From: a virus | Lineage: Duplodnaviria; Caudoviricetes | Virus record (IMG/VR): IMGVR_UViG_3300032030_000030 | Location: 1 to 64,000 of that record | DNA length: 64,000 bases | Reading direction: 5' to 3' (one strand) | Notes under the pieces: generated by a model | Databases searched by the model: none | What the model saw: the letters and a program-made list of their open reading frames with translations, nothing else | Told to the model about the DNA's origin: nothing | Program-made: the position numbers and the translations under genes | In this document: one piece after another, positions 1 to 64,000 of the stretch | How the letters are laid out: the number at the start of each line of letters is the position of its first letter | Position numbering within the stretch: the stretch's first letter is position 1

Positions 1-433
1 AGAGGCTTGATGATGACTCGGAGTATCGTCTGTCATAAAAGACATTAAAATATGGCTTAGGATTATTATCTTTGAGATAGCATTAATTTGCGACAGGTCG
101 CGACTGTCATAATCCACGTGTTGTTTACTAACGATTGCCGTGCAGGCATAAGACTCGGTTATCTGGATAACAAACAACTACTTGTATTAATTTATATTGT
201 CGCAGCAATGTAAAGAGATATTATGTGGTTGATTCGGATAGCAAGATGCCAGTTCTGTACTGTGGTCGGAACTAACAATAACTGTGGCGTGGAAATACGC
301 CCGTCGGAAGACGAAAAATTCACGACAATGGACTCCTAACCTTTGAGGTGGGGACTCCGAAGGTCGTTTCTAAAGGCATTTGCGAGAGGCGAGTGCGCTT
401 GAAGGAAGTAGGATTCTTATAAAAAAGCTCCCA

Positions 434-508
434 GGTCAGGTACCTCAGCTGGTACAGAGGGTTGCACTTATAATGCGAAAGTCGCGGGTTCGAGTCCCGT
501 CTTGACCG
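434..508 (+). tRNA. tRNA-Ile(UAU)
   Basis: GGTCAGG/CTTGACC acceptor stem, CCTC/GAGG D stem, TTGCA-CTTATAA-TGCGA anticodon arm, GCGGG-TTCGAGT-CCCGT T arm. Confidence 0.85.
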
Positions 509-579
509 TTAAAGGAGTAACTTTTATTTGAAAACGAAAAAGAAAACAAGTGCCAGGCAGGTCAGATTCCTGGATGCTG

Positions 580-652
580 GGCTGTGTAGTATAGGGATTA
601 GTACGCCTCTGAGGGTTTGGAGGTAACACTGGTTTGAATCCAGTCGCAGCCA
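580..652 (+). ncRNA. tRNA-like RNA with aberrant anticodon loop
   Basis: GGCTGTG/CGCAGCC acceptor, D arm, ACTGG-TTTGAAT-CCAGT T arm; CCTCT/GGAGG stem encloses GAGGGTTT, not a canonical 7-nt loop. Confidence 0.7.
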
Positions 653-763
653 CTTTTGAGTCTTTTCTTTTATAGTTTATGACGTTACAATGTGGATTAC
701 GTTTAGATTTAGTTTGTGTAATTTGTATTTAAGGTAGAGCGTCGTGAGATGCTCTGCCAAAAT

Positions 764-865
764 GGTCAGGTGGCGGAATTGGTATACGCTGAGTTAATTC
801 ATATGCAACTGCGAACAAGCATATGACTTGACGATAATTTGCAAGTTCGACTCTTGTCCTGACCA
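764..865 (+). ncRNA. tRNA-like RNA (Leu-type D arm) with long hairpin in place of the anticodon arm
   Basis: GGTCAGG/CCTGACC acceptor, TGGCGGAATTGGTATACGC D arm, GCAAG-TTCGACT-CTTGT T arm, internal TCATATGC/GCATATGA stem with 12-nt loop. Confidence 0.7.
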
Positions 866-1422
866 CTATCACGTTGCGAAACGTTACTTTTGGTTTTTTA
901 TCATTTTAAAAAAAATCCCTCGTCTTTACGTGTATTGACGGGGGTTACGGCATTAACAAGGTTTCCCTCGTCCATTGCCTTAGAAGATGGACCTTGCAGA
1001 ACAATATGACAGCTAATTGCGCGCACTAATGGCTGTATGAGGTAATTACTGACACATATAAGACAGACGTAATAAAAGTGTCAGACGAAGAGGAATCACG
1101 TTACTTTGAGTGCGTCCTTTTTGGCAGTAAAGGAAATCTTGTTTTTCTTCTTATTCGTGGTTTTTATCACGGACGCTTGCAGTGAGGAGTGGATATGCGG
1201 TATTCTACGGGTAGATTCTGTAAGTGAAAAACCCTATCGGAAGATAGGTGAACGCAGTTGTGCGTTGCAGGGGGAGGCTCGCCCAGTGCTACGAAGCGAC
1301 AACACGCGGTCGGGGGGAGTACAAACAAAAGTGTGACAATAGAGATGCTGAGTGGTTTACACAAAACAAATAGAGCATAGTGTAGACGCAAGATGATTAT
1401 CACTATATTGTCAGGCGAAAAT

Positions 1423-1496
1423 GGGGTCTTAGCTCAGTTGGATAGAGCGTCTGCTTTGCAAGCAGAAGGTCCAGAGTTCGATTCTCTGAGGCTCCA
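1423..1496 (+). tRNA. tRNA-Ala(UGC)
   Basis: Canonical cloverleaf, G3:U70 pair, TCTGC-TTTGCAA-GCAGA anticodon arm. Confidence 0.95.
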
Positions 1497-1717
1497 CCGA
1501 TTACCAAATACGGATTGAGTAGTTAAAACAAGTCGCAGCTTGTTTTCTAACGAAAGCTGTAGATGACCCGGGTATTGACGGGGGCGAGAATTGTATCAGT
1601 ATACGCTGATGTCGTCATCCATCCTACGATTGATAAGTCGGTAATATCTTTCGTAGTAACACCCGACAGTAGCTTCGGCGAAAATCCCCTGCGAAGCTGG
1701 TTCGCAGTGTGGTTGAC

Positions 1718-1812
1718 TGCCAGTAGTTTAGTGAGAACGTAGACTTACTTAGTGTCGAGCAATCGGTATTAAGAAAAGCAGAGGCGCAGGGTACCGAATC
1801 CCTGTCTGGCAC
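1718..1812 (+). ncRNA. tRNA-like RNA with GCAA-capped long arm
   Basis: TGCCAG/CTGGCA acceptor-like stem, TA-GTTT-AGTGA-GAAC D-like arm, CTTAGTGTCGA-GCAA-TCGGTATTAAG hairpin, GCAGGG-TACCGAAT-CCCTGT T-like arm. Confidence 0.55.
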
Positions 1813-1863
1813 AATGCGGCAACACAGGCCGCAGTATTGTTTCATTTAATCATTTTTATAAAA

Positions 1864-2301
1864 ATGGAAAAGTTAATTAAGGCTATCGTGAAGGGCCTTA
1901 CCTTCACAACTCCCGAAGGCACAGAGGTGTCAATTGACGAACTTGCAAACCTCAGTGCAGCAGACATCCGCTCTATGGGCATTGCTGTAAACCAGGCAAT
2001 CAAGCAGTACACTGGTGAAGGCGACCCTGACTTCGGCACAACCGACAAGAAGGTTCCGCAGGCACTCATTGTTAAGCGCGACGTCCTCAAAGGATTCCTC
2101 GCTTACAAGGAAGAGGATGCCAAGAAGGCAGAGAAGAACCGTACCGCCAAGGCTGAACTCGAAATCGTAAAGGAAGCCGAGAAGGAGATGAAGCTCGCTA
2201 AGCTCCGTGGTCTCTCCGAGAAGGAGAACAAGGCTAAGCAGGACGAGTTGAACGCAATCATCGCTTCTACCAGCGACGACGACGACGATTGGGAGGAGTA
2301 G
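1864..2301 (+). CDS. hypothetical protein, coiled coil with acidic tail
   Basis: ATG at 1864 after A-rich leader, strong codon bias, ends SDDDDDWEE, followed by terminator. Confidence 0.85.
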   Translation: MEKLIKAIVKGLTFTTPEGTEVSIDELANLSAADIRSMGIAVNQAIKQYTGEGDPDFGTTDKKVPQALIVKRDVLKGFLAYKEEDAKKAEKNRTAKAELEIVKEAEKEMKLAKLRGLSEKENKAKQDELNAIIASTSDDDDDWEE

Positions 2302-2344
2302 TCTAATGCGCATAGTGCGCAATCTGTAAAAACTCACACTTGAC

Positions 2345-2397
2345 AACGGAGACGATGGTTTTGTAGCAATACATTACTGTCGTTTCCGTTTTTTTTT
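2345..2397 (+). terminator. intrinsic terminator
   Basis: AACGGAGACGATGG...CTGTCGTTTCCGTT hairpin plus T run. Confidence 0.75.
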
Positions 2398-2409
2398 AAT
2401 CATTTAAGT

Positions 2410-2610
2410 ATGAGTACAATCAAACTAAAATTGCCTTTTTCGGCAGGCACTGACAAAGCCGACAGGCACTCCAAACTTTTTCTTTGGGCAAAAACGTTGG
2501 TAAACAATGCACCCGTCAATGTGATTGACGAGCAGCATTACGACAACATGAGTTACATTGTTGTAGAAAACAACTATAAACCCACGCCTGAATCAGAACC
2601 CCACGAGTAA
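2410..2610 (+). CDS. hypothetical protein
   Basis: ORF coupled to next gene (TAATG). Confidence 0.7.
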   Translation: MSTIKLKLPFSAGTDKADRHSKLFLWAKTLVNNAPVNVIDEQHYDNMSYIVVENNYKPTPESEPHE

Positions 2611-3092
2611 TGGAAGAGGCTCTTGCTCAACTCAAAGCACTGCAAGCGTTAGTTGGGCGTCCCGAGTTAGATGCTGTGTTCAACTCCTTGACAACGCTTA
2701 TTAAGAAGTTAGGCAAACCATCTAAAGCGGCTTCCAGAGACTTTACGGATTGCGCAAGGCGCATGATGGAGGTGTACGAAGAAAGAACCAAAGGCGTACC
2801 TTCTCAGAAAGGAAAGCCTTGGGTAGCAGGAGAAACTACAATCACAACAAGACTTGCAAGTAAGAACATTGACTTATCAAAGTACAGCGACGATGAAATC
2901 GTCGATGCAACCAAACGGTATATCAATGTTCCAGACATTACTTACAAGAGGGTATTAATGTATTTCATTTGGAAACTTGCTGACGACGGCACAATAGGCT
3001 CGGACTTAAAAGACTATCTTGAAAAGCCCGACTTGAATAAGGTGTCGAATGGTTCAGATAGTTCACAACCGTTAAATTGGCTGTATGGATAA
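2610..3092 (+). CDS. hypothetical protein upstream of helicase (possible loader/initiator)
   Basis: ORF overlapping helicase start; function inferred from position only. Confidence 0.7.
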   Translation: MEEALAQLKALQALVGRPELDAVFNSLTTLIKKLGKPSKAASRDFTDCARRMMEVYEERTKGVPSQKGKPWVAGETTITTRLASKNIDLSKYSDDEIVDATKRYINVPDITYKRVLMYFIWKLADDGTIGSDLKDYLEKPDLNKVSNGSDSSQPLNWLYG

Positions 3093-4320
3093 TGATATTT
3101 TTCTGTCAGACTTGCAAAAGTTAGAAGACAGGAAAACAAGGGCAGAAAGGAAAGAATACAACTGTCTGCCCTTGCCTTTTGAGAACGCAAGGAAATCATA
3201 TCCTGGCTTTGAAAGAGGAAGTTATATCATTATCTCAGCCAATCAGAAAGTTGGTAAATCAAAACTTACCGATTACTTGTTTGTCTACGAGTCAATTAAA
3301 TCGGTGGTTGAGAAGAAAAAGATTAAACCCCACATAATTTACTTCTCTCTTGAAGAGACTCCATTCGCCAAGAGATTGGCGTTGTACGAGCATCTCTTTT
3401 ATGCTATTGATGGGAATCTTATCGACAACAAAGTGTTCAAAAGCACTGACCAAGACTTCCCTTGCCCCCAATGGGTTTTAGACCGATTGAAATCTCCTGA
3501 GTACATGGAGTACATCAAAACTTATTTTGACATTGTTGAATTTCCACTTGACCCGAAAACGAAGCAATCCGTTTCTTCGGCAGAGGAAATATACAACATC
3601 TGTCTGAAATATGCAGAAGCACACGGACACTACAACACCTACAAGAAAAAGGTGTACAACGAGGTGTACAAGTGCGAACTGGAAGAAGATGTAATATCGG
3701 AGAACGACCCTTTCACCTGGGATGACCCAGAGGAAATCCCAATCGTCATTATTGATAATTTCGCCAACTTAAAGATACCGAAAGGTTCCACTAAGTATGC
3801 CGAAATAGAAACAATGTCGAAATATTGCATAGCCCTGAAGAATTTAGGCTTTATAGTGGTAGGTGTTCAACATCAATCACAAGAAAAAGAAAGCCTTGTT
3901 CGCAGGCAATCCAACGATGTCATTCCGTCTGCCGAAGGTTTGGCGGATAATAAATCGACATCCAAAGACCTCACTCTCCTTGTTGGTCTAATGAGTCCAT
4001 ACAAATACGAAATGCCGTCCTTTATGGGCTACGACATTACAAAATGGAAAGACAACATCAGATTCCTGTTTATCAAAGAAGACAGAGAAAATGGTGCAGT
4101 CAACCTATGTCAGCCTTTACTATTCATAGGAGAGGCATCGTACTTTAAAGAACTTCCTAAATACACAGAAACGGAAGAACTTGAAAAGATTTACAACGAC
4201 TTAATGGAAAGCAAGGAGCAATACGAAAAGAATTTTCATTCTAAGAATGCCTTACTGTTTTTGGCGTTCGCGGAAAACGACGCATATTTGCGCCGTAAAA
4301 ATGTATGGCAAATTTGGTAA
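3085..4320 (+). CDS. DnaB-like replicative helicase
   Basis: Walker A ANQKVGKS, YFSLEE, Walker B IVIIDN, VQHQ motif. Confidence 0.85.
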   Translation: MDNDIFLSDLQKLEDRKTRAERKEYNCLPLPFENARKSYPGFERGSYIIISANQKVGKSKLTDYLFVYESIKSVVEKKKIKPHIIYFSLEETPFAKRLALYEHLFYAIDGNLIDNKVFKSTDQDFPCPQWVLDRLKSPEYMEYIKTYFDIVEFPLDPKTKQSVSSAEEIYNICLKYAEAHGHYNTYKKKVYNEVYKCELEEDVISENDPFTWDDPEEIPIVIIDNFANLKIPKGSTKYAEIETMSKYCIALKNLGFIVVGVQHQSQEKESLVRRQSNDVIPSAEGLADNKSTSKDLTLLVGLMSPYKYEMPSFMGYDITKWKDNIRFLFIKEDRENGAVNLCQPLLFIGEASYFKELPKYTETEELEKIYNDLMESKEQYEKNFHSKNALLFLAFAENDAYLRRKNVWQIW

Positions 4321-4979
4321 TCATTCTTGGCCCAAGTGGGTCGGGAAAGTCACGGTCTGTCAAGGGTCTTAACCCGTCAGAAACCGTGGTTCTCAATACG
4401 CTGAGGAAAAGGTTGCCTTTTGAAGGCAGCACAAAACTCTACAACAAAGAGAACAAGAACATCTTTGAGATTAACGGGTATGCCGAGGTAATCAGTATGC
4501 TCAACAACATCTCTGAAAAAGGTACGCACGTCCATAACGTTGTCTTGGACGATTCAATCTATGTGATGCGCAAAGAGTATTTTGATAGGAGCAAGGAAAA
4601 AGGATATGACAAGTACACCGACCTCGCTGTTCATTTCCAGTCTATAATCGAGACCTGTGAACAGTTGAGGAGCGACCTTAACGTATTCTTGATTCTTCAC
4701 TCAGAGCCAGTCATGACGGATGGTGCAATCGTAGGCTACAAAGTTGCCACGGTAGGCTCCCTTCTTGACAAGCAATACAATCCTATCGAGATTGTCCCTG
4801 TGATATTGTTTAGTGCAGTGAAATTCAATGAGGGTAAACCTCAGTATGGATTTTTCACCAATGCTACAATTGAAAAGGGTGCAATCATTCCTGCAAAATC
4901 ACCAGAGGGAATGTTCGATGAACTGTTCATTGATAATGACCTTGGAGTTGTCGTACAGAGAATGAACGATTACTATTAA
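4305..4979 (+). CDS. P-loop ATPase, Sak4/AAA_24-like recombination protein
   Basis: GPSGSGKS, VVLDD, ILHSE, AKSPEGMF. Confidence 0.85.
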   Translation: MANLVIILGPSGSGKSRSVKGLNPSETVVLNTLRKRLPFEGSTKLYNKENKNIFEINGYAEVISMLNNISEKGTHVHNVVLDDSIYVMRKEYFDRSKEKGYDKYTDLAVHFQSIIETCEQLRSDLNVFLILHSEPVMTDGAIVGYKVATVGSLLDKQYNPIEIVPVILFSAVKFNEGKPQYGFFTNATIEKGAIIPAKSPEGMFDELFIDNDLGVVVQRMNDYY

Positions 4980-4998
4980 CCATAAAAAAACAGAACAA

Positions 4999-5331
4999 AT
5001 GCCAATATCACGAGACAGGGCTGCTCAAATCCGTTCGGTAGCCAAGTCGTTGTTTCCCGATTACATAAGGCTGATGAAACTCAAACAGAAATTTGAGGAG
5101 ACAAAAGCTGAGTATGAGAAACAGGTCGCAGAAATCAACACAGATATTGAGTCTGGCAATCGCTATCTTCGTGAGAAGACTGGCGGTTACAGCTTCGACG
5201 ACTTGTTTGAAATTGTGACCAATCACGAGAACGGTAAAAAAGACTTTAAATGGAAATACGAAACGTATCTTCCAGAAGAAGCACCTCAAAACGAGGATGT
5301 AATCACTGCTAATGTCATAAATGGCGTTTAA
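4999..5331 (+). CDS. hypothetical coiled-coil protein
   Basis: ORF in operon. Confidence 0.75.
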   Translation: MPISRDRAAQIRSVAKSLFPDYIRLMKLKQKFEETKAEYEKQVAEINTDIESGNRYLREKTGGYSFDDLFEIVTNHENGKKDFKWKYETYLPEEAPQNEDVITANVINGV

Positions 5332-6298
5332 CTTTATGGCCTTTGCGAAAAGACAGGACGTTAAGGACACTCCTGTCTTTCCAAAGTACATAGGCGCAAC
5401 CCTTGCGCACCTCGAAGCTATCAATCCAAGCCAAGAGGAACTATCCAAACTATTGGGACGCGATGCCGCAGTTCCACAGTCCTACAGTTCTGAAGTTGAT
5501 GTTACTAACATTGACGGAAGCACAAAGAAGGGTAAGCAAGTTATGCTCAACTTCTGGTTTTCAGTTCAAAATCCCGAAACGGGTGATGACGTTCCTGAGA
5601 AACTCTTTGTCAATCACACCGTCTTCCTCAAAGGAGGCGTGAAACTCAATAGTGACAAGACAAAGATTCAGATTGTAGACCCTTACGGCAGGTTTGCCTG
5701 GGCTACTCTCGAAGAGTACAAAGGAAATGTTGTTCCTCAGTATAAGGACAAGAGGACAGGTATGATGATTCCAGCTGGAATCAGCAAGACCTATCGTGCT
5801 GCACTCGATGGTGAAGAGAATCTCATCGCAGTCGTAAAGGCACTTCTTGGCCTTAATCAGCCGATTGAAAAGGTCGGCAATTCATTCCGCAACCTGACAG
5901 ACGAAGAACTCGCACAGCGAGCAGACGAGTTTGCTTGCGGTTTTGAACCAGAGGAAATCAGACGAATCCTTGACGGTCATATCGGCACAATCCGTGATGC
6001 CGTCAACGACAGGAACGAAGTTAAATTATTCTTGGGCGTGTCCCACAAGCAGAATGGCGACTACCAGACTACTTACAAGACAGTGTTCAAGAAGAACTTT
6101 AACAACTACACCAAAATCGAGACAGAACTCAACGAGGCAAAAACGAAAGGCTATGATGTTGCCGAGTTCCTTATCAATGGTCGCATCCCCGATGCGCTGA
6201 TAAGGTACGAAGTCAAGGCAACGGATTTGTCCACTCCTCAAAAGCCAAAAGTTGACAACTTGATTATTCAGGACAATAACGACGGACTTCCATTTTAA
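5321..6298 (+). CDS. putative single-stranded DNA-binding protein
   Basis: C-terminal DGLPF tail; lies between Sak4-like ATPase and primase. Confidence 0.6.
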   Translation: MAFNFMAFAKRQDVKDTPVFPKYIGATLAHLEAINPSQEELSKLLGRDAAVPQSYSSEVDVTNIDGSTKKGKQVMLNFWFSVQNPETGDDVPEKLFVNHTVFLKGGVKLNSDKTKIQIVDPYGRFAWATLEEYKGNVVPQYKDKRTGMMIPAGISKTYRAALDGEENLIAVVKALLGLNQPIEKVGNSFRNLTDEELAQRADEFACGFEPEEIRRILDGHIGTIRDAVNDRNEVKLFLGVSHKQNGDYQTTYKTVFKKNFNNYTKIETELNEAKTKGYDVAEFLINGRIPDALIRYEVKATDLSTPQKPKVDNLIIQDNNDGLPF

Positions 6299-6306
6299 TA
6301 TTTACT

Positions 6307-7272
6307 ATGTTCTCAAAGGTCAACATAGGCATAACAAAGAATGAATTGTCTATGAGGATTTCTGATGAAGACATTTTGAGATATTACTTCAATATCGACA
6401 AGTGCAAAGTAATTAGCAGTCCATTTAGGCAAGACAGGAACCCAAGTTTCGCTTTGTACAAAACTAATGGTCATATATATTTTAAAGACTTCGCAACAGG
6501 AGAAACTGGAAGTGTGTATGATATGGTAATGATAAAAGAAGGCTTGACGTTTAAGGAGTGTCTAAAAAAAATAGCGAACGATTTTAATATCAAATCTTGT
6601 TCTTATACTTGTGTAGGCATGGGCCAATCATGGGATATTGCCACGCAAGAAGAGGAGAAAACTGATATTCAAGTTCGTATACGCAATTGGACTTTTGAAG
6701 ACAAGAAATATTGGAATAGTTATGGGATAGACTTAGAATTTCTGCGAGAATTTGAAATCTATCCTATTGACTATTTCTTTATAAATGGCAGGACGATAAA
6801 GGCAGACACGTTGGCGTACACCTACGTTTATAGACAAAACGGCAAGGTTTATCACAAAATATACCAGCCGTTGTCTAAAACAAGAAAGTGGCGCAACAAT
6901 TATCCTCACGGCACAATGTCTTTGATAGACTATGTAAGCGATGACTGTGAAAACATAGTCGTTTGCTCGTCTGTCAAAGACGCTTTGTGTCTATGGTATA
7001 ATACAGGCGTCCCGTCAATAGCTCCGCAGGGAGAAGGATATGATGTTGATTTCGCACAGTTAAAGGTTAGGTTTCCAAAAGCGAAATTTTGCATCTTGTA
7101 TGACAACGATGCCGCAGGCATTAGATATTCGACATCACTGTCGGAGAAATATGGGATTCCTGTGTTATTCCTACCAAAGATGGAGAAAGGGAAAGACGTG
7201 TCTGACCTTTACTATTATTATGGAAAGGAAGTATTACTAAGTACAATGCAGGAATTATGGCAACAGCAATGA
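6307..7272 (+). CDS. DnaG-type primase
   Basis: SPFRQDRNPSF...FKDFATGETG N-domain; TOPRIM SSVKDA, YDNDAAG, KDVSD. Confidence 0.9.
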   Translation: MFSKVNIGITKNELSMRISDEDILRYYFNIDKCKVISSPFRQDRNPSFALYKTNGHIYFKDFATGETGSVYDMVMIKEGLTFKECLKKIANDFNIKSCSYTCVGMGQSWDIATQEEEKTDIQVRIRNWTFEDKKYWNSYGIDLEFLREFEIYPIDYFFINGRTIKADTLAYTYVYRQNGKVYHKIYQPLSKTRKWRNNYPHGTMSLIDYVSDDCENIVVCSSVKDALCLWYNTGVPSIAPQGEGYDVDFAQLKVRFPKAKFCILYDNDAAGIRYSTSLSEKYGIPVLFLPKMEKGKDVSDLYYYYGKEVLLSTMQELWQQQ

Positions 7273-7541
7273 CCCTAACAATAGCCATTCCTGGGACAAA
7301 GAATCTCCCAGAAGGCAAAAAATCCAAACTTGACACTAACAAGGAATGTGCAGTTCTACGTGTCCGTCTTGACGAAACGTTCTTGCCAAAAGAACATTCG
7401 TACACGGTACTTGCGGAGAAATGCCTCGCACTCGCAAGGGACTTAAATGGAATCGCACTGACGATGACATTCCCTTGGGAAGGAAACTCGAAGTACAAGC
7501 AAGGAGATTTACTCGTTTTGAAAAGAATTTACTCCCTCTAA
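7257..7541 (+). CDS. hypothetical protein
   Basis: ORF overlapping primase end. Confidence 0.65.
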   Translation: MATAMTLTIAIPGTKNLPEGKKSKLDTNKECAVLRVRLDETFLPKEHSYTVLAEKCLALARDLNGIALTMTFPWEGNSKYKQGDLLVLKRIYSL

Positions 7542-7580
7542 GGGAAATTATTAACAATCTTAAAAAACAACAAACACAAA

Positions 7581-8297
7581 ATGGCACACGCAACAAGAAG
7601 ACCAATCTTATTTCAGTGTAACAAGTTGCCAAACGGCGGCTTCAAGACTCTTTTGACCTCTGCGTCAACACTGTCCGAACTCAGAAGGGACATCATCCAG
7701 AACACCCCGTTGACAAACACGGAGTTGACGAAGTTCATGTTCGTCCTCAATGGCGAGCAGTTGACAGAAGGCAGCGTCATTCCATTGTTCAACTCTTGTG
7801 CAGGCGTAACTAACCCCTCAGACCCCAAGGTTCAAGTTCTCATCAATAAGTTCAGAACTGACCCGACAGCAGAAGAGTTCCTTGCCATCTCTATGGCAGA
7901 GACTGCGAAGAACACGGCGTCTGGTAGCAGTATTGCTGAATCCTGCAAGTTCTTGGAAGAGAACGGAATGGTCGATGCTTTCAAGGAAGAGTATGGCGTT
8001 CAGCCAGAACTCGCCAGTGCTAAGGTTCTCGACGCCTACGTTTCCAAAATCATCAGTGGAAAGGTCAAAAAGAGTTCTACTGCCACAGCAGTAACAAAAG
8101 CTCCGACAGACCAGGTTGAACAACTCAAAGCTGAGAACAATCGCTTGAAGCAGAGAATTGCCAATCTTGAGGGCTACATCGCAGGATTCAAGGCAGGCAA
8201 CAACGACGACGACGATGATGACAACGACTGGGAAGACGACCCAACTCCGTCGGACGCTGAAGAGATTCAGGTTGACATGAGCAAACTCAGACGTTAG
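7581..8297 (+). CDS. putative ubiquitin-like (beta-grasp) precursor protein
   Basis: N-terminal pattern TSASTLSELRRDI...FMFVLNGEQLTEGSVIP resembles a beta-grasp fold; domain ends ...KNTASG (G115); adjacent to JAB and E1 genes. ORF is solid, fold is inferred. Confidence 0.55.
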   Translation: MAHATRRPILFQCNKLPNGGFKTLLTSASTLSELRRDIIQNTPLTNTELTKFMFVLNGEQLTEGSVIPLFNSCAGVTNPSDPKVQVLINKFRTDPTAEEFLAISMAETAKNTASGSSIAESCKFLEENGMVDAFKEEYGVQPELASAKVLDAYVSKIISGKVKKSSTATAVTKAPTDQVEQLKAENNRLKQRIANLEGYIAGFKAGNNDDDDDDNDWEDDPTPSDAEEIQVDMSKLRR

Positions 8298-8298
8298 T

Positions 8299-8327
8299 AA
8301 CACAACACAACACAACACAACACAACA
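8299..8327 (+). repeat. (AACAC)n pentanucleotide tandem repeat, ~5.8 copies
   Basis: Directly visible after the stop codon. Confidence 0.95.
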
Positions 8328-8330
8328 TTA

Positions 8331-8361
8331 GGAAGCCGCTCTATCAGGGCGGCATCCTTTT
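8331..8361 (+). terminator. intrinsic terminator
   Basis: GGAAGCCGCTCT-ATC-AGGGCGGCATCC then TTTT. Confidence 0.7.
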
Positions 8362-8377
8362 AAATCGCCCAAAAAAA

Positions 8378-9742
8378 ATGACAAATGAAGAAATGGAGTC
8401 ATACACTCGTGCAAAGGCTTTGAGGCTGATGATGTATTTTGCAGCCTATCCTGTAAGAAAGTGTGTTGACGTATTTAAAAAATTCTTCGGGGCAAGGGAA
8501 GTTGATTCGACTATCTTTTATTCCAACTGGAAAGAATATATGCTATATGTATTTTGTCGCAATACTCGCACACTTTCCTCTTGGTTTGATGGAGGTTCTT
8601 ATGATGACACTGTTGATATGTCGCTTAGCAACATATTAGATTCTGTCCGAATAACTGCACCATCAGACCAAGAGAAAGTATATGAGACATTCTTGCGTAT
8701 ACGCGAGAAAGACAAAAATATGGCAAGATACTTTGTCAAATGGGTATCAATATTGTGTGTACGATATGACTCTGACCATTATAGTTCTGAAATTGAAAGA
8801 ACAGGTAGCACTCCGTCATTTCGTGAGCCACTCATTTACGTTCATATACCGAAAGCGACGGTAACTTTGAACGAAAATGACTTACTCAAACACGATATCT
8901 ACGATATGTTCTTTTCCGTGTCTTGTACATATGGCATTCTTGGAGACAAGCGAACGTCTTTGCATCATAATCAGACTTCAATCAGGGGTGCAAGAAGTAC
9001 GTTTACTGCTGAAGAGGTGTCGTATTTGTACGTTCACAGCCATCGTCCTGACATGAACTCTGAGCATCCGCTGGCTTTCGACACACAATGTACTGGTGGT
9101 TTGGGAACTCCATTAAACCAACTTGTATACTCGATAAAGGAATATATGCGAGACCGTAATGTCCATGAGTTATCAAAGGCTTTGACAGAATTGTTTTGCA
9201 TCAATCTTAAGACATATGTTGGAGTGGAGTCGAATACAGGCGGTGCGTACAAACACATAGAACGTCTCGGAGCCTCATCATTGAATCCTGTTTATAGGCA
9301 ATGCATAAAAGAAACATATTCTGCCGACCAAAGATTCTTAGACAAAATGCTTGAGATGAACAGCAAGTATCATTTTGTAAAATTCGTAGCATCTAAAACT
9401 CGAATTACGTACGGAATGGCATTTACTGACATTGCTTTTGCATTATCAGATTTGGCATATGTAACTCAAAAAGAGTTGAAGGCTGTCAATTCAAACTGGT
9501 ATATGAAAGCGGCACTGGCTACAGATGGCAGAATTGTGCATATTGGCGACGGTGGGTCTTCTATACCAAGCTATATGTTAGAATCAATGGCATCAATTAT
9601 CATCAACGGCAAGAAATATCGTTTCAAAGAACATGAAGCGACAACCGACCGTCCCCGAATGAGAGTATTGAAGCAGCCTTATTTTGAGTCTCTCTTCATA
9701 CAATTCATATCTTACGTAAACAAAAAGTTACAAGAAAAATGA
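8378..9742 (+). CDS. putative E2-like (UBC-fold) protein
   Basis: YVHSH(220-222)...QCTG (C238) resembles HPN/HPH...CLG of E2 enzymes; gene context. Confidence 0.5.
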   Translation: MTNEEMESYTRAKALRLMMYFAAYPVRKCVDVFKKFFGAREVDSTIFYSNWKEYMLYVFCRNTRTLSSWFDGGSYDDTVDMSLSNILDSVRITAPSDQEKVYETFLRIREKDKNMARYFVKWVSILCVRYDSDHYSSEIERTGSTPSFREPLIYVHIPKATVTLNENDLLKHDIYDMFFSVSCTYGILGDKRTSLHHNQTSIRGARSTFTAEEVSYLYVHSHRPDMNSEHPLAFDTQCTGGLGTPLNQLVYSIKEYMRDRNVHELSKALTELFCINLKTYVGVESNTGGAYKHIERLGASSLNPVYRQCIKETYSADQRFLDKMLEMNSKYHFVKFVASKTRITYGMAFTDIAFALSDLAYVTQKELKAVNSNWYMKAALATDGRIVHIGDGGSSIPSYMLESMASIIINGKKYRFKEHEATTDRPRMRVLKQPYFESLFIQFISYVNKKLQEK

Positions 9743-10980
9743 AACAAAACAAAATCAAATGCATCTTAACTCCGCTTTTGATGGCAAAAGTGCAGTATAT
9801 GTGCAACCTCCGTCCAAGCAATGAATGGAGTGGCAACATATACTACACCTTCGAGAAGAACGAAGACGGAGAAACGACATTGACTGTCAAGGACCTTGCT
9901 TTGATGGAGTCTTATGGTTCAGAAGCGTTTACGCATTTCAGCAATACTGATGTGTATGCAACTGACTATATTGCTCAGCATCGCAAGTTGTTGGGTTGTT
10001 ACATGGGCTTGTTGCACAGTCATCACAATATGACTTGTGGTCCATCAGGCACAGATGACAACACGATGAATAAGGAAGCAAATGCTCCTGACAACAACAA
10101 CTTCCTGTCAATAATCGTATACAACAACCGCAACATCACACCGTACAGTGTTCGTATCTCTCAGCACGTAAGGCATGAGGTCTTGCCTGGCGATATGTTC
10201 TCCAATGAGTTCGGAACAGAGTACAATGAAGGCAAGTCTCCAAAACTTTGGAAACCAAAGTTGGAGACTGAGATTCTCACAATCGACAAAGACAGCGTTG
10301 TCTATTCAGACCCTTTCTGGACTGATGCAGAAAAGGAAGAGTTTGAGAAGAGGGTGAAAGTGCTTGACGACAAACACGCCGAGCAACAGAAACCAAAGAT
10401 TGTGCCTGCAAACGTAGGGGTTTCCTATCCTTACAGGCGAGATGACGACGACGACATTGATTGGGACACCGAAGACTATTATGGCTATGGTTATCATCAT
10501 GGCGGTTACTACGCTGCAAACGTGAAGAACACGAGCGTCACAATGACAACAAAGGTTACTCCGTTCAAGCGTACATACAATTCCAATATCGACGGTTTGT
10601 TCCCGTCTCAAATTGCAAGGATGTTGTTGAGGCTGTCTTACACAACAGGCCCGTCATTCTATAATGCAAATGAAATGGACGAGGCTCTCAAGAAAATCGA
10701 AGACGATTTCTACTTGATTGCAAACAGCATGAGCGACTACAAAAAAGTGCTGAGAGTTGCGCTTCCTCCGCTTCTTTCATTCATAGCATCATTCTACAAA
10801 GATGGCATAACAGGTTACACATTCAAGAACGACCTCACGATTGCCTTTTCCAGAATAAAGGAAAGTTTGTGGAGCCAGACTGCGGAAGTCAAGACAATTT
10901 GCACAGAACTCATCAAGTCAACAAAGACAATAGTTGACGCAGCCGTTAAAGCGAAGAAAACAAAAAATAAGAAGAAATGA
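9739..10980 (+). CDS. JAB/MPN+ (JAMM) metallopeptidase domain protein
   Basis: E29 (NEWSG) plus H93-S-H95-x7-S103-x2-D106. Confidence 0.85.
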   Translation: MKQNKIKCILTPLLMAKVQYMCNLRPSNEWSGNIYYTFEKNEDGETTLTVKDLALMESYGSEAFTHFSNTDVYATDYIAQHRKLLGCYMGLLHSHHNMTCGPSGTDDNTMNKEANAPDNNNFLSIIVYNNRNITPYSVRISQHVRHEVLPGDMFSNEFGTEYNEGKSPKLWKPKLETEILTIDKDSVVYSDPFWTDAEKEEFEKRVKVLDDKHAEQQKPKIVPANVGVSYPYRRDDDDDIDWDTEDYYGYGYHHGGYYAANVKNTSVTMTTKVTPFKRTYNSNIDGLFPSQIARMLLRLSYTTGPSFYNANEMDEALKKIEDDFYLIANSMSDYKKVLRVALPPLLSFIASFYKDGITGYTFKNDLTIAFSRIKESLWSQTAEVKTICTELIKSTKTIVDAAVKAKKTKNKKK

Positions 10981-11891
10981 ATGCATCAATCATGGCACAA
11001 TTGGCGGCAGAACTCGACCAACAATTGGCTTTGGCTGCTCAGCTTGAGGAAACACCGCAACCTGAACAGCCAGTAGCAGAAGAGCCGCCAGCAGAGCTTG
11101 AACAAGCGATTTCACAAGAATTAGAGGCTGAGCTTCCTGTGCCACCACGCAACTTCTTAGAGTCCGACCAGAGTACAAGGTACAAAGGTGCGGATTGGTA
11201 TGAGAAGATAAGAAGGCAGAAATGCGTAGTTATCGGTGCAGGTGGAATAGGAAGTTGGGTTATCTACTATTTGGCAAGGGCTTCTATCGGTATGATAACA
11301 GCCTACGATGGTGACACTGTTGATACAGTGAACCTCGCAGGTCAGTTGTACCGTACAAAAGACCTTGGTCATTTCAAAGTAGACGCATTGCGAGAAATCG
11401 TCATGGAATATGCACCTACATTGCAAGGTTGTTTCTATTCCGATTTCTACGTCAATGAACCATTGGACAAGATAACTATTACGGCACTTGATTCTATGAG
11501 AGCAAGAAGGCTTGTCTTCGACAACTGGGTTGCACAGACGAAAGGTCTTCCAAAAGAAGAAAAAAGCAAATGGGTGTTCATTGACGGACGTATGTCTGCC
11601 AATTCATACCAGGTGTTTGTCTTTCGTGCTTCCCAAGAGGACAAAATCAAAATGTACGACAAGAAATGTCTTTTTGATGACAGCCTTGCTGATGCTACCG
11701 CTTGTTCTTTCAAGGCTACGTCGCACATAGGAGGCGGCATTGGTTCTTACATCATGTCTCTGGTACAAGAGCATCTGCACTTGGAAGATGATGGAATGTT
11801 TGAAACCAACATAAAGTTCTTCAACGAGTTCGACACCTCGTTTGGTATTACATTAAAACAACAGAAAACATGGCAATATCGAAAGGCCTGA
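10977..11891 (+). CDS. ThiF/E1-family adenylyltransferase
   Basis: VIGAGGIGS, DGDTVDTVNLAGQ, ALDSMRAR, DGRMS, candidate catalytic Cys in ATACSFK. Confidence 0.9.
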   Translation: MNASIMAQLAAELDQQLALAAQLEETPQPEQPVAEEPPAELEQAISQELEAELPVPPRNFLESDQSTRYKGADWYEKIRRQKCVVIGAGGIGSWVIYYLARASIGMITAYDGDTVDTVNLAGQLYRTKDLGHFKVDALREIVMEYAPTLQGCFYSDFYVNEPLDKITITALDSMRARRLVFDNWVAQTKGLPKEEKSKWVFIDGRMSANSYQVFVFRASQEDKIKMYDKKCLFDDSLADATACSFKATSHIGGGIGSYIMSLVQEHLHLEDDGMFETNIKFFNEFDTSFGITLKQQKTWQYRKA

Positions 11892-12376
11892 TACGAAATT
11901 TCATTCAATGTTTCCTTCGGAAGTACATTGAGCCAGGGTCTCCCGATATACCTGTTTCGTGGTTTTCTCGTGATACTGTCAATACTCCGATAGGACAGTT
12001 GTTTGTAAAAGATGTTTCTGTATCGAAGATAAAAGACTTTCTTAATCTTAGGATGAATCAATGCGAATGTCTCAGGGTTCATCACGGAAGCGAGATAGTC
12101 TATATGTCACGCAGTGGAATAGTAACATCTCAATTCAGACCACTTCTTATTGTTGAAGGCGACAGTCAAAACCGAACGTACAAAATATCAAGGCTTGTCT
12201 TCGAGTATGACAAGTCTTGGTTTTGTTTTATAATCAGGAAATATTTGGCAACAGATATTCTTGATTATACTCGCAAAGACGTTCAACTGAGCGGCGGAAT
12301 CACGTCGTTTATGGCAGAAACCAGGCTGGATAAGAACAAGGTAACGAAATTCGTAGCAGAACTAAACGGCAAATGA
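11870..12376 (+). CDS. hypothetical protein
   Basis: ORF overlapping E1 end. Confidence 0.7.
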   Translation: MAISKGLIRNFIQCFLRKYIEPGSPDIPVSWFSRDTVNTPIGQLFVKDVSVSKIKDFLNLRMNQCECLRVHHGSEIVYMSRSGIVTSQFRPLLIVEGDSQNRTYKISRLVFEYDKSWFCFIIRKYLATDILDYTRKDVQLSGGITSFMAETRLDKNKVTKFVAELNGK

Positions 12377-12822
12377 TTGGGTTTGAACACGTTAAGAAGA
12401 CTGAGTACAATGGCATAAAGTTCGATTCGGATTTGGAAGCGAGATGTTATAAAGCCTTTGAATCGGCAGGATTAACGCCGCGCTACAATGCTGAATCATT
12501 TATACTTCAACCAAAGGAAAGGTTGCAGATTGACGTATTTGATAGGATAGGAAACAAAAATAAGAACTATCAAAACAAGGTAGGGAAGATTATGTTGCCA
12601 ATATCCTATACACCTGACTTCATAATCGAGACGCCAAAAGTAACGGCGATAATTGAGATTAAAGGTCGGGTGAAAGAAAAATACGAGATAATCAAAAAAC
12701 TGTTCATATCTCAAATCAATAACTCAAGCAATCGCAATACATTGTATGCGGTTTGTTATAATGTGAAACATTGTGAAGAAATAATAAGAATAATCAATGA
12801 GCGGAATCAAAACTGCCCTTAA
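12373..12822 (+). CDS. PD-(D/E)XK endonuclease (DUF1064-like)
   Basis: FDSDLEARCY, YTPDF, IEIKG. Confidence 0.8.
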   Translation: MIGFEHVKKTEYNGIKFDSDLEARCYKAFESAGLTPRYNAESFILQPKERLQIDVFDRIGNKNKNYQNKVGKIMLPISYTPDFIIETPKVTAIIEIKGRVKEKYEIIKKLFISQINNSSNRNTLYAVCYNVKHCEEIIRIINERNQNCP

Positions 12823-13837
12823 CATCTCGGAGCAAGAATACCGCAGTTTGCCATATCTTTCGTATTCAAAAATCGCAAAATATGAGAGAGAAGGCTTCAT
12901 GGGGTATCTTGCTCTTGATGATGATGAGAGTAGCCCGTCGCTTACATTCGGCAGTGCAGTGGACTGTTTGTTGACAGAAGGCAAGATTGCTTTCGAGAAC
13001 AATTATGTCTGTGGCGTCGAATCCGTGACAGGCAAGCAAAGCGACATCCTAACAGAGTTAGCCCAAAGACACGCAGATGACAGCATTGAGTTAAAAGACA
13101 TCGACCCAAAAGAATGGGAGAATGTTTTTACGATGTTTTCATTCAATCCAAAATGGAAGACTGAAACGAAGATTGCAAAGTTCGATAACGACGAATCACG
13201 CAATTTCTTTGATTCTGTCAAAAAGGCAAAGGGTAAAACCGTATTGCCAGAAGACGTCTATAATGATGTACTCAAATGTGCCAATGCACTCAAATACGAC
13301 AAGGTAATTGGAATCCTCTTTAATCGTTCAAGTCAATTTGAAATCCTTTATCAGGTCAAAATGACGGCTGTGTTCAACGGTCGTGTGTATAAGATTATGG
13401 CAGACATAATCTTGATTGACCACAACAACAAGAAGGTATTTCCTATTGATTTGAAAACGTCTTCTAAACACGAAGGCTTGTTCTGGCAGTCGTTTCTCCA
13501 TTGGAGATATGATTTACAGGCAAGGCTATACTGGCTTGTAATCAAGGACAATTTGGTTAGAAGCGACATGGGAGATTACGAACTAATGGATTATACATTT
13601 ATTGTCATCAACAGACAATATGTAATTCCGTTGTCTTGGACATTTGAGCATACAAGCAGCATGGCTACTTTGATTACAGAGGACGGACAGGAATTGCGGC
13701 ATCCGCTTGATATTGGCAACGAATTGTATTCGCTCATCGAAAACAGAGCGTTGCTACCTCACGGTGTTACTAACACGAAAGCAAATAAAATCGAAAATTT
13801 TGTTAAAATGCAGGAAAAAATGGAAAAAACTAAATGA
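12797..13837 (+). CDS. PD-(D/E)XK exonuclease (RecE/ExoVIII-like)
   Basis: LSYS, FGSAVD, KIMADII, IDLKTS, YDLQARLY. Confidence 0.8.
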   Translation: MSGIKTALNISEQEYRSLPYLSYSKIAKYEREGFMGYLALDDDESSPSLTFGSAVDCLLTEGKIAFENNYVCGVESVTGKQSDILTELAQRHADDSIELKDIDPKEWENVFTMFSFNPKWKTETKIAKFDNDESRNFFDSVKKAKGKTVLPEDVYNDVLKCANALKYDKVIGILFNRSSQFEILYQVKMTAVFNGRVYKIMADIILIDHNNKKVFPIDLKTSSKHEGLFWQSFLHWRYDLQARLYWLVIKDNLVRSDMGDYELMDYTFIVINRQYVIPLSWTFEHTSSMATLITEDGQELRHPLDIGNELYSLIENRALLPHGVTNTKANKIENFVKMQEKMEKTK

Positions 13838-14376
13838 CAGCAGCACTTACGACTTTGCTGGTAATCGGTGTAATAACCTCAGCAATAGTCTTTGTCTTTC
13901 TGAAAGCAAAGAAGGACACAACAAGTACGGACTTAACAGAGATTTCGTTCAGGGAAACTCTGGAACTTGTTGAAGCCCCCGTGGTTACGTTCAAAACAAA
14001 GGCAAACAACGGTACCATCCTGAAACTCAATCTGTTGATTGACACTGGTTCCTCACATTCGTTCTTCGATACAAATGTAATTGGAGATGTTGACATTATG
14101 ATGTATGACAAAAACAATACAAATCATAGTGTCACAACGCAAGGTGGAGAACTTGATGTCACCAATAGTATCAGCTTGTCATTTAGTTACGATTTGTTTA
14201 ACTTTGAAGAGAATTTCTTATTGCTCGATATGACGAAAACCAATCAATTCCTAAGAGAGAAGCATGGGTTCCAAATCGCAGGAATCCTTGGCAATACGTT
14301 CTTCAAGGAAACGAAAACGTACATCGACTACGAGAAGTTTAAAATCAAGTTTAAGAACAATGGAAAAGATAATTAA
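13834..14376 (+). CDS. membrane-anchored retropepsin-like aspartyl protease
   Basis: N-terminal hydrophobic helix; LLIDTGSSHSF and GILG motifs. Confidence 0.85.
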   Translation: MTAALTTLLVIGVITSAIVFVFLKAKKDTTSTDLTEISFRETLELVEAPVVTFKTKANNGTILKLNLLIDTGSSHSFFDTNVIGDVDIMMYDKNNTNHSVTTQGGELDVTNSISLSFSYDLFNFEENFLLLDMTKTNQFLREKHGFQIAGILGNTFFKETKTYIDYEKFKIKFKNNGKDN

Positions 14377-14788
14377 ATTGAAAAGCAGGGCGTCCGACCT
14401 TGGCAACATTGTCAAAGAATGCGACGCACCAAATTCGCTCGTTATGGTTGAGCCTGAAAAGTCTGCGTTTGTAGACTCTCTCGTTTGCGACTATGATGGC
14501 GAACTTTGGAACACGGTATTCCCGTTCAAGTTGTCAACTCCGTATTCCTACTGGGTATCAGAGGCGAGCGTTGACCCATCTGGCGGCCCGATGATAATCG
14601 AAGGGGATGTATTGACAATCGACGAGTTCTTCAAACATTGGAAAACACAGGCGACAGAATCACAAATGGTTGGATGTGAAAAACCAGAAGATGCTGTACG
14701 CAGCTGCGAAGTAATTGAGAAGGATTTACTGGTTGTTAAAGTCTATACAAACCCAGAAGTTGTCATTTTGCTCTCAGAAGTAGAATGA
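14360..14788 (+). CDS. hypothetical protein
   Basis: ATG at 14360 overlapping upstream stop; coupled to PolB. Confidence 0.7.
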   Translation: MEKIIKLKSRASDLGNIVKECDAPNSLVMVEPEKSAFVDSLVCDYDGELWNTVFPFKLSTPYSYWVSEASVDPSGGPMIIEGDVLTIDEFFKHWKTQATESQMVGCEKPEDAVRSCEVIEKDLLVVKVYTNPEVVILLSEVE

Positions 14789-16566
14789 TTCTCGATGATA
14801 AGGTGGTTGTCTTGTTTAGGGTGGTGGTATATCCCAAGGCAACCATCGTATTCTATAAAAACACAGAGAACGGCAAAGAAGTGCATTGCACATTCTCTGA
14901 CGACATCATAGATAGAGACCGTCTAAGAGCAATACACGTAAGCAAAAAATCACAATCTGTGTTGTTTGTAGGGTATTCATGCCACGAATTTGATTGCCAC
15001 GTAATAAATTATCTGATAGACTCGTATGATATTGCGAGACCCAGTGATATTTATTACTTTGCGAAACAGGAGATAAACGAAGAGAATGAGTCTCTTGACG
15101 CCAAAAAGCATTTCTATTCGCTTGACATGAAACTTATTTATCAGTCAGAGAAATTAAGACTGTCATTTGACCAACTCTGCACAAGCCTAAACGAAGACTA
15201 TTTCTTTATGGAGTCGAATGAAAACTTCGACATCACGAAAGTCATAGAGCATAGTTGTATGGGCGCAATGGAGAAATTGCTAAATATAATTGAGCCGAAA
15301 ATAAGATTGCGACTGGACTTATACTATGACCATAGGGTGAATGCAATGAACGTTGACGACGTTCTTATGGGCATACGATATATGACGAAAGCATATCTTG
15401 ACAAGACGAAAGAAGACCGCCAAAAATTCATAAGCGGCAGAACGTCGGCGCAGTTGGCAAAACTTAGCGAAATAATCAAATACAAACCGCAAACAAAGCC
15501 TCTTGAAGCCTATCTTGCCAAAGTTGGAGATACTATTATCAATCCAGAAAAAACTGGCAAAGAGGCTTGGAATACTATTTTGAATATGCACAATACAATA
15601 TTGAGCATAGCACAAGGTGGTGTTCATTCAATTACCAAACCATCAAAGTTTGTGTGCAAAGACGATGAGGTCATAGTCAAATATGATTTTACGTCAATGT
15701 TCCCAACTGTGATGGTGAACCTCAACTTGTTTCCACGCCATTTTAAGGCAGAATTTGCCGAAGTCTATAATTCCATCAGACTTGAAAGAATAAAGGCTAA
15801 AATCGAAGGAAATAAGTTGCTAAACGAACTATACAAGAAGGTTATCAACTCGGCTATCGGCTTGATGGGTTCCGATTGGTCGTATATGTATGACCCGTTG
15901 ATGAACTCATCCGTAAGGCTGAATGCCGAGTTTATAACTCTTGACCTTGTTGAATTGCTTGGAGAATATGCCAAGATTATCCAAGTAAATATAGACGGCG
16001 TATTTATATTGGCGAAGAAAAGCGATGAGATAATGATTCATAATCGCGTATCGGACTTTATGTCCAAAGCAAATATGCCATTCGAGACAGAATACTATTC
16101 TAAGATGTTTCAGTTGTCTGTAAACGATTATGTTGCCCTTGATACCCAAGAAACCCTTATTAGAAAAGGAGCATTTGCGCGTAAAGAGGCACCAAAGAGT
16201 TTTGTGGCTCCCATAATTGCCGAAGCCGCAGTCAACAACCTGATTTATAATATTCCTATCAAACAAACGATTAACTCTTGCCAGGATTGGAGTATGTTTT
16301 TGATGACAACAAACGTGGATAATAGGTTTACCGTACATATAGGTAATACTTTGCTTCCAAACCACGTTCGCTATCATTACAACAAGAATGCTCCATACCT
16401 CGTAAGGAAATCAGAAAATTCAGAAACGGTAATTGACAGGGAATCAGGAGCGACAGTGGTCTATGAGATTGCGTCCATTTGTCCAGAGATGATTGACAAG
16501 TCGGCTTATAGTCGTTGTGCTAACAAAATTACAAGTCAGTTTTTACAAGAAGAACTATTTGCGTAA
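14785..16566 (+). CDS. family B DNA polymerase, divergent
   Basis: QGGVHS, motif A YDFTSMFP, motif B KKVINSAIG, motif C NIDG, VNDY, KGAF. Confidence 0.8.
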   Translation: MILDDKVVVLFRVVVYPKATIVFYKNTENGKEVHCTFSDDIIDRDRLRAIHVSKKSQSVLFVGYSCHEFDCHVINYLIDSYDIARPSDIYYFAKQEINEENESLDAKKHFYSLDMKLIYQSEKLRLSFDQLCTSLNEDYFFMESNENFDITKVIEHSCMGAMEKLLNIIEPKIRLRLDLYYDHRVNAMNVDDVLMGIRYMTKAYLDKTKEDRQKFISGRTSAQLAKLSEIIKYKPQTKPLEAYLAKVGDTIINPEKTGKEAWNTILNMHNTILSIAQGGVHSITKPSKFVCKDDEVIVKYDFTSMFPTVMVNLNLFPRHFKAEFAEVYNSIRLERIKAKIEGNKLLNELYKKVINSAIGLMGSDWSYMYDPLMNSSVRLNAEFITLDLVELLGEYAKIIQVNIDGVFILAKKSDEIMIHNRVSDFMSKANMPFETEYYSKMFQLSVNDYVALDTQETLIRKGAFARKEAPKSFVAPIIAEAAVNNLIYNIPIKQTINSCQDWSMFLMTTNVDNRFTVHIGNTLLPNHVRYHYNKNAPYLVRKSENSETVIDRESGATVVYEIASICPEMIDKSAYSRCANKITSQFLQEELFA

Positions 16567-16571
16567 TTTTG
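16564..16571 (+). promoter_or_regulatory. Bacteroidetes sigma -7 element (TAnnTTTG)
   Basis: TAATTTTG just upstream of ORF 16579. Confidence 0.5.
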
Positions 16572-16578
16572 TGGCATT

Positions 16579-17115
16579 ATGATACCACAATATGACAGCG
16601 ACCCTTTTGAGGGTAGGAGAGGGAGAACGTTCCCGACCCAAGAAGACATCGAAGAATTTGAGCGTTATTGGCATTTGAAGCACGAGATGTTCGTTGCAGA
16701 TTCTGCCGACCAAAAATGCGTAAAACCACAGATGAGGTTGTGGCAGTTGAAATATTTTATTGACGGAGAACGAAAGTTCATAGGCGCGGCAACAATAGCG
16801 GCACCGACACCAAAGCAAGCAGAGGTCATTTTCAGAAATGAAAGTGTTTTTGAAGGTTTCAGTCAGTTGATACGTATAACTGAGATTCAGGAGATATTGC
16901 TTCCACTTGCTCCTGCAATGCTTGCTGAGAACTATACTGGCGTCATCGACAAGGGATTCCTCGAAAAATACCCGTTTGAGACGAAAAGACACGCCGACAG
17001 CAAATACTACGACCTCGAAAGAAAAATCAACGCATTGTACGAAAAAACAGGGAATGTATATGAAGATGACGAGCATATAACAATGCACGACACTACGACA
17101 TTCCCAAATGAATAA
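16579..17115 (+). CDS. hypothetical protein
   Basis: 178-aa ORF after promoter-like motif. Confidence 0.75.
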   Translation: MIPQYDSDPFEGRRGRTFPTQEDIEEFERYWHLKHEMFVADSADQKCVKPQMRLWQLKYFIDGERKFIGAATIAAPTPKQAEVIFRNESVFEGFSQLIRITEIQEILLPLAPAMLAENYTGVIDKGFLEKYPFETKRHADSKYYDLERKINALYEKTGNVYEDDEHITMHDTTTFPNE

Positions 17116-18343
17116 AACAAAAAACATAGAATGTAAAATGTTATTGAAAATTGGCGGCATTATCAAAGCCGTAGACAAAGACACCATTACAATGGGTAAT
17201 TTGCCAAGTGAAGTATTTGGCATAGGACATGACACAAACGGTTATTTCCTTAGACCAATCAAAGAAAAGTTCAGTGAACCGAGCGATTATGACGAATCGT
17301 TCTTCGGTGCCAAGTTGGACTATCTTGTCAAGAGGGCGCAAGCAGAAACTGGCAATGTCGGCTACTTGTTCTCTGGCGTAAAGGGCATGGGTAAGACTCT
17401 TCTTATGGAGATGATTGCAAACAGGATGAATCTTCCTGTAATCATTGTCGAAACCAACTCTGCGGCAGACAACAACAACCTGTTCCAGTTCTTGTTTGCG
17501 CTTGAAACGTCAATGGTGATAATCATTGATGAGTTCGAGAAGAAATTGTCAAACGTTGCACAAGAGCAATTGCTTTCATTCTTTGACGGCATTTACAATA
17601 GCGACAAGAAGAAAGTATTTCTGCTTTCTTGTAACGACGACAATATCAACGATGCCTTCATTGGCAGACTTGGCAGGATTCTTTACAAGGTTCCGTTCCA
17701 TGCAATCTCTGACAAAAACGTCTGTGTGCGTTTCATGCAGAAACACACTTCGCTTTCTGACGGCGAAATCGACACGCTTGTTGATATGCTGTCAACAAAG
17801 CAGCGAATAACCATCGACATCCTTCACAAGATTGCAAAAGAACTTCGTCTCACTGACTTCAAGTCATTCGTTGAAATCGGCTGGCCAATCATCAACCTCG
17901 AAGATACGATTTATGACATATATTGTGATACTTACGACTTCGATGGAGACGAGTCGCAGAGCAGTCCTCAAAACAGACCGCTTGCAGACTTTGTTGAGGC
18001 TATGTCATTGTCTTTCCATGAAAGGGAGGCATTCCTCGAAAACCTTCGCAAGGCAAGGGAAGCCAACCCTGAGTTCGTTCCCGACACAAAGGACGAAATA
18101 AAAGAGACCTACTTCAACTGTTCTGATGGCAGATGGTTCACAACCAAGAAAGTGCTTTCGGAAATTAAGGTAGGCGACAGTCTGGACGGCAGCAACTATG
18201 TAGTAAAATCTATTGAAAGGCGTAAGAACCTCATGTTCATGCTTATCGTAGAAACCAACGACGAAACTTCTGGATATTACTGCAAAGTTATCAGGTTCCG
18301 TGGAACTCCTGCCTTCGGACTTGTTTCGGAAAAATTTGGATAA
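17108..18343 (+). CDS. AAA+ ATPase
   Basis: GVKGMGKT, IIIDEFEK, LSCN, GRLGRI. Confidence 0.9.
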   Translation: MNKTKNIECKMLLKIGGIIKAVDKDTITMGNLPSEVFGIGHDTNGYFLRPIKEKFSEPSDYDESFFGAKLDYLVKRAQAETGNVGYLFSGVKGMGKTLLMEMIANRMNLPVIIVETNSAADNNNLFQFLFALETSMVIIIDEFEKKLSNVAQEQLLSFFDGIYNSDKKKVFLLSCNDDNINDAFIGRLGRILYKVPFHAISDKNVCVRFMQKHTSLSDGEIDTLVDMLSTKQRITIDILHKIAKELRLTDFKSFVEIGWPIINLEDTIYDIYCDTYDFDGDESQSSPQNRPLADFVEAMSLSFHEREAFLENLRKAREANPEFVPDTKDEIKETYFNCSDGRWFTTKKVLSEIKVGDSLDGSNYVVKSIERRKNLMFMLIVETNDETSGYYCKVIRFRGTPAFGLVSEKFG

Positions 18344-18345
18344 CC

Positions 18346-18846
18346 TTGTATTACATCGACAACACTCGTGGTGACATATCATTGTCTTTCTTCCGTGAAT
18401 TATGTGCTTCCATCGGCATTACGCCGATATATGAGCGAGAGAGAGACATTGACCACGGGTTGTTCCTAATCGACGAAGAGAAAAACTCCATTGCACAAAT
18501 CTGGTTTGACCAGAACAAAGACGGCTATAATAAGATTCGTGAGATGTTTGCACAATTCGATGTTGCGAACTTAATAATCACGTATCTTATAAGCAAGATG
18601 GACTGCAATGCAGAAGAGGGCAAGGAATTGGCGTTCTTGAACGAAAAATACCTTGAACTCACAAAGTATTTTGTCGATTACCCGAATGGGAAATACTACT
18701 ACATCACACCTACCCGTTTTAAGGAGGCCCCATGGTGCGTCAATAGCGATGTTCATTCTGAACATTTCTTCAAATTTCAGGATGCACCGAATTGTTCACG
18801 TTTCTTTCAGAGATTTGAAAAAATCTTTGACAAAATCCTATTATGA
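18346..18846 (+). CDS. hypothetical protein
   Basis: ORF with TTG start filling the operon gap. Confidence 0.7.
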   Translation: MYYIDNTRGDISLSFFRELCASIGITPIYERERDIDHGLFLIDEEKNSIAQIWFDQNKDGYNKIREMFAQFDVANLIITYLISKMDCNAEEGKELAFLNEKYLELTKYFVDYPNGKYYYITPTRFKEAPWCVNSDVHSEHFFKFQDAPNCSRFFQRFEKIFDKILL

Positions 18847-19322
18847 ATATCATACAAATTGTTAGGGAACGATTCCCTATGGTGAAAATGTTCGCGGATT
18901 TTCAAGACCCGAACATATCGCCAAACGCAACTTGTCGCCAAAAGGTGATAAGTACAGACTATGTGAAAATCACACAAAAGGCAGTCTACGACAACAAATA
19001 CCAGAAACCTCAGTATGAATATGAGATAGCAATTCTCCCCACAGGCAAGAAGTATTACTTCTATCGTGGTGCACACGTGAACAACACGGTATTGCGCACG
19101 ATGCTTAATGAAATGACTGAGGTTGCGAAGAAAGAGCAATCGCAGAAGCCCGAGCCAGAAGAAGCCAAAGTAACCGACAAAGAGGTCTCAATGACTTACG
19201 AACAACTCGCAACCATCAAGAACCTCTATGCAGCCCTTGGCGTCATACTGAGGGCGTTGGGCATCATCACTGTCGAAGACGACACTAAAATCGCAAAGAA
19301 AATCCTTGGCATGACAGAGTAA
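18843..19322 (+). CDS. hypothetical protein
   Basis: ATGA-coupled ORF. Confidence 0.75.
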   Translation: MNIIQIVRERFPMVKMFADFQDPNISPNATCRQKVISTDYVKITQKAVYDNKYQKPQYEYEIAILPTGKKYYFYRGAHVNNTVLRTMLNEMTEVAKKEQSQKPEPEEAKVTDKEVSMTYEQLATIKNLYAALGVILRALGIITVEDDTKIAKKILGMTE

Positions 19323-19339
19323 GGTAAATTGTTTAGCAT

Positions 19340-19370
19340 TTTGTAGTTTGGGAGTTTGTTAGTATTTTTG
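19340..19370 (+). promoter_or_regulatory. Bacteroidetes sigma promoter (TTTG-N19-TAnnTTTG)
   Basis: TTTG 19340-19343, TATTTTTG 19363-19370. Confidence 0.7.
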
Positions 19371-19377
19371 CTCCGAT

Positions 19378-19608
19378 ATGAAAAGGAAAGTGCTTATCAC
19401 CTCAGAATGGTGTGGCTCCTGTAAAGAAGCCAAAATAAAATATGATTCCGCACATATAGACTATGAGGAAGTGCAGTATGATTCTGAAATGGGTGAAAAA
19501 CTCATTGACGAATACAATATACGGCGTATTCCAGCACTGGTTTACGATGGTGGAGTTATTATAGGTACGCCTGAAAATAAAGATTTGAAAATACTAACAA
19601 ACTTTTGA
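19378..19608 (+). CDS. glutaredoxin/thioredoxin-like protein
   Basis: WCGSC and IRRIPAL. Confidence 0.85.
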   Translation: MKRKVLITSEWCGSCKEAKIKYDSAHIDYEEVQYDSEMGEKLIDEYNIRRIPALVYDGGVIIGTPENKDLKILTNF

Positions 19609-19610
19609 TT

Positions 19611-20120
19611 ATGAGATATACTAATACAAATTTCTTTACGGCACTCAAAAGAAATGGAGACAGATACTTGCGTCAGAAGCAATACTTCTACACTGTTATC
19701 TTGCCAAAAGTCATGAACCTTGTTGCAAGGAAAGTTATAGATGAGTTCAAGATTAATCTTGCAGACAATATTCTTGATGAACCAATTTACTTCGAGATTC
19801 ACGACAATGGTACGGTAACATATAACAATGCAGAGTATCACTACCTCGTCGAAAAAGGCGAGAATGGTGAGACCACGTTGAACAATACGATGGAAAGGCT
19901 TATTCCTGTATTGTCAGACAAGAAGTTTCTTTACTTGCAAGAGACCATTTCTGAGTTCTTCGAGATTCTTAATATGAAGTACATCAAAGGAGCAGAAAGG
20001 GCATACAAAGCCAATGTACGCCTTAACGAGATGTTCGGAATATTTGAGAGACCCGAAGTAACGACCGATTGGATGTCTGAACAAGACAATGCGAGATGCG
20101 TATGTAAAACAATGTTTTAA
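19611..20120 (+). CDS. hypothetical protein
   Basis: ORF in operon. Confidence 0.75.
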   Translation: MRYTNTNFFTALKRNGDRYLRQKQYFYTVILPKVMNLVARKVIDEFKINLADNILDEPIYFEIHDNGTVTYNNAEYHYLVEKGENGETTLNNTMERLIPVLSDKKFLYLQETISEFFEILNMKYIKGAERAYKANVRLNEMFGIFERPEVTTDWMSEQDNARCVCKTMF

Positions 20121-20559
20121 TGTAATGGGATGGGGTACCTCCCTTGTTAGGGAAGACTACTTTTCTAAGCAGACTTTTCGCTCTATTGATGACATCGAAA
20201 GTGAAATCAAAGATGCGAAACGCGAAAATACTCTGGCAATCAATACGTTAAACCGATTGGCGACGATGACAGAGCCGCAGAAATTTATCTGCCCAGAAAA
20301 GTACGATTGTGCAGATGTCTACACCGCAATCGAAAACATGGTAAGCGAGGCAATCGAAACCCTGCAAGACAATGCAGTTTATCTTTATAGGCTTCATGCC
20401 TTCAAGGATAGTTGGGAAGATTGCCACACAACAAACAAAGAAGGTCGAGCCGTTGCCAAAGAGCCGCCGCCTGGTTTTGAACCGCCGTATATGTACGGTG
20501 ATTTTATCGAAGGTGACCGCCATAACGAACATGGCGACGAAATTGACCAAAATGTCTAA
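20089..20559 (+). CDS. hypothetical protein
   Basis: ORF followed by terminator. Confidence 0.75.
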   Translation: MRDAYVKQCFNVMGWGTSLVREDYFSKQTFRSIDDIESEIKDAKRENTLAINTLNRLATMTEPQKFICPEKYDCADVYTAIENMVSEAIETLQDNAVYLYRLHAFKDSWEDCHTTNKEGRAVAKEPPPGFEPPYMYGDFIEGDRHNEHGDEIDQNV

Positions 20560-20562
20560 CCG

Positions 20563-20586
20563 AGGGGGCAACAGCCCCCTTTTTTA
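20563..20586 (+). terminator. intrinsic terminator
   Basis: AGGGGGC-AACA-GCCCCCT plus T run. Confidence 0.8.
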
Positions 20587-20599
20587 ATATGTTTTAAAA

Positions 20600-21094
20600 A
20601 TGAAACTTAAAATACAAGTATACCTGCTTGACCCGCATTGCTCGCTTTCGGTAAATCCGAAAGGCGACCTCATTGACGTAAAGACGCGAGTTGAGACAAA
20701 GATGACACACCTTGACTATCAAAGGATTCCTCTTGGCGCAGTGATTATCCTTCCGAAAGGATGCAAGGCTGACCTTAAGATGAGGTCTTCGACATTCGAG
20801 AAATGGGGTATCATCATGGCGAACAGCATCGGTACTATTGACTGGACATACAGGGGCATTGACGACGAATGGAAACTTCCTGCATTGTGTCTTCGTAAGA
20901 CTCAGAAGCAGAAGTATGTCATCATTCCACGATATACCAAAATCGCTCAGTTTGAGGTTACACTGTCGCCACGCGCAACCTTTTGGCAGAAGCTGAAGTT
21001 CATGCTTTCCAGCGGTTTCGAGATTGAGTACATCGACGCATCTCAAGTCCCAGGAGAATCTCGTGGCGGATTTGGAAAATCAGGTGAAAAATGA
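20600..21094 (+). CDS. dut: trimeric dUTPase
   Basis: RSST, GTIDWTYRG, IAQF, RGGFGKSG. Confidence 0.9.
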   Translation: MKLKIQVYLLDPHCSLSVNPKGDLIDVKTRVETKMTHLDYQRIPLGAVIILPKGCKADLKMRSSTFEKWGIIMANSIGTIDWTYRGIDDEWKLPALCLRKTQKQKYVIIPRYTKIAQFEVTLSPRATFWQKLKFMLSSGFEIEYIDASQVPGESRGGFGKSGEK

Positions 21095-21690
21095 AAGTCC
21101 CTCTTTTAAATTTCCCCGAAGAGACAGTATATATCGACGGAAGATATTGGTATTCAGTAACATTTCTCCCAATAAAAGCCATAATTCCATTTATGGCTTT
21201 TGCTGCTATAACATCTTTGCCAAGAAGACTGCTGAAACGTTTGTATGCCATGATTAAACCTGTATTGCCAGGATTCAAAATCAAACCAGTAGGTGGTCCA
21301 GGCACTTTGAGAATTAAAGTCAGACTATACAACAGCGAGCGTTGCAATTACTTTACGTATTTTGTGACTGAGCATGGATTGGTTCGCTCTTGTAATCTAC
21401 AAGACCTTGTATCGGCTTTTGATTCTTTTCAGAAGTTTATGGAAGAAATTTCTTCTGTGGACAACGAACTTACTTGGGAGTTTGTGAATGACATTGATTA
21501 TATAACCGACATAAAAACCACAAGAAGATATGATAACGGAGTGGGTTATAGTGTCATATATATAGTCATTGCAAGAACGTTGGTATTATACATTTCACCA
21601 GGGGAATGCGAAGGAGAAGGATTTGTCATGCCGCCAAAAGCCAGAACTGGAAATGTGTATTGCATTCACAAAGTAGGATTAATCGTATGA
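21091..21690 (+). CDS. hypothetical protein (PRRL family)
   Basis: ORF; LPRRLLKRL motif. Confidence 0.7.
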   Translation: MKVPLLNFPEETVYIDGRYWYSVTFLPIKAIIPFMAFAAITSLPRRLLKRLYAMIKPVLPGFKIKPVGGPGTLRIKVRLYNSERCNYFTYFVTEHGLVRSCNLQDLVSAFDSFQKFMEEISSVDNELTWEFVNDIDYITDIKTTRRYDNGVGYSVIYIVIARTLVLYISPGECEGEGFVMPPKARTGNVYCIHKVGLIV

Positions 21691-21694
21691 GAAT

Positions 21695-22174
21695 ATGACA
21701 AATTTTTTCGTTGTAGACGACCAAGTATATCTTAGGCTTCCTATTACAATACTTGACGGTCTTGCATCTATGACAACATTTCTGAGATTCCCACGTAGGA
21801 TAAAGACTTATTACAGAATCTTCAATATGCTCGAAGATGTCAAAATTAAGCGCAAAAGTTCATCTTGTCTCAAAGTGTACTTCAATTGCTATAGTTTGTA
21901 TTTATTAAATACATACGGAGTGCTTTTGTCTTTTAGAGAAAGGACTTATCCTCTTGGTGATGTAATTCTGCTTTGGAATGAAATGCTCAGCGAAATCAAA
22001 AGAGGTGTATTCCCAAAATACAGGAAAAACGCCGACGCAAAGTATTGCTATTATGAAAAATCAGAACATTACAATGCAATCATCATAAATGCAGGTTTTT
22101 CACTTGTGCTTAAAACAACAAATTCCAAAAAAGTAAGTGAAGATGACATTGCAGACTTTGGGATTCTCTTATAG
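21695..22174 (+). CDS. hypothetical protein (PRRL family-like)
   Basis: ORF; LPI...FPRRI motif. Confidence 0.7.
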   Translation: MTNFFVVDDQVYLRLPITILDGLASMTTFLRFPRRIKTYYRIFNMLEDVKIKRKSSSCLKVYFNCYSLYLLNTYGVLLSFRERTYPLGDVILLWNEMLSEIKRGVFPKYRKNADAKYCYYEKSEHYNAIIINAGFSLVLKTTNSKKVSEDDIADFGILL

Positions 22175-22325
22175 AAGGGGAACGCTGTTTGTTAACGGCA
22201 AAAGACTCTGTGAAATGGATGACACAGAGTTAAATAAAGAAATTCATTCAAATCCAGATTGGTATGAGCGTCAACTCGCTCAGCAAGAACTTAAATACCG
22301 TGAAGAAGATGACAACGAAGAATGA
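22143..22325 (+). CDS. small hypothetical protein
   Basis: ORF bridging neighbours. Confidence 0.55.
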   Translation: MTLQTLGFSYRRGTLFVNGKRLCEMDDTELNKEIHSNPDWYERQLAQQELKYREEDDNEE

Positions 22326-22554
22326 TGGTTTTGTTGACTACAACACCGACGACGACTGGGATGGTATTGATGACGACGGTTGGTATGGTGATGAAGACGA
22401 GTATCCAGAAGACCCGTTTGTTGACCCGTACTATCCTTACGACCCTGGATACGACCCTCGCTATGACGACGACTATGACGATGACGATGACGATGATGAA
22501 TGGGATGACATTCTCAGCGACCTCGACGGCTATGACAACAACGACATTTACTAA
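22309..22554 (+). CDS. very acidic Asp/Tyr/Pro-rich small protein
   Basis: 81 aa dominated by Asp, GAC/GAT codon periodicity. Confidence 0.7.
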   Translation: MTTKNDGFVDYNTDDDWDGIDDDGWYGDEDEYPEDPFVDPYYPYDPGYDPRYDDDYDDDDDDDEWDDILSDLDGYDNNDIY

Positions 22555-22711
22555 ATCGCAAGAAGTAGACAGACCACTGTATAAAGGTAAGCTTATTCCA
22601 AACGTAAAGAAATGCTACACAAGATGTGCCTTGTAGACATCGCGTTTGGGAGAAAATAAGTAAGGGATGCCGACGCCCTTTAATTCGTCGGCTTTCTTTA
22701 ATAATGTTGTT

Positions 22712-23059
22712 ATGAGAGGAAATCGTTTAATTAAGAAGGTTAAAGAACTTCAGAAGCTCTATGGACATGATGTCGAAATATTACTCCATAAAAATGGAGG
22801 CTTTCGAGACATTTGTTTTGATAACGTAAATACTTATCAGGGCATAAGGTTTGGTACAATTGAACCGATTGGAGATACGTATGTATCATCAGAGCATATC
22901 ATACACGACATAATGGAAGCAAGACATTATGGCCGTTATCGTGGATATGAACATTGTACAATATTACCTCATCTTACTGCGCAGGAACATCTTGCAGCGA
23001 TTACTCAGGTAAGAGGTGGTGTACGTTATAATAACGACAGTGGAGCCATCCCGTTTTAA
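22712..23059 (+). CDS. hypothetical protein, MxGNxLIK family copy 1
   Basis: N-terminus shared with next two ORFs. Confidence 0.8.
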   Translation: MRGNRLIKKVKELQKLYGHDVEILLHKNGGFRDICFDNVNTYQGIRFGTIEPIGDTYVSSEHIIHDIMEARHYGRYRGYEHCTILPHLTAQEHLAAITQVRGGVRYNNDSGAIPF

Positions 23060-23071
23060 AAACAAAAGAGC

Positions 23072-23359
23072 ATGAAGGGAAACAAATTAATCAAAAGAAT
23101 CAAAGCTCTGCAAAGAGCAGCAGGACATGACATAGAAATCGGCTTTCAAGGAAATGCAGGCTATCGTGACATTATGATAGGTTCACGTTCTACAAGTCGT
23201 AATGAGGTTACAATTCCATTCGCAGCAATATTACTTGCAGGTGGCGGCTATTATCCAAGCGATATCTTTATGAAAATTGCCTTGGGGAATAGAATCGACA
23301 TACTTGGCAATCCTCGTTGTGACATAACAGATGCTGAAAAGATTTTTATGTCTGATTAA
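23072..23359 (+). CDS. hypothetical protein, MxGNxLIK family copy 2
   Basis: MKGNKLIKRIKALQRAAGHDIEI. Confidence 0.8.
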   Translation: MKGNKLIKRIKALQRAAGHDIEIGFQGNAGYRDIMIGSRSTSRNEVTIPFAAILLAGGGYYPSDIFMKIALGNRIDILGNPRCDITDAEKIFMSD

Positions 23360-23369
23360 ACAGTGTAAA

Positions 23370-23828
23370 ATGAAAGGTAATAGACTAATCAAAATTATCA
23401 AAAAATACCAAAGAATGTTTGGGAAAGACCCTGAAATACTATTCAAAGGTGTTTTTGGATATAGCGACATTGAAATGTTGCCGCTAAGGGCATTGATAAC
23501 GGAAGGACTTGATGCAAGAGGACGAGCAGTATGTGTGATAGAAGGTCGTGGTCAAGGCAGGACTTATCCTACTATTGCTATTGATGAAATCGAGCGAGAA
23601 AGAGCAGCAGCAGATAATTCCCGTCTGACAATGACCCAAGATTTACACGAAGATGCTGTTATTCGACAAAACACACTCGATTCGATAGCAGCTGAAATAC
23701 CAGACGACCTCTCGACATATGTGCGAGAAAGAACAGAATCAATTATTAATCACCGTATTATGCACCCAGAATACTATGCGGACCCACAAGTATACACACA
23801 GGGATATACGCAAGGAAATCCCAATTAA
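23370..23828 (+). CDS. hypothetical protein, MxGNxLIK family copy 3
   Basis: MKGNRLIKIIKKYQRMFGKDPEI. Confidence 0.8.
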   Translation: MKGNRLIKIIKKYQRMFGKDPEILFKGVFGYSDIEMLPLRALITEGLDARGRAVCVIEGRGQGRTYPTIAIDEIERERAAADNSRLTMTQDLHEDAVIRQNTLDSIAAEIPDDLSTYVRERTESIINHRIMHPEYYADPQVYTQGYTQGNPN

Positions 23829-23853
23829 ACGGCTTGCAAATGGATGTATTACA

Positions 23854-24021
23854 ATGCAACAAATGCTTCTTGAACATCCAGTTGTTCGTGAATCTGACGC
23901 TATGTACATCGTTGCCTCTTGCCTTAAAGACGGCAAACATCCATTAACGAATCCAAGCAACGATTCTGACGACGGCTCCGCAGGTATGGAGTATATTCAG
24001 GATATGCTTGACAACTTCTAA
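23854..24021 (+). CDS. small hypothetical protein
   Basis: ATG ORF filling gap. Confidence 0.5.
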   Translation: MQQMLLEHPVVRESDAMYIVASCLKDGKHPLTNPSNDSDDGSAGMEYIQDMLDNF

Positions 24022-24032
24022 ACTAAAACGCT

Positions 24033-24260
24033 ATGAGCAAAGAAAGAAGTGCAATATTCCAACAGATGGAAAAATATCAGAGCATGACCTTGAAGCAATT
24101 GTCTGATATTACTTGCAAACACAAATGCGACAACTGTCAATGGAAATACGATACTCTCGAAGGAGAGAAATGTATTGCATTGGCAGCAAGCGTATTCCTT
24201 AACAGGAAATATGATGAAACAATAAACAAGGCAATAGCATATGATACATCTCACAATTGA
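24033..24260 (+). CDS. small Cys-containing protein
   Basis: CKHKCDNC...C pattern. Confidence 0.65.
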   Translation: MSKERSAIFQQMEKYQSMTLKQLSDITCKHKCDNCQWKYDTLEGEKCIALAASVFLNRKYDETINKAIAYDTSHN

Positions 24261-24432
24261 TATGCACCTTGCGTTAAAAAACAAGGTGTATCGCGAAGCG
24301 AAAATTGAAGAAATGAACAATATCATCATTGCTTTGAATACAATGGCTGAAACGCCAGAAAATAATCGTAAAAACAAAAACAGTAACAAAAAATGCCAGT
24401 CAAAAACGCAATTAAATCTGCCGCCGACGTAG
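24241..24432 (+). CDS. small hypothetical protein
   Basis: ORF overlapping both neighbours. Confidence 0.4.
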   Translation: MIHLTIDMHLALKNKVYREAKIEEMNNIIIALNTMAETPENNRKNKNSNKKCQSKTQLNLPPT

Positions 24433-25592
24433 AGGAGACAGGTTTTTCGGAAGAAGAAGCCGCCGAAATCGAAAAAAAGGCTGCCGAGGCTATGAAGATG
24501 AAAACAGACAACTTTGTCAACGTGAAAATCGGAGACAAAGAAACCAAGATTGTCTTCACGCCACAAATGTACTACGATATGCTCGACTTAGACAGCGAGG
24601 AAAAATCAGTCCGTCACATGATTCATACCTTGAAATACGCAATCAATAAAGTGATTATGGACAATTTTCCAGACGAGGTATTTGCAGAGGCAACTATGCC
24701 GTTGATTGTAATGTGGCTCATCGAAGAGTTCAACAAGATTGCAATAGACGGCAAAGAACATCAGGGTATTACCATTACAAACGAGTTCTACGCATTCTAT
24801 TCACCTGGAATGTTGACTCTGAACGATGACACTTCTAAAAACAAGCCAAGTGTCAAGTTGGTAATCTCCATGCCTAACAAGCCAATAAACTTTTACCGTA
24901 TGTACTGCAAAACAGACCTTCATCAGTACGAAATGTATGGACTTAACGAAGACCGTATATTCGCAGTACGTCGTCTTCGTAGAGGCGAAAGAGACGAAAC
25001 AGGAGTATGGGACCATGACATCATTCAGTACCGTACTAAGGAACAAGTTAATGCTCGTCTTAATTTGCAGGAAGACTGTGAGCTTCGTAAGTTCAACCGT
25101 GAAAAGGCAATTCGTGACAGATTTCTTTCAGTAATGTTCCGTAATGGATTCTCAATTCCGACTATAGTCGGTCATAACGAATATGGAGACGAATGCGAAG
25201 AAATTCGCCTGTCGATTTTCAGCGGTAGTACAGAAGCTGTTGTATTGCTTCCAATCAACGCGACAGACAATCCTGAAGATTTGCAACGAGAAATAAGACT
25301 GCAAGACGAGTACGCCAAGAACAGGTATGAAGTTCGCTGGCCGTATGTTGACGACGACAGCGATGGAACCTCTGATGAAGATGAAGATTTGTTCAACGAG
25401 GAAGACCCACTTGGTGCTTGTAAGAGTGAAGATACCGAGAATACCGACCAGGATTCTAATTCGGGATTGATGTCAGCGTTGGTTAAATATATGCTTGATG
25501 ATACCAATGCGGAAATCACATCCTGTGAAGATGGAGTTGTAGTCACAGCTCCTGAAGAAGCAGAAGAAGCAGAAGAGGCTGAAGAAGCCTAA
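24393..25592 (+). CDS. hypothetical protein with acidic C-terminus
   Basis: 399-aa ORF ending in EEA repeats. Confidence 0.85.
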   Translation: MPVKNAIKSAADVEETGFSEEEAAEIEKKAAEAMKMKTDNFVNVKIGDKETKIVFTPQMYYDMLDLDSEEKSVRHMIHTLKYAINKVIMDNFPDEVFAEATMPLIVMWLIEEFNKIAIDGKEHQGITITNEFYAFYSPGMLTLNDDTSKNKPSVKLVISMPNKPINFYRMYCKTDLHQYEMYGLNEDRIFAVRRLRRGERDETGVWDHDIIQYRTKEQVNARLNLQEDCELRKFNREKAIRDRFLSVMFRNGFSIPTIVGHNEYGDECEEIRLSIFSGSTEAVVLLPINATDNPEDLQREIRLQDEYAKNRYEVRWPYVDDDSDGTSDEDEDLFNEEDPLGACKSEDTENTDQDSNSGLMSALVKYMLDDTNAEITSCEDGVVVTAPEEAEEAEEAEEA

Positions 25593-25617
25593 TTATTAAC
25601 AATAACAAACAAACAAA

Positions 25618-26520
25618 ATGAACAACAAAGTACACATTCACATCAATGGCGACGAGTTTTCGGTGGACTTCCGTCCAATGGACTACGCCTTGATGTTGCA
25701 GGACAACTGTCTTGCTCGAACAGCTGATTTCATCAGCGGAATCGTCAGTGAGCGTCTTGAAAAAGGCGGCTTCGTAAAAGGTAAGGGTATTATTGACCTG
25801 GTTGAAACTGGTGTCCAGATTCAAGTTGACAGGGCTTACCACAATGGTAACACCGATTGGGCGGTTGTTATCAAGGAAGACCCGACAATCAAAATCAAGC
25901 TCGAACTCCCGTTGAAGAAGTTTGAAGACTTCTACGTGGACAACATGAACGACGACCAGCGTGCTATTGGCCTTAGCGGTCAGGAAATCATTGGCTGTCA
26001 GAAACGCAACAAGGATGGCAAGTACAAGTTTGAAATGTATTCGATTCCAAGGAAACCTCTTGCGAAGGCGGATTATGTTGCATTCATTGACGAGTGCATC
26101 GTCGATGAATGTATCATGTTCCACCTTCATTCAGCCATAGCCCGTATTCTCCATTCCGCAGCAGAATCGGGTTTGAGATACAATGTCGTAGGAGACGACG
26201 TAATGTTCTTCCTCGAAAAGGACGACACCGACCAGGCTCCTATCAAGTCATTCTCTCTCCATGACGCAATGTTCGGCAAAATCCCTGAAGACAAGGACTT
26301 GGATGACTTTCTTGCGAACGAGGAAGCTGCTGCAAAGGGAAAGCAGGAATCTCCAAAGACTGAACCAGCAGAGGAACCTACCAAGGAATCTGCCGAGGAA
26401 CCAGTCGAGGCAACCCAGCAGTTTGCAGGACAGCAACCCGAAGAAGAACCGCAAGAGGCAACTGAACAGTCTACAAAGTCTGACTCGGTAGAAGCAGATG
26501 CTGCTTCCGCAGGTTACTAA
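25618..26520 (+). CDS. hypothetical protein with acidic low-complexity tail
   Basis: 300-aa ORF, biased codons. Confidence 0.85.
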   Translation: MNNKVHIHINGDEFSVDFRPMDYALMLQDNCLARTADFISGIVSERLEKGGFVKGKGIIDLVETGVQIQVDRAYHNGNTDWAVVIKEDPTIKIKLELPLKKFEDFYVDNMNDDQRAIGLSGQEIIGCQKRNKDGKYKFEMYSIPRKPLAKADYVAFIDECIVDECIMFHLHSAIARILHSAAESGLRYNVVGDDVMFFLEKDDTDQAPIKSFSLHDAMFGKIPEDKDLDDFLANEEAAAKGKQESPKTEPAEEPTKESAEEPVEATQQFAGQQPEEEPQEATEQSTKSDSVEADAASAGY

Positions 26521-26598
26521 AAATGTTGGTTCTCGCCTATCTGTTAGGCAGGCGTAGTCATAGCAATATGGCTGCGCCATTTTTTTTAAAAAAAAACT

Positions 26599-27111
26599 AT
26601 GGTACTTGAACAATTAATGTTTCTTGCAAAGATACGCTTGGAACACAATCGTATACCAAGACGATTGATTCCCAAGCTACGAACAGCCATTAAAAGTTTT
26701 CCTGATAAACATCCTAAAATTTTTGTTCGATACGGACGCCTTGCTATTTCTGATTTACCAAATGGTTGGTTTAATACCATTAATTGGATTGTCGAACATT
26801 ACTACGTAATTCAAGATGCACCGATAACTTCACTTGGTACGTTCTCGGATATGGCGTTACGTTTAACAGAGAGTGAGAACAGATATTGGGTAACTGTAAA
26901 AGGTTATAATTGCGATGGCTTTTGGATTCCTCCTCATAGAGACGCAGCCATTGTGGACCATGCAGTTGTGTTTGTTGATGGAGCCATTGCATTAAAAGTA
27001 GAAAACCGTAACGGTAAATACTTTATTGCAGACTACCTTATTGGAAATATGTTTTGGCGTAATGCAAGCGACATAATAGAACTATGGAGACATGAAAGAA
27101 TACGTCCTTAA
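26599..27111 (+). CDS. hypothetical protein (PRRL family)
   Basis: LMFLAK...IPRRLIPKL...KSFP. Confidence 0.75.
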   Translation: MVLEQLMFLAKIRLEHNRIPRRLIPKLRTAIKSFPDKHPKIFVRYGRLAISDLPNGWFNTINWIVEHYYVIQDAPITSLGTFSDMALRLTESENRYWVTVKGYNCDGFWIPPHRDAAIVDHAVVFVDGAIALKVENRNGKYFIADYLIGNMFWRNASDIIELWRHERIRP

Positions 27112-27649
27112 TGCACTAAAATTCCTTGTGCATATTGACATTAGTAAAGGAATATCGAGAAGATTATATCCGAAGTTGCTGACTTTACTCAAAACCTTTC
27201 CAAAGTCAACCTATCAAAAAACGTCAAAAGGCATTTATGCCCCAAAGTTTGGTAATTTTTGGTGGGCAAAATCAGGAGAACAAAGATACGGATGGGAACG
27301 AACATTACGTTCTATAATAAGTAACTTTGATTGTGTTGACAACACAGATATTTGTGACTATAAAACATTTACGGAAAGGGCAGCAAAACTTAGTCGTGCA
27401 AGAGAGCCGTATTGGGTTCGTTGTTTTTTCTACAAATGCAATAAGTTTCTACTTGATGGAGATACACCAGATGTTATCGTTATAACAATAGATGATGTAA
27501 TCGCTTTATTGGTAGAGACTGTGATTGACCCCGAAGATGAAGCGAGTCGTTTTGAAATAACAAATTATTTGTTCATTAGAGGAACATATAAATATGGTGA
27601 TACTCTTTTAAAAGCATTAACGGATGACAAAGCATTACGAAAATCTTAG
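27092..27649 (+). CDS. hypothetical protein (PRRL family)
   Basis: LKFLVH...ISRRLYPKL...KTFP. Confidence 0.75.
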   Translation: MKEYVLNALKFLVHIDISKGISRRLYPKLLTLLKTFPKSTYQKTSKGIYAPKFGNFWWAKSGEQRYGWERTLRSIISNFDCVDNTDICDYKTFTERAAKLSRAREPYWVRCFFYKCNKFLLDGDTPDVIVITIDDVIALLVETVIDPEDEASRFEITNYLFIRGTYKYGDTLLKALTDDKALRKS

Positions 27650-28160
27650 CTTTATGGCTCATTTAAGAAGAGACAGTTCTGTATCAAGAAGATTGCTTAG
27701 GAAGTTTGCGAGTATGGGTATGTTCTATCAACGTATTAGGCGGTATCATGACTTTTTTACAAAGAAACCAATTCTTTGGATAGGTGATAATCGCCTTTCG
27801 GGTCGAATAAGGGTGTTGTATACAGTATCTGATTTATCATGCGTTGCCAATATGCTATTAACTATTGCAAATGCAATAATAGCACATAAAAGATTGCTTG
27901 ATTGTGATGAGGTTAAGAATATTTGCATAGCATATCATTACAACATGGCTGTTGAAAAGTCGCTAAGTATAAGATATCCATTTGGTTGGAGACTTGCAAG
28001 ATTTGCTCTTTTCTACGATAACCAATGTATAATTGTAGAAGCTGGTGATGTTGGGTATGAAATCATTGGATATTATATCAAGGCATCATATTTCAAAAAT
28101 CTTGAATGTATCCCCGAAAATTGTCTACCTAAATATCGTTCATTCGGTAATTTTTTATAA
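27624..28160 (+). CDS. hypothetical protein (PRRL family)
   Basis: LSFMAH...VSRRLLRKF. Confidence 0.7.
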   Translation: MTKHYENLSFMAHLRRDSSVSRRLLRKFASMGMFYQRIRRYHDFFTKKPILWIGDNRLSGRIRVLYTVSDLSCVANMLLTIANAIIAHKRLLDCDEVKNICIAYHYNMAVEKSLSIRYPFGWRLARFALFYDNQCIIVEAGDVGYEIIGYYIKASYFKNLECIPENCLPKYRSFGNFL

Positions 28161-28165
28161 CTTTG
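28158..28165 (+). promoter_or_regulatory. Bacteroidetes sigma -7 element
   Basis: TAACTTTG upstream of thyX. Confidence 0.6.
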
Positions 28166-28184
28166 CATCGTTATTTTAAAAGTT

Positions 28185-29021
28185 ATGCAATTCACAAAAC
28201 AACAGGTCAATCTTTGGCCAGTTCAATTCCTTACGAAGGATGCGAACAAATACATCGCAGCCGCTGCAAGAACTTGCTACAAAAGTGAGCCAACGAATAT
28301 GTCGGAGCAAACGGACACTGAGTTCGTTGAGCGACTAATACGAAGCAAACACCTTGCTATGCTTGAACATGGTACGGTGGTTCTCTACGGTAAGCGTTAC
28401 AAACTTACCACACCAATTGTCGAAAAGTACATGATGAATCCCTTCAGCAAGGTAATCGGTACTACCGACGGTCATTACATCATAGTAACCAACAGAAGGG
28501 TTATCTACGAGAATGGATGGGAACAGGACGTTGTAAACTTCGGAGTCAATTCTGATGCAATTAACAACGTCTACACCTCTATTCTTTTGGAAGATGCTCC
28601 TTTGAGAAGGACATTCTCTGTAACGACAACCCTTCAAGTTGCAATGCAACTCATCAGGCATAGATTGCTTTCGTATGCAATGGAGTCCACCAGATGGTGC
28701 AACTACTCCAAAGACAAGTTTGGTAATCAACTCACATTCATAATGCCTGACGTTAAAGGCAAGATTGCCAGATTCTTTGTAAAGGCATATCTGAAATTCT
28801 GCGAAAAACTGTATATGTTCCTTGTCAAGAGGAATAAGGCAGAAATCGCAGCCACTATCTTGCCGAAATGTCTTGCAACAAATCTCGTCCTGACAGGATT
28901 CGTAGACGACTTTAAAGATTTCTTTTCTAAGAGGGCGTCAGAAGAAACAGGTCGGGTGCTTCCTCTGATGAAGGAACTCGCATCTAAGATGCAGGACCTT
29001 CTGACAACAGTTAACGAATAA
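28185..29021 (+). CDS. thyX: FAD-dependent thymidylate synthase
   Basis: ARTCYKS, HLAMLEHG, QLIRHRLLSYAMESTRWCNY. Confidence 0.92.
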   Translation: MQFTKQQVNLWPVQFLTKDANKYIAAAARTCYKSEPTNMSEQTDTEFVERLIRSKHLAMLEHGTVVLYGKRYKLTTPIVEKYMMNPFSKVIGTTDGHYIIVTNRRVIYENGWEQDVVNFGVNSDAINNVYTSILLEDAPLRRTFSVTTTLQVAMQLIRHRLLSYAMESTRWCNYSKDKFGNQLTFIMPDVKGKIARFFVKAYLKFCEKLYMFLVKRNKAEIAATILPKCLATNLVLTGFVDDFKDFFSKRASEETGRVLPLMKELASKMQDLLTTVNE

Positions 29022-29058
29022 TAGGTGAATGTTTTTTGTTAATATGTTTTTTGTTTTG

Positions 29059-29088
29059 TAGCAAGGGTAACACCTTGCTATTTTTTTT
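29059..29088 (+). terminator. intrinsic terminator
   Basis: TAGCAAGG...CCTTGCTA plus T8. Confidence 0.8.
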
Positions 29089-29094
29089 ATGTAG

Positions 29095-29125
29095 TTTGCG
29101 CAGTAATCATCTTGATTTACTTTTG
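29095..29125 (+). promoter_or_regulatory. Bacteroidetes sigma promoter for RNAP gene
   Basis: TTTG-N19-TACTTTTG. Confidence 0.75.
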
Positions 29126-29154
29126 CGCAGTAATAAAAATTAAAACTTGAAGAT

Positions 29155-32100
29155 ATGAGCAGTTGTAGCATACCAAATAGAGCAGTTAGGTCTATTGCAG
29201 ATATGACTGGAAAACATCCAGAGGAAGTAAATGCTATATGTGATATCATTAACGACATGATAGGTGACAACGCCGATGTTGCAATTGGTATTACAGATAT
29301 AAGCGATTTGAAGGCAGTTGTTGAAGGAGTGAACAATATGTTCATGGATAAGGATATTGCCTCAGCAAATGCTATAAAAAAGGCTATTTCCGATGAAATT
29401 TCAAAGCATAAAGATATAAACCCAATAAAAATTATATCAGCAGCAATAGAGCAAGATGCCCGTGCAAAATATTTGAAAGAAACGGCTAAGTTTTCTTTCA
29501 TAGACTCACATAACAATAGGGAAGACGAGTCTAATTGGAGTGAATCAGAAAACGTTGAAACATTTATCAACGGATTCCTTGATGGCAAAAGAGATGGCAA
29601 CTTGCTTGATTTTATAAGGAACATTGCTGGATTCAACGAAATACATTCCAATAATGGAATGTACGATAGCGTTATATCGCTGCTTGAAAAAATCAACAAT
29701 GGAACAGGCGTTAAGATTGCATTCCGTAGAAGAGATGAAAATGCACCTTTCGCTATGAAAAGGGGCAGGAAAGGCTATTATAACCCTACCACAAAGACAA
29801 TATACATCAACCAGGATTTCGACTTTAAGAACGGAGTAAATGCAAACGGCTATCGTTATTCACAACTCGTAGAAACGATATTCCACGAGGCTGTACACGC
29901 AATAACAAGCAATCTCTTGCAAAACAAAGAGACAAAAGCCAAAGGCGAAGCATTGCTTTCCAAGATAAAGGAGATTGCTGCTGAGAATGGTATTTCGACA
30001 GAAGACTATGGCTTCAAGGACATAGATGAGGCTTTGTCAGAATTGATGACAAACTCGTTCTATGACAAGTTAAATAGCATAAAAATACCCGTTGAGAACA
30101 AACTTAACTTCATCCAGAGGGTTAAGAACGCAATATTGGGCTTCTTTGCCAATGCATTTGGCATTAGTATGGCGAATAAAACTTCTGGGTCGAACCAAAG
30201 GCTTTGGGATTTTTTCAGGGAGATAGTTGATACAGAAGGAAACTTCGGAGATGTATCATCCGTAGCACCATTAAGAAACTATTATCAAGAGGAATCCAAC
30301 ATAACAAGCATAGAAAAGGCAGAGAATATCATCGAAGGATGGGAGGCTTATACAAAAGAACATATTACATTTGATAGTGACAAACACGAGTATTATATTG
30401 ATGGTACAAAAGTAGATACAAGTGTAACGCAGTACGAGAATGTGTTGTTTGGAGAACCTCAAATCAAAGGCAACTATGACTTTGCTTCTATTATAGGCAC
30501 GGCTGTTGATGAACTCACAAGAGATTTCTATGACAAAGGAGAAGACTATGTAAGGAAGACTACTTATCCAAATATTTCAGAAGAACACAAGGAAGCCCTT
30601 ATGTCGGATTTTAAGGCATTAAAGGGCTATATGGACGGAAGATTCCCAAATGGATATAAAGTAATAACAAAGGAATTTCCTCTTGCCGCAAGGGTTACAG
30701 ACAGCAATGGCACCAAGACAATGGCAGGCACTATGGATATGCTTGTTATTGAGTCGGACGGTACAGCACATATCTTTGATATGAAAGCCAAAAACCGTAA
30801 AGGCTTTGCATTTAATGATGGCGGCAAATATACGTATCAATTAAATACGTATAAGCAAATCTTAGAGGACGTACTTGGCTTTAAAGGCAAGGTTGGGTCT
30901 TTGCAACTTATATGGTTTGCTCAGAATTACCCATCTCCCGAGAAAATCAAGTATAAGATAGATGATAAGAAAACCATCTACGTAACAGAGGACGTAAACC
31001 TAAGTGAAGACAAACAAAAATGGATTCCAATGTCTGAGTATACAGGCTGGACAAAACCATCACTTACAGCAGATAACAAGAGAATCGGTGAATCCATAAA
31101 GGTTCTTCCAGTAGAGCCTCATTTTGACAAAGTTGAACCAATAAATGATTCTTGGCAGGATTATGTGAAGGATAAATCAGAACTGGCATCTACAACGGTT
31201 GATTTGTCAACAGACAAAGACACCTTGCTTGCAAATACTCAAAATGTAAAGACCAAGGGTCTTGTTTCAGCTATTGACGAGACGCATCCAGACACAGTAG
31301 GTCCATACTATATGACAGTTGATGCAAAGAATGGATATGTACTAAGATTCGACAGCGACGGTATATACGAACATACAGAGGCTACAAGACCTAAGAATCA
31401 CGACCAGAATACATATCTGTACAAATTGACATATGATGCTGATGGACACATCGTACATACAAGGTTGTCAGACAAGGAATTTAAAGCAATTCAACCATCT
31501 ATTCAGAATGGCATTGATAGCGCGTTGGAGAAAATCAAAAACAGCAAACCTTCTAACATTGCAACCAACGACGAAGAAGTGCAATCAGCATATAATGCAT
31601 TATCAGCCGCTATTGCAGGATATAATAATTCTACAAAGGTAGTATATGTAAGTTCAGATGCGGAGAATACAAAAACTTACAAGGTATCAAGCGAGTCTAA
31701 TAAAAGCAAGGAACTGAAAGAGCAACTGACAGCTATTGCCAAGAATGGAAAGGCTGAAAAAGATGTTGCCCTAACATTACCAGTAGCCGATTTTAAAGGC
31801 ATAAAGGTATTTGACAAAATATACTTTGAATCACGTAACGGCATGATTGTTACCTTCCAGGCTATGGCAGACGGACAATATACTCTTGACGGCAACATAA
31901 CTGTCGTTGGTAATGTTGATGTCATTGCAACAAATAACTTTGACATTGCAAATGCGAAGTTTTTTGAAGATGTAACATCAGAGAAGATAACAAAACAAGT
32001 TAAGGAAGAGACGTTTATTTCAAAGATAAACAATGTCAAGAACAAACTTGGTCCAAAGGTATATGAAGACCGTAGAAGACTGGTTTCTGACGATTTCGCC

Positions 32101-35100
32101 GCACTTGTTACATCGACAGGTGTTTCCAGCCTCAAGGAAGACATGATGAAGGATTTGGAATCACGCAAGAGCGAGATGAATCCTTATGATGTACAATCAG
32201 AACTTGCATACATTGACACGATAGGAACAACCGACGCTCTTAATACGTTCGGCAAAGCACATTTCTTTAACGAACTCAAAAGCGAATACGAAAGAAGAAT
32301 AAATGTGCTTAACAATATTGCCAATGGTAACCTGTTCCTTAACAATGGCGAGATAGACGAAAATGCTTATAAAGGCATATATTCCTTACTACGTCCTGTA
32401 AAATCGAAAGGTGTCTACAAGCATACGGAAACACAAAAGAACTACGCAAAGAAGATGGCTGCAAAATATGAAGCCTTGATTGCACAGGATGTATGGGATG
32501 TAATCACCCAGGATTCAATAGAACAAATATCCGAGAAACTCGGTGTGAAGATGAGTCTCAGAGAGGATACGGCAACTAAAATAAACAAGGATGAAATGAA
32601 AGATGCAGAAGAAGAAGCATCCGACCTTGGAAAGCCATCGACTGATATGGAAGAAAAAACTGTTGAGTCATGGCAAGAAGAACAGTCTGCCAAGGGCAAG
32701 CACTCTTCTCTTACAGTCGAACTCAAACACGAATTGTCAAACATACAAGAATATGACGACAATGGCAAACCTAAAGTAGATGACCTTGGTAATCCTATAT
32801 ATATGGACGAAGAGGTTGCATTTGCATTTTTGCAGAGCAGACTTGGACAATGCCTTACTATGGATGAGATGCAAAACGAGTTCGAGGATATGATTCTTTC
32901 AAGGAAACAATATACTGGTCTGTTCGACAAAATCAAGAAAGATGAAAATAACAGATGTAAAAACCCGAACCTCAGAGCGGCGTTTTACAGGGCTATGAAA
33001 ACTCAGTACAAGAACATATTTGCCACTAAGCAAGGAAAGGAACAGCGCAGGGTTGGAGATGGCGTTGAATACGTAGACTCGGTTGTAACGTTCCAGATAA
33101 ACAAAGTCATTGCCTATAGGTATATGACTGATTCTGCCATGTCCAACATCGAAAACGGCGACATCCTCAATACTGATTCTTCTATATATGACAAGGACTT
33201 GAAAGTCAAGAAGAAGAACGTAGAATCAGCAATAGAACGTCTTAAAGGAGTAATTGACAGAGTATTAGAGAATGCTTATGGTGTTGATTTAAAGCAGAGT
33301 ACAAGTGCTTTCTGGGCAAAAATAAGCAATTACAGCAGGGAGAATGTCCTTGACGTAATTAACGGAAAGGAAACAATCAAAGTATATGGCAAAGGTAAAA
33401 ACAAGAACACGTTTACAGAGGTGAACGTGGAAGACGAACCGTTCCTTAAAGAAGTTGCAAACATTTACAATGTTGCATACGACACTGTAACTGGTCTTGG
33501 ATTCGAGATAACAAAGAACGATGTACTTGACCTTATCTATACGAAGAAGAATAAATTATTCGGTGACGAAGGTCTTTTTACTATCCTTCTTAATATGCTC
33601 GAAGATAAGTCTTTGTTCAATACAACATCATCTGGCTCTATCAAGATGCCTATGAACAACGAAGACTTCAAAAGGAATATGATTGCAATCGCAAAGACTA
33701 TGAATGCGATAGGCAAAAATGCGATTGAGAAGAGTACAAGGGAAAATGGCAAGGTTGTTATGTCAACAACAAACACTTCCTATGAATCAGAAATGAAAGA
33801 CAACATCAAACAAGATGACGACGAAAAAGCATTGGCTTATATTAACGAAGAGTTCAATCAATACTCTTGGTTTAATATGAAAGGAAATGAAGAGAAACTT
33901 AGGAAGATGGCTCAAAATACGTTTGAGCATTCGTTCACACCAAGACAAAAGACTTTGCTTGGAACAGCATACAGAAATCTATTCTCAGGATTCAAGGATG
34001 CCAATAATCCTTCAAAAAGAATTGCGAAGCCTGGTGAGTTGCTTAATAACCTTAAGGAATTTGTAAGAGTGTATAATCTATGCTGCGAACAATATGCAAG
34101 CGACGGATTTAACAAGGGCGAACTTGAAACCATTATGGGTGGAAGGGTTCCTGCTGTATATACCGAAGACAAGAAATTAAATGCGTTGTTGCGAGAGTTT
34201 GAGAAAAACTCGACATATCGCAAAGGTTTTGATTTGTACACACTCAATCACTTTAACGGCAAGGAATACGATGACTGGTCTTTGGCTGAGTATGCGAGTG
34301 TTATGATGATGAATTACTACAAGGAACGATATACTCTTAAAGATGGATGGACAAAAAATCAATATATAAGCATTGCAAATCCTGTATTGTCAGATTCTCC
34401 TGCTGCTGAGTTCTGGAGAATTAAAAGACGAACAAAAGATGATGTCAATAATCTTGGATTCACACTAACCCAAGAGCAAAAAGATGAATACGCTGCACTT
34501 GTATATGGTACAAAGGCAGATGGAAAGCCTTACAGGTTTGCCGACCTTACTGAAAATCAGGGTGGAAGTCTTGTTGCAATGCTTGAAATGACAAACATTG
34601 TTCAACAGGAGATAAACCGTATTGGCAATGTGCTTCAAAGAGATGCTATGCGCACAAAAGCCAAGGAACAATACAAGAAAGGCAACGGCGCACTTCAGAA
34701 GGCGGAGAAGGAACGCTTCGAGGCTGAGATGACTGAATATATGCGCCTCAAGAAAAGTATAGAGGAAAGTTCGCTCTCTCCAGAGGAAAAAGCAAATGAA
34801 CTTGCAGCCATTGAAGAAGCAAGAAAACCACAGCCTATGAAAGTGTACAAGTCTGTAAAAGAAGAAGTTGACGAAAACGGCAATCTTTTATGGACTGAAC
34901 CAGATGCTTATTATGACATAACAAGAAAGAGTGATGGTAGCATCAAGAATATCGGCGGTGCTGAGTTTAAGTTCTTCCCTGCGTTGAACGACGTAAAGAT
35001 TACCGTTGGAGATACGCAGATGAGTTTCTTAAAGTACATAACTGATTTAATCAGCAGCGACGGTAATATCGACCTTAGCAATCCAACAGAAGGAAAACCT

Positions 35101-38100
35101 GACATCAGGGACGTAGTATTCAGGGAGATTGTCAAGATACAGAAAAGTGGATTCGAGGAGGCTTATTCAAAATGGATTCAAAACGGTGTGTTTGATACTG
35201 AGTTTGATTACAAGACAAAGACTACAAATTTCAAACATTTTGAAGCCAACGTTCCATTCCAAACAAAGGCTGATGAAATCGACGCAAAATACTTGAAAGA
35301 GTCTGGCAATTCAAGTATACTTATGCAGACATACAATCGTACACTCAAAGATGAAAAAGGCAACAAACTTCAAGGTGATGCACTTGCAAAAGCCATAAAC
35401 GACAACATTGACTTGTTTAAGAGCAATTCACACACTGATGAGGAGTTTGAAAAATTGTTTGAATCAGCGAAGAAAGACGCACTTGCTACTAATGGTTCAT
35501 TCAACAAGTTGTACAACTTAATGAAGGAACATTTCAAGGAGATTGCAGACAAGGAAAAGAGCGAAAACGTAAACCAACTTTCCGATGCTACAAAAGAGAT
35601 TCTTATGGAATATTACAATCAGTCTTGTCTTGGCACTGCCCTTATAGAGGAGTTGACCATTACAGACCTTGCATACTATAAGAATCCAAACGACTTCCAA
35701 AAACGTTACAAAGAAGTTTATGCTCCGTCAGAAAGGCTTTGTACTGATGTACCATTTGGCAAGGAGATTGAAACGTCACTGTATATCAAAGACGTTGAAA
35801 TGGCATCTCCTGATGAAATGATTGAAAACATCAAGAAGATATTGAAAGCCGCTGGTATGAAGGCATCTGAAATAAATGACATTGCCAGCAGTTTCAAAAG
35901 GAATAATGTTGTAGATGCGCAGGCATACAGAAGTCCAAAGGCTTACAGGGCTGTAAAGGCAATGGCTGGCGATTTAAGCATTGAAGAAAAGGTTGTTCTG
36001 TCAAGAATAATCGGAGACCTCGATTATGTCGTAGCAAACGTCCTTACTGAGGAAGAATTGGAAGAATGTAAAGAAAAAGGCATCTCTCTCGAAAGTTACC
36101 CAAAAATAACAAAAGACTCTTCCGAAGCAGACAGGAAGAAGTTTAAGGACATGATTGCAAAGGATTCTATGCACGTATTCCAGACCATCAAACCGTTCAC
36201 ATATGCACAAATTGGCATGGATAGCGGCGTTGAATCGTATGGTAATATAAAAATAGGAACACAGCATAAAAACTCCGAATTTGCCTTATTTTGGGCTACT
36301 GAGATAGGAAGACACTATGCTGACATTCTTGGTCTTGCCGAGGATAACAATATCAAGAAACTTGTATCTCTTGGTGAGTTCATGGATGAACACGACATTG
36401 ATTTAGTTCAGTTCCATTCTGCTGTCAAGGTAGGATGTTACGGTGTTGTTGACACGGAAGGTTATCAGGAAGGAGACGACTTCAAGAAATATCTTGAAAG
36501 GCAGGTGTATAAATATGACGAAAGTACAGGTTTTGTAGATTACAAGCAGGAATTGCCTGGTATAATCAAGCGAATCCCGTACAAGAATTACGGAATACAG
36601 GCTTCTACGCCCGAACACTTGATTGACATAGAACAATTGGTCGGTTCACAGATTAGAAGGCTTATTTTGGCTGATAACAACGCAAAAACTCCATTCTACA
36701 TAAACGGCAAGGAATACACAAGGCAACAGCTTATTGACCATTACAATGCTCTCATAACAGAGAACATCATCGAATCATTGTCTGACCTTGACGAAATGTT
36801 TTCATCACCTGAGAACATCGAGGAGCTGTTACTCAAAGAAATGCAAGGTAACAGCCAATATACATCTGATATGATGAAGGCGGCAAGACTTGTAACTCTT
36901 GAAGATGGCAGAAAGGTATTCCCACTTCTTTGCGACCCTGTCGTATCAAAGAAGATTGAGGCATTGCTTAACTCCATAATTAAGAACAGGATAACAAAGC
37001 AAAAAATCAAAGGTGGTGCTTGTATTCAGGTATCTTGTTTTGGATGCGAGGATTTAAAGGTAACGTGGTCTGAACCTGACGAGAACGGAGTAAGACATCC
37101 ATTGGAGATGGAATGTTATATGGGCGCATACTCAAAAGACTTGTTTGAGCCTGCAATGGACAAAAACGGCATCCTTGACTTGAATGTCCTCAAAAACAAT
37201 GTTGACAAAAAGACATTTGATGCGATTACTCACGCCATCGGCTATCGTGTGCCTACTGAGGACAAGTATTCTATGGCAAGATTAAAAATCAAAGGTTTTC
37301 TGCCACCGATAAACGGCTCTGCCATAATGCTTCCAAAGGAAATCACCACATTGTCTGGTTCTGACTTCGACGTTGACAAGATGTATCTTATGCTTCATGA
37401 GTTTAAGAAGACAAAGAGGGCAAGATTCAAGAACCTTGGCGGCACTACAGCATTTGTAAATAAAATCAACAGCTTGTTTGCCGACAAGGAAGCACTTGCC
37501 TTTATGAAGGAGAACGGTCTTGCAAAAGGAATGGAGATTGATGACGTAATAAAGTTATTCGACACTATTGGCAAGTCAATAGAAGAATACAGACAAACAG
37601 AACAGCAGAAAGGTAGCAGGTTGAGTGAATGGATAAAAAAGAAGAATGGCAAAGACGCCTTTACTAAGTTTATGAACTATTCAAGCGACATAATGACTTG
37701 GGCTAAGAAAAACAGTGAGAAGGTAAAGAATGGCAAAGTAAATGCAATTGCAAAAGAACTTTCTGACTTTATAGACAAGTCGTCGGGAATAGAAGTTGTA
37801 AACACGGTCAAGGTGATAAATTATCGTAATACAAAAGAAGAGTTCAATGGCGAAGACGCACTTGAACAGAAGCTGTATTACGCCAAGGAAGCAAGAGAGA
37901 ACAACAGGGCTGCAAGGAATAATGAAATAATAGATGTTATGCAAGGCATAATGTCTCACCCAGATACTGCATCGAAGTTCTTAAATCCTGGCTCATTTGA
38001 CATACAGAAGAAAACTGCACGTATGATAGAAATCATTACAGGTAATGATGAAGAGACATTGAAAACTACATTCAATGTCAACAACATTAACAAACTGTAT

Positions 38101-40542
38101 GATGTTATGAGCAAAATGTCATTGGATGACCTTGAGGATGTCGCAAAGAAATTGAGAGGAAGAATTAATCCTTTGTCGCCATATACACAAGTTTACTTCC
38201 ATAATCAGAATGAAATTGGCGGTAAACTTATTGGTGCGTATGCAAATCATAACGCAGCACACGCAGCGGCACAATACTTCAATCTTAATATATCACAAAG
38301 AGGACAGTTCCTCTTTAATGGCAAGATAAAGACTTCTTTGCACGATACAGACCCAAGAATATCCAAGAACAACGCAGGATTCCTTGCTGCATCTGTGGAC
38401 AACGTAAAAGACCCTGTATTGTATTGGTTGAACCAAAACCTTTATACGGCTGACGTGTCTATGTTGCTTGCAAGGGCTGGATATTCAGCAGATGAAATCG
38501 GATTGCTTATGAATCAGCCAGTCATAAAGAAAGCGACAGATAACTTCGCAAATGGCTCTTATGGCAGCAAAGACAGGATATTTGGCAATGCTGTAAAAGA
38601 ATATTTTAATCTTGATTTAGAAGTAGGGAATGTTCTAAAGGTACTTAGAGAAACCTACGCTAAAAAAATGGATGAAATATTCAATAGGAAGACAAGCCGT
38701 GAAAAAAGTGGAATTGATGTAACAACAGCTGACTTGGTAAGCGAAATTGTCAATCCGACATCTGATGGTCAAAAAAAGATTGCAATGTTGTTCTTAAAAC
38801 TGCTTGAAACAGGACAGGAACTTAGCGATTTTACACAGGCTACCAAATTTGACACGCAGAATGGTGCGGCGAAGGCTTCCATTGCAGGCGACATAATCAA
38901 GTTGAACAAACTTGATGAAATAAAAACTTTACGCAGTGACAAAAGGCTTATTACATTTGACGAGAAATTGCTTGGAACTAAATTTACCCAAGGCAGAATA
39001 ATGGACAATGATGCTCTTATAAAGCAAATATACAGTAGTCCTTATCCGATGCTTACAGCATTTGGCGTTGCAGGCGTTTTGTCTACCGAAACATACATCG
39101 GAGACATATTCCCGTTCTTCAAGGGCAGATTAAGAGATATGTTCAAACAGTTTGAAACAATCAAAGGCTCTACGCTTACAGAGGATGAAATGTCTTCCAT
39201 CATGGAAGAGTTCTTGAACTTCTGGATGTCTGACATTCCAGATTTCGGAAGGAACAGCGATACAAGTCATCTCAGTCCTACTGACAAACGTAAAGTTTAT
39301 TTTGAGTTCTTCATAGACAACTTTTATATGAAGAAGGCTGAAAATAAGCGCATAAGGGAAAATGAGTTCATTAAGAGGTTGCAAGTCAAATATGTTGACA
39401 CGACAACAAACCAGAATGTAAACCCTGAGAATGTCAAGGAAGAGGATATAAAAAGTGGCAGATACGTGAGAATCCTTTGTATGCCAAATATAGGTTCTTT
39501 CGATAAAGATACAAAGCAAATGCTTTCAACTGAATGGGAGAAACTTTATTATAGCAACAAGAATGACGAACGCAAACTCGCTGTTGACTTACTGAGGTAT
39601 TCGTATTATAGAAATGGTCTTGGTTTTGCACCAGACTCATTCGGACATCTTGCTCCGTTATTCAGGACAGAACTTCCTGGATATATGGAAAGAATGGCAC
39701 AATTGCAAGACGATGAAAATATAACCGATGAACTCGTAGATAGATTTATGGAACAATATCTCAGGAATCATCCTACGAGCAAGATACTTGGGAATATCAA
39801 GGCGAAAGATGCGTATCCATTGTTTAAGTGGTCAGAGGAAGTAACAAACGAACTCTTGAGAGGAAAGTCATCGGTCAGAGTAACGTATGTATCACAAAAT
39901 AAAAAAGACCCAAACAGAAGATATGTCAACTACTTGCCAGATGTATTCTACGTAGGAAGTTATCTTATGCCAGGAGACATAAAAGGTGCAGAACCATTTG
40001 CCCTTATAACAGGCAAGGACGAGATGTTGAAACAATACATAAAAATTGACAATGTTATGTACAAACTCAATGAAGTAAATACACATTCGTTCTACGAAAA
40101 GATGAATGGTCTTGGCATTGCAAATGAAACGGATGGCGCACAGTTCCTTGAATACGATGCAAACACAAGCACCTTGTTGTCAGCCTTCGACATAAATGAC
40201 ACTTCGGCTTATGGACAGAGAAAGAATAACTACAAGAAGAGTTATACTGACTTTAAGTTGCTTGAAAACGATATGAGGGACGATTCGTTGCTGAGTATAT
40301 TGTTTGACAGCAAATACAACCAAGGATATGAAGCTTACAATACTGGTAACGAGGCTTCGACATTCCAAAAGTACATCGACGTCTACACCGACAGCATTGA
40401 ATATGCAAAGGACAACGATAAAACAAGCATTACTTATTCAAAGACCAGGTTTAAGGATGCACAAATAAATGAAGACTTAGATACGATAATAAGCAACATA
40501 CGTAAAGCGAATGACACAATAGAAGGAGTATGTAACGGATAA
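29155..40542 (+). CDS. crAss-like virion DNA-dependent RNA polymerase (multidomain)
   Basis: 3795 aa; GYRVPTEDKYS and GSDFDVDK catalytic motif (~aa 2737); N-terminal HEAVH and PD-(D/E)XK-like segments. Confidence 0.92.
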   Translation: MSSCSIPNRAVRSIADMTGKHPEEVNAICDIINDMIGDNADVAIGITDISDLKAVVEGVNNMFMDKDIASANAIKKAISDEISKHKDINPIKIISAAIEQDARAKYLKETAKFSFIDSHNNREDESNWSESENVETFINGFLDGKRDGNLLDFIRNIAGFNEIHSNNGMYDSVISLLEKINNGTGVKIAFRRRDENAPFAMKRGRKGYYNPTTKTIYINQDFDFKNGVNANGYRYSQLVETIFHEAVHAITSNLLQNKETKAKGEALLSKIKEIAAENGISTEDYGFKDIDEALSELMTNSFYDKLNSIKIPVENKLNFIQRVKNAILGFFANAFGISMANKTSGSNQRLWDFFREIVDTEGNFGDVSSVAPLRNYYQEESNITSIEKAENIIEGWEAYTKEHITFDSDKHEYYIDGTKVDTSVTQYENVLFGEPQIKGNYDFASIIGTAVDELTRDFYDKGEDYVRKTTYPNISEEHKEALMSDFKALKGYMDGRFPNGYKVITKEFPLAARVTDSNGTKTMAGTMDMLVIESDGTAHIFDMKAKNRKGFAFNDGGKYTYQLNTYKQILEDVLGFKGKVGSLQLIWFAQNYPSPEKIKYKIDDKKTIYVTEDVNLSEDKQKWIPMSEYTGWTKPSLTADNKRIGESIKVLPVEPHFDKVEPINDSWQDYVKDKSELASTTVDLSTDKDTLLANTQNVKTKGLVSAIDETHPDTVGPYYMTVDAKNGYVLRFDSDGIYEHTEATRPKNHDQNTYLYKLTYDADGHIVHTRLSDKEFKAIQPSIQNGIDSALEKIKNSKPSNIATNDEEVQSAYNALSAAIAGYNNSTKVVYVSSDAENTKTYKVSSESNKSKELKEQLTAIAKNGKAEKDVALTLPVADFKGIKVFDKIYFESRNGMIVTFQAMADGQYTLDGNITVVGNVDVIATNNFDIANAKFFEDVTSEKITKQVKEETFISKINNVKNKLGPKVYEDRRRLVSDDFAALVTSTGVSSLKEDMMKDLESRKSEMNPYDVQSELAYIDTIGTTDALNTFGKAHFFNELKSEYERRINVLNNIANGNLFLNNGEIDENAYKGIYSLLRPVKSKGVYKHTETQKNYAKKMAAKYEALIAQDVWDVITQDSIEQISEKLGVKMSLREDTATKINKDEMKDAEEEASDLGKPSTDMEEKTVESWQEEQSAKGKHSSLTVELKHELSNIQEYDDNGKPKVDDLGNPIYMDEEVAFAFLQSRLGQCLTMDEMQNEFEDMILSRKQYTGLFDKIKKDENNRCKNPNLRAAFYRAMKTQYKNIFATKQGKEQRRVGDGVEYVDSVVTFQINKVIAYRYMTDSAMSNIENGDILNTDSSIYDKDLKVKKKNVESAIERLKGVIDRVLENAYGVDLKQSTSAFWAKISNYSRENVLDVINGKETIKVYGKGKNKNTFTEVNVEDEPFLKEVANIYNVAYDTVTGLGFEITKNDVLDLIYTKKNKLFGDEGLFTILLNMLEDKSLFNTTSSGSIKMPMNNEDFKRNMIAIAKTMNAIGKNAIEKSTRENGKVVMSTTNTSYESEMKDNIKQDDDEKALAYINEEFNQYSWFNMKGNEEKLRKMAQNTFEHSFTPRQKTLLGTAYRNLFSGFKDANNPSKRIAKPGELLNNLKEFVRVYNLCCEQYASDGFNKGELETIMGGRVPAVYTEDKKLNALLREFEKNSTYRKGFDLYTLNHFNGKEYDDWSLAEYASVMMMNYYKERYTLKDGWTKNQYISIANPVLSDSPAAEFWRIKRRTKDDVNNLGFTLTQEQKDEYAALVYGTKADGKPYRFADLTENQGGSLVAMLEMTNIVQQEINRIGNVLQRDAMRTKAKEQYKKGNGALQKAEKERFEAEMTEYMRLKKSIEESSLSPEEKANELAAIEEARKPQPMKVYKSVKEEVDENGNLLWTEPDAYYDITRKSDGSIKNIGGAEFKFFPALNDVKITVGDTQMSFLKYITDLISSDGNIDLSNPTEGKPDIRDVVFREIVKIQKSGFEEAYSKWIQNGVFDTEFDYKTKTTNFKHFEANVPFQTKADEIDAKYLKESGNSSILMQTYNRTLKDEKGNKLQGDALAKAINDNIDLFKSNSHTDEEFEKLFESAKKDALATNGSFNKLYNLMKEHFKEIADKEKSENVNQLSDATKEILMEYYNQSCLGTALIEELTITDLAYYKNPNDFQKRYKEVYAPSERLCTDVPFGKEIETSLYIKDVEMASPDEMIENIKKILKAAGMKASEINDIASSFKRNNVVDAQAYRSPKAYRAVKAMAGDLSIEEKVVLSRIIGDLDYVVANVLTEEELEECKEKGISLESYPKITKDSSEADRKKFKDMIAKDSMHVFQTIKPFTYAQIGMDSGVESYGNIKIGTQHKNSEFALFWATEIGRHYADILGLAEDNNIKKLVSLGEFMDEHDIDLVQFHSAVKVGCYGVVDTEGYQEGDDFKKYLERQVYKYDESTGFVDYKQELPGIIKRIPYKNYGIQASTPEHLIDIEQLVGSQIRRLILADNNAKTPFYINGKEYTRQQLIDHYNALITENIIESLSDLDEMFSSPENIEELLLKEMQGNSQYTSDMMKAARLVTLEDGRKVFPLLCDPVVSKKIEALLNSIIKNRITKQKIKGGACIQVSCFGCEDLKVTWSEPDENGVRHPLEMECYMGAYSKDLFEPAMDKNGILDLNVLKNNVDKKTFDAITHAIGYRVPTEDKYSMARLKIKGFLPPINGSAIMLPKEITTLSGSDFDVDKMYLMLHEFKKTKRARFKNLGGTTAFVNKINSLFADKEALAFMKENGLAKGMEIDDVIKLFDTIGKSIEEYRQTEQQKGSRLSEWIKKKNGKDAFTKFMNYSSDIMTWAKKNSEKVKNGKVNAIAKELSDFIDKSSGIEVVNTVKVINYRNTKEEFNGEDALEQKLYYAKEARENNRAARNNEIIDVMQGIMSHPDTASKFLNPGSFDIQKKTARMIEIITGNDEETLKTTFNVNNINKLYDVMSKMSLDDLEDVAKKLRGRINPLSPYTQVYFHNQNEIGGKLIGAYANHNAAHAAAQYFNLNISQRGQFLFNGKIKTSLHDTDPRISKNNAGFLAASVDNVKDPVLYWLNQNLYTADVSMLLARAGYSADEIGLLMNQPVIKKATDNFANGSYGSKDRIFGNAVKEYFNLDLEVGNVLKVLRETYAKKMDEIFNRKTSREKSGIDVTTADLVSEIVNPTSDGQKKIAMLFLKLLETGQELSDFTQATKFDTQNGAAKASIAGDIIKLNKLDEIKTLRSDKRLITFDEKLLGTKFTQGRIMDNDALIKQIYSSPYPMLTAFGVAGVLSTETYIGDIFPFFKGRLRDMFKQFETIKGSTLTEDEMSSIMEEFLNFWMSDIPDFGRNSDTSHLSPTDKRKVYFEFFIDNFYMKKAENKRIRENEFIKRLQVKYVDTTTNQNVNPENVKEEDIKSGRYVRILCMPNIGSFDKDTKQMLSTEWEKLYYSNKNDERKLAVDLLRYSYYRNGLGFAPDSFGHLAPLFRTELPGYMERMAQLQDDENITDELVDRFMEQYLRNHPTSKILGNIKAKDAYPLFKWSEEVTNELLRGKSSVRVTYVSQNKKDPNRRYVNYLPDVFYVGSYLMPGDIKGAEPFALITGKDEMLKQYIKIDNVMYKLNEVNTHSFYEKMNGLGIANETDGAQFLEYDANTSTLLSAFDINDTSAYGQRKNNYKKSYTDFKLLENDMRDDSLLSILFDSKYNQGYEAYNTGNEASTFQKYIDVYTDSIEYAKDNDKTSITYSKTRFKDAQINEDLDTIISNIRKANDTIEGVCNG

Positions 40543-40553
40543 AATACAAAGAA

Positions 40554-43500
40554 ATGGGAGCAAGTTGCAGCATAGACCTTTATATTAAAAACGATAAAGG
40601 CGAAGAGACAAAATCTCAGTTGTACAGTGATTTAAGAAATTTCACTACAACACAACGTGAAGCAAATAAGTTTTACAATGGCATAATGTCTTTAAAAGGA
40701 GAAGAATTGTGGGAACGCCTTCAAAAAGATTCTAATGGCGAACCCACAATCCAATCCTTAATTAGACATGGGCTTGGGAACCTTGTATCTGGAATCCCAG
40801 AGAACGTACTAAAAAGGAAGTATGGCTTCCTTGCGAGAGATGGAGGTGTAAGACGAGTACAACCTGGAACTAATACAGAAGCATTGAAGATGATAGAAAA
40901 TGTCATTGCATTTAACAATGACCCAGTAAACGAAGGTTTTATGGCAAAAATTAGAACACGCTGGGACAAAGGTGATATGTATGTTGACATTCAGCCTACA
41001 TACAAATACGATGACAATAAGATAGACTTGATAGCAAAGAAAAAAATTGAAGCATACAAGCAAATTCAAGACGCAATCCTTGCTACTGGCAAGTATATAC
41101 CTATTATAAGAGCGATTGGAGAAGCGGTTACTTCCAATGTTAAATTAGTGTCGAATACAAGTTTCGACCCGTCACTCACTATGAAAGCATTCCTTGCATC
41201 AATGGATTTAATCAATGGTCACAGATTTGGGTTCTCAAATGTATTCGACATCCTTAAAGTGTCACAAAATGACTTGGATAGCTATTTGACACCAATTGTC
41301 GATGCCATTACAGAGTATTATACTCATCCAGCAACAATAGATAGTTTCTCACAGAATATCTTTGGGTATCTTGCCGAATCGTTTGCTTCCGAATTTAATG
41401 ATTCATTGCATATTGGAGACAATGCTATAATAGCAGAGAATGAGTTTGAAACACAAACAGACAAGGAAAGCGGTGTAACTAAGGCTACTAATGCCACTAC
41501 GAGTAAAATGATTAAGAGATTGCTTACAATGGCATTACAAGGTAAAAAGAGTGGTGTTAGTTATGTTGACACACTCATAAGCCAAATGCTTGAAGATGTT
41601 ACTAAGCAGATACGTTCAAGTTCTATTGTAGATAGCACAACAGGTAAGTTTGCTGATAGCCTTATGGATATGACCAAGAACAATTCGTTTGTACCTCTTG
41701 AATCAGAAATAATCAAGGGAACATTTGACAAGGAACAAGACAAGAAGGATTCAGTCATATTGGACAAGGCGATAACTAACGCAACAGACCAAATCAAAAG
41801 TCTATCTCACTATACGGTAGAATTGAATAAGATTTTCAATGGAATACTTGATGCCGAATATAGGAGAAGAAGTATTTTTAGGGAGAAGAAAGGTCTTAGT
41901 GAAGTACATAGGAATCTTATTGAGGTTGACCTTGAAAGAATGGATAGAGTCCTTAAGAGACTTTCAAGAGCAAGGCGTTCTCAGAAATTCTCACTTGGTA
42001 TATTCGAGTATATTAAAGAAATTGGAGAAAGAGCAAAGGATTACAATGAGTTGGTAAGGGAAATGAACAAGGAAGACTTTTCCATTAAGAAGAAAGCATC
42101 TATTCTTAGGGATTTGTTTGATTTTATCAATATGTACGATAATACTTCCAAGGGTATCAGGCAGTTGATACTCGATGGTGGTACTTTTGCAGAAGAGGTG
42201 ATTGAATCCTCTCTTAAAGACATAGAATATGTGTTCAATGTACCTCTAAAAGGAGTGGAGTATGAGAAGATGAAAGATAGTGATGATGAGAAAATAAGAA
42301 ATCTTATCACATTGAAGCGAAATATGAACACTTGGTCTGACTCTGAGAAGATAAAGCACATTGACGAGATATACGAAAATGCCAAGACATATTTGGAATG
42401 GGCTATCGAAAACTCAAAGCAATATAGCGAAGACACAAAAGACCAGAAACTTGAAAAGATGAATGAACTCATTGGTATTCTCGATGTTGCGAAAGAGTAT
42501 CTTACTATGGCACAAAAGGATAGTCTTAGGGAAAAGCAAGAAACTGTTGCATCCAGTCTTGACGCATACGATGGTATAGTTCGTAGTCTTGAAGCAAGTT
42601 TTAGGAATATGGCAAAACCTATGATTGTAAAGTTCCTTGAAACATATATGGATGACAAACAAAAGGTTGTTAAATTTGGCGAGTATCTTGGCTTTAAGAA
42701 AGGAGAGACTGTTTCGGTTGAAAAATTGCTCACAACAATCACTTCTGATATTAATGCTTATCAGCGTTGGTTTTCGTCATTGACGAATGCCCCAGACCTT
42801 ATTCTTAACCTTATAAGCGAATCTATCAAGAGAGAAAAGTTCCTTGCTCAGCAAGAGTTCAAAAACTTTACTGACGATGTAAGACGCGAGGCTATCTTGC
42901 TTGAAGAAGCAGGAATTGAGAATACCGATTGGATGTTTGAACTTGATGAGAATGGCAACAGAACAGGATATTATGTACGTTCCGAATATGAGAAAACAGT
43001 ATTTGATGAATGTATGAAGGATAAGTTTGTTAGAAAAACGTTGAAATTGCTTCCTGGTGAAACATATAATCCTGCAAATTATATAGGTACTGAAAATGAA
43101 GGCTTAGTTGAGTGGTTTACGAAGTATTACAATAACAGGCTTGCGTATCACGAAGCAATGGGTGTTGTGGAGAACAAACAATACAGGGATATAATGTCAA
43201 ATCCTGCAAAAAAAAGATTCTATGAGTTCTTTATGAACAACTATGAAAGACTACAAAATATGTATCCTCCACGAGTTGTTCAAAAGAGCAGGATAATAGG
43301 AATCAAAATGAGTGAAAAGGAACGTATGAGAGAAGCAAATGGCATCAAGGGTCTTGTAAAAGGTGCTTGGAATGGTTTTGTAGATAGTATTACAACAACC
43401 TACGACGAAGATATGGCTACAATGCGCGTGGACCCAGCAGGACATGAAATAAAGATGCTTCCAATATATTTCTGCAACTTTAAAGACGAGGATATTCCTA

Positions 43501-45230
43501 CTGTTTCAAAAGATTGCGTAGCAAGTCTTCTCGCTTATGCAGGCAAGGCTTATGAATACAATAGATTAAATGAAGTGGTAGATGCAATAGAGCTTACGAG
43601 AGAGATATTAAAGGACAGAGAAATCGAACTAAGAGTAGGTGATACTCCATTTGTAGAGAGTGTAAACAGAGAAATGAAGCGTCTTGCAAGGAAAATGAAG
43701 AAGATTGCAAAGAATCAGGAAACAAACGAACTTGACGAAATGCAAATCCTTAAACGCAAAGACGAAGGAACAAGCAACGCTTCTCAAATGTTGAATGACA
43801 TACTCGATGCTTCTTTGTATGGTAGATATCATGTGAGAGAGCAATCTGTAAATATACTTGGAAAGAATATTAACTTTGGCAAGGTTGCAGACTTCCTCAA
43901 TAGAAGAACTGCCGAATCAGCGTTGTCTCTTTCATTAACAAACGGTTTGTCTAATGTAACAACAGGTTCTATTATGATGCATATCGAAGGAACTCGTTGG
44001 CTTGGAGATAAGGATGCTCAACGATATTTCTCAAATAGGGATATTGACTGGGCAAACAGGACTTATTTCAAGGATTCCATACAAATAGCAATGGAAGTTG
44101 CAGGTAAGTCAAAGGCTAAGAAAAATAAGATTGTACTTCTTGGAGAATTATTTGATGTGCAATCAGATTTTGTAGAAATGATGTCAAGGTCAGATTGGTC
44201 ATTTGGTACATTTGGAAGAATGTATGGAGACCTTTGCCAGTTTATGCAAAATGCAGGCGAACATTGGATGGCATACAAAACAATGCTCTGTTTGTTGAGA
44301 AACAAGAAACTCAAAGATGCCAATGGTGGTGATATAACGTTGTATGATGCATTTGAGGTTAAATACATCGACAAAGATGGTAACTTGACAACATCAGACC
44401 AAGGATATGGTGGCAAACTCGTTTTAAAGGACGGAATAAAGAACGAAGATGGCAGTGAAATATCCAAGGAAGATATGCAAGAGATGATTTATTCATTACA
44501 TAAACGTATGGTAGGTATAAATCACGGTATGCACGGTATATATAATACGCAAGACTTGGCAGCAGCACAACGATATGCCATTGGTAGAATGGCTTATTTT
44601 CTCAGACACTGGATTCCTGCATCAATCAATAAGAGATGGGCGAAGGTAACATACGACAAGGATATTCAAGATTGGAGAGAAGGATATTACCGTACTTGTG
44701 GACGCTTTGCAATGCAACTTCTTAATGATGTTGTAAGAGGGGATAAACGTATGAAAGAAGTATGGGCTGCACTTGAACCAGAAGAAAAAGCCAATATAAA
44801 TAGAGGCTTAGTTGAAGTAACAAGTTTCATTCTTGCTTCTATTGCAGCAAGCATTCTTTACGGTATGGGCAAGGGTCCAGACAGAGATAGGTTCAAAGAT
44901 AATTATGGATTCAGAATGTTAAGGTATCAAATGCTAAGATTAAAATCAGAACTTGGCTTTTTTGTACCAAACAAACAGATGTTCTCTGAATACCTACGTA
45001 TTTTTAAGTCTCCTATTGCAGCAATCAATATAGGAGAGTCTGCTTTAGGACTGTTAAAACTATTGTGGATTCCCGATATATGGAATGAAGTTGATAGAGG
45101 TCCATTCAAAGGACACAGCCAATGGTTCAAATCATTCTTTGGAAACAGGGCATTGTGGCCAAGACTCAATGTAATTATCAGAAATACTGTTGGTCTCGAA
45201 GAGGCTGAAAGACAATATATCACACAATAG
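40554..45230 (+). CDS. large virion cargo/ejection protein
   Basis: 1558-aa helical ORF directly after RNAP, hydrophobic segment near C-terminus. Confidence 0.7.
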   Translation: MGASCSIDLYIKNDKGEETKSQLYSDLRNFTTTQREANKFYNGIMSLKGEELWERLQKDSNGEPTIQSLIRHGLGNLVSGIPENVLKRKYGFLARDGGVRRVQPGTNTEALKMIENVIAFNNDPVNEGFMAKIRTRWDKGDMYVDIQPTYKYDDNKIDLIAKKKIEAYKQIQDAILATGKYIPIIRAIGEAVTSNVKLVSNTSFDPSLTMKAFLASMDLINGHRFGFSNVFDILKVSQNDLDSYLTPIVDAITEYYTHPATIDSFSQNIFGYLAESFASEFNDSLHIGDNAIIAENEFETQTDKESGVTKATNATTSKMIKRLLTMALQGKKSGVSYVDTLISQMLEDVTKQIRSSSIVDSTTGKFADSLMDMTKNNSFVPLESEIIKGTFDKEQDKKDSVILDKAITNATDQIKSLSHYTVELNKIFNGILDAEYRRRSIFREKKGLSEVHRNLIEVDLERMDRVLKRLSRARRSQKFSLGIFEYIKEIGERAKDYNELVREMNKEDFSIKKKASILRDLFDFINMYDNTSKGIRQLILDGGTFAEEVIESSLKDIEYVFNVPLKGVEYEKMKDSDDEKIRNLITLKRNMNTWSDSEKIKHIDEIYENAKTYLEWAIENSKQYSEDTKDQKLEKMNELIGILDVAKEYLTMAQKDSLREKQETVASSLDAYDGIVRSLEASFRNMAKPMIVKFLETYMDDKQKVVKFGEYLGFKKGETVSVEKLLTTITSDINAYQRWFSSLTNAPDLILNLISESIKREKFLAQQEFKNFTDDVRREAILLEEAGIENTDWMFELDENGNRTGYYVRSEYEKTVFDECMKDKFVRKTLKLLPGETYNPANYIGTENEGLVEWFTKYYNNRLAYHEAMGVVENKQYRDIMSNPAKKRFYEFFMNNYERLQNMYPPRVVQKSRIIGIKMSEKERMREANGIKGLVKGAWNGFVDSITTTYDEDMATMRVDPAGHEIKMLPIYFCNFKDEDIPTVSKDCVASLLAYAGKAYEYNRLNEVVDAIELTREILKDREIELRVGDTPFVESVNREMKRLARKMKKIAKNQETNELDEMQILKRKDEGTSNASQMLNDILDASLYGRYHVREQSVNILGKNINFGKVADFLNRRTAESALSLSLTNGLSNVTTGSIMMHIEGTRWLGDKDAQRYFSNRDIDWANRTYFKDSIQIAMEVAGKSKAKKNKIVLLGELFDVQSDFVEMMSRSDWSFGTFGRMYGDLCQFMQNAGEHWMAYKTMLCLLRNKKLKDANGGDITLYDAFEVKYIDKDGNLTTSDQGYGGKLVLKDGIKNEDGSEISKEDMQEMIYSLHKRMVGINHGMHGIYNTQDLAAAQRYAIGRMAYFLRHWIPASINKRWAKVTYDKDIQDWREGYYRTCGRFAMQLLNDVVRGDKRMKEVWAALEPEEKANINRGLVEVTSFILASIAASILYGMGKGPDRDRFKDNYGFRMLRYQMLRLKSELGFFVPNKQMFSEYLRIFKSPIAAINIGESALGLLKLLWIPDIWNEVDRGPFKGHSQWFKSFFGNRALWPRLNVIIRNTVGLEEAERQYITQ

Positions 45231-45254
45231 CAATGTTTTCAAAGTTTCAAAGTT

Positions 45255-45291
45255 AACGACGGATTATTAAGTCCGTCGTTTTCTTTTTTTT
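45255..45291 (+). terminator. intrinsic terminator
   Basis: AACGACGGA...TCCGTCGTT plus T run. Confidence 0.85.
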
Positions 45292-45309
45292 ATGAACCGC
45301 CAATCACTC

Positions 45310-45339
45310 GGTCAATCACTATCCATTGAACCGCAACCA
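45310..45339 (+). promoter_or_regulatory. candidate phage-RNAP promoter, copy 1
   Basis: GGTCAATCACTATCCATTGAACCGCAACCA; 23/30 identical to 49643-49672. Confidence 0.6.
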
Positions 45340-45413
45340 ATTATGGTAATCAATTAACGGAGGTATAGCGGTTCTACCTCTATAAAACAAAAAACATTTA
45401 AAAACTTTTAACC

Positions 45414-46019
45414 ATGAACGCATTTCTTTTTAACAACTTCGCATCAGCTAAGACAGTAGACATTCGTAAGGCACTCACAATGACAGCTCTCTCTTCGGAA
45501 GAGACGCTCGAGAACGGCACCAAGGTCAAGATTGAAGCCAGGGATGCCGTAGCCTTCGAGAAGGACCCTGACAATCGCTCTGAACTCAGCAACAAGGACA
45601 TCACTCTCGCCTTCACATTCCGTCAGACTGTCGGCAGTGAGTCACAGGCGTACAAGATTTCTGCGCCGATTTCAACAGAACTCTGGGACGCATTGGACGA
45701 GGGTCGTGAACTCATCAAGGTTCCTTACGCAGAAGACTACAATCGTTCTGACATCAAGGGCGCAAAGGAGAACTTGAAGAAACTTGCTGAACTCGATGTC
45801 AAAATCTATGTCTTCGACGCTTGGGACGACAAGGCAGGTCAATATCCTACTGACAGCGAAGGCAAACCAATCTATGAGAACTTCATTGCAGGTTTGCCTG
45901 GTGAGTTCGAGATTGACCCTGACCAGCCGCGTAAGAAGGACAACATCGGCAAGAACAAGAAGGCTGCAACCGCAAAGTCTGTAAAGGCAGAAGCTGCTAA
46001 CGAAGAGGAAATCTTCTAA
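45414..46019 (+). CDS. SSB-like early protein, paralog A
   Basis: Collinear similarity to 51291-51899; acidic tail ending EEEIF; biased codons. Confidence 0.65.
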   Translation: MNAFLFNNFASAKTVDIRKALTMTALSSEETLENGTKVKIEARDAVAFEKDPDNRSELSNKDITLAFTFRQTVGSESQAYKISAPISTELWDALDEGRELIKVPYAEDYNRSDIKGAKENLKKLAELDVKIYVFDAWDDKAGQYPTDSEGKPIYENFIAGLPGEFEIDPDQPRKKDNIGKNKKAATAKSVKAEAANEEEIF

Positions 46020-46025
46020 CAACAT

Positions 46026-46042
46026 TTGCTGTATCCGAAGTA
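46026..46042 (+). repeat. 17-bp direct repeat TTGCTGTATCCGAAGTA, copy 1
   Basis: Identical to 51146-51162. Confidence 0.9.
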
Positions 46043-46108
46043 CAACCGACCTGAGCAAGTCGTTAAACTACTCATTTTTTAATTGTAAAACTCAAAATCA
46101 TAAATAAA

Positions 46109-46501
46109 ATGAAAACAACACTCAGAAGAGATATGTCAATCAAGGCAATGGCTATGCTTATAATGGCAGCAATTCGTGCAGATGAAACAGCGGCAAAAAG
46201 GATTGCTGCTTGTTTGTCAATACGGGATTTGTCGTTCATTACGTCAGATGCAGTAGTTCCAGAAACTGTCTCCGTAGTCAATACTGACGTTTTTGAGCAG
46301 GCAACAAACATTTCGGTTGATGCAATCAAGGAAATATCTTTGAATCGTCTTGACCACGAAGACGGAGAAGGTTACGAAGTCTTGGTAAGGGGCTTTGCTT
46401 CCAAAGAAGAAATGGACTCAAAGTCCTGGAACGAAGCAACTGTAATCAGATTCCCGTTGGAATTGTGTCCTGACTATGGTCTCGACTACACAACAGCATA
46501 A
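46109..46501 (+). CDS. hypothetical protein
   Basis: ORF with A-rich leader. Confidence 0.75.
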   Translation: MKTTLRRDMSIKAMAMLIMAAIRADETAAKRIAACLSIRDLSFITSDAVVPETVSVVNTDVFEQATNISVDAIKEISLNRLDHEDGEGYEVLVRGFASKEEMDSKSWNEATVIRFPLELCPDYGLDYTTA

Positions 46502-46605
46502 TGTTGCTATGGCGAAAGAGAAAATTAATCCAAAGACGTTGATGGCTCCATTCTCTCCCTATTAAATTAGGTCTTGGAGTAAAACGCAAACTAATACTAA
46601 AGCAT

Positions 46606-46908
46606 ATGACAAATCCTGTACGCAGCCTTGTTTGGCGTAATTGTATCGCCAGAGGCACTCACAAGGTATTCAAAATGGAATGGTTCAAGAAAGGCCGTTC
46701 TACTTGCGAATACAGTAGAGTTTTCCTCCTCAACTCTACACAAGCAACTGAGGAGAAATTCAAGATAGTAGTTAACTATGGTTACAAAGGTGATTTCGAC
46801 TATTGCAACATCTACGACATATCCCAACGTGAGGATATGGATAACGCAGAGTGCAATGGCGTTATCCCTAAATATTCGGAAATTAAAAGGCAACATGAAT
46901 ACAAATAA
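46606..46908 (+). CDS. hypothetical protein
   Basis: ORF; true start may be further upstream. Confidence 0.6.
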   Translation: MTNPVRSLVWRNCIARGTHKVFKMEWFKKGRSTCEYSRVFLLNSTQATEEKFKIVVNYGYKGDFDYCNIYDISQREDMDNAECNGVIPKYSEIKRQHEYK

Positions 46909-47239
46909 AATATGGATGTGGCAAGAATACGACGGTCACGTATGGGCAGGTCCGTGTTTCAATACGGCTTATTCATCAAAAAATAGGGCCAAAAGTCATA
47001 TAGTCAAGATTGCTAAAAGCGATGACAGGAATAAAATAATGGGTTTCTTCCACGAAAACGAGGAAGGAACTTGCGTTATATATTACTATTGCATCATTGA
47101 CCATTCGCACGATGATTATGTTGACGACGTATTCAAACAAGCAATAGAAAGAAGAAAGCTCAACCATCAATTGACTTTGGCTGACATTAGGGAATTTGAA
47201 GGTGAAGTTTTTAAGTTAACCGATTTTGAACTGCTATGA
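46895..47239 (+). CDS. hypothetical protein
   Basis: ATG overlapping upstream ORF end. Confidence 0.7.
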   Translation: MNTNKIWMWQEYDGHVWAGPCFNTAYSSKNRAKSHIVKIAKSDDRNKIMGFFHENEEGTCVIYYYCIIDHSHDDYVDDVFKQAIERRKLNHQLTLADIREFEGEVFKLTDFELL

Positions 47240-47517
47240 AATTAACTGAAATAGGTACAACACCAATGTTCGAGGAAGTTGATATTCCTTACGCCGTCTT
47301 TGTATCGGAAGACGGGCATGTAAGGTATCAAGGAAGCCGCGAATATGTTAGAAAACGGGCAATCAAAGGCCCGTACTGCGGAACTCTACGTGTCTATAAC
47401 AATCGGCATTCTCATACTGCCGATATTGTCAGTACGATACATACTGGCAAATGTGCGCAAAGAATGATAAACGAACTCTTAAAAGAATGTGAACCAACAG
47501 ATGGACTATTCGATTAA
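47236..47517 (+). CDS. hypothetical protein
   Basis: ATGA coupling. Confidence 0.7.
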   Translation: MKLTEIGTTPMFEEVDIPYAVFVSEDGHVRYQGSREYVRKRAIKGPYCGTLRVYNNRHSHTADIVSTIHTGKCAQRMINELLKECEPTDGLFD

Positions 47518-47857
47518 ACAAGACGTTGGTAGTGATGTAATTAAGTGTATGTGCAACTGGTATAAAAATCACTATGGTGCCATACTTGAAAAGATACATC
47601 ACGTCGATACTCGTTTTACTAACAAGGGCGAACTCAGAATCCAGGGCTGGATAACCGAGGAAGACCTTTGGAATAATGCTCCCAAATATGACGGTTTTGA
47701 CATGAGCTTTCAGCTTGATAGAGCAAATCGTATATTTGTAATCTCTGCTTGGGTTATTGACCCATTTATGTTAAATATTCCTTCCGACTTCAAGCCAAAT
47801 ATCCCTGGTTTTGATGACTATTGGAAGGGTAATGTTGGACCATTTACAGACGATTAA
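47501..47857 (+). CDS. hypothetical protein
   Basis: ORF in operon. Confidence 0.7.
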   Translation: MDYSIKQDVGSDVIKCMCNWYKNHYGAILEKIHHVDTRFTNKGELRIQGWITEEDLWNNAPKYDGFDMSFQLDRANRIFVISAWVIDPFMLNIPSDFKPNIPGFDDYWKGNVGPFTDD

Positions 47858-47858
47858 T

Positions 47859-48170
47859 ATGTTACCAGAAGAAATGGTGCATGGTGGCATCTACAAAGTA
47901 GCCAATACAAGAACAGGTGATTTCTGTGTTGGTTACTTTGATTATTTCAAGCAAAACAGCAAGAAAACAAAGGCTCGTATTGTTATGAAAGACACCATAG
48001 CACACTACAATCACCTTTACGACGGATATTGGAATGCCATTCTTGACAAAGTAGAGTTTGAAAGCAATAACCTACAAGTCTGCAAACCTGAAAAAGGCGA
48101 GGAAATGGCATATCATGCCGTCATTTCTGCAATGAAGGAGTTTAATCTGAAAATTAGCAAAAATGATTAA
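47859..48170 (+). CDS. hypothetical protein
   Basis: ORF in operon. Confidence 0.7.
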   Translation: MLPEEMVHGGIYKVANTRTGDFCVGYFDYFKQNSKKTKARIVMKDTIAHYNHLYDGYWNAILDKVEFESNNLQVCKPEKGEEMAYHAVISAMKEFNLKISKND

Positions 48171-48447
48171 AACTAATATTGAAAGCGTAATTGCTAACAG
48201 AGAAAGTCTTGAAACACTCTCAGGCTGTATGTGTTGTCAAAAGATATTTGACGTCCCACATAAGAAATGTGTTTATTGCAGCGAGTTCAAAGACTGTAAA
48301 GTATTATCGTGTGCAAACTGTGCATGGTCTATTCCATGTAGTGACGAAGATGTTTGTTTTCCGTGGCTTGCACACGATTTGTTAAACGTAATAAAAGAAC
48401 AAAATGGAAGCGATTTGGAGAAAGAAATTGGCGACGGTAATCGGTAG
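48163..48447 (+). CDS. Cys-rich small protein
   Basis: CMCC, CVYC, CANC and further Cys. Confidence 0.7.
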   Translation: MIKTNIESVIANRESLETLSGCMCCQKIFDVPHKKCVYCSEFKDCKVLSCANCAWSIPCSDEDVCFPWLAHDLLNVIKEQNGSDLEKEIGDGNR

Positions 48448-48937
48448 TATGATACCGTCAGGTCTTATCGTCAAAACAGACTTTGGCGATGAGAGGGTAA
48501 TTGCATTGCAAATCCGTACAGACTCTGACGAGTTCGATGCAATTGTAATTACTGAGAATCAGAATGAGAATCAAGGCGTCTATCGAATCGAAGATGTCAA
48601 ACCGTATCTTAAAACTTACGGTCAATTGACAGAACCTGAAATGGACCACATGGACTATCTCGACGACGACAGAGAGAAAAGTGAGATGGCAATTGCTCTT
48701 GCCTACATGAAATGCGTTGTTGACCGTGATGGACAAAATGAGTTCATTCAAGAAGGTTATGCTCTGAAAGCTCCGAAAGGAATGTACAAACCTGTTGATT
48801 GGAAAGCATACAACAAGGAGTTGTACGGAGATGACTACGACGACGATGACGACGAAGACGAAGACGAAGACAGTAACAACAAAGTCAACTTCTCGAACGA
48901 GGACATCGACGACGAAGAAGACTACGACGAAATCTAA
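48404..48937 (+). CDS. hypothetical protein with very acidic tail
   Basis: IEDVKPYL...GYALKAPKGMY plus poly-D/E. Confidence 0.75.
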   Translation: MEAIWRKKLATVIGSMIPSGLIVKTDFGDERVIALQIRTDSDEFDAIVITENQNENQGVYRIEDVKPYLKTYGQLTEPEMDHMDYLDDDREKSEMAIALAYMKCVVDRDGQNEFIQEGYALKAPKGMYKPVDWKAYNKELYGDDYDDDDDEDEDEDSNNKVNFSNEDIDDEEDYDEI

Positions 48938-48950
48938 AAAAAACAAACAA

Positions 48951-49550
48951 ATGGCAAAACTAAAAGACCCACCAGCAGTTGTCTTGACGTTGGAGGCTAC
49001 GAAAGAGAACACAATCTTATTCTATGGTCATACAACAAATAAGAACATAGGACCGCAGTGTTTGTCACAATGGTTTCCATGTAAATTCACAGAACCAATC
49101 ATTGATGAAGACAATCAAACTGCGGCGACGATTGAGTATCATTGTGCCGAGCAGTATATGATGGCTCATAAAGCCTTGTTGTTCCAAGACAACGATACTT
49201 TTGCTAAAATATGCAAGGCAAATACTCCGAAAGAATGTAAAGAACTTGGAAGGCAAGTAAGGAATTTCGACCAAAAGAGATGGGACGAATACAAAGAGGA
49301 AATTGTGGTAGTTGGCAACTATCATAAATTCACTCAAAACCCTGACCTTGCCGAATATCTCAAATCTACTGATGGCAAGGTTCTTGCCGAAGCCAGCCCC
49401 TATGATAGAATATGGGGCATTGGGTTCGATAAAGACCACGCCTTCGAGAATCGCAGCAAATGGGGACAAAATCTCCTTGGCAAAGCATTGATGATTGTCA
49501 GGGAAAATCTGTTGCATCCAGACATCGGCGATATTGAAATTGTCTACTAA
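48951..49550 (+). CDS. NADAR (YbiA-like) hydrolase
   Basis: LSQWF, AEQYMMAHKA, KFTQN, LAEASPYDRIWGIG, GQNLLGKALM. Confidence 0.93.
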   Translation: MAKLKDPPAVVLTLEATKENTILFYGHTTNKNIGPQCLSQWFPCKFTEPIIDEDNQTAATIEYHCAEQYMMAHKALLFQDNDTFAKICKANTPKECKELGRQVRNFDQKRWDEYKEEIVVVGNYHKFTQNPDLAEYLKSTDGKVLAEASPYDRIWGIGFDKDHAFENRSKWGQNLLGKALMIVRENLLHPDIGDIEIVY

Positions 49551-49642
49551 ATGGCCAGTTTTCGGCGTTTTAAGCTATACCCTGATTAATCCGTTGTTCT
49601 ACGGATTATCAGGGTAATTTGGCTAATAAAACGCCAATTACA

Positions 49643-49672
49643 GGTCAGTAACTTTCTATTGAACCACCATCA
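49643..49672 (+). promoter_or_regulatory. candidate phage-RNAP promoter, copy 2
   Basis: GGTCAGTAACTTTCTATTGAACCACCATCA. Confidence 0.6.
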
Positions 49673-50515
49673 CCAAACAAACTCTACTTTATTAGGGTTA
49701 TGCGATGATATAGGGGTTCCGTGGTCGCCCTTTAACCACGTTAAAACAGAACTTGTGTGGACTGCGTGAGGAATGAGGCTAAACGGATGTCCACTGTCTG
49801 CTCGACATTAAGAGCTATCCAACTTCAATGAGAGTGTACATATCATTGAAAGAAGGGTTGCGTAACTGCTGTAGGTGTGTGTAGTGCGCGTAAAATCACG
49901 GACCTTCTATACGCAAGAGACTGTTGTGTGTTCTCGCCTTGCGTTGAGTTGAAGTAGAAGAACATAATAAAACGCACGCGGATTGCAACCGTGTGCGTCG
50001 AATACGCTTTGCTTAGTTGTGCGTCATCAACAAGCCGACTTCCAAGTATCGTCGTTACGACTTGGCGCGGAATAATACAGAGAAAACTGTACCGTGGCAA
50101 AGTAAATCTATCCATACAAACCTCAATATTGAGTTAGGTGTGGATATTTTTATCATGTTTTCTTAGAGAACAATCCTAAGCGTGGGTACAACTCCCAGTA
50201 AGTCTTAGGCTGCACGTTGAGCAGGTGCGTAAGTAAAACCGCTCAATTTGACTCTCCATCTGTTGGGAGTATAAATAAATACAGACTGAGAGCCGCAGTA
50301 GCATCCATAAGGCGGTAGCGCAGACTAAGAGGGTTATGTCTGCATCATGGCACCATGAAGAAGCCTCCTCGTTGGCGGTGCTGGATAATCAACTAATTCT
50401 TCAATCAATGAGCAAAAACGGATAAATCCGCGACATTATGGCAGTTCTATCTGTCATTCTGTCGTGGGGTTATTTGTAGGGCGAGGGGATAACTCCTCTG
50501 TCTCTTCGCTCTAAC
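49673..50515 (+). ncRNA. candidate long structured non-coding RNA
   Basis: No credible ORF, many hairpins, bounded by promoter-like motif and a terminator-like hairpin. Confidence 0.45.
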
Positions 50516-50535
50516 TCTCTCAAAATCAATAAATT

Positions 50536-50584
50536 AAACAGCAAGGTGATGGTCTATACGACTGTTGCCTTGCTGTTTTTTTTT
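50536..50584 (+). terminator. terminator-like hairpin
   Basis: AAACAGCAAGG...CCTTGCTGTTT plus T run. Confidence 0.6.
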
Positions 50585-50689
50585 CTCCGCCCACTACGCA
50601 GACACTCATGCCTTGCTGTCTTTTTACCACTTAGCAAGCGTAGCCTACGGAGTGGGCGTAACACGCTGTCAATCAGTGAATTGATGTTT

Positions 50690-50797
50690 AAGAAAGAAAA
50701 AAAGAGAAAAACAGAAAGAAGAAGAAAGAAGAAAAGAAAAGAAGCAAAAGAAAAGAATAAAGAATAAGAAAGAATAAAAGAGAATAAAAAGAAAGAA
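50690..50797. repeat. purine-rich (A/G) low-complexity tract
   Basis: AAAG/AAGA-type repeats, very few pyrimidines. Confidence 0.85.
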
Positions 50798-51121
50798 TCT
50801 CTACTACTAAGAGGATATTATTCTTACGTCATTCTTTGTAAGAATAATATAATATAGTAAAAAGCAAAAAAAGAATGAGACTACCAAATATTTTTAGTTA
50901 AATAATGTTAAGAGAATGAAAGGTCAGGAAATAATTATAGTTCGGAGTATCAGGAGTGAAATACTTAGCAAGCGAGACCCACGTGAAAGACTTAGCAAGT
51001 GCATCCCACGGAAAACATGGTATCGCTGTAAAACTGGCGACATGGTGTTGATAGATAGATTGGCGTGATGGTGATGATATGATATTGGCGTGAGATGAAA
51101 AAAAAGGACAATGTAATGGAT

Positions 51122-51152
51122 AAAAAAAACAGCAAGGTGTCGTCCTTGCTGT
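51122..51152 (-). terminator. terminator for minus-strand gene
   Basis: A8 followed by CAGCAAGG...CCTTGCTG on + strand. Confidence 0.65.
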
Positions 51153-51162
51153 ATCCGAAGTA
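51146..51162 (+). repeat. 17-bp direct repeat, copy 2
   Basis: Identical to 46026-46042. Confidence 0.9.
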
Positions 51163-51173
51163 ATTTTAACAAA

Positions 51174-51269
51174 ACATCTCATAGATATACAGGGACACCG
51201 AGTTCATCCATTAGTCAGCCTTGACTCGGCTGCCACGACAGGCATTTAATATATATATCTATGAGATGT
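51174..51269. repeat. 16-bp perfect inverted repeat with 64-nt spacer
   Basis: ACATCTCATAGATATA ... TATATCTATGAGATGT. Confidence 0.9.
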
Positions 51270-51290
51270 CAGAGGCACGTTTTCTGCGCA

Positions 51291-51899
51291 TTAGAAGATT
51301 TCGTCATTGTCTTTGGCATCGCCTGCTTTGTCATCCTTGGTGGATGGCTTAGGCTGCTCTACCTTCGGAGACGATTTAACCTTGCTCATCTTCGCATCGA
51401 GCGCAGCAGCGGCTTCGTCAGACATAATGTCGAACTTGCCGACAAACGCGAGGACTGCGTTGAGCAAAATCGGCTTGCCGTTCTTGTCGGCGACGGAGAA
51501 GTTGCCGTCCTTGTCTTCCGCCGAGAAGAAATAGAGTGCAATCTTCTTTTCTGCGGCAATCTCCTCGAAAGCGGGCAGAAGCTGCTGGTTGCCTTTCGGC
51601 GCAGCATCGTTGCCGCCTTCGACATATTCCATGCAGTTGCCACGAAGACGTTCTTCGGCAACGGCATAAAGCTCGCTGTTAATTGCTGCGGAGAATGAGC
51701 GCGGTTTGCCATTCGCATCCTTGTCGGTTGTCGTCAACGACAACGAGACGGGTGCGCCGTTCGGGTCGTGGTCTGCGGCTTTGTCGTAAGCAACGATGCT
51801 ACGGAAATGGTTAAGGCCGAGTGCGAAAAACGCCTCACGGATGTCAGTTGGCTTGCCAGCATTGGACATCACACTTGCAAATCTTTGTGCTTGATTCAT
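51291..51899 (-). CDS. SSB-like early protein, paralog B
   Basis: Only credible minus-strand gene; similar to 45414-46019; ends DNDEIF. Confidence 0.7.
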   Translation of the reverse strand: MNQAQRFASVMSNAGKPTDIREAFFALGLNHFRSIVAYDKAADHDPNGAPVSLSLTTTDKDANGKPRSFSAAINSELYAVAEERLRGNCMEYVEGGNDAAPKGNQQLLPAFEEIAAEKKIALYFFSAEDKDGNFSVADKNGKPILLNAVLAFVGKFDIMSDEAAAALDAKMSKVKSSPKVEQPKPSTKDDKAGDAKDNDEIF

Positions 51900-51961
51900 T
51901 TTGTATATGTTTTTTGTCCACGTAACCCAACGTGGCTTGGGACACAGAATTTATTTCTGTA

Positions 51962-51979
51962 TCAATGGAACGTTCCTGA
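51962..51979 (-). promoter_or_regulatory. candidate phage-RNAP promoter, copy 3
   Basis: Minus strand reads TCAGGAACGTTCCATTGA, ~60 nt upstream of the 51899 start. Confidence 0.55.
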
Positions 51980-52238
51980 AACTTAGAATTGGCGTGTTCT
52001 GTAGGATTGTTACGCAGATAATCTCGTGAACTGCGGATGCAAAGTATCTTCGAGAAACAGATTGGCGTGAATGCGAACAAGGTACTACTTCTACATCCTG
52101 ACACACAGACCACACAGACAACGACGGGGGTATGAACCCAATTCTGAGCGGCGAGGGTGGGTCATGCTATAATATCCCTCGTTCATAGCCATATCAGAAA
52201 AAAAATAGTAGAATAAAAAAAAAAAAAAATGAAAAAAA

Positions 52239-52270
52239 TTTGGTGGATTAAAATATGTATTATATCTTTG
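52239..52270 (+). promoter_or_regulatory. Bacteroidetes sigma promoter for tRNA cluster
   Basis: TTTG-N20-TATCTTTG. Confidence 0.75.
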
Positions 52271-52399
52271 TGGCGTGATAATTCTATGGCATTTTGTTAA
52301 TGATTTTGGGGTTAATATTTATTAGTATTTTTTTTATTTATGGATTAGTACATTTTGTTGTTTTTCCCTCTCCGTTGTGAAACGGGGAGGTTTTTAAAT

Positions 52400-52470
52400 G
52401 GAGATGTAGCTCAATGGCAGAGCGGTTGGCTGTTAACCAGTTAATCGAGGTTCGATTCCTTGCTTCTCCG
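52400..52470 (+). tRNA. tRNA-Asn(GUU)
   Basis: Cloverleaf, loop CTGTTAA, G discriminator. Confidence 0.9.
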
Positions 52471-52522
52471 CAAGTGACCTGTTAAGCCTCTCTACGATGC
52501 TCAAATTTACGGGTCGATATAT

Positions 52523-52593
52523 TGCGAGTTAGAGTAATGGTAACTTGTTTGGTTCATGCCCAAAAGATACAGGTTCGATTCCTGTACTCGCTA
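52523..52593 (+). tRNA. tRNA-Met(CAU), initiator-like
   Basis: Loop TTCATGC, unpaired 1:72 (T:T). Confidence 0.8.
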
Positions 52594-52598
52594 CTATT

Positions 52599-52703
52599 AT
52601 GAAAGAGAAAGTTTTGAACAAGCTGGTAATTGGATTTTTGATAATAGCGATAATAGTTGTTATCTATGCGATTTATTCATTGGTGAAGACTTCGGACCTA
52701 TAA
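52599..52703 (+). CDS. 34-aa membrane peptide
   Basis: MKEKVLNKLVIGFLIIAIIVVIYAIYSLVKTSDL; below ORF-track cutoff; stop lies inside next tRNA. Confidence 0.55.
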   Translation: MKEKVLNKLVIGFLIIAIIVVIYAIYSLVKTSDL

Positions 52704-52767
52704 CTCAGTTGGTCAGAGTAGCAGACTCATAATCTGAAGGTCGCAGGTTCAAACCCTGCTGGGTCCA
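52694..52767 (+). tRNA. tRNA-CAU, probably Ile2 (lysidine type)
   Basis: GGACCTA/TGGGTCC acceptor, loop CTCATAA; body resembles bacterial Ile2 tRNAs. Confidence 0.75.
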
Positions 52768-52781
52768 CTAAAAAAACAATT

Positions 52782-53021
52782 ATGTCAACAAAGAGATTAC
52801 CTCTTACAGGCGACCTTACTTGTGATGTATGGGCTGAAGCTGTAAACGGTTTGATAAATATTGCACGCTATCAAATCGAACTTGGGAATATAGAAAAAGC
52901 AAAAAGAATAGCCTCTGATGTAGGGGAGATATTTGATAAGGCATACAAAGACTGGAAAAGACATTGGGAGATATGTAGCAGCATAGCACCGACATTCATA
53001 CTATTTGCCTGGTGCAAATAG
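52782..53021 (+). CDS. small hypothetical protein
   Basis: ATG ORF with A-rich leader between RNA genes. Confidence 0.6.
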   Translation: MSTKRLPLTGDLTCDVWAEAVNGLINIARYQIELGNIEKAKRIASDVGEIFDKAYKDWKRHWEICSSIAPTFILFAWCK

Positions 53022-53244
53022 AACGGGCTGGCGATTACGAAACGACGGTTTGGTACTTCGCTAAAGCCCAAAAAAGATTACTTGCGCAAGATGCCACTGT
53101 TTCGCGCCTGGAGTACGAAGGCTCTTCAAGAGGACGGCAATGCCGATAACTAAGGTTGGTTGAAGATGCAAGGCATAATGAGAGGACTTCGCTAAGCAAC
53201 AATTCATATGTCCCTCCAACCTAAAAACGGTACAGTGGCTATAA

Positions 53245-53316
53245 GGCTCGTTAGTTCAACGGATAGAACAGGAGTTTTCTAAACTCTCAATGTGGGTTCG
53301 ATTCCCTCACGGGCTA
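53245..53316 (+). tRNA. tRNA-Arg(UCU)
   Basis: GGAGT-TTTCTAA-ACTCT anticodon arm, canonical T arm. Confidence 0.88.
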
Positions 53317-53336
53317 CGAATAAAATTGAAAAGAAA

Positions 53337-53492
53337 ATGGAAGAAAACAAGACGATTGAATTGGAAGACATCGACTTGGAAGACTTTGATATAAAACAAT
53401 TGTTTGTATCGGAGATGATGAGTCAGGAAGAGTTGGATGCAATGTTTAGCGCATTAGACGACATTGATGAGAACGGGATTGCGTCGGAGTGA
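53337..53492 (+). CDS. 51-aa acidic protein
   Basis: MEENKTIELEDIDLEDFD...; stop lies inside tRNA-Tyr. Confidence 0.6.
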   Translation: MEENKTIELEDIDLEDFDIKQLFVSEMMSQEELDAMFSALDDIDENGIASE

Positions 53493-53557
53493 GAGAGCCG
53501 AGGCGGACTGTAAATCCGTTGCTTAATGCTGAGTAGGTGCGAATCCTTCCAGTCCCA
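53475..53557 (+). tRNA. tRNA-Tyr(GUA), atypical D and T loops
   Basis: GCGGA-CTGTAAA-TCCGT, long variable arm, GGGATTG/CAGTCCC. Confidence 0.85.
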
Positions 53558-53601
53558 CTTTTTAGTTCACGTTATTAAATTTTAATATTAATATTGTGGT
53601 T

Positions 53602-53668
53602 GCCTTTATCGTATAGCGGTTATTACGGTTGGAAATAACAGACAGCGGTTCGACTCCACTTAAAGGCT
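53602..53668 (+). ncRNA. anticodon-less tRNA-like RNA
   Basis: GCCTTTA/TAAAGGC acceptor, GTATAGCGGTTATTAC D arm, GGTTCGACTCC T arm; anticodon arm is GTTG-GAAA-TAAC. Confidence 0.8.
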
Positions 53669-53689
53669 CAAATAAAGGAGAAGAAGAAA

Positions 53690-54118
53690 ATGATGACATT
53701 GGAAGAAGCGATACAACACGCAGAGGAGAAAGGTGCTTCAATGCTTATGAATCCAAGGACTGTTGATTGTAACTGTGGATTAGAGCATCTTCAACTTGCG
53801 GATTGGCTCAGACAGTTGAAAACATACTATGAAGATGGAAAGGTTGAAAATGACGGCTATCTTGTAGAGAAGACTGGCTTTGACGGAGAGGAGGTTGAAA
53901 CGAGGCTTTCTTCAAGCAGCAATGTTTTAAGGGTGCGTTTGAAGCAAACTGAGCCGCCATCTATAAATACAATCAGAAGTCTTGTCAGAAGCTATAATTC
54001 GGCAGCAATAGACTCTAATGGCAGGATGCCAAGGGTTATATTCGATTGCAATGAAGAGGATGGAGCATATACGTATGATTTATATGCAACGGCAATTGAC
54101 CCGTTTGCATTGAATTAA
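53690..54118 (+). CDS. hypothetical protein
   Basis: TLEEAIQHAEE...EHLQLADWLRQLK phage-type N-terminus. Confidence 0.75.
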   Translation: MMTLEEAIQHAEEKGASMLMNPRTVDCNCGLEHLQLADWLRQLKTYYEDGKVENDGYLVEKTGFDGEEVETRLSSSSNVLRVRLKQTEPPSINTIRSLVRSYNSAAIDSNGRMPRVIFDCNEEDGAYTYDLYATAIDPFALN

Positions 54119-54206
54119 GGTAGGTTGGCAGAGTGGTCGATTGCAGCTGTTTGCTAAACAGCCGACTGCGAAGAGTGGTCCATAGGTTCAAATCCTGTAC
54201 CTACCG
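54119..54206 (+). tRNA. tRNA-Ser(GCU)
   Basis: Loop TTGCTAA, long variable arm, G discriminator. Confidence 0.92.
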
Positions 54207-54233
54207 CTTGTCGAACTAATAAAATGAAACGAT

Positions 54234-54428
54234 ATGACATTAGGAATCTCTACGATAATATGTTTACTGGTACTAATATTATTCGCTGTCTGCGAAGTAT
54301 GGTGCAAGGTAAAAGACGTTCAAGCAACATTATCTTGGTTGATAGAAAAGATAGGCTATATGCAAGGAATAATTGATATGTATGCAGACGACGAAGACGA
54401 AGATGAAGATGAAAGTCAAAATAATTAA
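54234..54428 (+). CDS. small membrane protein with acidic tail
   Basis: N-terminal hydrophobic helix. Confidence 0.65.
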   Translation: MTLGISTIICLLVLILFAVCEVWCKVKDVQATLSWLIEKIGYMQGIIDMYADDEDEDEDESQNN

Positions 54429-54429
54429 T

Positions 54430-54502
54430 CTGGGTGTAGTACAGTAGGTAGTATGCTTGCTTTGGGAGCAAGAGGTCGCAAGTTCGAGCCTTGCCACCCA
54501 GA
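54430..54502 (+). tRNA. tRNA-Pro(UGG)
   Basis: C1:G72, CTTGC-TTTGGGA-GCAAG. Confidence 0.92.
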
Positions 54503-54517
54503 CTAAAAGGAAGAGAA

Positions 54518-54688
54518 ATGGACAAGGAAATGAAATTTATGAACGCCCAGAACATCTGGGAGCTTACTGAGTTCTGCAACAAGTACACTATCACAAAAGA
54601 TGATATAGTTGTAGTTTTTGAAAAGCACAGTAAGGAAGGCAATGTAATAGGATATACACTTGTTTACTATGGAGCCAAACGAGTTTGA
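54518..54688 (+). CDS. small hypothetical protein
   Basis: ATG ORF ending LVYY.. Confidence 0.6.
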   Translation: MDKEMKFMNAQNIWELTEFCNKYTITKDDIVVVFEKHSKEGNVIGYTLVYYGAKRV

Positions 54689-54950
54689 CAAAGAGAATGT
54701 ACTGTATTGTAGGGATTGTCTTTCGCTATCCATAAAGGGAGGTCGAGGCATTCCAGATTATTGCACAGAATGTGCATCGACAAACATAGGAGACGCCCCG
54801 ATAAAATCGTGGGTCAAGATGTTTGAAAACACATACGGTTACAACTACTTGCAGGGTAAACCGAAAGTAGAAGACGCATTAGAAGAATATTCAATAAGGA
54901 AAAGAAATGGAATCTACACAAGGCAAAACGGTCAAGATGACCACTCCTAA
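54669..54950 (+). CDS. Zn-ribbon protein
   Basis: YCRDCLSL...YCTECASTNI. Confidence 0.75.
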   Translation: MEPNEFDKENVLYCRDCLSLSIKGGRGIPDYCTECASTNIGDAPIKSWVKMFENTYGYNYLQGKPKVEDALEEYSIRKRNGIYTRQNGQDDHS

Positions 54951-55290
54951 TCAGGAGACTCCTAAGCAGGAGAAAGGCAAGATTTCTTATGAAGACTTGG
55001 AGAGACTTGCATATCAACTTTCAGAGCAGGCTAAGCAGATGAAGGTTGCGATTGAAGAACGCGATAAGGTCATTGACCAGCTGAAACATCAACTTGGTGC
55101 AACCAACAATGTATTCGCAAGGCTTGAGTTTTTGTTTGATGTAATCAAAAACTCGAATGTAAGGTTCGGTGAGACATTTGCACAGCAGTGCGTTGAAGAG
55201 GTTGAGAAGTTGATGGAAATTCCTGAGAATCCTCCAACAGAAAACACAGAAGAGAATGAAGGCAAAGAAGATGCAGTACAAGCCGACTAA
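54907..55290 (+). CDS. hypothetical coiled-coil protein
   Basis: KISYEDLE...ARLEFLFDVI. Confidence 0.75.
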   Translation: MESTQGKTVKMTTPNQETPKQEKGKISYEDLERLAYQLSEQAKQMKVAIEERDKVIDQLKHQLGATNNVFARLEFLFDVIKNSNVRFGETFAQQCVEEVEKLMEIPENPPTENTEENEGKEDAVQAD

Positions 55291-55657
55291 CTGTGTGGTA
55301 ATCAATGTCGGTGAGGGCTTTTTTAAAGCATGGCTTGAATTTCTCGCACCTCTGCATGGACTCACAAACAAAGAAATTGAGATTGCTGCTGAGTTTCTTG
55401 CAAAGAGGTTTGAGATAGCGAAGTCGTGCAATGACAATGCCCTCATCGACAAATTACTTTTTTCGGCAGAAAAGAAAGAGGAAATACGTCAGAAGTTCGA
55501 CATGACAAAGACTTATTTCTATACCGTGATAACGAAGTTCAAACAAAGGGGCTTTATTGTCAACGGCAGATTGAATCCTAAATTTCTTCCGAAAGCAGGA
55601 GTTGACAAGAACATCTATCAATTGCTTGTGGTATTCAATACTAAGGAAGATGACTAA
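55256..55657 (+). CDS. hypothetical protein, possible winged-helix DNA binder
   Basis: LTNKEIEIAA...ITKFKQRGFI. Confidence 0.65.
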   Translation: MKAKKMQYKPTNCVVINVGEGFFKAWLEFLAPLHGLTNKEIEIAAEFLAKRFEIAKSCNDNALIDKLLFSAEKKEEIRQKFDMTKTYFYTVITKFKQRGFIVNGRLNPKFLPKAGVDKNIYQLLVVFNTKEDD

Positions 55658-55943
55658 TGAAGCTATATATAGGGAAGTGGCAAAAAACACTGGATTAGAC
55701 CTTAAAATTGTCAAGGGGGTATATTTGTCTTACTGGGCGTTTATAAGGGACAGAATCCAAGATTTACCGCTAAAAACAATGAATGAGGAAGATTTTGATT
55801 CATATAGAGTAAACTTCTCCATCCCCTATTTTGGCAAGATGTATTTGACAAAGCAACGGTTTAAAAACATAAGAGCAAAATTTGAATATGATACACTTAA
55901 AAAAGATAAGCCCGACATTCACAACAGTGATAACGACGGCTGA
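55650..55943 (+). CDS. IHF/HU-like DNA-binding protein
   Basis: IYREVAKNTGL...FSIPYFGKMY. Confidence 0.65.
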   Translation: MTNEAIYREVAKNTGLDLKIVKGVYLSYWAFIRDRIQDLPLKTMNEEDFDSYRVNFSIPYFGKMYLTKQRFKNIRAKFEYDTLKKDKPDIHNSDNDG

Positions 55944-56295
55944 TGTTTATGACAAAGACCAGTATGAGAATGGTCTTATTGTTGCAAAGAGAGGCACTGT
56001 AATGGAGTTTCAGAAGGTTCTTTACGTCGGTGATACTGTAAAGAACATCAAGGAAGGTGATTTGGTTCACATTGACCCTATCAGGTACGCAGTGTTCTAT
56101 CAAGACCCGAACTCAGTAAAGGCAAACGGTGCTGTAAAATCCTATAATATTCCTCAGTTGGTAATCAATGGTGAAAGGTGTTTTAAAATTACACAGGCTG
56201 ACATTGATTTCATTGTGGACGAATGGGATGAGGCTGACGAGCCAGAGCCAGCATCTATAATCTCTTTGAAGGATGATTTGATTTTGAAAGCGTAA
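55888..56295 (+). CDS. GroES-like fold protein (tentative)
   Basis: VLYVGDTVKNIKEGDLV resembles GroES VLAVG..VKVGDxV. Confidence 0.5.
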   Translation: MIHLKKISPTFTTVITTADVYDKDQYENGLIVAKRGTVMEFQKVLYVGDTVKNIKEGDLVHIDPIRYAVFYQDPNSVKANGAVKSYNIPQLVINGERCFKITQADIDFIVDEWDEADEPEPASIISLKDDLILKA

Positions 56296-56317
56296 TAATC
56301 AACAAAACCTAACTATG

Positions 56318-56342
56318 AGCCGTGTAAACCACGGCTTTTTTT
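56318..56342 (+). terminator. intrinsic terminator
   Basis: AGCCGTG-TAAAC-CACGGCT plus T run. Confidence 0.8.
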
Positions 56343-56345
56343 GAT

Positions 56346-56885
56346 ATGATGAAATTGTTTCGTTTGGTAAATTACGAAGTTACCATTTCTGAAGAAGCAC
56401 TTACACTTGCTAAATTCAGAAAAATCTGGGATAGGGATAGGACGCAAGGAAAGTTGAAAGCGCAGCAAGAGTTGGCGTTCATATACTTTTATGCTGACCC
56501 TCGAAGCGATTATGCTGCAATCATAGACGACGAGGACAGGGAGAAGGAAATAAAGAAAGGATTGGGTCTTAAAGACGATTGGGTTATTGACAGGGACTTG
56601 TCTGCGGCTATTGACTTCTATAAATCTTTCAAGCCTACAATCTGTCTTGCTCTCGATGATGCAAGATTGCAGCTTGAAAAGGTAAGGACAAAACTAAGGA
56701 ACATCAGTCTTGAAGATGTGAAGATTAAGGACATTTCTGATTTTATAAAGGCGAATAGTGATGTTAGCAAGGCTATCGACCTTTTCTGCGAAATTGAAAA
56801 GAAAGTGAACAGGGAAATTCAGGAATCGACCAAGATGAGAGGTGTTGCAGAAAAGAAATTGTTTGACGAAGGAATTGATTTGTAA
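56346..56885 (+). CDS. protein coupled to terminase (possible small subunit)
   Basis: TAATG coupling to TerL; helical. Confidence 0.6.
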   Translation: MMKLFRLVNYEVTISEEALTLAKFRKIWDRDRTQGKLKAQQELAFIYFYADPRSDYAAIIDDEDREKEIKKGLGLKDDWVIDRDLSAAIDFYKSFKPTICLALDDARLQLEKVRTKLRNISLEDVKIKDISDFIKANSDVSKAIDLFCEIEKKVNREIQESTKMRGVAEKKLFDEGIDL

Positions 56886-59161
56886 TGCAAAAGTTTAATC
56901 AGTATCAGACTCAACTGTCTGACGAGGACTTCGAGAAACTTCCACAAGAAGTCAGAGAGCAGTTCATCGAATATATAACGAGTGTTCCTTTAATTAAAAG
57001 CTACATAAGCCTTGAAAGGAAAAGGGCGTGTGATATAGAAAAAGACGAGAAGGGAAGGATAAAGGTCGATATAACACAGCCTCACATTTTAGAGGATATG
57101 GATTATTTCAGACCTGCCGCTTTGTACTATAAGGAACACGGATGTTATACGAATCTTACTCCGAACTCTAATAAGAACTCAGACTATGGTAAATGGATTC
57201 GTGAAGAAATACGCCGTTGCTATTATGGATATGTAAGGCCATCTGACGGCGAATGGATAACAGGAGATTACTATTTCTTTCTTAATTATTGCCCTATCCT
57301 TATTTCGGACGTTGACGATTCTGACGATAAGAAAGGCAAGAAGAAAAGGGCTAAACGTGTGATTGATTTTCCATATGTTTGGGAAGGTCACTATTATCTG
57401 TCTCATTATCTTGAACAGGCAAGAAATAATGGACATCACGCTTGTATGCTCGCAAGACGTGGTGCTGGCAAATCATTCTTTGGTGCTGCAAGATTGGCAA
57501 AGCGATTCATCCTTGGCGAAGATGAAGAGGTGAAGAAAAAGGTACAATGTGTCGTAACTGCAAGCGAAAGGAAATATATCATAGGTGCAAACCAAGTGCT
57601 TGATATGTTTCAGTATTACATCGACTTCTGCGCCAACAATACGCAGTTCCCTGCTGCAAGATTGGAGAACACCGCTCAGAATATGAAATGGACGATGGGA
57701 TTCATCGACCAGACTAATGGCACGAAGAAGGGAACTCTTAATTCTGTAATGGGTATTACCTCGAAAGATGATGAATCAAAACTTATCGGTTCTCGTGGTC
57801 AATTGTATCTGATTGAGGAAATGGGTTCATTCCCAAGGTTGCTTGGTATGTATGCTCGTTTGCGACCGTCAGTAGAGGACGGTGAAAATGTGTTCGGGCA
57901 GATTTATATGTATGGAACAGCAGGTGACGATGAAAGCAACTTTTCATCAGCGCAAGAAATTATGTATAACCCTGTCGGCTACAATATGCAAGCCGTTAAG
58001 AATGTATATGACAAGGAAGGTCAAGGAAGACAATATTTTACTTATTTCTTTCCATCGTATATCAATCGGGCAAACTGTTACGATAAGAATGGTAATTCGG
58101 ACGTAATTAAGGCTTTGATAGAAGTATTGCAAGATAGGTATATCACAAAATACAATACAACCGACATTAACTCTATCGTAAAACGTATATCCGAATATCC
58201 TATCACACCTGCCGAGGCTATACTTAGGGCTAATAAAAACCTATTCCCAGTAGTAGAGTTGAACGAAAGGATAAGTCAAATTGACAATGACCCAGGATTT
58301 TACAATGATACATATGTAGGACATTTCGTACAAGTCAAAGACCATATCGAGTTCAGACCATCGACGGACATTCCAATCAGACAATACCCATTGAACGACA
58401 ACAAAGCGGAAGGTGCGGTTGAAATTTACACTATGCCTCAAAAAAACTCTGATGGCGAAGTTCCTGGAGAACGTTACATTATCGGCTATGACCCTGTTGA
58501 TGATGATGAATCTCAAACAATGTCCTTGACGTCTATGTTTGTTCTTGATTTATGGACAGACAAAATTGTTTGTGAATACACTGGACGTAAAAGACTTGCA
58601 GATGATAACTATGAAATAGTAAGACAGGCTTGTATGTTCTTCAATGCAAAATGTTTGTATGAAAATAACAAGAAGGGCATATACTCTTATTTTGCGCAAA
58701 GGAATTGTCTGTACTTGCTTGCAGAAACACCTGAATATTTAAGAGACAAAGACTTGATAAAAGTCATCGGAATAGGTAATAAGGGCAGGGGTGTTAATGC
58801 TACGCTTGGCATAAACAACTATGCGAACTTGTTGATTCAACAGTGGTTGATAAAGCCTGTGACAAATATTGTCGAAGAAGACGGAGAACAAAAGGAAATA
58901 ACAATATCAAACTTATATAATCTCAAAGGACGCGCTCTGATACTTGAACTCATCAAATTTAACCCAGATGGCAACTTTGACCGAGTAAGAGCATTGGGTA
59001 TGGCTATGTTGTACAGAGAAGAGAAGATGATTTTGTATCAGGGAGATATGAGGAACGCTAATAAAAAAGATACTAAGTATCTTGGGAATGACGAGTTCTT
59101 TGTAAAAAACTATACTAAGCATAAACCAAAACGTAATATGTACTTCAATAATATAGTATAG
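56885..59161 (+). CDS. terL: terminase large subunit
   Basis: ARRGAGKS, LIEEMG, YGTAG, nuclease IIGYDPVD, NFDRV. Confidence 0.95.
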   Translation: MQKFNQYQTQLSDEDFEKLPQEVREQFIEYITSVPLIKSYISLERKRACDIEKDEKGRIKVDITQPHILEDMDYFRPAALYYKEHGCYTNLTPNSNKNSDYGKWIREEIRRCYYGYVRPSDGEWITGDYYFFLNYCPILISDVDDSDDKKGKKKRAKRVIDFPYVWEGHYYLSHYLEQARNNGHHACMLARRGAGKSFFGAARLAKRFILGEDEEVKKKVQCVVTASERKYIIGANQVLDMFQYYIDFCANNTQFPAARLENTAQNMKWTMGFIDQTNGTKKGTLNSVMGITSKDDESKLIGSRGQLYLIEEMGSFPRLLGMYARLRPSVEDGENVFGQIYMYGTAGDDESNFSSAQEIMYNPVGYNMQAVKNVYDKEGQGRQYFTYFFPSYINRANCYDKNGNSDVIKALIEVLQDRYITKYNTTDINSIVKRISEYPITPAEAILRANKNLFPVVELNERISQIDNDPGFYNDTYVGHFVQVKDHIEFRPSTDIPIRQYPLNDNKAEGAVEIYTMPQKNSDGEVPGERYIIGYDPVDDDESQTMSLTSMFVLDLWTDKIVCEYTGRKRLADDNYEIVRQACMFFNAKCLYENNKKGIYSYFAQRNCLYLLAETPEYLRDKDLIKVIGIGNKGRGVNATLGINNYANLLIQQWLIKPVTNIVEEDGEQKEITISNLYNLKGRALILELIKFNPDGNFDRVRALGMAMLYREEKMILYQGDMRNANKKDTKYLGNDEFFVKNYTKHKPKRNMYFNNIV

Positions 59162-59187
59162 TGCTTTTAAGCCGAATGTTTTAAGCA

Positions 59188-59195
59188 TATATTTG
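59188..59195 (+). promoter_or_regulatory. Bacteroidetes sigma -7 element
   Basis: TATATTTG upstream of portal. Confidence 0.55.
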
Positions 59196-59216
59196 CATTG
59201 TTAAAAGGAATTGAAT

Positions 59217-61649
59217 ATGAGCAGTTATGCTGGTCTTCCTCCACAACAGTTGCCGATGAGCAAGAAAGGAAAGGAGTGGAGGAAGAAACATTTGGATTGG
59301 GCTAATTCGAGGTCGTATTTTAATTACAGTCCTGTAAGGAAGTCGTTGGCTGCGATGAAGATAAACTATGATTTAGTCAACGGCATAATCCATATGAAGG
59401 ATATCGAACACGTACTCAACCCTAACGACATTGAGGGATGTTTTATCCCTAACAAAATACAGCACTACCCTATCATCAACTCAAAACTTGGAGTTCTTAG
59501 GGGAGAGGAAGCGAAAAGAAACTTTGATTTCAGGGTTGTTGTAACCAATCCAAACGCTGTTAGCGAAATTGAAAATAACAAAAAGAAGGAAGTCTTTGAG
59601 ATGCTTCAACAGTTCGTTCAGAATCAAGACATGAGCGATGATGAGGCTAATCAACAATTGACCGACATGGACAGGTATTACTCATACGAATGGCAGGATA
59701 TGCGAGAGGTAATGGGTAACGCCCTGTTAAATCATTATATAAAGGAACTTGACATCAAGACAAAGTTCAACGAAGGATTTATGGACGCGCTTACCGTCGG
59801 TGAAGAAATATATAGATGTGATATTGTAAGCGGCGAGCCAACGTTTGAAAGAATTAATCCAGAGAAAATAAGCATTTTCAGAAGCGGTACTTCTGACAAA
59901 GTAGAAGATGCCGACGTTATAATAATAGAAGACTATTTGCCTATAGGCAAGGTATATGATGAGTTTGGAGAGTCCTTGACAAAGAAAGATATGGAACATC
60001 TTGAAAAAGGGCTTTCAAGTTCGGAAGACGCAGATGAAATGGGTAATATTGACGAAAGGGATGGATTTGTCAATATGCACATGATTGGAGATACAATCGC
60101 TACTGACGATACATACTTTGACCCATATAATCTTTTTGGTGCAAACAATCCGAACAATCTTACTCCATTTGATATGGATGGGAATGTGAGGGTTCTACGT
60201 ATGTACTGGAAGTCAAGAAGAAGAATTAAAAAGGTAAAGTCATATGACCCTGAAACGGGTGAAGAACTCTACAATTTTTACAACGAAGACTACATTATAA
60301 ACGAAGACGCAGGCGAAGAAGAAACTGCGTTCTATATAAACGAAGCATGGGAAGGCACTCTTATCGGTAAGAGTATATACGTAAATATGCGTCCAAGACC
60401 AATCCAGTATAACAGACTTTCAAACCCTTCGATATGTCATTTTGGAATTGTAGGTACGATATACAACCGTAATGAATCCAAACCTTATTCCCTTGTGGAT
60501 ATGATGAAACCATACAGTTATATGTATGATGTCATATACGATAGATTGCTCAAGACGGTGGCAAACAACTGGGGTAAGATAATTCAGATGGACTTCGCCA
60601 AAATACCTGACGGATGGACACCTGAGCAATGGATGTACTGGGCTAAGGAAAACAGCATTGCTGTAATTGACTCGTTCAAGGAAGGCAACAAAGGCGCAGC
60701 TACAGGCAAGATATCTGGAGCATTAAATACAAATACTACAGGTGTGATAGACGCAGACCTCAGCCAGGCGATAATGGGCTACATTAACTTACTTGTACAA
60801 ACAAAGGATGAGATGGGAGAAATCTCAGGTATAAGTAAGCAAAGAGAGGGTCAAGTTTCAAACAGAGAAACCGTTGGTGGTGTTGAAAGGGCTACGCTGC
60901 AATCTTCGCATATAACTGAATGGTGGTTTACAAAACACGACAATACAAAGAAAAGATGTCTTGAAGTATTACTTGAAACGGCTAAAATCGCTATCAGGGG
61001 CAAAAGCAAGAAATTCTCATACATTCTTCCTGACTATGCCGTAAAGATGATGGATATAGACGGCAACCTTTTGTCTGAAAACGACTATGGCATCGTAGTA
61101 GATTCTGATGGTGTAGAACTCGACAAGGATAAACTCGAAGCAATTGTTCAGGCAGGCATACAGACACAATCTATGTTGATGTCTACCGCAATGAAGGCAC
61201 TTGGTTCTTCTTCATTGGCTGAGAAGCAAAGGATGATTGAACAGGATGAGCAAATGAGAATGCAACAGCAACAGCAGCAGCAACAAGCTCAGTTACAACA
61301 ACAGCAACAACAGGCTGAACTTCAATTACAGATGCAGCAGGCGCAAATGCAGTTACAGAACGAGATGAACATTAGGGATAATGAGACCAGGCTTCAAATC
61401 GCACAACTGCAAGCCGCAGTAAAAGCAGAACAGGAAATACCTGAAGAGTCTCAGATGACTGAAAAAGAAAGACTTGAAGCAAGTCTCAAGGAAAGAACAT
61501 TGGAAGAGAATAAAAGGCAATTCGATGAGAAGCAGAGGCTTGAGAGAGATAAGTTTAGTTTTGACAGAAGGAAAGCGGAAATCGACAAAGATTTGAAAGA
61601 GAAGCAAATTTCTGTTCAAAGAATGAAGAAAACTTCAAATAGTAATTAA
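59217..61649 (+). CDS. portal protein
   Basis: ~810 aa after TerL; LPPQQLPMSKK, HYPII, GISKQREGQV..RETVGGVER, Q-rich C-terminal helix. Confidence 0.88.
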   Translation: MSSYAGLPPQQLPMSKKGKEWRKKHLDWANSRSYFNYSPVRKSLAAMKINYDLVNGIIHMKDIEHVLNPNDIEGCFIPNKIQHYPIINSKLGVLRGEEAKRNFDFRVVVTNPNAVSEIENNKKKEVFEMLQQFVQNQDMSDDEANQQLTDMDRYYSYEWQDMREVMGNALLNHYIKELDIKTKFNEGFMDALTVGEEIYRCDIVSGEPTFERINPEKISIFRSGTSDKVEDADVIIIEDYLPIGKVYDEFGESLTKKDMEHLEKGLSSSEDADEMGNIDERDGFVNMHMIGDTIATDDTYFDPYNLFGANNPNNLTPFDMDGNVRVLRMYWKSRRRIKKVKSYDPETGEELYNFYNEDYIINEDAGEEETAFYINEAWEGTLIGKSIYVNMRPRPIQYNRLSNPSICHFGIVGTIYNRNESKPYSLVDMMKPYSYMYDVIYDRLLKTVANNWGKIIQMDFAKIPDGWTPEQWMYWAKENSIAVIDSFKEGNKGAATGKISGALNTNTTGVIDADLSQAIMGYINLLVQTKDEMGEISGISKQREGQVSNRETVGGVERATLQSSHITEWWFTKHDNTKKRCLEVLLETAKIAIRGKSKKFSYILPDYAVKMMDIDGNLLSENDYGIVVDSDGVELDKDKLEAIVQAGIQTQSMLMSTAMKALGSSSLAEKQRMIEQDEQMRMQQQQQQQQAQLQQQQQQAELQLQMQQAQMQLQNEMNIRDNETRLQIAQLQAAVKAEQEIPEESQMTEKERLEASLKERTLEENKRQFDEKQRLERDKFSFDRRKAEIDKDLKEKQISVQRMKKTSNSN

Positions 61650-61651
61650 TT

Positions 61652-63712
61652 ATGGGCTATATAAAAAGACTTAAGGAGAACGAGCTTGTAGGTGGCACAT
61701 CTGAAACATTTGTCTATCCTATCACAGCAACAACAGCGGTTTATCACGATGGTGAACCGCTCAGTGATGTGATAACAAGGATGGACATAGAAAATATGCC
61801 TACCGTCGTAAACAATCAAGACGTTACTCTGCAATATGGAGAGAAGTCCATTGTGGCAGTTGTTGGAGAACAAGAGATAACAGTTACGATGCCGCCAGAG
61901 CCAGAGATTCCTGAGCCTGAACCATTGTCTGTCATCAATGGTAATCCTCAACTTGAATATGGCAAACAATCGACTGTTGCTACAATAGATGGAAAAAACA
62001 TCACAGTAACAATGCCGTCTGCTCCACAGCAAGAGACTGTTACAGTTGAAAATAAGAACGCAAATCTACAATATGGTTCTACTGCGACAGTGGCGACAAT
62101 CAACGGAGTTGACGTCAACGTTTCATTACCAGAACCTCCGCCATCGGAAGTGTCTATAGATGCTGTGGACATAGACGTTTACTCCTGGGGCGAACTTGAC
62201 GATTTCATTAATTGGAAGTTAAAAGAGAAGCCGACAGGAGGATATTCGTTCCTATATGCAGTAGGTTTGTCGTTGCATTACAATGGTACAGGAGTATTCA
62301 CAAGAATACATATCAGGGCTGATTTCGGCATAGAAACCGATTTTGAAAATGGAATGTTAAAAGCAATAGACACTCACAATTGCGAAATATATGGACATTC
62401 CCATACATTGTATATGTATAGAACTGTCAATGGCTCAAGGGTAAAAAGTATTTTGTCATTAAAGACTTCGTACTTGAAAATAGAGCAACTTCGTATGATG
62501 AGGCATCCTAACAAAACAGACGTAGACACAGATTCGATTGGAGGTTATATAAAAGTTGGATGCTTTGGTGATAGGACATATCTTGTGTTCAACAAGGTTG
62601 AGTTCTTGAATTTCCCAGTATGTAGCACCAAGCCTATTGCAGCAACAACAGACTCGGATGACATAGGTGTATTGCATCCAGACCCATTTACATTCATTAA
62701 GATTGAGGGTGGTATTTGGCGAAATGGTATAACAACAGGAACTGATTGGTCTGTGAAAATAGAAATGAACGAATGCCAATTTGTTGTGCATCCATTCAGA
62801 TTTAATTACACTGTATTGGATAATCCTTACAGGAATGCGATACTTGCTGCTGATTATAATGAATGCTATGCAAAAGTAATATACACAGGTTATGTAGGCT
62901 CGGTTCAGATGAGGATATATAATCAACAGGCTGGCTCGTCAAAGGTAGGAGATACTCTAAGGCAAACCATTGGATGCGGTAAAATTAGCCTCATCAAACA
63001 ATCTGATGGAGTGATTATACAAGACACGACATTATATTCTGATGGAACAGTAAAACTTTGTTCTGTTGATACAGATACGTTTGACTCTACACAGAATGGA
63101 TTGCTCGATAGGACAAAAAGACTTCGTATTTATTACGGTTTGACACCAGAGACTATCCTAAACATAGAGAATAATAATACTCCGCAAGAAGAAGAGGAGA
63201 CCCAACAGAACGATGGAGTTCCACAAGGTGTAATCGTAATGTGGAGTGGTTATAATGAAAACATACCAATAGGCTGGGCGTTATGTGATGGTCAGACTGT
63301 TGATGGCGTTAAGACTCCTGATTTAAGAGGCAAGTTTATATACGCGGCAGAAGAGAATAGGATTGGAGAACTTGGAGTTGTGGCTAACGCAGAAGGATGG
63401 CACACAGGAGAGCCATCTAACTCTACGTACAAAACGTCATTTACAATGTATGCCAGCGACTTACCACAACACACACACCCGTTAACTACTAATTCTACGT
63501 ATAAAGTTCCTGCTACAAATAAAGGTTTTGAAGATATTAAGAGTTCAGGGAATGGTGCTTGTGCTTGGGATAGCAATTATGGAGATAAGGATTTTGAACT
63601 GATAAACGCGACAAAAGTGAATACAGGTTGTGGTTCTACATCGAAGACATTTACGATTAACATACCGAAACCTTCGTTTTATACACTTGCGTTTATAATG
63701 AAAGTAGTATAA
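61652..63712 (+). CDS. virion fibre-like protein with C-terminal tail-collar domain
   Basis: Three ~40-aa N-terminal repeats; VPQGVIVMWSG..IPIGWALCDG..TPDLRGKFI; ends FYTLAFIMKV. Confidence 0.7.
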   Translation: MGYIKRLKENELVGGTSETFVYPITATTAVYHDGEPLSDVITRMDIENMPTVVNNQDVTLQYGEKSIVAVVGEQEITVTMPPEPEIPEPEPLSVINGNPQLEYGKQSTVATIDGKNITVTMPSAPQQETVTVENKNANLQYGSTATVATINGVDVNVSLPEPPPSEVSIDAVDIDVYSWGELDDFINWKLKEKPTGGYSFLYAVGLSLHYNGTGVFTRIHIRADFGIETDFENGMLKAIDTHNCEIYGHSHTLYMYRTVNGSRVKSILSLKTSYLKIEQLRMMRHPNKTDVDTDSIGGYIKVGCFGDRTYLVFNKVEFLNFPVCSTKPIAATTDSDDIGVLHPDPFTFIKIEGGIWRNGITTGTDWSVKIEMNECQFVVHPFRFNYTVLDNPYRNAILAADYNECYAKVIYTGYVGSVQMRIYNQQAGSSKVGDTLRQTIGCGKISLIKQSDGVIIQDTTLYSDGTVKLCSVDTDTFDSTQNGLLDRTKRLRIYYGLTPETILNIENNNTPQEEEETQQNDGVPQGVIVMWSGYNENIPIGWALCDGQTVDGVKTPDLRGKFIYAAEENRIGELGVVANAEGWHTGEPSNSTYKTSFTMYASDLPQHTHPLTTNSTYKVPATNKGFEDIKSSGNGACAWDSNYGDKDFELINATKVNTGCGSTSKTFTINIPKPSFYTLAFIMKVV

Positions 63713-64000
63713 TGGAAAGAGAAAATTCAAGAGTAGCCTTTTGCTTAGGCGATAAGGTTATGTTCGGAGTCATTTCGGACAACATACCATATACAGCATT
63801 TAACGAATGTATGAAAGTTTACTTGTATAATTCCGTTAAATACTACGAGGTAGTAAAGGGTGAATATTGGATAGATGAAGAAGACCCGTATGTAATACAC
63901 GTAGCAATTCCTCCTGCAAAGACGGAGAAGATGTTACCTGGTGATTATGACCTTGTAATCAAAGGTTGCGTATATGACGTAATTGACAAGGCGGACATTG
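63712..64000 (+). CDS. hypothetical protein, truncated by window end
   Basis: TAATG-coupled ATG, open to the end. Confidence 0.6.
   Translation, partial: MERENSRVAFCLGDKVMFGVISDNIPYTAFNECMKVYLYNSVKYYEVVKGEYWIDEEDPYVIHVAIPPAKTEKMLPGDYDLVIKGCVYDVIDKADI

Follow-up and report, generated by a model that had tools for sequence, protein, structure and literature searches.

Does this phage carry a ubiquitin-like (Ubl) protein-tagging pathway of its own? The question is raised by a 64,000-nucleotide stretch of viral DNA (positions 1 to 64,000 of IMG/VR record IMGVR_UViG_3300032030_000030, hereafter the window), in which a first-pass annotation, made from the sequence alone, had seen four consecutive genes and read them as an apparently complete Ubl, E2-like, JAB and E1 set. 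The four genes proved to be consecutive ORFs on the plus strand, and every motif named in their products is present at the residue given for it. crAss-like phages are one of the phage groups most abundant in animal guts, and work on prokaryotic Ubl conjugation has, to our knowledge, until now treated it as a means by which hosts attack phages (Bil, type II CBASS, and probably Bub). We regard it as somewhat probable that through this cassette the phage runs its own pathway of Ubl activation and conjugation, the chemical steps and target of which we infer from gene order, co-occurrence, predicted folds and residue conservation.

The locus and its conservation

The four-gene cassette adjoins the DNA primase gene of a crAss-like gut phage, within the replication module (Table 1). 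The genes for the 454-aa protein, JAB and E1 are joined by successive 4-nt overlaps (ATGA). The hairpin that precedes them has an 8-bp stem with 6 GC pairs and a folding energy of -18.9 kcal/mol (z -4.77; 0 of 200 shuffles were equally stable); judged by its shape it is a candidate terminator.

Table 1. Features of the cassette and its flank, in window coordinates
Feature	Position	Strand	Basis or remark
Ubl precursor gene	7581..8297	+	ORF, 238 aa; positional orthologs in all related loci
Predicted ubiquitin-like beta-grasp domain, residues 1-115	7581..7925	+	ends K110-x-x-x-S114-G115
Predicted fusion partner: helical domain, coiled coil (residues 176-206), acidic tail	7926..8297	+	AlphaFold model
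Hairpin then U-run, terminator-like	8330..8358	+	between Ubl gene and enzyme genes
454-aa Cys/His protein gene, candidate E2-like	8378..9742	+	ORF
H220-S-H222 to C238, candidate active-site loop	9035..9091	+	invariance and place in the model's secondary structure
JAB/JAMM metallopeptidase gene	9739..10980	+	ORF, 413 aa
ThiF/MoeB-type E1-like gene	10977..11891	+	ORF, 304 aa
E1 C243 codon, candidate thioester-forming Cys	11703..11705	+	alignment with MoeB and PRTRC ThiF
168-aa ORF, possible diverged fifth member (gp75-like)	11870..12376	+	overlaps E1 stop

Synteny, by which the earlier reading could be judged, is strict: all four genes are present in the order Ubl, 454-aa protein, JAB, E1 in 76/76 related loci (those in which 4.3 kb or more precedes E1), including the cultured crAss001 and Flavobacterium phage FpV4, and in none of these does the 454-aa gene stand apart from the other three. 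The set corresponds to gp79-gp76 of crAss001 and to gp53-gp50 of FpV4. G115 and C238, which that reading required to be conserved, are so: of 79 orthologs of the Ubl precursor 78 have K-x-x-x-S-G, and the 454-aa protein likewise has HSH...C-x-G in 78 of its 79. Linkage and motif conservation are thus far above chance. A scan of 185,579 species genomes for cellular homologs returned only four MAG contigs, themselves crAss-like phage DNA, with patterns tuned to the crAss001 group that distant cellular relatives could escape. The cassette had no DNA-level match among 50,697 phage records, and for the two unassigned proteins a word-indexed protein search found close relatives only and a single-sequence scan of IMG/VR found no match. 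In metatranscriptome runs the cassette occurs as assembled contigs only, which therefore give no evidence of transcription.

A gp75-like gene, the product of which has no Pfam domain, lies downstream of E1 in 78 to 82 of 83 loci. The window has a 168-aa ORF in this place which matches only the 187-aa counterpart in locus L085 (pairwise blastp, E 5e-7); the gp75 profile matches that L085 protein [E 9e-9] and, also when iterated, reached no window ORF, the 168-aa one included. By sequence this ORF is a possible diverged fifth member of the cassette.

The Ubl precursor and its probable peptidase

The N-terminus of the 238-aa protein had been described as beta-grasp-like and ending in ASG, and the AlphaFold model agrees with this: strands at residues 7-12 and 21-26, a helix at 31-41 and strands at 52-56, 59-61 and 101-107 form a beta-grasp fold, followed by helices. 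The conserved Gly lies on a flexible tail (pLDDT <50), in the window within the motif K110-N-T-A-S114-G115, and S114-G115 is invariant in 24 sequences. The precursor is thus modelled as a beta-grasp domain, flexible tail, helical domain, coiled coil and acidic tail. Since G115 is internal, its exposure requires cleavage; we predict it to be the mature C-terminus of the Ubl, and a cut after it is predicted to free the fusion partner as well.

The JAB protein is a plausible agent of this cut. An intact JAMM peptidase had been claimed, and the motif is indeed complete: 17 representatives all have E29, H93, H95, S103 and D106. Pfam Prok-JAB falls below its cut-off on the window protein (21.4 bits against 25, E 2.3e-4) and the PADLOC JAB model matches residues 2-141 [E 4.7e-7]; by sequence, the protein is a divergent member of the JAB/JAMM family. 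The metallopeptidase occupies the N-terminal ~145 aa, and the C-terminal extension of ~260 aa matches no Pfam family.

If JAB cuts the precursor, regulated proteolysis could itself be the main job: its purpose would be to release a helical, coiled-coil and acidic-tailed protein that serves the replication module, with the Ubl domain as no more than a removable chaperone or degron. The partner, which belongs to no Pfam family, is conserved, with an acidic C-terminal motif, and a Ubl plus JAB pair working with neither E1 nor E2 has a precedent in lambda TAPI/TAPK (PMC1779556). In three IMG/VR loci (L046, L050 and L062) and the reference genome cr106_1 a homing endonuclease splits the gene at the Ubl/partner boundary, two codons past S-G where this could be read, and the partner is encoded alone as a separate ORF. 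These split versions need no cut, yet JAB, E1 and S-G are all retained in them; nor does proteolysis give any role to the never-lost E1, its Cys or the Cys/His protein. We consider it very improbable as the main function.

The activating enzyme and the 454-aa protein

Pfam ThiF matches the window E1 at 80.4 bits (cut-off 28.1), and the PADLOC E1-E2 models match its Rossmann part [E 5.5e-12]. The protein is a single adenylation domain behind an acidic low-complexity N-terminus. GxGGxG, R68, D111, D113, N119, Q123, K134, D172, R177 and C243 are invariant in 20 representatives, so that by its residues this is a ThiF Rossmann domain with nucleotide loop (G87-A-G-G-I-G92), Arg finger and Mg-binding Asp. 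The enzyme had been credited with a lone candidate Cys, and of its four (83, 152, 231 and 243) only C243, within A-T-A-C-S-F-K, is invariant; it is kept in crAss001, FpV4, L085 and L086. In MAFFT alignments it falls on the Cys of MoeB T-P-S-C-A-E-A-G, downstream of the MoeB CxxC, and on that of PRTRC ThiF P-S-C-S-M, a position which, by comparison with MoeB and ThiF, would be the crossover loop. Sequence matches among solved structures span residues 74-150 only and do not place C243.

An enzyme of this type might instead serve a sulfur-carrier pathway, adenylating the Ubl to form a thiocarboxylate that supplies sulfur for the modification of a nucleotide, of tRNA or of DNA; the ThiS/MoaD, TtuB and CysO systems, with their JAB-trimmed carriers, work in this way. 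Sulfur-cofactor genes had been noted as absent nearby, and this extends to the complete phage genome of 104.7 kb, which has no rhodanese, cysteine desulfurase (Aminotran_5) or PP-loop thiolase/ATPase, enzymes that the host may supply. Nor does the E1 contain a rhodanese domain; the carrier, as part of a larger protein, has S-G and not G-G at its end; and known sulfur relays offer no place for the linked Cys/His protein with its UBC-like match list. We therefore judge a sulfur carrier to be quite improbable.

The remaining protein is the critical one. In the 454-aa protein the claimed motif was confirmed as H220-S-H222 followed by C238-T-G, with invariant Cys and His. Foldseek against the PDB, which the first-pass annotation had looked to for an E2 likeness, gave no such link (best E 0.24, no E2). 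The ESM Atlas, the model from which is poor, gave noise for the whole protein and for its core alone. Pfam had no match to the 101 members of the family at E 0.01 or even at E 10; NCBIfam and PADLOC with the window protein, and a PDB profile search, yielded no link to E2s; the curated E2 families (UQ_con, Prok-E2_A to E, PRTRC B) have no sequence match to it; and hhalign against PRTRC protein B gave a non-significant probability of 0.1%.

The 454-aa protein may thus be no E2 at all, serving as a substrate, an adaptor or another Cys/His or metal enzyme; the Ubl would still be processed and activated, and the E1 would either transfer it directly or the pathway would end at a Ubl adduct. Four observations make this unlikely. 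The VIA match list of the protein contains UBC-superfamily chains far above their PDB share (in the second VIA pass, made on Foldseek's list, coverage was limited to the C-terminal part). In the predicted model H220-S-H222 and C238 sit between a strand (203-209) and a helix (245-258), which would put the invariant Cys in the loop that leads from the sheet into a helix, the place of the catalytic Cys in E2s. The gene holds the slot that E2 occupies in PRTRC cassettes, and it is always linked to E1, JAB and Ubl. The protein is accordingly kept as a candidate transfer enzyme, E2-like, that represents a new sequence family: of the complete system first proposed, the Ubl (fold), JAB (JAMM) and E1 (ThiF) stand, and the E2, with no family match, has the rank of a candidate.

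For the conjugation pathway that we prefer, the steps would be as follows. JAB would cut the 238-aa precursor after the invariant S114-G115, giving a Ubl of ~115 residues with a C-terminal glycine and the helical partner domain. The small ThiF-type E1, presumably a MoeB-like homodimer, would adenylate G115 with ATP, take the Ubl onto C243 as a thioester and hand it to C238 of the 454-aa protein, the E2-like carrier. As no E3 is present, the extra N- and C-terminal domains of the carrier might choose the target. While replication is under way the Ubl would finally be attached to a lysine, in a phage or a host protein; JAB may also strip it off again.

Published crAss maps name only ThiF and MPN of the cassette, in line with the first-pass annotation, and no paper was found on a Ubl/E1/E2 system of crAss-like or other phages. 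Because genes for a Ubl precursor, a protease to trim it, an E1 and a probable E2-like enzyme lie side by side, these abundant viruses probably run a protein-tagging pathway absent from the searchable literature. To a wider proposal we give an even chance: that a Ubl conjugation cascade of their own operates during replication in crAss-like phages (Steigviridae and deeper branches) and in FpV4-like Flavobacterium phages, through a phage-only E2-like family with built-in target-recognition domains, tagging host or phage proteins, for example in host reprogramming or in blunting Ubl-based host defence. If this is true, Ubl chemistry is in a virus's hands through a strictly conserved replication-module set, two conserved genes left as "uncharacterized" on the published maps acquire a function, and there is a new E2-like family together with a natural Ubl-fusion precursor. 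Its presence in phages that are in culture makes the cassette directly testable: crAss001 and DAC15 grow on Bacteroides (crAss001 on Bacteroides intestinalis), and FpV4 grows on Flavobacterium psychrophilum.

Comparison with known systems

The closest sequence relatives of the phage E1 are ThiF/MoeB, and ThiS/MoaD share the beta-grasp fold of the Ubl; these carriers, however, have a free G-G end, require sulfur donors and an acceptor enzyme, and have no E2-like partner. Membership was rejected on the internal S-G and on the absence of rhodanese, Aminotran_5 and PP-loop ATPase from the phage genome. Type II CBASS (Cap2, an E2-E1 fusion, and Cap3, a JAB) shares E1-type adenylation, a Cys relay and a JAB, but has no Ubl, its substrate being the CD-NTase C-terminus; only its E1 half finds a match, to the phage E1, and its E2 half is unmatched. 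The tail-assembly proteins TAPI (Ubl) and TAPK (JAB) of phages lambda and T1 resemble the cassette in that a phage Ubl with a conserved Gly is followed by another domain, with the JAB predicted to cut there (PMC1779556). They belong to a tail module without E1 or E2, in contrast to a cassette in the replication module.

Bil, a bacterial anti-phage defence (PMC10557695), comprises BilA (Ubl), BilB (E2), BilC (JAB) and BilD (E1); in the scheme of Iyer et al. 2006 it is operon class 6d. The large BilD has IAD-AAD-CYS architecture and a zinc site, whereas the phage E1 consists of one adenylation domain of ~230-300 aa and lacks CxxC. In BilB the motif is C-E-H-H, the His following the Cys, whereas in the 454-aa protein, three times as large as BilB, H-S-H precedes the Cys. 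Bil, moreover, defends the host, whereas the cassette lies within the replication module of lytic-type phages. We rejected membership because the E1 (304 aa) is single-domain and because of where H-S-H stands relative to the Cys. The type I Bub operons (BubAB, BubCD and BubE; class 6e/DUF6527) are similar in their Ubl, the N-terminal part of a fusion pre-protein cut by a JAB of the same operon at a conserved Gly (PMC11601596). Their E1 is also small and single-domain. They form Tyr and Ser oxyesters without a catalytic Cys, whereas the phage E1 and 454-aa protein have one invariant Cys each, and their fusion partner is the E2 itself rather than a helical and coiled-coil domain. The invariant Cys of both proteins, and the absence of a DUF6527 protease from the phage genome, led us to reject membership.

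PRTRC cassettes (class 6b) occur on plasmids and ICEs and consist of ParB, proteins C, B and A, and ThiF. Membership was again rejected: NCBIfam PRTRC_ThiF scores 36.4 bits on the phage E1 against a cut-off of 144.75, and the PRTRC A, B and C models match none of the cassette proteins. The PRTRC Ubl is a free protein of ~70 aa, unlike that of the phage, which is part of a 238-aa precursor. The two nevertheless share the relative gene order Ubl, E2, JAB and small ThiF and a ThiF Cys aligned to C243 of the phage E1, and both are carried on mobile elements, close to genes for replication or partition.

Gene layout and source phage

We read the four genes tabulated below as a phage-encoded Ubl, E2-like, JAB and E1 system using a Ubl-fusion precursor, in which the E1 is small and MoeB-like and the E2 position is held by a large new Cys/His protein. 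Full-text literature searches returned no paper on a Ubl system in the replication modules of crAss-like or other phages; Yutin et al., in their supplementary genome map, name two of the cassette genes and leave two unnamed. The last three ORFs are joined by ATGA 4-nt overlaps, and the stop codon of the E1 gene is overlapped by the next ORF (11870-12376). A coordinate check found every residue named in the first-pass annotation at the position reported for it.

Coordinates of the cassette ORFs (window) and of the HNH insertions in compared loci
Feature	Position	Strand	Basis or site
Ubl precursor ORF	7581-8297	+	ORF call
454-aa protein ORF	8378-9742	+	ORF call
JAB ORF	9739-10980	+	ORF call
E1 ORF	10977-11891	+	ORF call
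HNH insertions in Ubl precursor	L046:3434-4363; L050:3210-4423; L062:3042-4343; L095 (cr106_1):1273-2476		S-G boundary

The complete virus record is 104.7 kb long, and the window covers its first 64 kb. Judged from its sequence, the phage is crAss-like and deep-branching; its polymerase shares at most 29% identity with any reference, and its ThiF protein 33-37% with those of crAss001 and cr128_1. Public runs that contain it come from gut samples of sheep, goat and cattle in several studies, so it represents a ruminant-gut crAss-like lineage. Contigs from sheep metatranscriptomes span the cassette with 100% identity and, as assembled sequence, are no proof of transcription. Among the natural variants listed within the cassette (goat and cattle runs), 16 of 22 are synonymous.

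The E1, JAB and candidate E2 proteins

The 304-aa protein matches Pfam ThiF (80.4 bits; cut-off 28.1) and the E1 halves of the PADLOC E1-E2 models. Invariant in its orthologs (20 non-redundant) are the GxGGxG loop, R68, D111, D113, N119, Q123, K134, D172, R177 and C243, the single invariant Cys, which fits the original call of a ThiF/E1 with a nucleotide loop and a lone candidate Cys. When aligned with one annotated MoeB and two PRTRC ThiF proteins, C243 shares a column with the Cys of MoeB T-P-S-C-A-E-A-G and PRTRC P-S-C-S-M; its sequence context is the same in crAss001, FpV4 and two deep-branching contigs. Given its place behind the CxxC, the MoeB stretch is probably the crossover loop of MoeB/ThiF enzymes. 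The CxxC zinc motif of MoeB is itself absent from the phage E1. The N-terminal ~60 residues of the E1 (window 10977-11156) are low-complexity, acidic and Pro/Gln/Glu-rich; the length of this extension varies widely among orthologs, reaching ~150 aa at most, in crAss001.

The N-terminal part of the 413-aa protein is a JAB domain (PADLOC JAB, E 4.7e-7; Pfam Prok-JAB, 21.4 bits, slightly below the Pfam cut-off), and the JAMM residues E29, H93, H95, S103 and D106, described earlier as intact, are present and invariant. No family matched its C-terminal ~260 residues. Were the role of the cassette purely proteolytic, the invariant E1 and its Cys would be left unexplained.

An exhaustive HMMER search with the 454-aa protein found 100 relatives at E < 1e-3, the conserved part being residues ~150-310. 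H220, S221, H222, C238, G240, E284, S285 and G288 are invariant in the 101 aligned sequences (17-27% identity), and C238 alone is so among the seven Cys. The AlphaFold model (pLDDT 89.3, pTM 0.79) places a helical domain at the N-terminal end, an alpha/beta domain at the C-terminal end and, as core, long antiparallel strands (152-164, 167-184, 203-209) and helices (245-258, 267-282), between which lies the loop with H-S-H and C238. We read this order of elements in the model as probably that of the UBC fold. Searches for an E2 relationship gave none: the window protein has no match among the Pfam, NCBIfam and PADLOC E2 models, the Pfam E2 models also miss every other member of the family, a sequence search of the PDB has no hit, hhalign of the family against PRTRC protein B gives a probability of 0.1%, and Foldseek with the model did not find an E2. 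The AlphaFold and Foldseek check proposed with the first-pass E2-like call yielded a confident model but no E2 hit. A UBC-like core is likely; the main alternative is that this protein is not an E2 at all.

The proposed Ubl precursor and its partner domain

In three IMG/VR loci (L046, L050, L062) an HNH homing-endonuclease gene interrupts the Ubl precursor two codons past S-G, leaving a 91-aa Ubl-domain ORF and a separate 135-160-aa partner-domain ORF. The reference genome cr106_1 has a like layout (92-aa ORF, annotated HNH endonuclease, 130-aa ORF). The split genomes retain JAB, E1 and the S-G motif. As Ubl and partner are encoded apart here, the halves work as two polypeptides, as expected if the precursor is normally cleaved. 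Further HNH genes lie just before the precursor gene in L012, L018 and L022 and just after it in L034 and L047, making this site a hotspot for homing elements. Cutting of a Ubl-fusion pre-protein by the JAB of its own operon has been demonstrated for BubAB/BubCD (PMC11601596), as has trimming of BilA by BilC (PMC10557695); the same JAB cleavage was predicted for lambda TAPI/TAPK by Iyer et al. (PMC1779556).

A stable hairpin with U-run at 8330-8358 (-18.9 kcal/mol, z -4.77) separates the Ubl gene from the enzyme genes and may be a partial terminator setting Ubl above enzyme levels. A (CACAA)n run precedes it at about 8299-8327.

In one lineage (L058:3500-4438, likewise the 312-aa forms of L063 and L069) the partner region contains Pfam Ribosomal_L12, the ribosomal protein L7/L12 C-terminal domain (E 3.8e-11; 43.6 bits, cut-off 25.9), which binds translation factors. 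The C-terminal columns of the precursor family alignment (A2; window 8230-8297) show that the partner domain ends in conserved acidic residues: S-P-Y-S-D-D-E-I-D-x-M-F for the crAss001 group, S-D-A-E-E-I-Q-V-D-M for the window. This motif resembles the acidic tails through which single-strand-binding proteins bind their partners.

Linkage, carriers and known cassettes

In the synteny check, as proposed, the four genes stand in the same order in 76/76 related loci whose sequence reaches 4.3 kb or more upstream of E1. K-x-x-x-S-G and HSH...C-x-G each occur in 78/79 orthologs, both exceptions being truncated ORFs. Were the cassette a sulfur-carrier pathway, the internal position of the Ubl S-G terminus and the strict linkage of the fourth protein would be hard to explain; moreover, the lack of sulfur-pathway genes first noted nearby extends to the complete 104.7-kb genome, searched and found to be without rhodanese, cysteine desulfurase or PP-loop thiolase, although host enzymes are possible.

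The Ubl, E2-like, JAB and E1 cassette is carried by the Steigviridae crAss001 (cultured; gp79-gp76), cr128_1, cr85_1, cr111_1, cr106_1 and Kolpuevirus, and by two deeper ~100-kb contigs; the cultured DAC15 has a ThiF match. Outside Crassvirales it is found in Flavobacterium phage FpV4 (gp53-gp50), whose gp52 matches the 454-aa family profile (E 5.8e-43). Among 185,579 species genomes, scanned with patterns tuned to the crAss001 group, the only matches were four MAG contigs, each of them crAss-like phage DNA bearing the full cassette; within the reach of those patterns the family therefore looks phage-restricted. These contigs (L096-L099; 9-94 kb) were binned in MAGs labelled Bacilli, Acholeplasmatales and Clostridium, a placement that probably reflects contamination during binning, not the host; one of them and IMG/VR locus L040 are both 94,451 bp.

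A gp75-like gene (AXQ62718; crAss001 gp75, L001:6738-7550) follows E1 in 78-82 of 83 loci and may be a fifth component. The 168-aa ORF following E1 in the window is tied to this family only via a 187-aa protein of the deep-branching contig L085. Among known systems, the PRTRC plasmid cassettes have Ubl, E2, JAB and ThiF in the same relative order as the phage cassette.

Follow-up and report, generated by a model that had tools for sequence, protein, structure and literature searches.

A proposed ubiquitin-like precursor with an internal glycine and a candidate processing cassette in a crAss-like phage

A four-gene cassette behind the primase gene

A crAss-like gut phage is the source of the 64,000-nucleotide stretch analysed here, which we call the window and from whose first letter all coordinates are counted. 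Directly behind the primase gene (6307-7272), the window carries a cassette of four genes on the + strand. The first of these (7581-8297, +), taken from the ORF list, encodes a 238-residue protein made up of a ubiquitin-like (Ubl) domain and a C-terminal cargo. It is followed by the gene for a 454-residue Cys/His protein (8378-9742, +), which alignment and structure comparison suggest is probably an E2-like carrier. The third gene (9739-10980, +) encodes a 413-residue JAB/JAMM metallopeptidase that we propose as the processing enzyme, and the fourth (10977-11891, +) a 304-residue E1 adenylating enzyme of the ThiF type. The JAB gene overlaps the 454-residue gene by 4 nt at its start and the E1 gene by 4 nt at its end. 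The gap at 8300-8353 separates the precursor gene from the three overlapping enzyme genes and is the only intergenic gap of the cassette. It contains about five copies of a five-base unit (8300-8327) and, next to them, a terminator-like hairpin (8335-8353, +) of 8 pairs, 6 of them G-C, followed by a T run; the hairpin comes from a consensus scan only, in which sites of this type were no more numerous than in shuffled sequence. Behind the E1 gene lies a 168-residue ORF (11870-12376) that has no Pfam match and no homologue among the ORFs of 83 related loci, and an iterated search with it returned only itself.

Related loci were collected with a JAB alignment as the query, which gave 437 relatives in IMG/VR, and 80 of these loci were taken; the same search with a Ubl alignment confirmed nothing. 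The order Ubl precursor, E2-like protein, JAB and E1 was kept in 81 of 81 untruncated loci, each with the homologue of the 238-residue protein in the same place after the primase gene, and such a homologue was found there in every locus whose sequence extends that far. Furthermore, the cassette is syntenic in cr111_1, in a Kehishuvirus of the crAss001 group and in Flavobacterium phage FpV4, and the records of crAss001 and DAC15 contain counterparts of the 238-residue protein, gp79 and DAC15_91. A tblastn search of the 238-residue protein against GenBank phages gave no match, and its link to the crAss001-type proteins rested on synteny and profiles. No account of such a cassette from crAss-like phages turned up in the literature searched, which covered papers available without a subscription.

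The JAB protein matches PF14464 (Prok-JAB) only weakly, with an E-value of 2.3e-4 that falls short of the cutoff of that family, and the PADLOC JAB model with 4.7e-7. Its JAMM residues E29, H93, H95, S103 and D106 are complete and are invariant in the comparison with cr111_1, Kehishuvirus and FpV4. The preliminary description had named a neighbouring JAB as the enzyme that cuts the precursor; an intact JAMM peptidase does belong to the cassette, but it is not adjacent, as the 454-residue gene lies between the two. The E1 matches PF00899 (ThiF) with 80.4 bits against a cutoff of 28.1 (E 1.5e-22) over a single domain, residues 71-245, and its PDB matches are Uba4, Uba1, MoeB and Cap2. Across 79 sequences its GxGGxG motif, D111, D113, K134, D172...R177 and C243 are invariant, the last in all 78 sequences that have a residue at this position.

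The 454-residue protein belongs to no Pfam family, and its structural model has a pLDDT of 61. Residues Y218, H220, S221, H222, C238 and G240 are invariant in its alignment (A5), with H220-S-H222 and C238 as candidates for the HPN-like motif and the catalytic Cys of a UBC core. A wide VIA-align search with the model returned UBC-fold chains as more than half of the top 50 matches, including Ubc9, Ubc13, E2S, RWD and UEV domains and the E2 domain of Cap2, with Z-scores of only 4.5-6.6. Foldseek gave no match with E<=0.001 for the same model, and the Atlas search gave nothing clear. We regard the protein as probably E2-like, a weak assignment. The cassette proteins showed neither a sulfurtransferase nor a rhodanese domain, no CD-NTase is present, and no DUF6527 (BubE) gene was found among the adjacent genes scanned.

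The ubiquitin-like domain, its Ser-Gly boundary and the cargo

An AlphaFold2 model of the 238-residue protein was built on a 13-sequence alignment and has a mean pLDDT of 71. In its N-terminal part (residues 1-115; 7581-7925, +) the model places strands at 7-13, 21-26, 52-56, 59-61 and 101-107 and a helix at 31-41, which is the secondary-structure order of a beta-grasp fold (b1-b2-a1-b3-b4-b5) with an insertion. The inserted helix, 82-93, is part of an insertion of about 26 residues that is absent from most other clades. Segment 109-116 is predicted with a pLDDT below 50, and such low confidence is consistent with a flexible tail.

Structure searches with this domain led consistently to ubiquitin. 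Foldseek against the PDB returned LC3, ubiquitin and ISG15 as nearly all of the 50 matches listed, with probabilities of 0.97-1.0, E-values around 3e-3 and TM-scores of 0.64-0.69 relative to ubiquitin; sequence identity to the eukaryotic ubiquitin and Ubl matches is 10-18%, and the likeness is one of fold only. VIA-align superposed the domain on 70-75 of the 76 residues of ubiquitin with an rmsd of 2.2-2.5 A and Z-scores of 7.2-7.8, which are middling by themselves; a Z below 8 is not decisive alone, and the confidence of the model is moderate. A search of BFVD, a collection of predicted structures from viruses, ranked uncharacterised proteins from the crAss-like phages cr126_1 and cr111_1 and from Flavobacterium phage Fpv3 highest, ahead of the ubiquitins of giant viruses, pestiviruses and baculoviruses. 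Because the matches agree with one another and cover the whole ubiquitin fold, we consider the beta-grasp assignment sound for the predicted model. Residues 1-115 are therefore predicted to form a ubiquitin-like beta-grasp domain with a floppy tail that ends in S114-G115. Model residues up to 110-114 pair with ubiquitin residues 74-76, and thus G115 would occupy the position of ubiquitin G76. Searches of the 238-residue protein against Pfam, PHROGs, NCBIfam and PADLOC gave only weak matches to coiled-coil families or families of unknown function, and a profile search against PDB sequences gave only coiled-coil noise.

The boundary between the two parts of the protein reads ...AKNTASG|SS, and the codons of S114-G115 (TCT GGT; 7920-7925, +) mark the proposed JAB cut site, after G115. 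This placement draws on the invariance of the site, its low pLDDT, an indel hot-spot beside it and relatives in which the gene is split. In 86 distinct full-length homologues, which form 21 clusters below 60% identity and include the crAss001 gp79-type, cr111_1 and Flavobacterium phage FpV4 proteins, the only columns that are 100% invariant are T30, P68, S114 and G115; K110 is kept in 99%, and all 21 clusters have ...K-x3-S-G at the boundary. The longer pattern E-x2-K-x3-S-G is kept in close and distant homologues from two protein databases, and K110, S114 and G115 are still invariant in the cr111_1, Kehishuvirus and FpV4 proteins, at about 20% identity. Judged from these alignments, the invariance of SG is more than chance. 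The number of residues before SG is about 89 in most clades and 112-124 in the clade of the window, which is explained by the insertion. The residue after SG is usually Ala, Ser or Gly, and immediately behind SG lies an indel hot-spot of 0-17 residues, beyond which a conserved domain resumes. The C-terminus of the precursor itself varies among homologues (RR, GA, FV, GR and others). As G115 is internal, processing would be needed to expose it.

Much of the preliminary description is borne out at this point. It had stated that the protein ends in ...KLRR and not in Gly, which the 238-residue translation (...SKLRR) confirms, and that a putative Ubl domain ends at KNTASG115, in agreement with the sequence, the model fold, Foldseek and VIA-align. 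The Gly that it placed at the domain boundary proved to be conserved, with SG invariant in 86 of 86 full-length homologues. It had also proposed to check whether conservation drops right after SG; the alignments show more than a plain drop, as a variable linker of 0-17 residues gives way to a second conserved domain.

A few database entries stood apart from the full-length set. Two short, probably truncated fragments, P0058 (...KKIRS-V..., with SV) and P0066 (...KIK-L-G-A..., with LG), are the only exceptions to SG that we saw. Additionally, a 128-residue protein (P0013) was considered as a natural short form and rejected, as it resembles a frameshifted copy of P0009, and a 576-residue protein (P0014) was rejected as a fused form, being a repeat protein that matches in low-complexity sequence only.

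The part that follows G115 agrees with the short helical domain, coiled coil and acidic stretch described earlier, all of which are visible in the model and the sequence, and a short C-terminal motif comes after them. The model places a three-helix domain at residues 116-158 (7926-8054, +; helices 116-127, 131-138 and 147-158). Its column information is comparable to that of the Ubl domain, it is kept across clades, and it gives the impression of a SAP/HeH-like domain. A long helix or coiled coil is modelled at residues 176-205 (8106-8195, +), which include EQLKAENNRLKQRIANLE and have weak ZapB, DivIC and bZIP matches; a Pfam search with residues 176-218 gave only weak matches of coiled-coil type. 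Next is a poly-Asp stretch with a Trp (residues 207-220; 8199-8240, +), in which D211-D214, D216 and W217 are invariant in six close homologues. The protein closes with a short motif, S-D-x-E-E-I-x-V-D-M..KL (8250-8288, +), the counterpart of a (S/P)YSDxEIDxMF motif that ends most homologues and is kept in this form across clades; S224, A226, I229, V231, D232, K235 and L236 are invariant in alignment A1. Pfam searches with 13 members and a search of the ESM Atlas gave nothing usable for the C-terminal part, and no family.

A poly-Asp run with Trp and further acidic residues is common to four ORFs of the window (1864-2301, 7581-8297, 9739-10980 and 22264-22554), in the forms DDDDDW-EE, DDDDDDNDW-EDD, DDDDDIDW-D and DDDDDDDEW-DD. 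The Ubl precursor and the JAB are among the four, and the run may be a shared docking motif. In phage cr126_1 (L088:3001-3927, MT774391) the precursor has 308 residues, and the part after SG contains a ribosomal bL12 C-terminal domain (PF00542, E 5e-12, residues 158-220). Translational GTPases are the usual binding partners of this domain, and neither the 80 IMG/VR loci nor DAC15_91 nor crAss001 gp79 was found to contain it.

Relatives in which the gene is split

In three of the related loci (L022, L023 and L034) and in the GenBank genome of cr106_1, the gene is in two pieces, split right after SG, and both halves are kept. An HNH homing-endonuclease gene of the HNH_3/NUMOD type lies between the halves, placed within one residue of the Gly; the published cr106_1 genome has the same split, with the endonuclease annotated as HNH. 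The stand-alone Ubl ORFs have 91-92 residues. Those of the three IMG/VR loci have 91, the last of which are ...KKI(K/R)SG and two more, and their stop codon is TAA. The C-terminal ORF of these loci is separate and begins with M-N-T-N-N-M-T-R. A search for short relatives found stand-alone 91-residue Ubls in 19 distinct clusters at 90% identity, some of them on contigs of about 100 kb. The tails after SG are KF, IC or IY, always two residues, and none of these proteins ends at the Gly.

With the N-terminal domain of the unsplit Kehishuvirus protein (crAss001 group) the Ubl of cr106_1 shares 82% identity, but with the Ubls of L022 and L034 only 56-59%. Among themselves, the endonucleases of the split phages are 64-80% identical, and thus one endonuclease family sits at the same site in two Ubl lineages. 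The inserted gene is a free-standing endonuclease gene and not part of a group I intron, a candidate that we rejected, as the gaps gave no Rfam match at the gathering score or at E<=1 and the stand-alone Ubl ORFs end with TAA while the downstream ORFs start at their own ATG. The same search was able to detect such introns, since it found one (RF00028, 84.8 bits) at L034:8830-9073, downstream of the cassette.

Purifying selection acts on both halves of the split gene: dN/dS is 0.09-0.10 in the Ubl ORF and reaches 0.34-0.44 in its C-terminal counterpart. The split phages have kept their JAB and E1 motifs intact. In L022 the endonuclease gene has decayed, and both flanking ORFs are intact. That the C-terminal part is conserved and survives in these phages as an ORF of its own supports the earlier suggestion of a second functional product. 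As the split genes show, the two halves can work unlinked and do not need the bond behind SG; it does not follow that the uninterrupted protein is cleaved. The preference of homing endonucleases for conserved target sequences could by itself bias insertion towards the SG codons.

The split loci also have peculiarities of their own. The HNH ORF of L023 (2689-3207) has to be translated with Trp at two in-frame TGA codons to stay open (M-E-I-W... and G-A-I-W-Q), positions at which L034 and cr106_1 have TGG, and one of the two TGA codons is also present in L022 (2971-3218). Either TGA is a Trp codon in these phages or the gene is decaying. The C-terminal ORF of cr106_1 (L087:2731-3123) has a different and shorter first helical segment, M-T-R-N-E-L-I-A-E-A-K-R-L-G-F..., and only its last 86 or so residues match the Kehishuvirus protein of the crAss001 group, at 33% identity. 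Judged from this comparison, the front of the cr106_1 cargo appears to have been replaced.

Proposed processing and its relation to known systems

The fold, the invariant SG, the linker behind it, the natural separability of the halves, the intact catalytic residues of the JAB and E1 and the strict linkage of the genes are computed observations. From these we infer that the 238-residue precursor is cut after G115 and that the JAB of the cassette is the enzyme that cuts it, a reading with which all the computational tests that we ran agree and to which we assign a probability of roughly 70%. In the proposed pathway, residues 1-115 would form the beta-grasp Ubl, with the invariant S114-G115 at the end of its flexible tail, and the JAMM peptidase (9739-10980) would cut the peptide bond after G115. 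The cut would expose a C-terminal Gly for adenylation by the ThiF-type E1 (10977-11891), with C243 as its conserved cysteine, and the Ubl would then probably be handed to C238 of the E2-like protein (8378-9742) and from there to its targets. The same cut would release a second polypeptide, residues 116-238, which would have its own role and consist of the helical domain, a linker, the coiled coil, the acidic stretch and the C-terminal docking-type motif.

More broadly, and only tentatively, we suggest that crAss-like phages, crAss001 and DAC15 included, run their own ubiquitin-type tagging from the replication gene block. The tag would be synthesised fused, one to one, to an adaptor that is conserved and associated with replication, so that one JAB cut yields equal amounts of tag and adaptor, and in some lineages a homing endonuclease cassette with its own stop and start codons would have made two genes of the one. 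If this is true, the fusion is a viral counterpart of the eukaryotic ubiquitin-ribosomal-protein fusions.

Other explanations of the locus have to be weighed against cleavage followed by conjugation. The 238-residue protein might never be cut, with the beta-grasp domain serving as an integral interaction module of the Rad23/Dsk2 type and the JAB and E1 acting on another substrate. Many Ubl-domain proteins are indeed unprocessed, and the conserved C-terminal part could need the Ubl as a built-in handle. Integral Ubl domains are usually without a terminal Gly. An uncut protein is also at odds with the invariance of SG, with the variable linker right behind it and with the occurrence of the halves as separate ORFs in several phages. 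Furthermore, the cassette has no other small Gly-ended protein beside the E1, and the C-terminus of the precursor is not conserved. We consider a protein that stays whole quite improbable. Conversely, the protein might be cut after G115 and its C-terminal part be no more than a pro-peptide, a timing or inhibitory device or a docking handle for the JAB or E1 that is functionless once released. The lack of a recognisable family for this part and its dN/dS of 0.34-0.44, above that of the Ubl, would fit such a role. Its helical domain and C-terminal motif are nevertheless conserved across clades, it persists in split phages as a free-standing ORF that has a start codon to itself, even beside the decayed endonuclease of L022, and in cr126_1 it has gained a ribosomal bL12 C-terminal domain, all of which makes a disposable pro-peptide very unlikely.

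Cleavage after G115 would also be compatible with a Ubl that is not conjugated at all. The E1 could form an acyl-adenylate or thiocarboxylate, as for ThiS, MoaD, CysO and QbsE, for sulfur transfer or another small-molecule reaction, and the 454-residue protein would be an enzyme of that chemistry and not an E2. JAMM trimming of sulfur-carrier precursors is known from QbsD/QbsE and Mec+/CysO, the E1 is small and of the single-domain ThiF/MoeB type with ThiF, MoeB and Uba4 as its best family matches, and the E2 assignment is weak. UBC-fold proteins nevertheless account for over half of the top structural matches to the 454-residue protein, the gene order Ubl, E2-like, JAB and E1 is that of BilABCD, the profile matches of the E1 and JAB include the CBASS Cap2 and Cap3 models, and the cassette proteins show no sulfurtransferase or rhodanese domain. 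Taken together, these points make a sulfur carrier unlikely, and we favour cleavage by the JAB with conjugation of the mature Ubl.

So far, the Ubl conjugation systems characterised outside eukaryotes are bacterial defences against phages (Bil, Bub and type II CBASS); here a phage would own the machinery, and its family counts the most abundant viruses of the human gut among its members. The proposed precursor form and cut position make the system testable and predict the substrates of the JAB and the E1. They would also define the mature Ubl, residues 1-115 here and 1-90 in the crAss001-type protein. The partners of the second protein that the cut would release may reveal the purpose of the pathway, and in the genes split by endonucleases nature has run an experiment on the domain boundary. 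The cassette is present in relatives that are in culture (crAss001 gp76-gp79, with gp77 as the JAB; DAC15_91 and its neighbours), and direct tests are therefore possible.

The design of the precursor is shared with eukaryotic proteins. UBA52, RPS27A, FUBI-eS30, Atg8, UFM1, SUMO and NEDD8 are all made with a C-terminal extension or cargo and cut after the terminal Gly. The cargo of the ubiquitin-ribosomal protein fusions is a working protein, and Atg8 and UFM1 end in a single Gly, as the phage Ubl would. The eukaryotic processing enzymes are mostly Cys proteases and not JAMM enzymes. JAMM enzymes do act in the QbsE/QbsD and CysO/Mec+ pairs, where they trim a small beta-grasp carrier behind its Gly, either before the E1 acts or afterwards. 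QbsE has a two-residue tail, and in this it is similar to the split phage Ubls with their SG+2 ends. In contrast, QbsE and CysO serve sulfur transfer, have no E2-like partner and carry short tails, whereas the phage extension is a conserved protein of 123 residues.

Type II CBASS offers a further likeness, as the phage JAB and E1 score best against the CBASS JAB and E1-E2 profiles of PADLOC and the structural matches of the 454-residue protein include the E2 domain of Cap2. However, CBASS conjugates the C-terminus of a CD-NTase and not a Ubl, and the phage cassette is without a CD-NTase.

The earlier statement that JAB peptidases mature Ubl precursors by cutting after Gly has precedents in Bil and Type I Bub. 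Chambers et al. (10.1101/2023.09.26.559546) describe BilC, a JAB protein, as pre-processing BilA to expose its C-terminal Gly and as a deconjugating enzyme, and the cleavage assay that they report used an artificial BilA-GFP fusion. The phage cassette matches Bil in gene order (Ubl, E2, JAB and E1) and in three of the four identities, while the phage E2, whose structural matches are weak, is only a probable counterpart. BilD is, as described in PMC11601596, a large E1 with adenylation domains, inactive and active, in tandem and a mobile Cys domain, whereas the phage E1 is a single ThiF domain in a protein of 304 residues. Furthermore, Bil is a bacterial anti-phage defence and the phage cassette is viral.

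Type I Bub provides a close parallel to the proposed cut. There BubAB, in which a Ubl is fused to an E2, is cleaved by the JAB domain of BubCD right behind the conserved G229, which yields two working proteins (Ye et al. 2024, PMC11601596). As in the phage protein, the Ubl is N-terminal in the fusion, and cleavage by the cognate JAMM enzyme after the conserved Gly is what we propose for the phage. The partner behind the Ubl is an E2 in Bub, whereas in the phage it is a helical, coiled-coil protein and the E2-like gene is separate. JAB and E1 are fused in Bub and coupled by a 4-nt gene overlap in the phage cassette. The phage E1 keeps an invariant C243, in contrast to BubCD, which is without a catalytic Cys and uses oxyester chemistry. 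Bub also has the serine protease BubE (DUF6527), none of which is seen next to the phage cassette, and unlike Bub the cassette is encoded by a virus, within its replication gene block. Overall, the phage protein resembles the Bil and Bub precursors but belongs to neither family.

What the first reader, a model, noticed from the sequence alone, without database searches (positions are those of the whole stretch)
53602..53668. Minimal tRNA whose anticodon loop is replaced by a GAAA tetraloop
Perfect 7-bp acceptor stem, GG-containing D loop and TTCGACT T loop are retained, but the anticodon arm is a 4-bp stem closed by GNRA. A clean stable cap suggests selection rather than decay. It cannot decode. 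Possible roles (inference): decoy for tRNA-targeting defence nucleases or sensors, synthetase or EF-Tu sink, aminoacyl donor for non-ribosomal transfer, or an RNase P/Z processing signal.
Basis: partly seen in the sequence, partly recalled or inferred. Interest (0 to 1): 0.8.

Follow-up and report, generated by a model that had tools for sequence, protein, structure and literature searches.

The report
Phage tRNA-Thr gene lacking its anticodon
This 67-base tRNA-shaped element is a gut phage's threonine tRNA gene that lost five bases of its anticodon arm and so cannot read codons; related phages still carry the intact gene, which makes it an ordinary disabled gene copy that may survive only as an RNA-cutting signal.

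Summary
Window 53602-53668 (+) has a perfect 7-bp acceptor stem, a GG-containing D arm and a TTCGACT T loop. In place of the anticodon arm it has a 4-bp stem capped by GAAA. Rfam's tRNA model scores it at 36.3 bits; ARAGORN misses it.

It is not a designed minimal tRNA. Sixteen related phage contigs from ruminant-gut data hold the same locus between a tRNA-Tyr-like gene and a 142-aa ORF. Five carry a normal tRNA-Thr(UGU) there. Eleven, including the window, carry the same gene minus 5 nt. The deletion lies between TTGT direct repeats, which points to slippage, and a further T>G change turns the loop from UAAA into GAAA.

So this is a decoding-dead allele of tRNA-Thr(UGU). The phage has no other tRNA-Thr, although ACA is its commonest Thr codon.

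Whether the crippled copy is still selected is unresolved. Its five private substitutions all spare the fold (crude p about 0.02), but recombination between the alleles blurs every diversity test. My best reading is that it is at most a retained RNase P / 3'-end processing site ahead of the ORF. Interest is low to moderate.

The parts
53602..53668 (+). Anticodon-deleted tRNA-Thr(UGU) derivative, 67 nt including discriminator U
   Evidence: Rfam tRNA 36.3 bits. Homologous to intact tRNA-Thr in L043, L047, L048, L049 and L051.
53628..53639 (+). Remnant anticodon arm: 4-bp stem (53628-53631 with 53636-53639) capped by GAAA (53632-53635). The 5-nt deletion maps at about 53631/53632. The T>G change is at 53632. 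The window-specific C>T at 53636 makes the closing pair G.U.
   Evidence: Alignment A1. Hairpin energies.
53602..53608 (+). Acceptor stem 5' strand, paired with 53661-53667. G1-C72 and C2-G71 are as expected for threonine identity.
   Evidence: PMC9976931 for threonine identity elements.
53644..53660 (+). T arm: stem with one C.A mismatch, loop TTCGACT. Invariant in all 16 contigs.
53558..53601 (+). AT-rich spacer between the tRNA-Tyr-like gene and the element. Variable, with indels; its proximal part is semi-conserved.
   Evidence: 15 of 50 columns vary among deleted-allele contigs.
53669..53689 (+). 21-nt leader with the ribosome-binding site (AAGGAG) of ORF142, almost invariant in relatives
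   Evidence: 1 of 21 columns varies among deleted-allele contigs.
53690..54118 (+). ORF142, function unknown (N-terminus matches phrog_33451). Its stop codon abuts tRNA-Ser at 54119.
53475..53557 (+). Upstream neighbour: tRNA-Tyr(GUA)-like gene missed by ARAGORN. ORF51 (53337-53492) ends 18 nt inside it.
   Evidence: (34-38 bits in all relatives scanned).

Best explanation
The element is a decoding-dead allele of the phage's own tRNA-Thr(UGU) gene. A 5-nt deletion between the direct repeats TTGT-C-TTGT removed part of the anticodon stem and loop, the kind of lesion replication slippage produces. A second change (T>G, or alternatively a 4-nt plus 1-nt deletion path) left a 4-bp stem with a GAAA loop. 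Shown here: the origin, the lesion, the loss of any anticodon, the absence of another tRNA-Thr in this phage, and the coexistence of intact and deleted alleles in a recombining phage population of ruminant guts. Inferred: the acceptor stem, T arm and D/T elbow are intact, and these are what RNase P, 3'-end trimming and CCA addition recognise. The transcript is therefore probably still cut at both ends of the element. That is the same punctuating role the intact tRNA plays in this tightly packed cluster (tRNA-Arg, ORF51, tRNA-Tyr-like, Thr*, ORF142, tRNA-Ser). Cutting there would free the ORF142 mRNA, which has only a 21-nt leader. No new function is required. If the copy is constrained at all, it is as a processing and structural signal.
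For: Five contigs (L043, L047, L048, L049, L051) have an ARAGORN/Rfam-confirmed tRNA-Thr(UGU) at the homologous place, scoring 51.8-54.8 bits. Eleven contigs have the deleted form, scoring 35-38 bits. The direct repeats flank the deletion. All deleted copies share the T>G change. L050 keeps the intact-type variable loop and so looks like an early state. G000 has no other tRNA-Thr, yet ACA makes up 44% of its Thr codons. Context: the leader and ribosome-binding site are nearly invariant, and the ORFs abut or overlap tRNAs. A 260-nt contig from a sheep metatranscriptome library matches 53608-53867 without a difference, joining the element to ORF142. Hints of continued constraint: 7 of 67 columns vary among deleted contigs, against 72 of 193 third-codon positions (p = 2e-5) and 15 of 50 spacer columns (p = 0.009). 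That density equals the intact tRNA-Thr's 6 of 72. All 5 substitutions private to deleted alleles spare pairing and conserved nucleotides, p about 0.01-0.03 under a crude neutral model. RNase P measures the acceptor/T-stem stack and the elbow, not the anticodon (PMC4919913). An anticodon-less tRNA-like module is cleaved by RNase P and receives CCA in M. smegmatis YrlA (PMC4201824).
Against: No direct evidence of processing or accumulation. The RNA-library contig may be DNA carry-over, and it shows an uncut junction if it is RNA. The diversity argument is weakened by recombination: C9A and A67G are polymorphic in both allele classes, a four-gamete violation. Low diversity may therefore be inherited from the constrained intact allele, or may reflect a young deletion. 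Among the closely related L039/L040/L044 the element varies at 3 of 67 sites, whereas the three real tRNAs vary at 0 of 246, which fits relaxed constraint. The window's own copy has a weakened cap with a G.U closing pair. The intact tRNA is AU-rich, and neither form folds into the cloverleaf as its minimum-energy structure.
Confidence: 0.55

Rival explanations
1. Plain young pseudogene. The deletion simply killed a dispensable tRNA gene. The remnant has no role at all and persists only because too little time has passed and because it recombines with the constrained intact allele.
For: Intact alleles coexist in the same phage lineage. tRNA content in this phage group turns over quickly. The element varies at 3 of 67 sites among L039/L040/L044 while tRNA-Arg, tRNA-Tyr-like and tRNA-Ser vary at 0 of 246. 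There are shared polymorphisms between the allele classes. The window copy has a destabilised cap, and L052 has changed its discriminator. Predicted tRNA pseudogenes are reported in other phages (PMC1524935).
Against: The deleted allele is the majority (11 of 16 contigs) and occurs in about six accession series from sheep, goat and other ruminant data. All 5 private substitutions are structure-neutral. The second event created a GNRA loop, 1.4 kcal/mol more stable than UAAA. The low-diversity stretch ends at the element's borders.
Confidence: 0.3
2. Neofunctionalised anticodon-less tRNA. The deletion was selected because the RNA now acts in trans, for example as a decoy for a tRNA-directed defence, a sink for a tRNA-binding factor, or a way to avoid presenting a cleavable or sensed tRNA-Thr anticodon loop.
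For: The deleted allele is frequent and widespread. Two mutational events are concentrated in the former anticodon loop, ending in a GNRA cap. There is a weak signal of retained fold. The same cluster carries a conserved abiF RNA motif, which suggests the region is involved in defence or counter-defence.
Against: No homologue or analogous short-armed tRNA turned up in about 30 more distant relatives or in IMG/VR by a D-loop/T-loop-anchored pattern. Known anticodon nucleases recognise the anticodon loop, which is gone. Threonine identity uses anticodon nucleotides, so charging is unlikely (PMC9976931). There is no partner gene and no expression data.
Confidence: 0.13
3. Assembly or sequencing artefact.
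For: None beyond the small size of the lesion.
Against: The same deletion is present in 11 independently assembled contigs from several projects. A goat-gut DNA contig spans 53501-53816 with no indel listed inside the element.
Confidence: 0.01

Closest known systems
tRNA pseudogenes in phage tRNA clusters (e.g. tRNAscan-SE 'Pseudo' calls in T4-like phages, PMC1524935)
   Same: A tRNA-derived gene in a phage tRNA cluster that cannot function in decoding.
   Different: Here the exact lesion, the intact ancestor-type allele and the population frequency are documented. The rest of the cloverleaf is unusually clean.
tRNA-like module of bacterial Y RNA YrlA (PMC4201824)
   Same: Mimics the acceptor stem, D arm and T arm without a working anticodon. 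The M. smegmatis RNA is cut by RNase P and receives CCA.
   Different: YrlA carries a Ro60/Rsr-binding helix and sits next to rsr. This element is a bare 67-nt cloverleaf remnant with no such helix or gene.
tRNA punctuation and plant-mitochondrial t-elements; mascRNA-type tRNA-like 3'-end signals (from my own knowledge, not checked in papers here)
   Same: tRNA-shaped, non-decoding structures used by RNase P and RNase Z to define the ends of neighbouring transcripts. This is the mechanism I propose for the retained role.
   Different: Those are organellar or eukaryotic. No processing data exist for this phage element.
Viral tRNA-like structures with a short pseudo-anticodon loop (BMV TLS-Tyr, 4-nt loop; PMC9976931)
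   Same: tRNA mimic with a 4-nt loop where the anticodon loop would be.
   Different: BMV TLS is a pseudoknotted 3' end of an RNA genome and is charged by TyrRS, which does not need the anticodon there. Here the parent identity is Thr, which uses the anticodon.

Membership tests
Canonical tRNA (Rfam RF00005) | 7-bp acceptor stem with discriminator, U8, D arm with G18G19, T arm with a T-Psi-C-type loop | tested here: met
   There is one C.A mismatch in the T stem, also present in the intact alleles.
Canonical tRNA (Rfam RF00005) | 5-bp anticodon stem with a 7-nt loop carrying U33 and an anticodon | tested here: not met
   4-bp stem and 4-nt loop. The cmscan alignment shows 9 consensus positions replaced by 4. 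ARAGORN makes no call.
Canonical tRNA (Rfam RF00005) | Score at or above the gathering threshold (29 bits) | tested here: met
   36.3 bits, reached only with sensitive filters. Intact alleles score 51.8-54.8 bits and deleted ones 35.1-37.8.
tRNA-Thr(UGU) lineage of this phage group | Same locus and near-identical sequence to an intact tRNA-Thr(UGU) gene | tested here: met
   There are 3 substitutions plus the 5-nt gap relative to L043.
tRNA-Thr(UGU) lineage of this phage group | Threonine identity set: acceptor pairs 1-72 and 2-71 plus anticodon nucleotides (PMC9976931) | tested here: not met
   G1-C72 and C2-G71 are present. The anticodon nucleotides are absent.
tRNA pseudogene | Derived from a functional gene by a disabling lesion | tested here: met
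   5-nt deletion between direct repeats plus T>G.
tRNA pseudogene | Neutral decay after the lesion | tested here: inconclusive
   7 of 67 variable columns, against 37% at third-codon positions, and all 5 private changes benign. Against this, recombination between alleles and faster change than the real tRNAs among close relatives.
tRNA-like processing signal (t-element / mascRNA-type) | Intact acceptor/T-stem stack and D/T elbow as the RNase P and RNase Z recognition surface | tested here: met
   At sequence level only; PMC4919913 for what RNase P measures.
tRNA-like processing signal (t-element / mascRNA-type) | Cleavage at its ends in vivo, defining neighbouring transcript ends | not testable with these tools
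   Only Logan contigs were available. One RNA-library contig starts at 53608 and runs into ORF142, which is not decisive.
Y RNA (YrlA) tRNA-like module | Ro60/Rsr-binding helix and linkage to an rsr gene | tested here: not met
   The 67-nt element has no extra helix. Its neighbours are tRNAs and small ORFs with no Pfam hit.

The most novel reading that the evidence does not exclude
The anticodon-less tRNA-Thr is not a dying gene but a selected allele. Losing the anticodon loop and sealing the arm with a GNRA cap would keep a stable, processed tRNA-shaped RNA that no longer decodes. Such an RNA could serve as an obligatory RNase P/Z punctuation mark for ORF142, or let the phage escape or distract a host system that senses or cuts tRNA-Thr(UGU). 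The allele has spread by recombination through a ruminant-gut phage population.
Probability: 0.2. Interest if true: 0.6.

Novelty: new member of a known kind. Interest (0 to 1): 0.3.

Why it matters
It resolves an apparently designed 'minimal tRNA' into a dated, mechanistically clear gene-inactivation event, with both alleles still segregating in nature. That gives a rare natural pair for asking what a phage tRNA gene is worth. The phage lost its only tRNA-Thr(UGU) although ACA is its commonest Thr codon, and the loss allele is the more common one. If the remnant proves to be processed and constrained, it would show tRNA genes in phage clusters doing double duty as transcript punctuation, a role that can outlive decoding.

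Tried and rejected
1. tRNA-Cys origin. I suspected this from U73, the D loop and the T loop (recalled resemblance to E. coli tRNA-Cys) and from an odd GCA tRNA-like in L008. I dropped it once L043 showed an intact UGU arm.

2. GenBank phages. No near match, and the distant matches cover only ordinary tRNAs.

3. IMG/VR and JGI metagenomes. An exact 27-mer of the core and a 24-base T-arm/acceptor pattern both gave 0 hits. Relatives were found only through ENA and Logan contigs.

4. Distant ORF142 homologues (35-50% identity, L002-L007). They have no tRNAs nearby.

5. 29 TerL-based relatives at about 60% identity. They have syntenic tRNA clusters, many with tRNA-Thr(UGU), but no sequence homologue and no other short-armed tRNA.

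6. Pattern search for the same D and T loops with a shortened middle. Two unrelated hits in IMG/VR, so no family emerges.

7. Minimum-energy folding. z = -1.33 and the fold is not a cloverleaf. This is uninformative, because the intact tRNA behaves the same way.

8. Read laying. The X5 contigs stop at 53559 and resume at 53685. An X8 contig diverges after 53592. X4 has no cover at 53434-53595. These holes and loose ends cannot be interpreted.

9. The 'valley of diversity' as proof of selection. Rejected as decisive because of four-gamete violations inside the element.

10. My first cloverleaf energy evaluation used a mis-registered bracket string. It was redone.

Full report
**Setting.** The window is the first 64 kb of a 104,696-bp IMG/VR virus record rated complete. 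Here I confirmed only that the 758-aa protein at 56885-59161 is a large terminase (phrog_6681, E = 1e-109). Public runs that hold this stretch come from sheep, goat and bovine gut.

The target lies in a tRNA cluster at 52400-54503 on the + strand. The order is tRNA-Asn, an abiF RNA motif, two tRNA-Met, ORF79, tRNA-Arg, ORF51, a tRNA-Tyr-like gene, the target, ORF142, tRNA-Ser, tRNA-Pro.

**Observation.** The 67 nt at 53602-53668 have these features:
- a perfect 7-bp acceptor stem and U8;
- a D arm with GG in its loop;
- a 4-nt variable region;
- a T arm with loop TTCGACT and one C.A mismatch in the stem;
- discriminator U;
- where the 17-nt anticodon arm should be, 12 nt forming GUUG-GAAA-UAAC.

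ARAGORN does not call it, and Rfam's default filters skip it. With sensitive filters the tRNA model matches end to end at 36.3 bits (gathering score 29) and marks 9 consensus positions replaced by 4. My own acceptor/T-arm scanner finds it as the only tRNA-shaped element in the whole genome that ARAGORN missed. The one correction is that the loop-closing pair is G.U in this window.

**Origin.** GenBank phages, IMG/VR and JGI metagenomes gave no homologue. TerL relatives at about 60% identity have syntenic tRNA clusters but nothing alignable to the element.

Closer relatives came from the protein collection. ORF142 has 18 sequence variants in two 90% clusters. The contigs encoding them keep the same order: tRNA-Arg, ORF51, tRNA-Tyr-like, X, 21-nt leader, ORF142.
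- In five contigs (L043, L047, L048, L049, L051), X is a normal tRNA-Thr with anticodon UGU. It has a 5-bp stem and the loop CUUGUAA, is called by ARAGORN, and scores 51.8-54.8 bits in Rfam.
- In the window and ten other contigs (L039-L042, L044, L045, L050, L052-L054), X is the same gene minus 5 nt.

The intact sequence reads TTGT-C-TTGT at the 5' side of the arm. Removing one repeat unit plus the C gives the observed length, which is the signature of slippage between direct repeats. That alone would leave a UAAA loop. Every deleted copy instead has GAAA, so a second event occurred: a T>G change, or alternatively a 4-nt plus 1-nt deletion route. L050 combines the deletion and GAAA with the intact-type variable loop, so it looks like an early state. 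The window alone has the later C>T at 53636.

The element is therefore a tRNA-Thr(UGU) derivative. My earlier guess of a tRNA-Cys origin was wrong.

**Consequences.** A 4-nt loop cannot present an anticodon. Threonine identity rests on acceptor pairs and anticodon nucleotides (PMC9976931), so charging is unlikely. The phage has no other tRNA-Thr, although ACA accounts for 44% of its Thr codons. It now depends on the host for that tRNA.

**Is the remnant still selected?** Evidence for continued selection:
- The deleted allele is the majority (11 of 16 contigs) and occurs in about six accession series, against two for the intact allele.
- Among nine deleted-allele contigs, 7 of 67 element columns vary. 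Compare 72 of 193 third-codon positions in the flanking ORFs (Fisher p = 2e-5) and 15 of 50 spacer columns (p = 0.009).
- That density equals the intact tRNA-Thr's 6 of 72 in the other contigs (p = 0.77). The low-diversity stretch ends at the element's borders.
- The five substitutions private to deleted alleles are D-loop T>C, C25>U, the closing C>U, variable-loop A>G and U73>C. All spare base pairing and conserved nucleotides. A crude neutral model gives 0.41-0.50 for a single such benign change, hence 0.01-0.03 for five of five.
- GAAA is 1.4 kcal/mol better than UAAA in the cloverleaf.

Evidence against:
- C9A and A67G are polymorphic in both allele classes. Deletion status therefore shows all four gametes with sites 25-30 nt away.
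- ORF142 similarity does not separate the allele classes. Recombination is thus frequent at this scale.
- Low diversity may then be inherited from the constrained intact allele, or may reflect a young deletion.
- Among the close trio L039/L040/L044 the element varies at 3 of 67 sites, while tRNA-Arg, tRNA-Tyr-like and tRNA-Ser vary at 0 of 246.
- The window's own cap is weakened: -0.9 against -3.5 kcal/mol for the isolated hairpin.

I regard the question as open, leaning slightly towards some retained constraint.

**Mechanism.** The cluster is packed. ORF51 ends 18 nt inside the tRNA-Tyr-like gene. ORF142 starts 21 nt after the element, behind an almost invariant AAGGAG leader. Its stop codon abuts tRNA-Ser.

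In such an arrangement the tRNAs are also the cutting sites that separate the mRNAs. RNase P reads the acceptor/T-stem stack and the elbow rather than the anticodon arm (PMC4919913). The anticodon-less tRNA-like module of M. smegmatis YrlA is cut by RNase P and gains CCA (PMC4201824). So the deleted gene should still be excised.

That is the only role it would need to keep, and it demands no new property. A 260-nt contig from a sheep metatranscriptome library matches 53608-53867 exactly. This shows the element and ORF142 on one molecule in that library. It proves neither transcription nor processing.

**Rivals.** A purely neutral relic (0.30) fits the turnover of tRNAs in this phage group and the recombination caveat. 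A new trans-acting role as decoy or sink (0.13) is not excluded. It lacks any support beyond allele frequency, the GNRA cap, and the presence nearby of a conserved abiF RNA motif. An artefact is excluded by 11 independent assemblies.

**Verdict.** This is a real feature with an ordinary explanation: a disabled allele of a known gene, with the intact allele present in relatives. It is a new member of a known kind, of modest interest as a natural intact/deleted pair.

Noticed in passing
window 52478-52514 (+); also L039:1854-1890, L043:1773-1809, L047:270-306, L048:270-306: An abiF RNA motif (Rfam RF03085; 47.9 bits in the window, 52.4 in relatives, gathering score 37) sits between two tRNA genes of the phage cluster and is conserved across relatives. 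A phage-borne copy of an RNA normally found beside AbiF abortive-infection genes could be a counter-defence mimic.
   Followed up: partly
window 53475-53557 (+): A tRNA-Tyr(GUA)-like gene with a long variable arm that ARAGORN misses (Rfam 34.7 bits). It has an unusual T loop (UGCGAAU) and a 10-nt D loop, and is conserved in every relative contig aligned or scanned (34-38 bits where scanned). A U.U in its T stem is a U-A pair in L039-L045. The stop codon of ORF51 lies 18 nt inside it.
   Followed up: partly
window 580-653 (+): A tRNA with an 8-nt anticodon loop. ARAGORN reports a 4-base anticodon 'gggt', and Rfam tRNA gives 44.9 bits. It is either another damaged tRNA or a candidate four-base decoder.
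   Followed up: no
L008:6444-6512 (+): In the closest IMG/VR relative, just after tRNA-Arg(UCU), there is a 69-nt tRNA-like with a GCA anticodon in the loop CAGCAAA. It has a 7-bp anticodon stem, a tiny D arm and U73. Its only Rfam match is weak, to tRNA-Sec (25 bits, E = 0.08).
   Followed up: partly
L023:6028-6101, L034:6077-6153; L021:1868-2257: Related phage contigs carry tRNAs with a CUA anticodon (amber suppressors, called 'Pyl' by ARAGORN). One carries a tmRNA-like gene with the tag ADNTEYRIAA.
   Followed up: no
window 53671 and 54414 (tables 5 and 5c): A sheep metatranscriptome-library contig (depth 41) joins sequence ending at 54414 to sequence starting at 53671 through 14 other letters. 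This suggests a relative in which ORF142 has a different upstream neighbour. Goat contigs also replace 52726-53020 (ORF79) with 101 other letters.
   Followed up: no
L052:428-703: One deleted-allele relative has a 91-aa ORF with a Sequestin domain (PF21825) where the window has ORF79. The slots between tRNAs appear to exchange small cargo genes.
   Followed up: no
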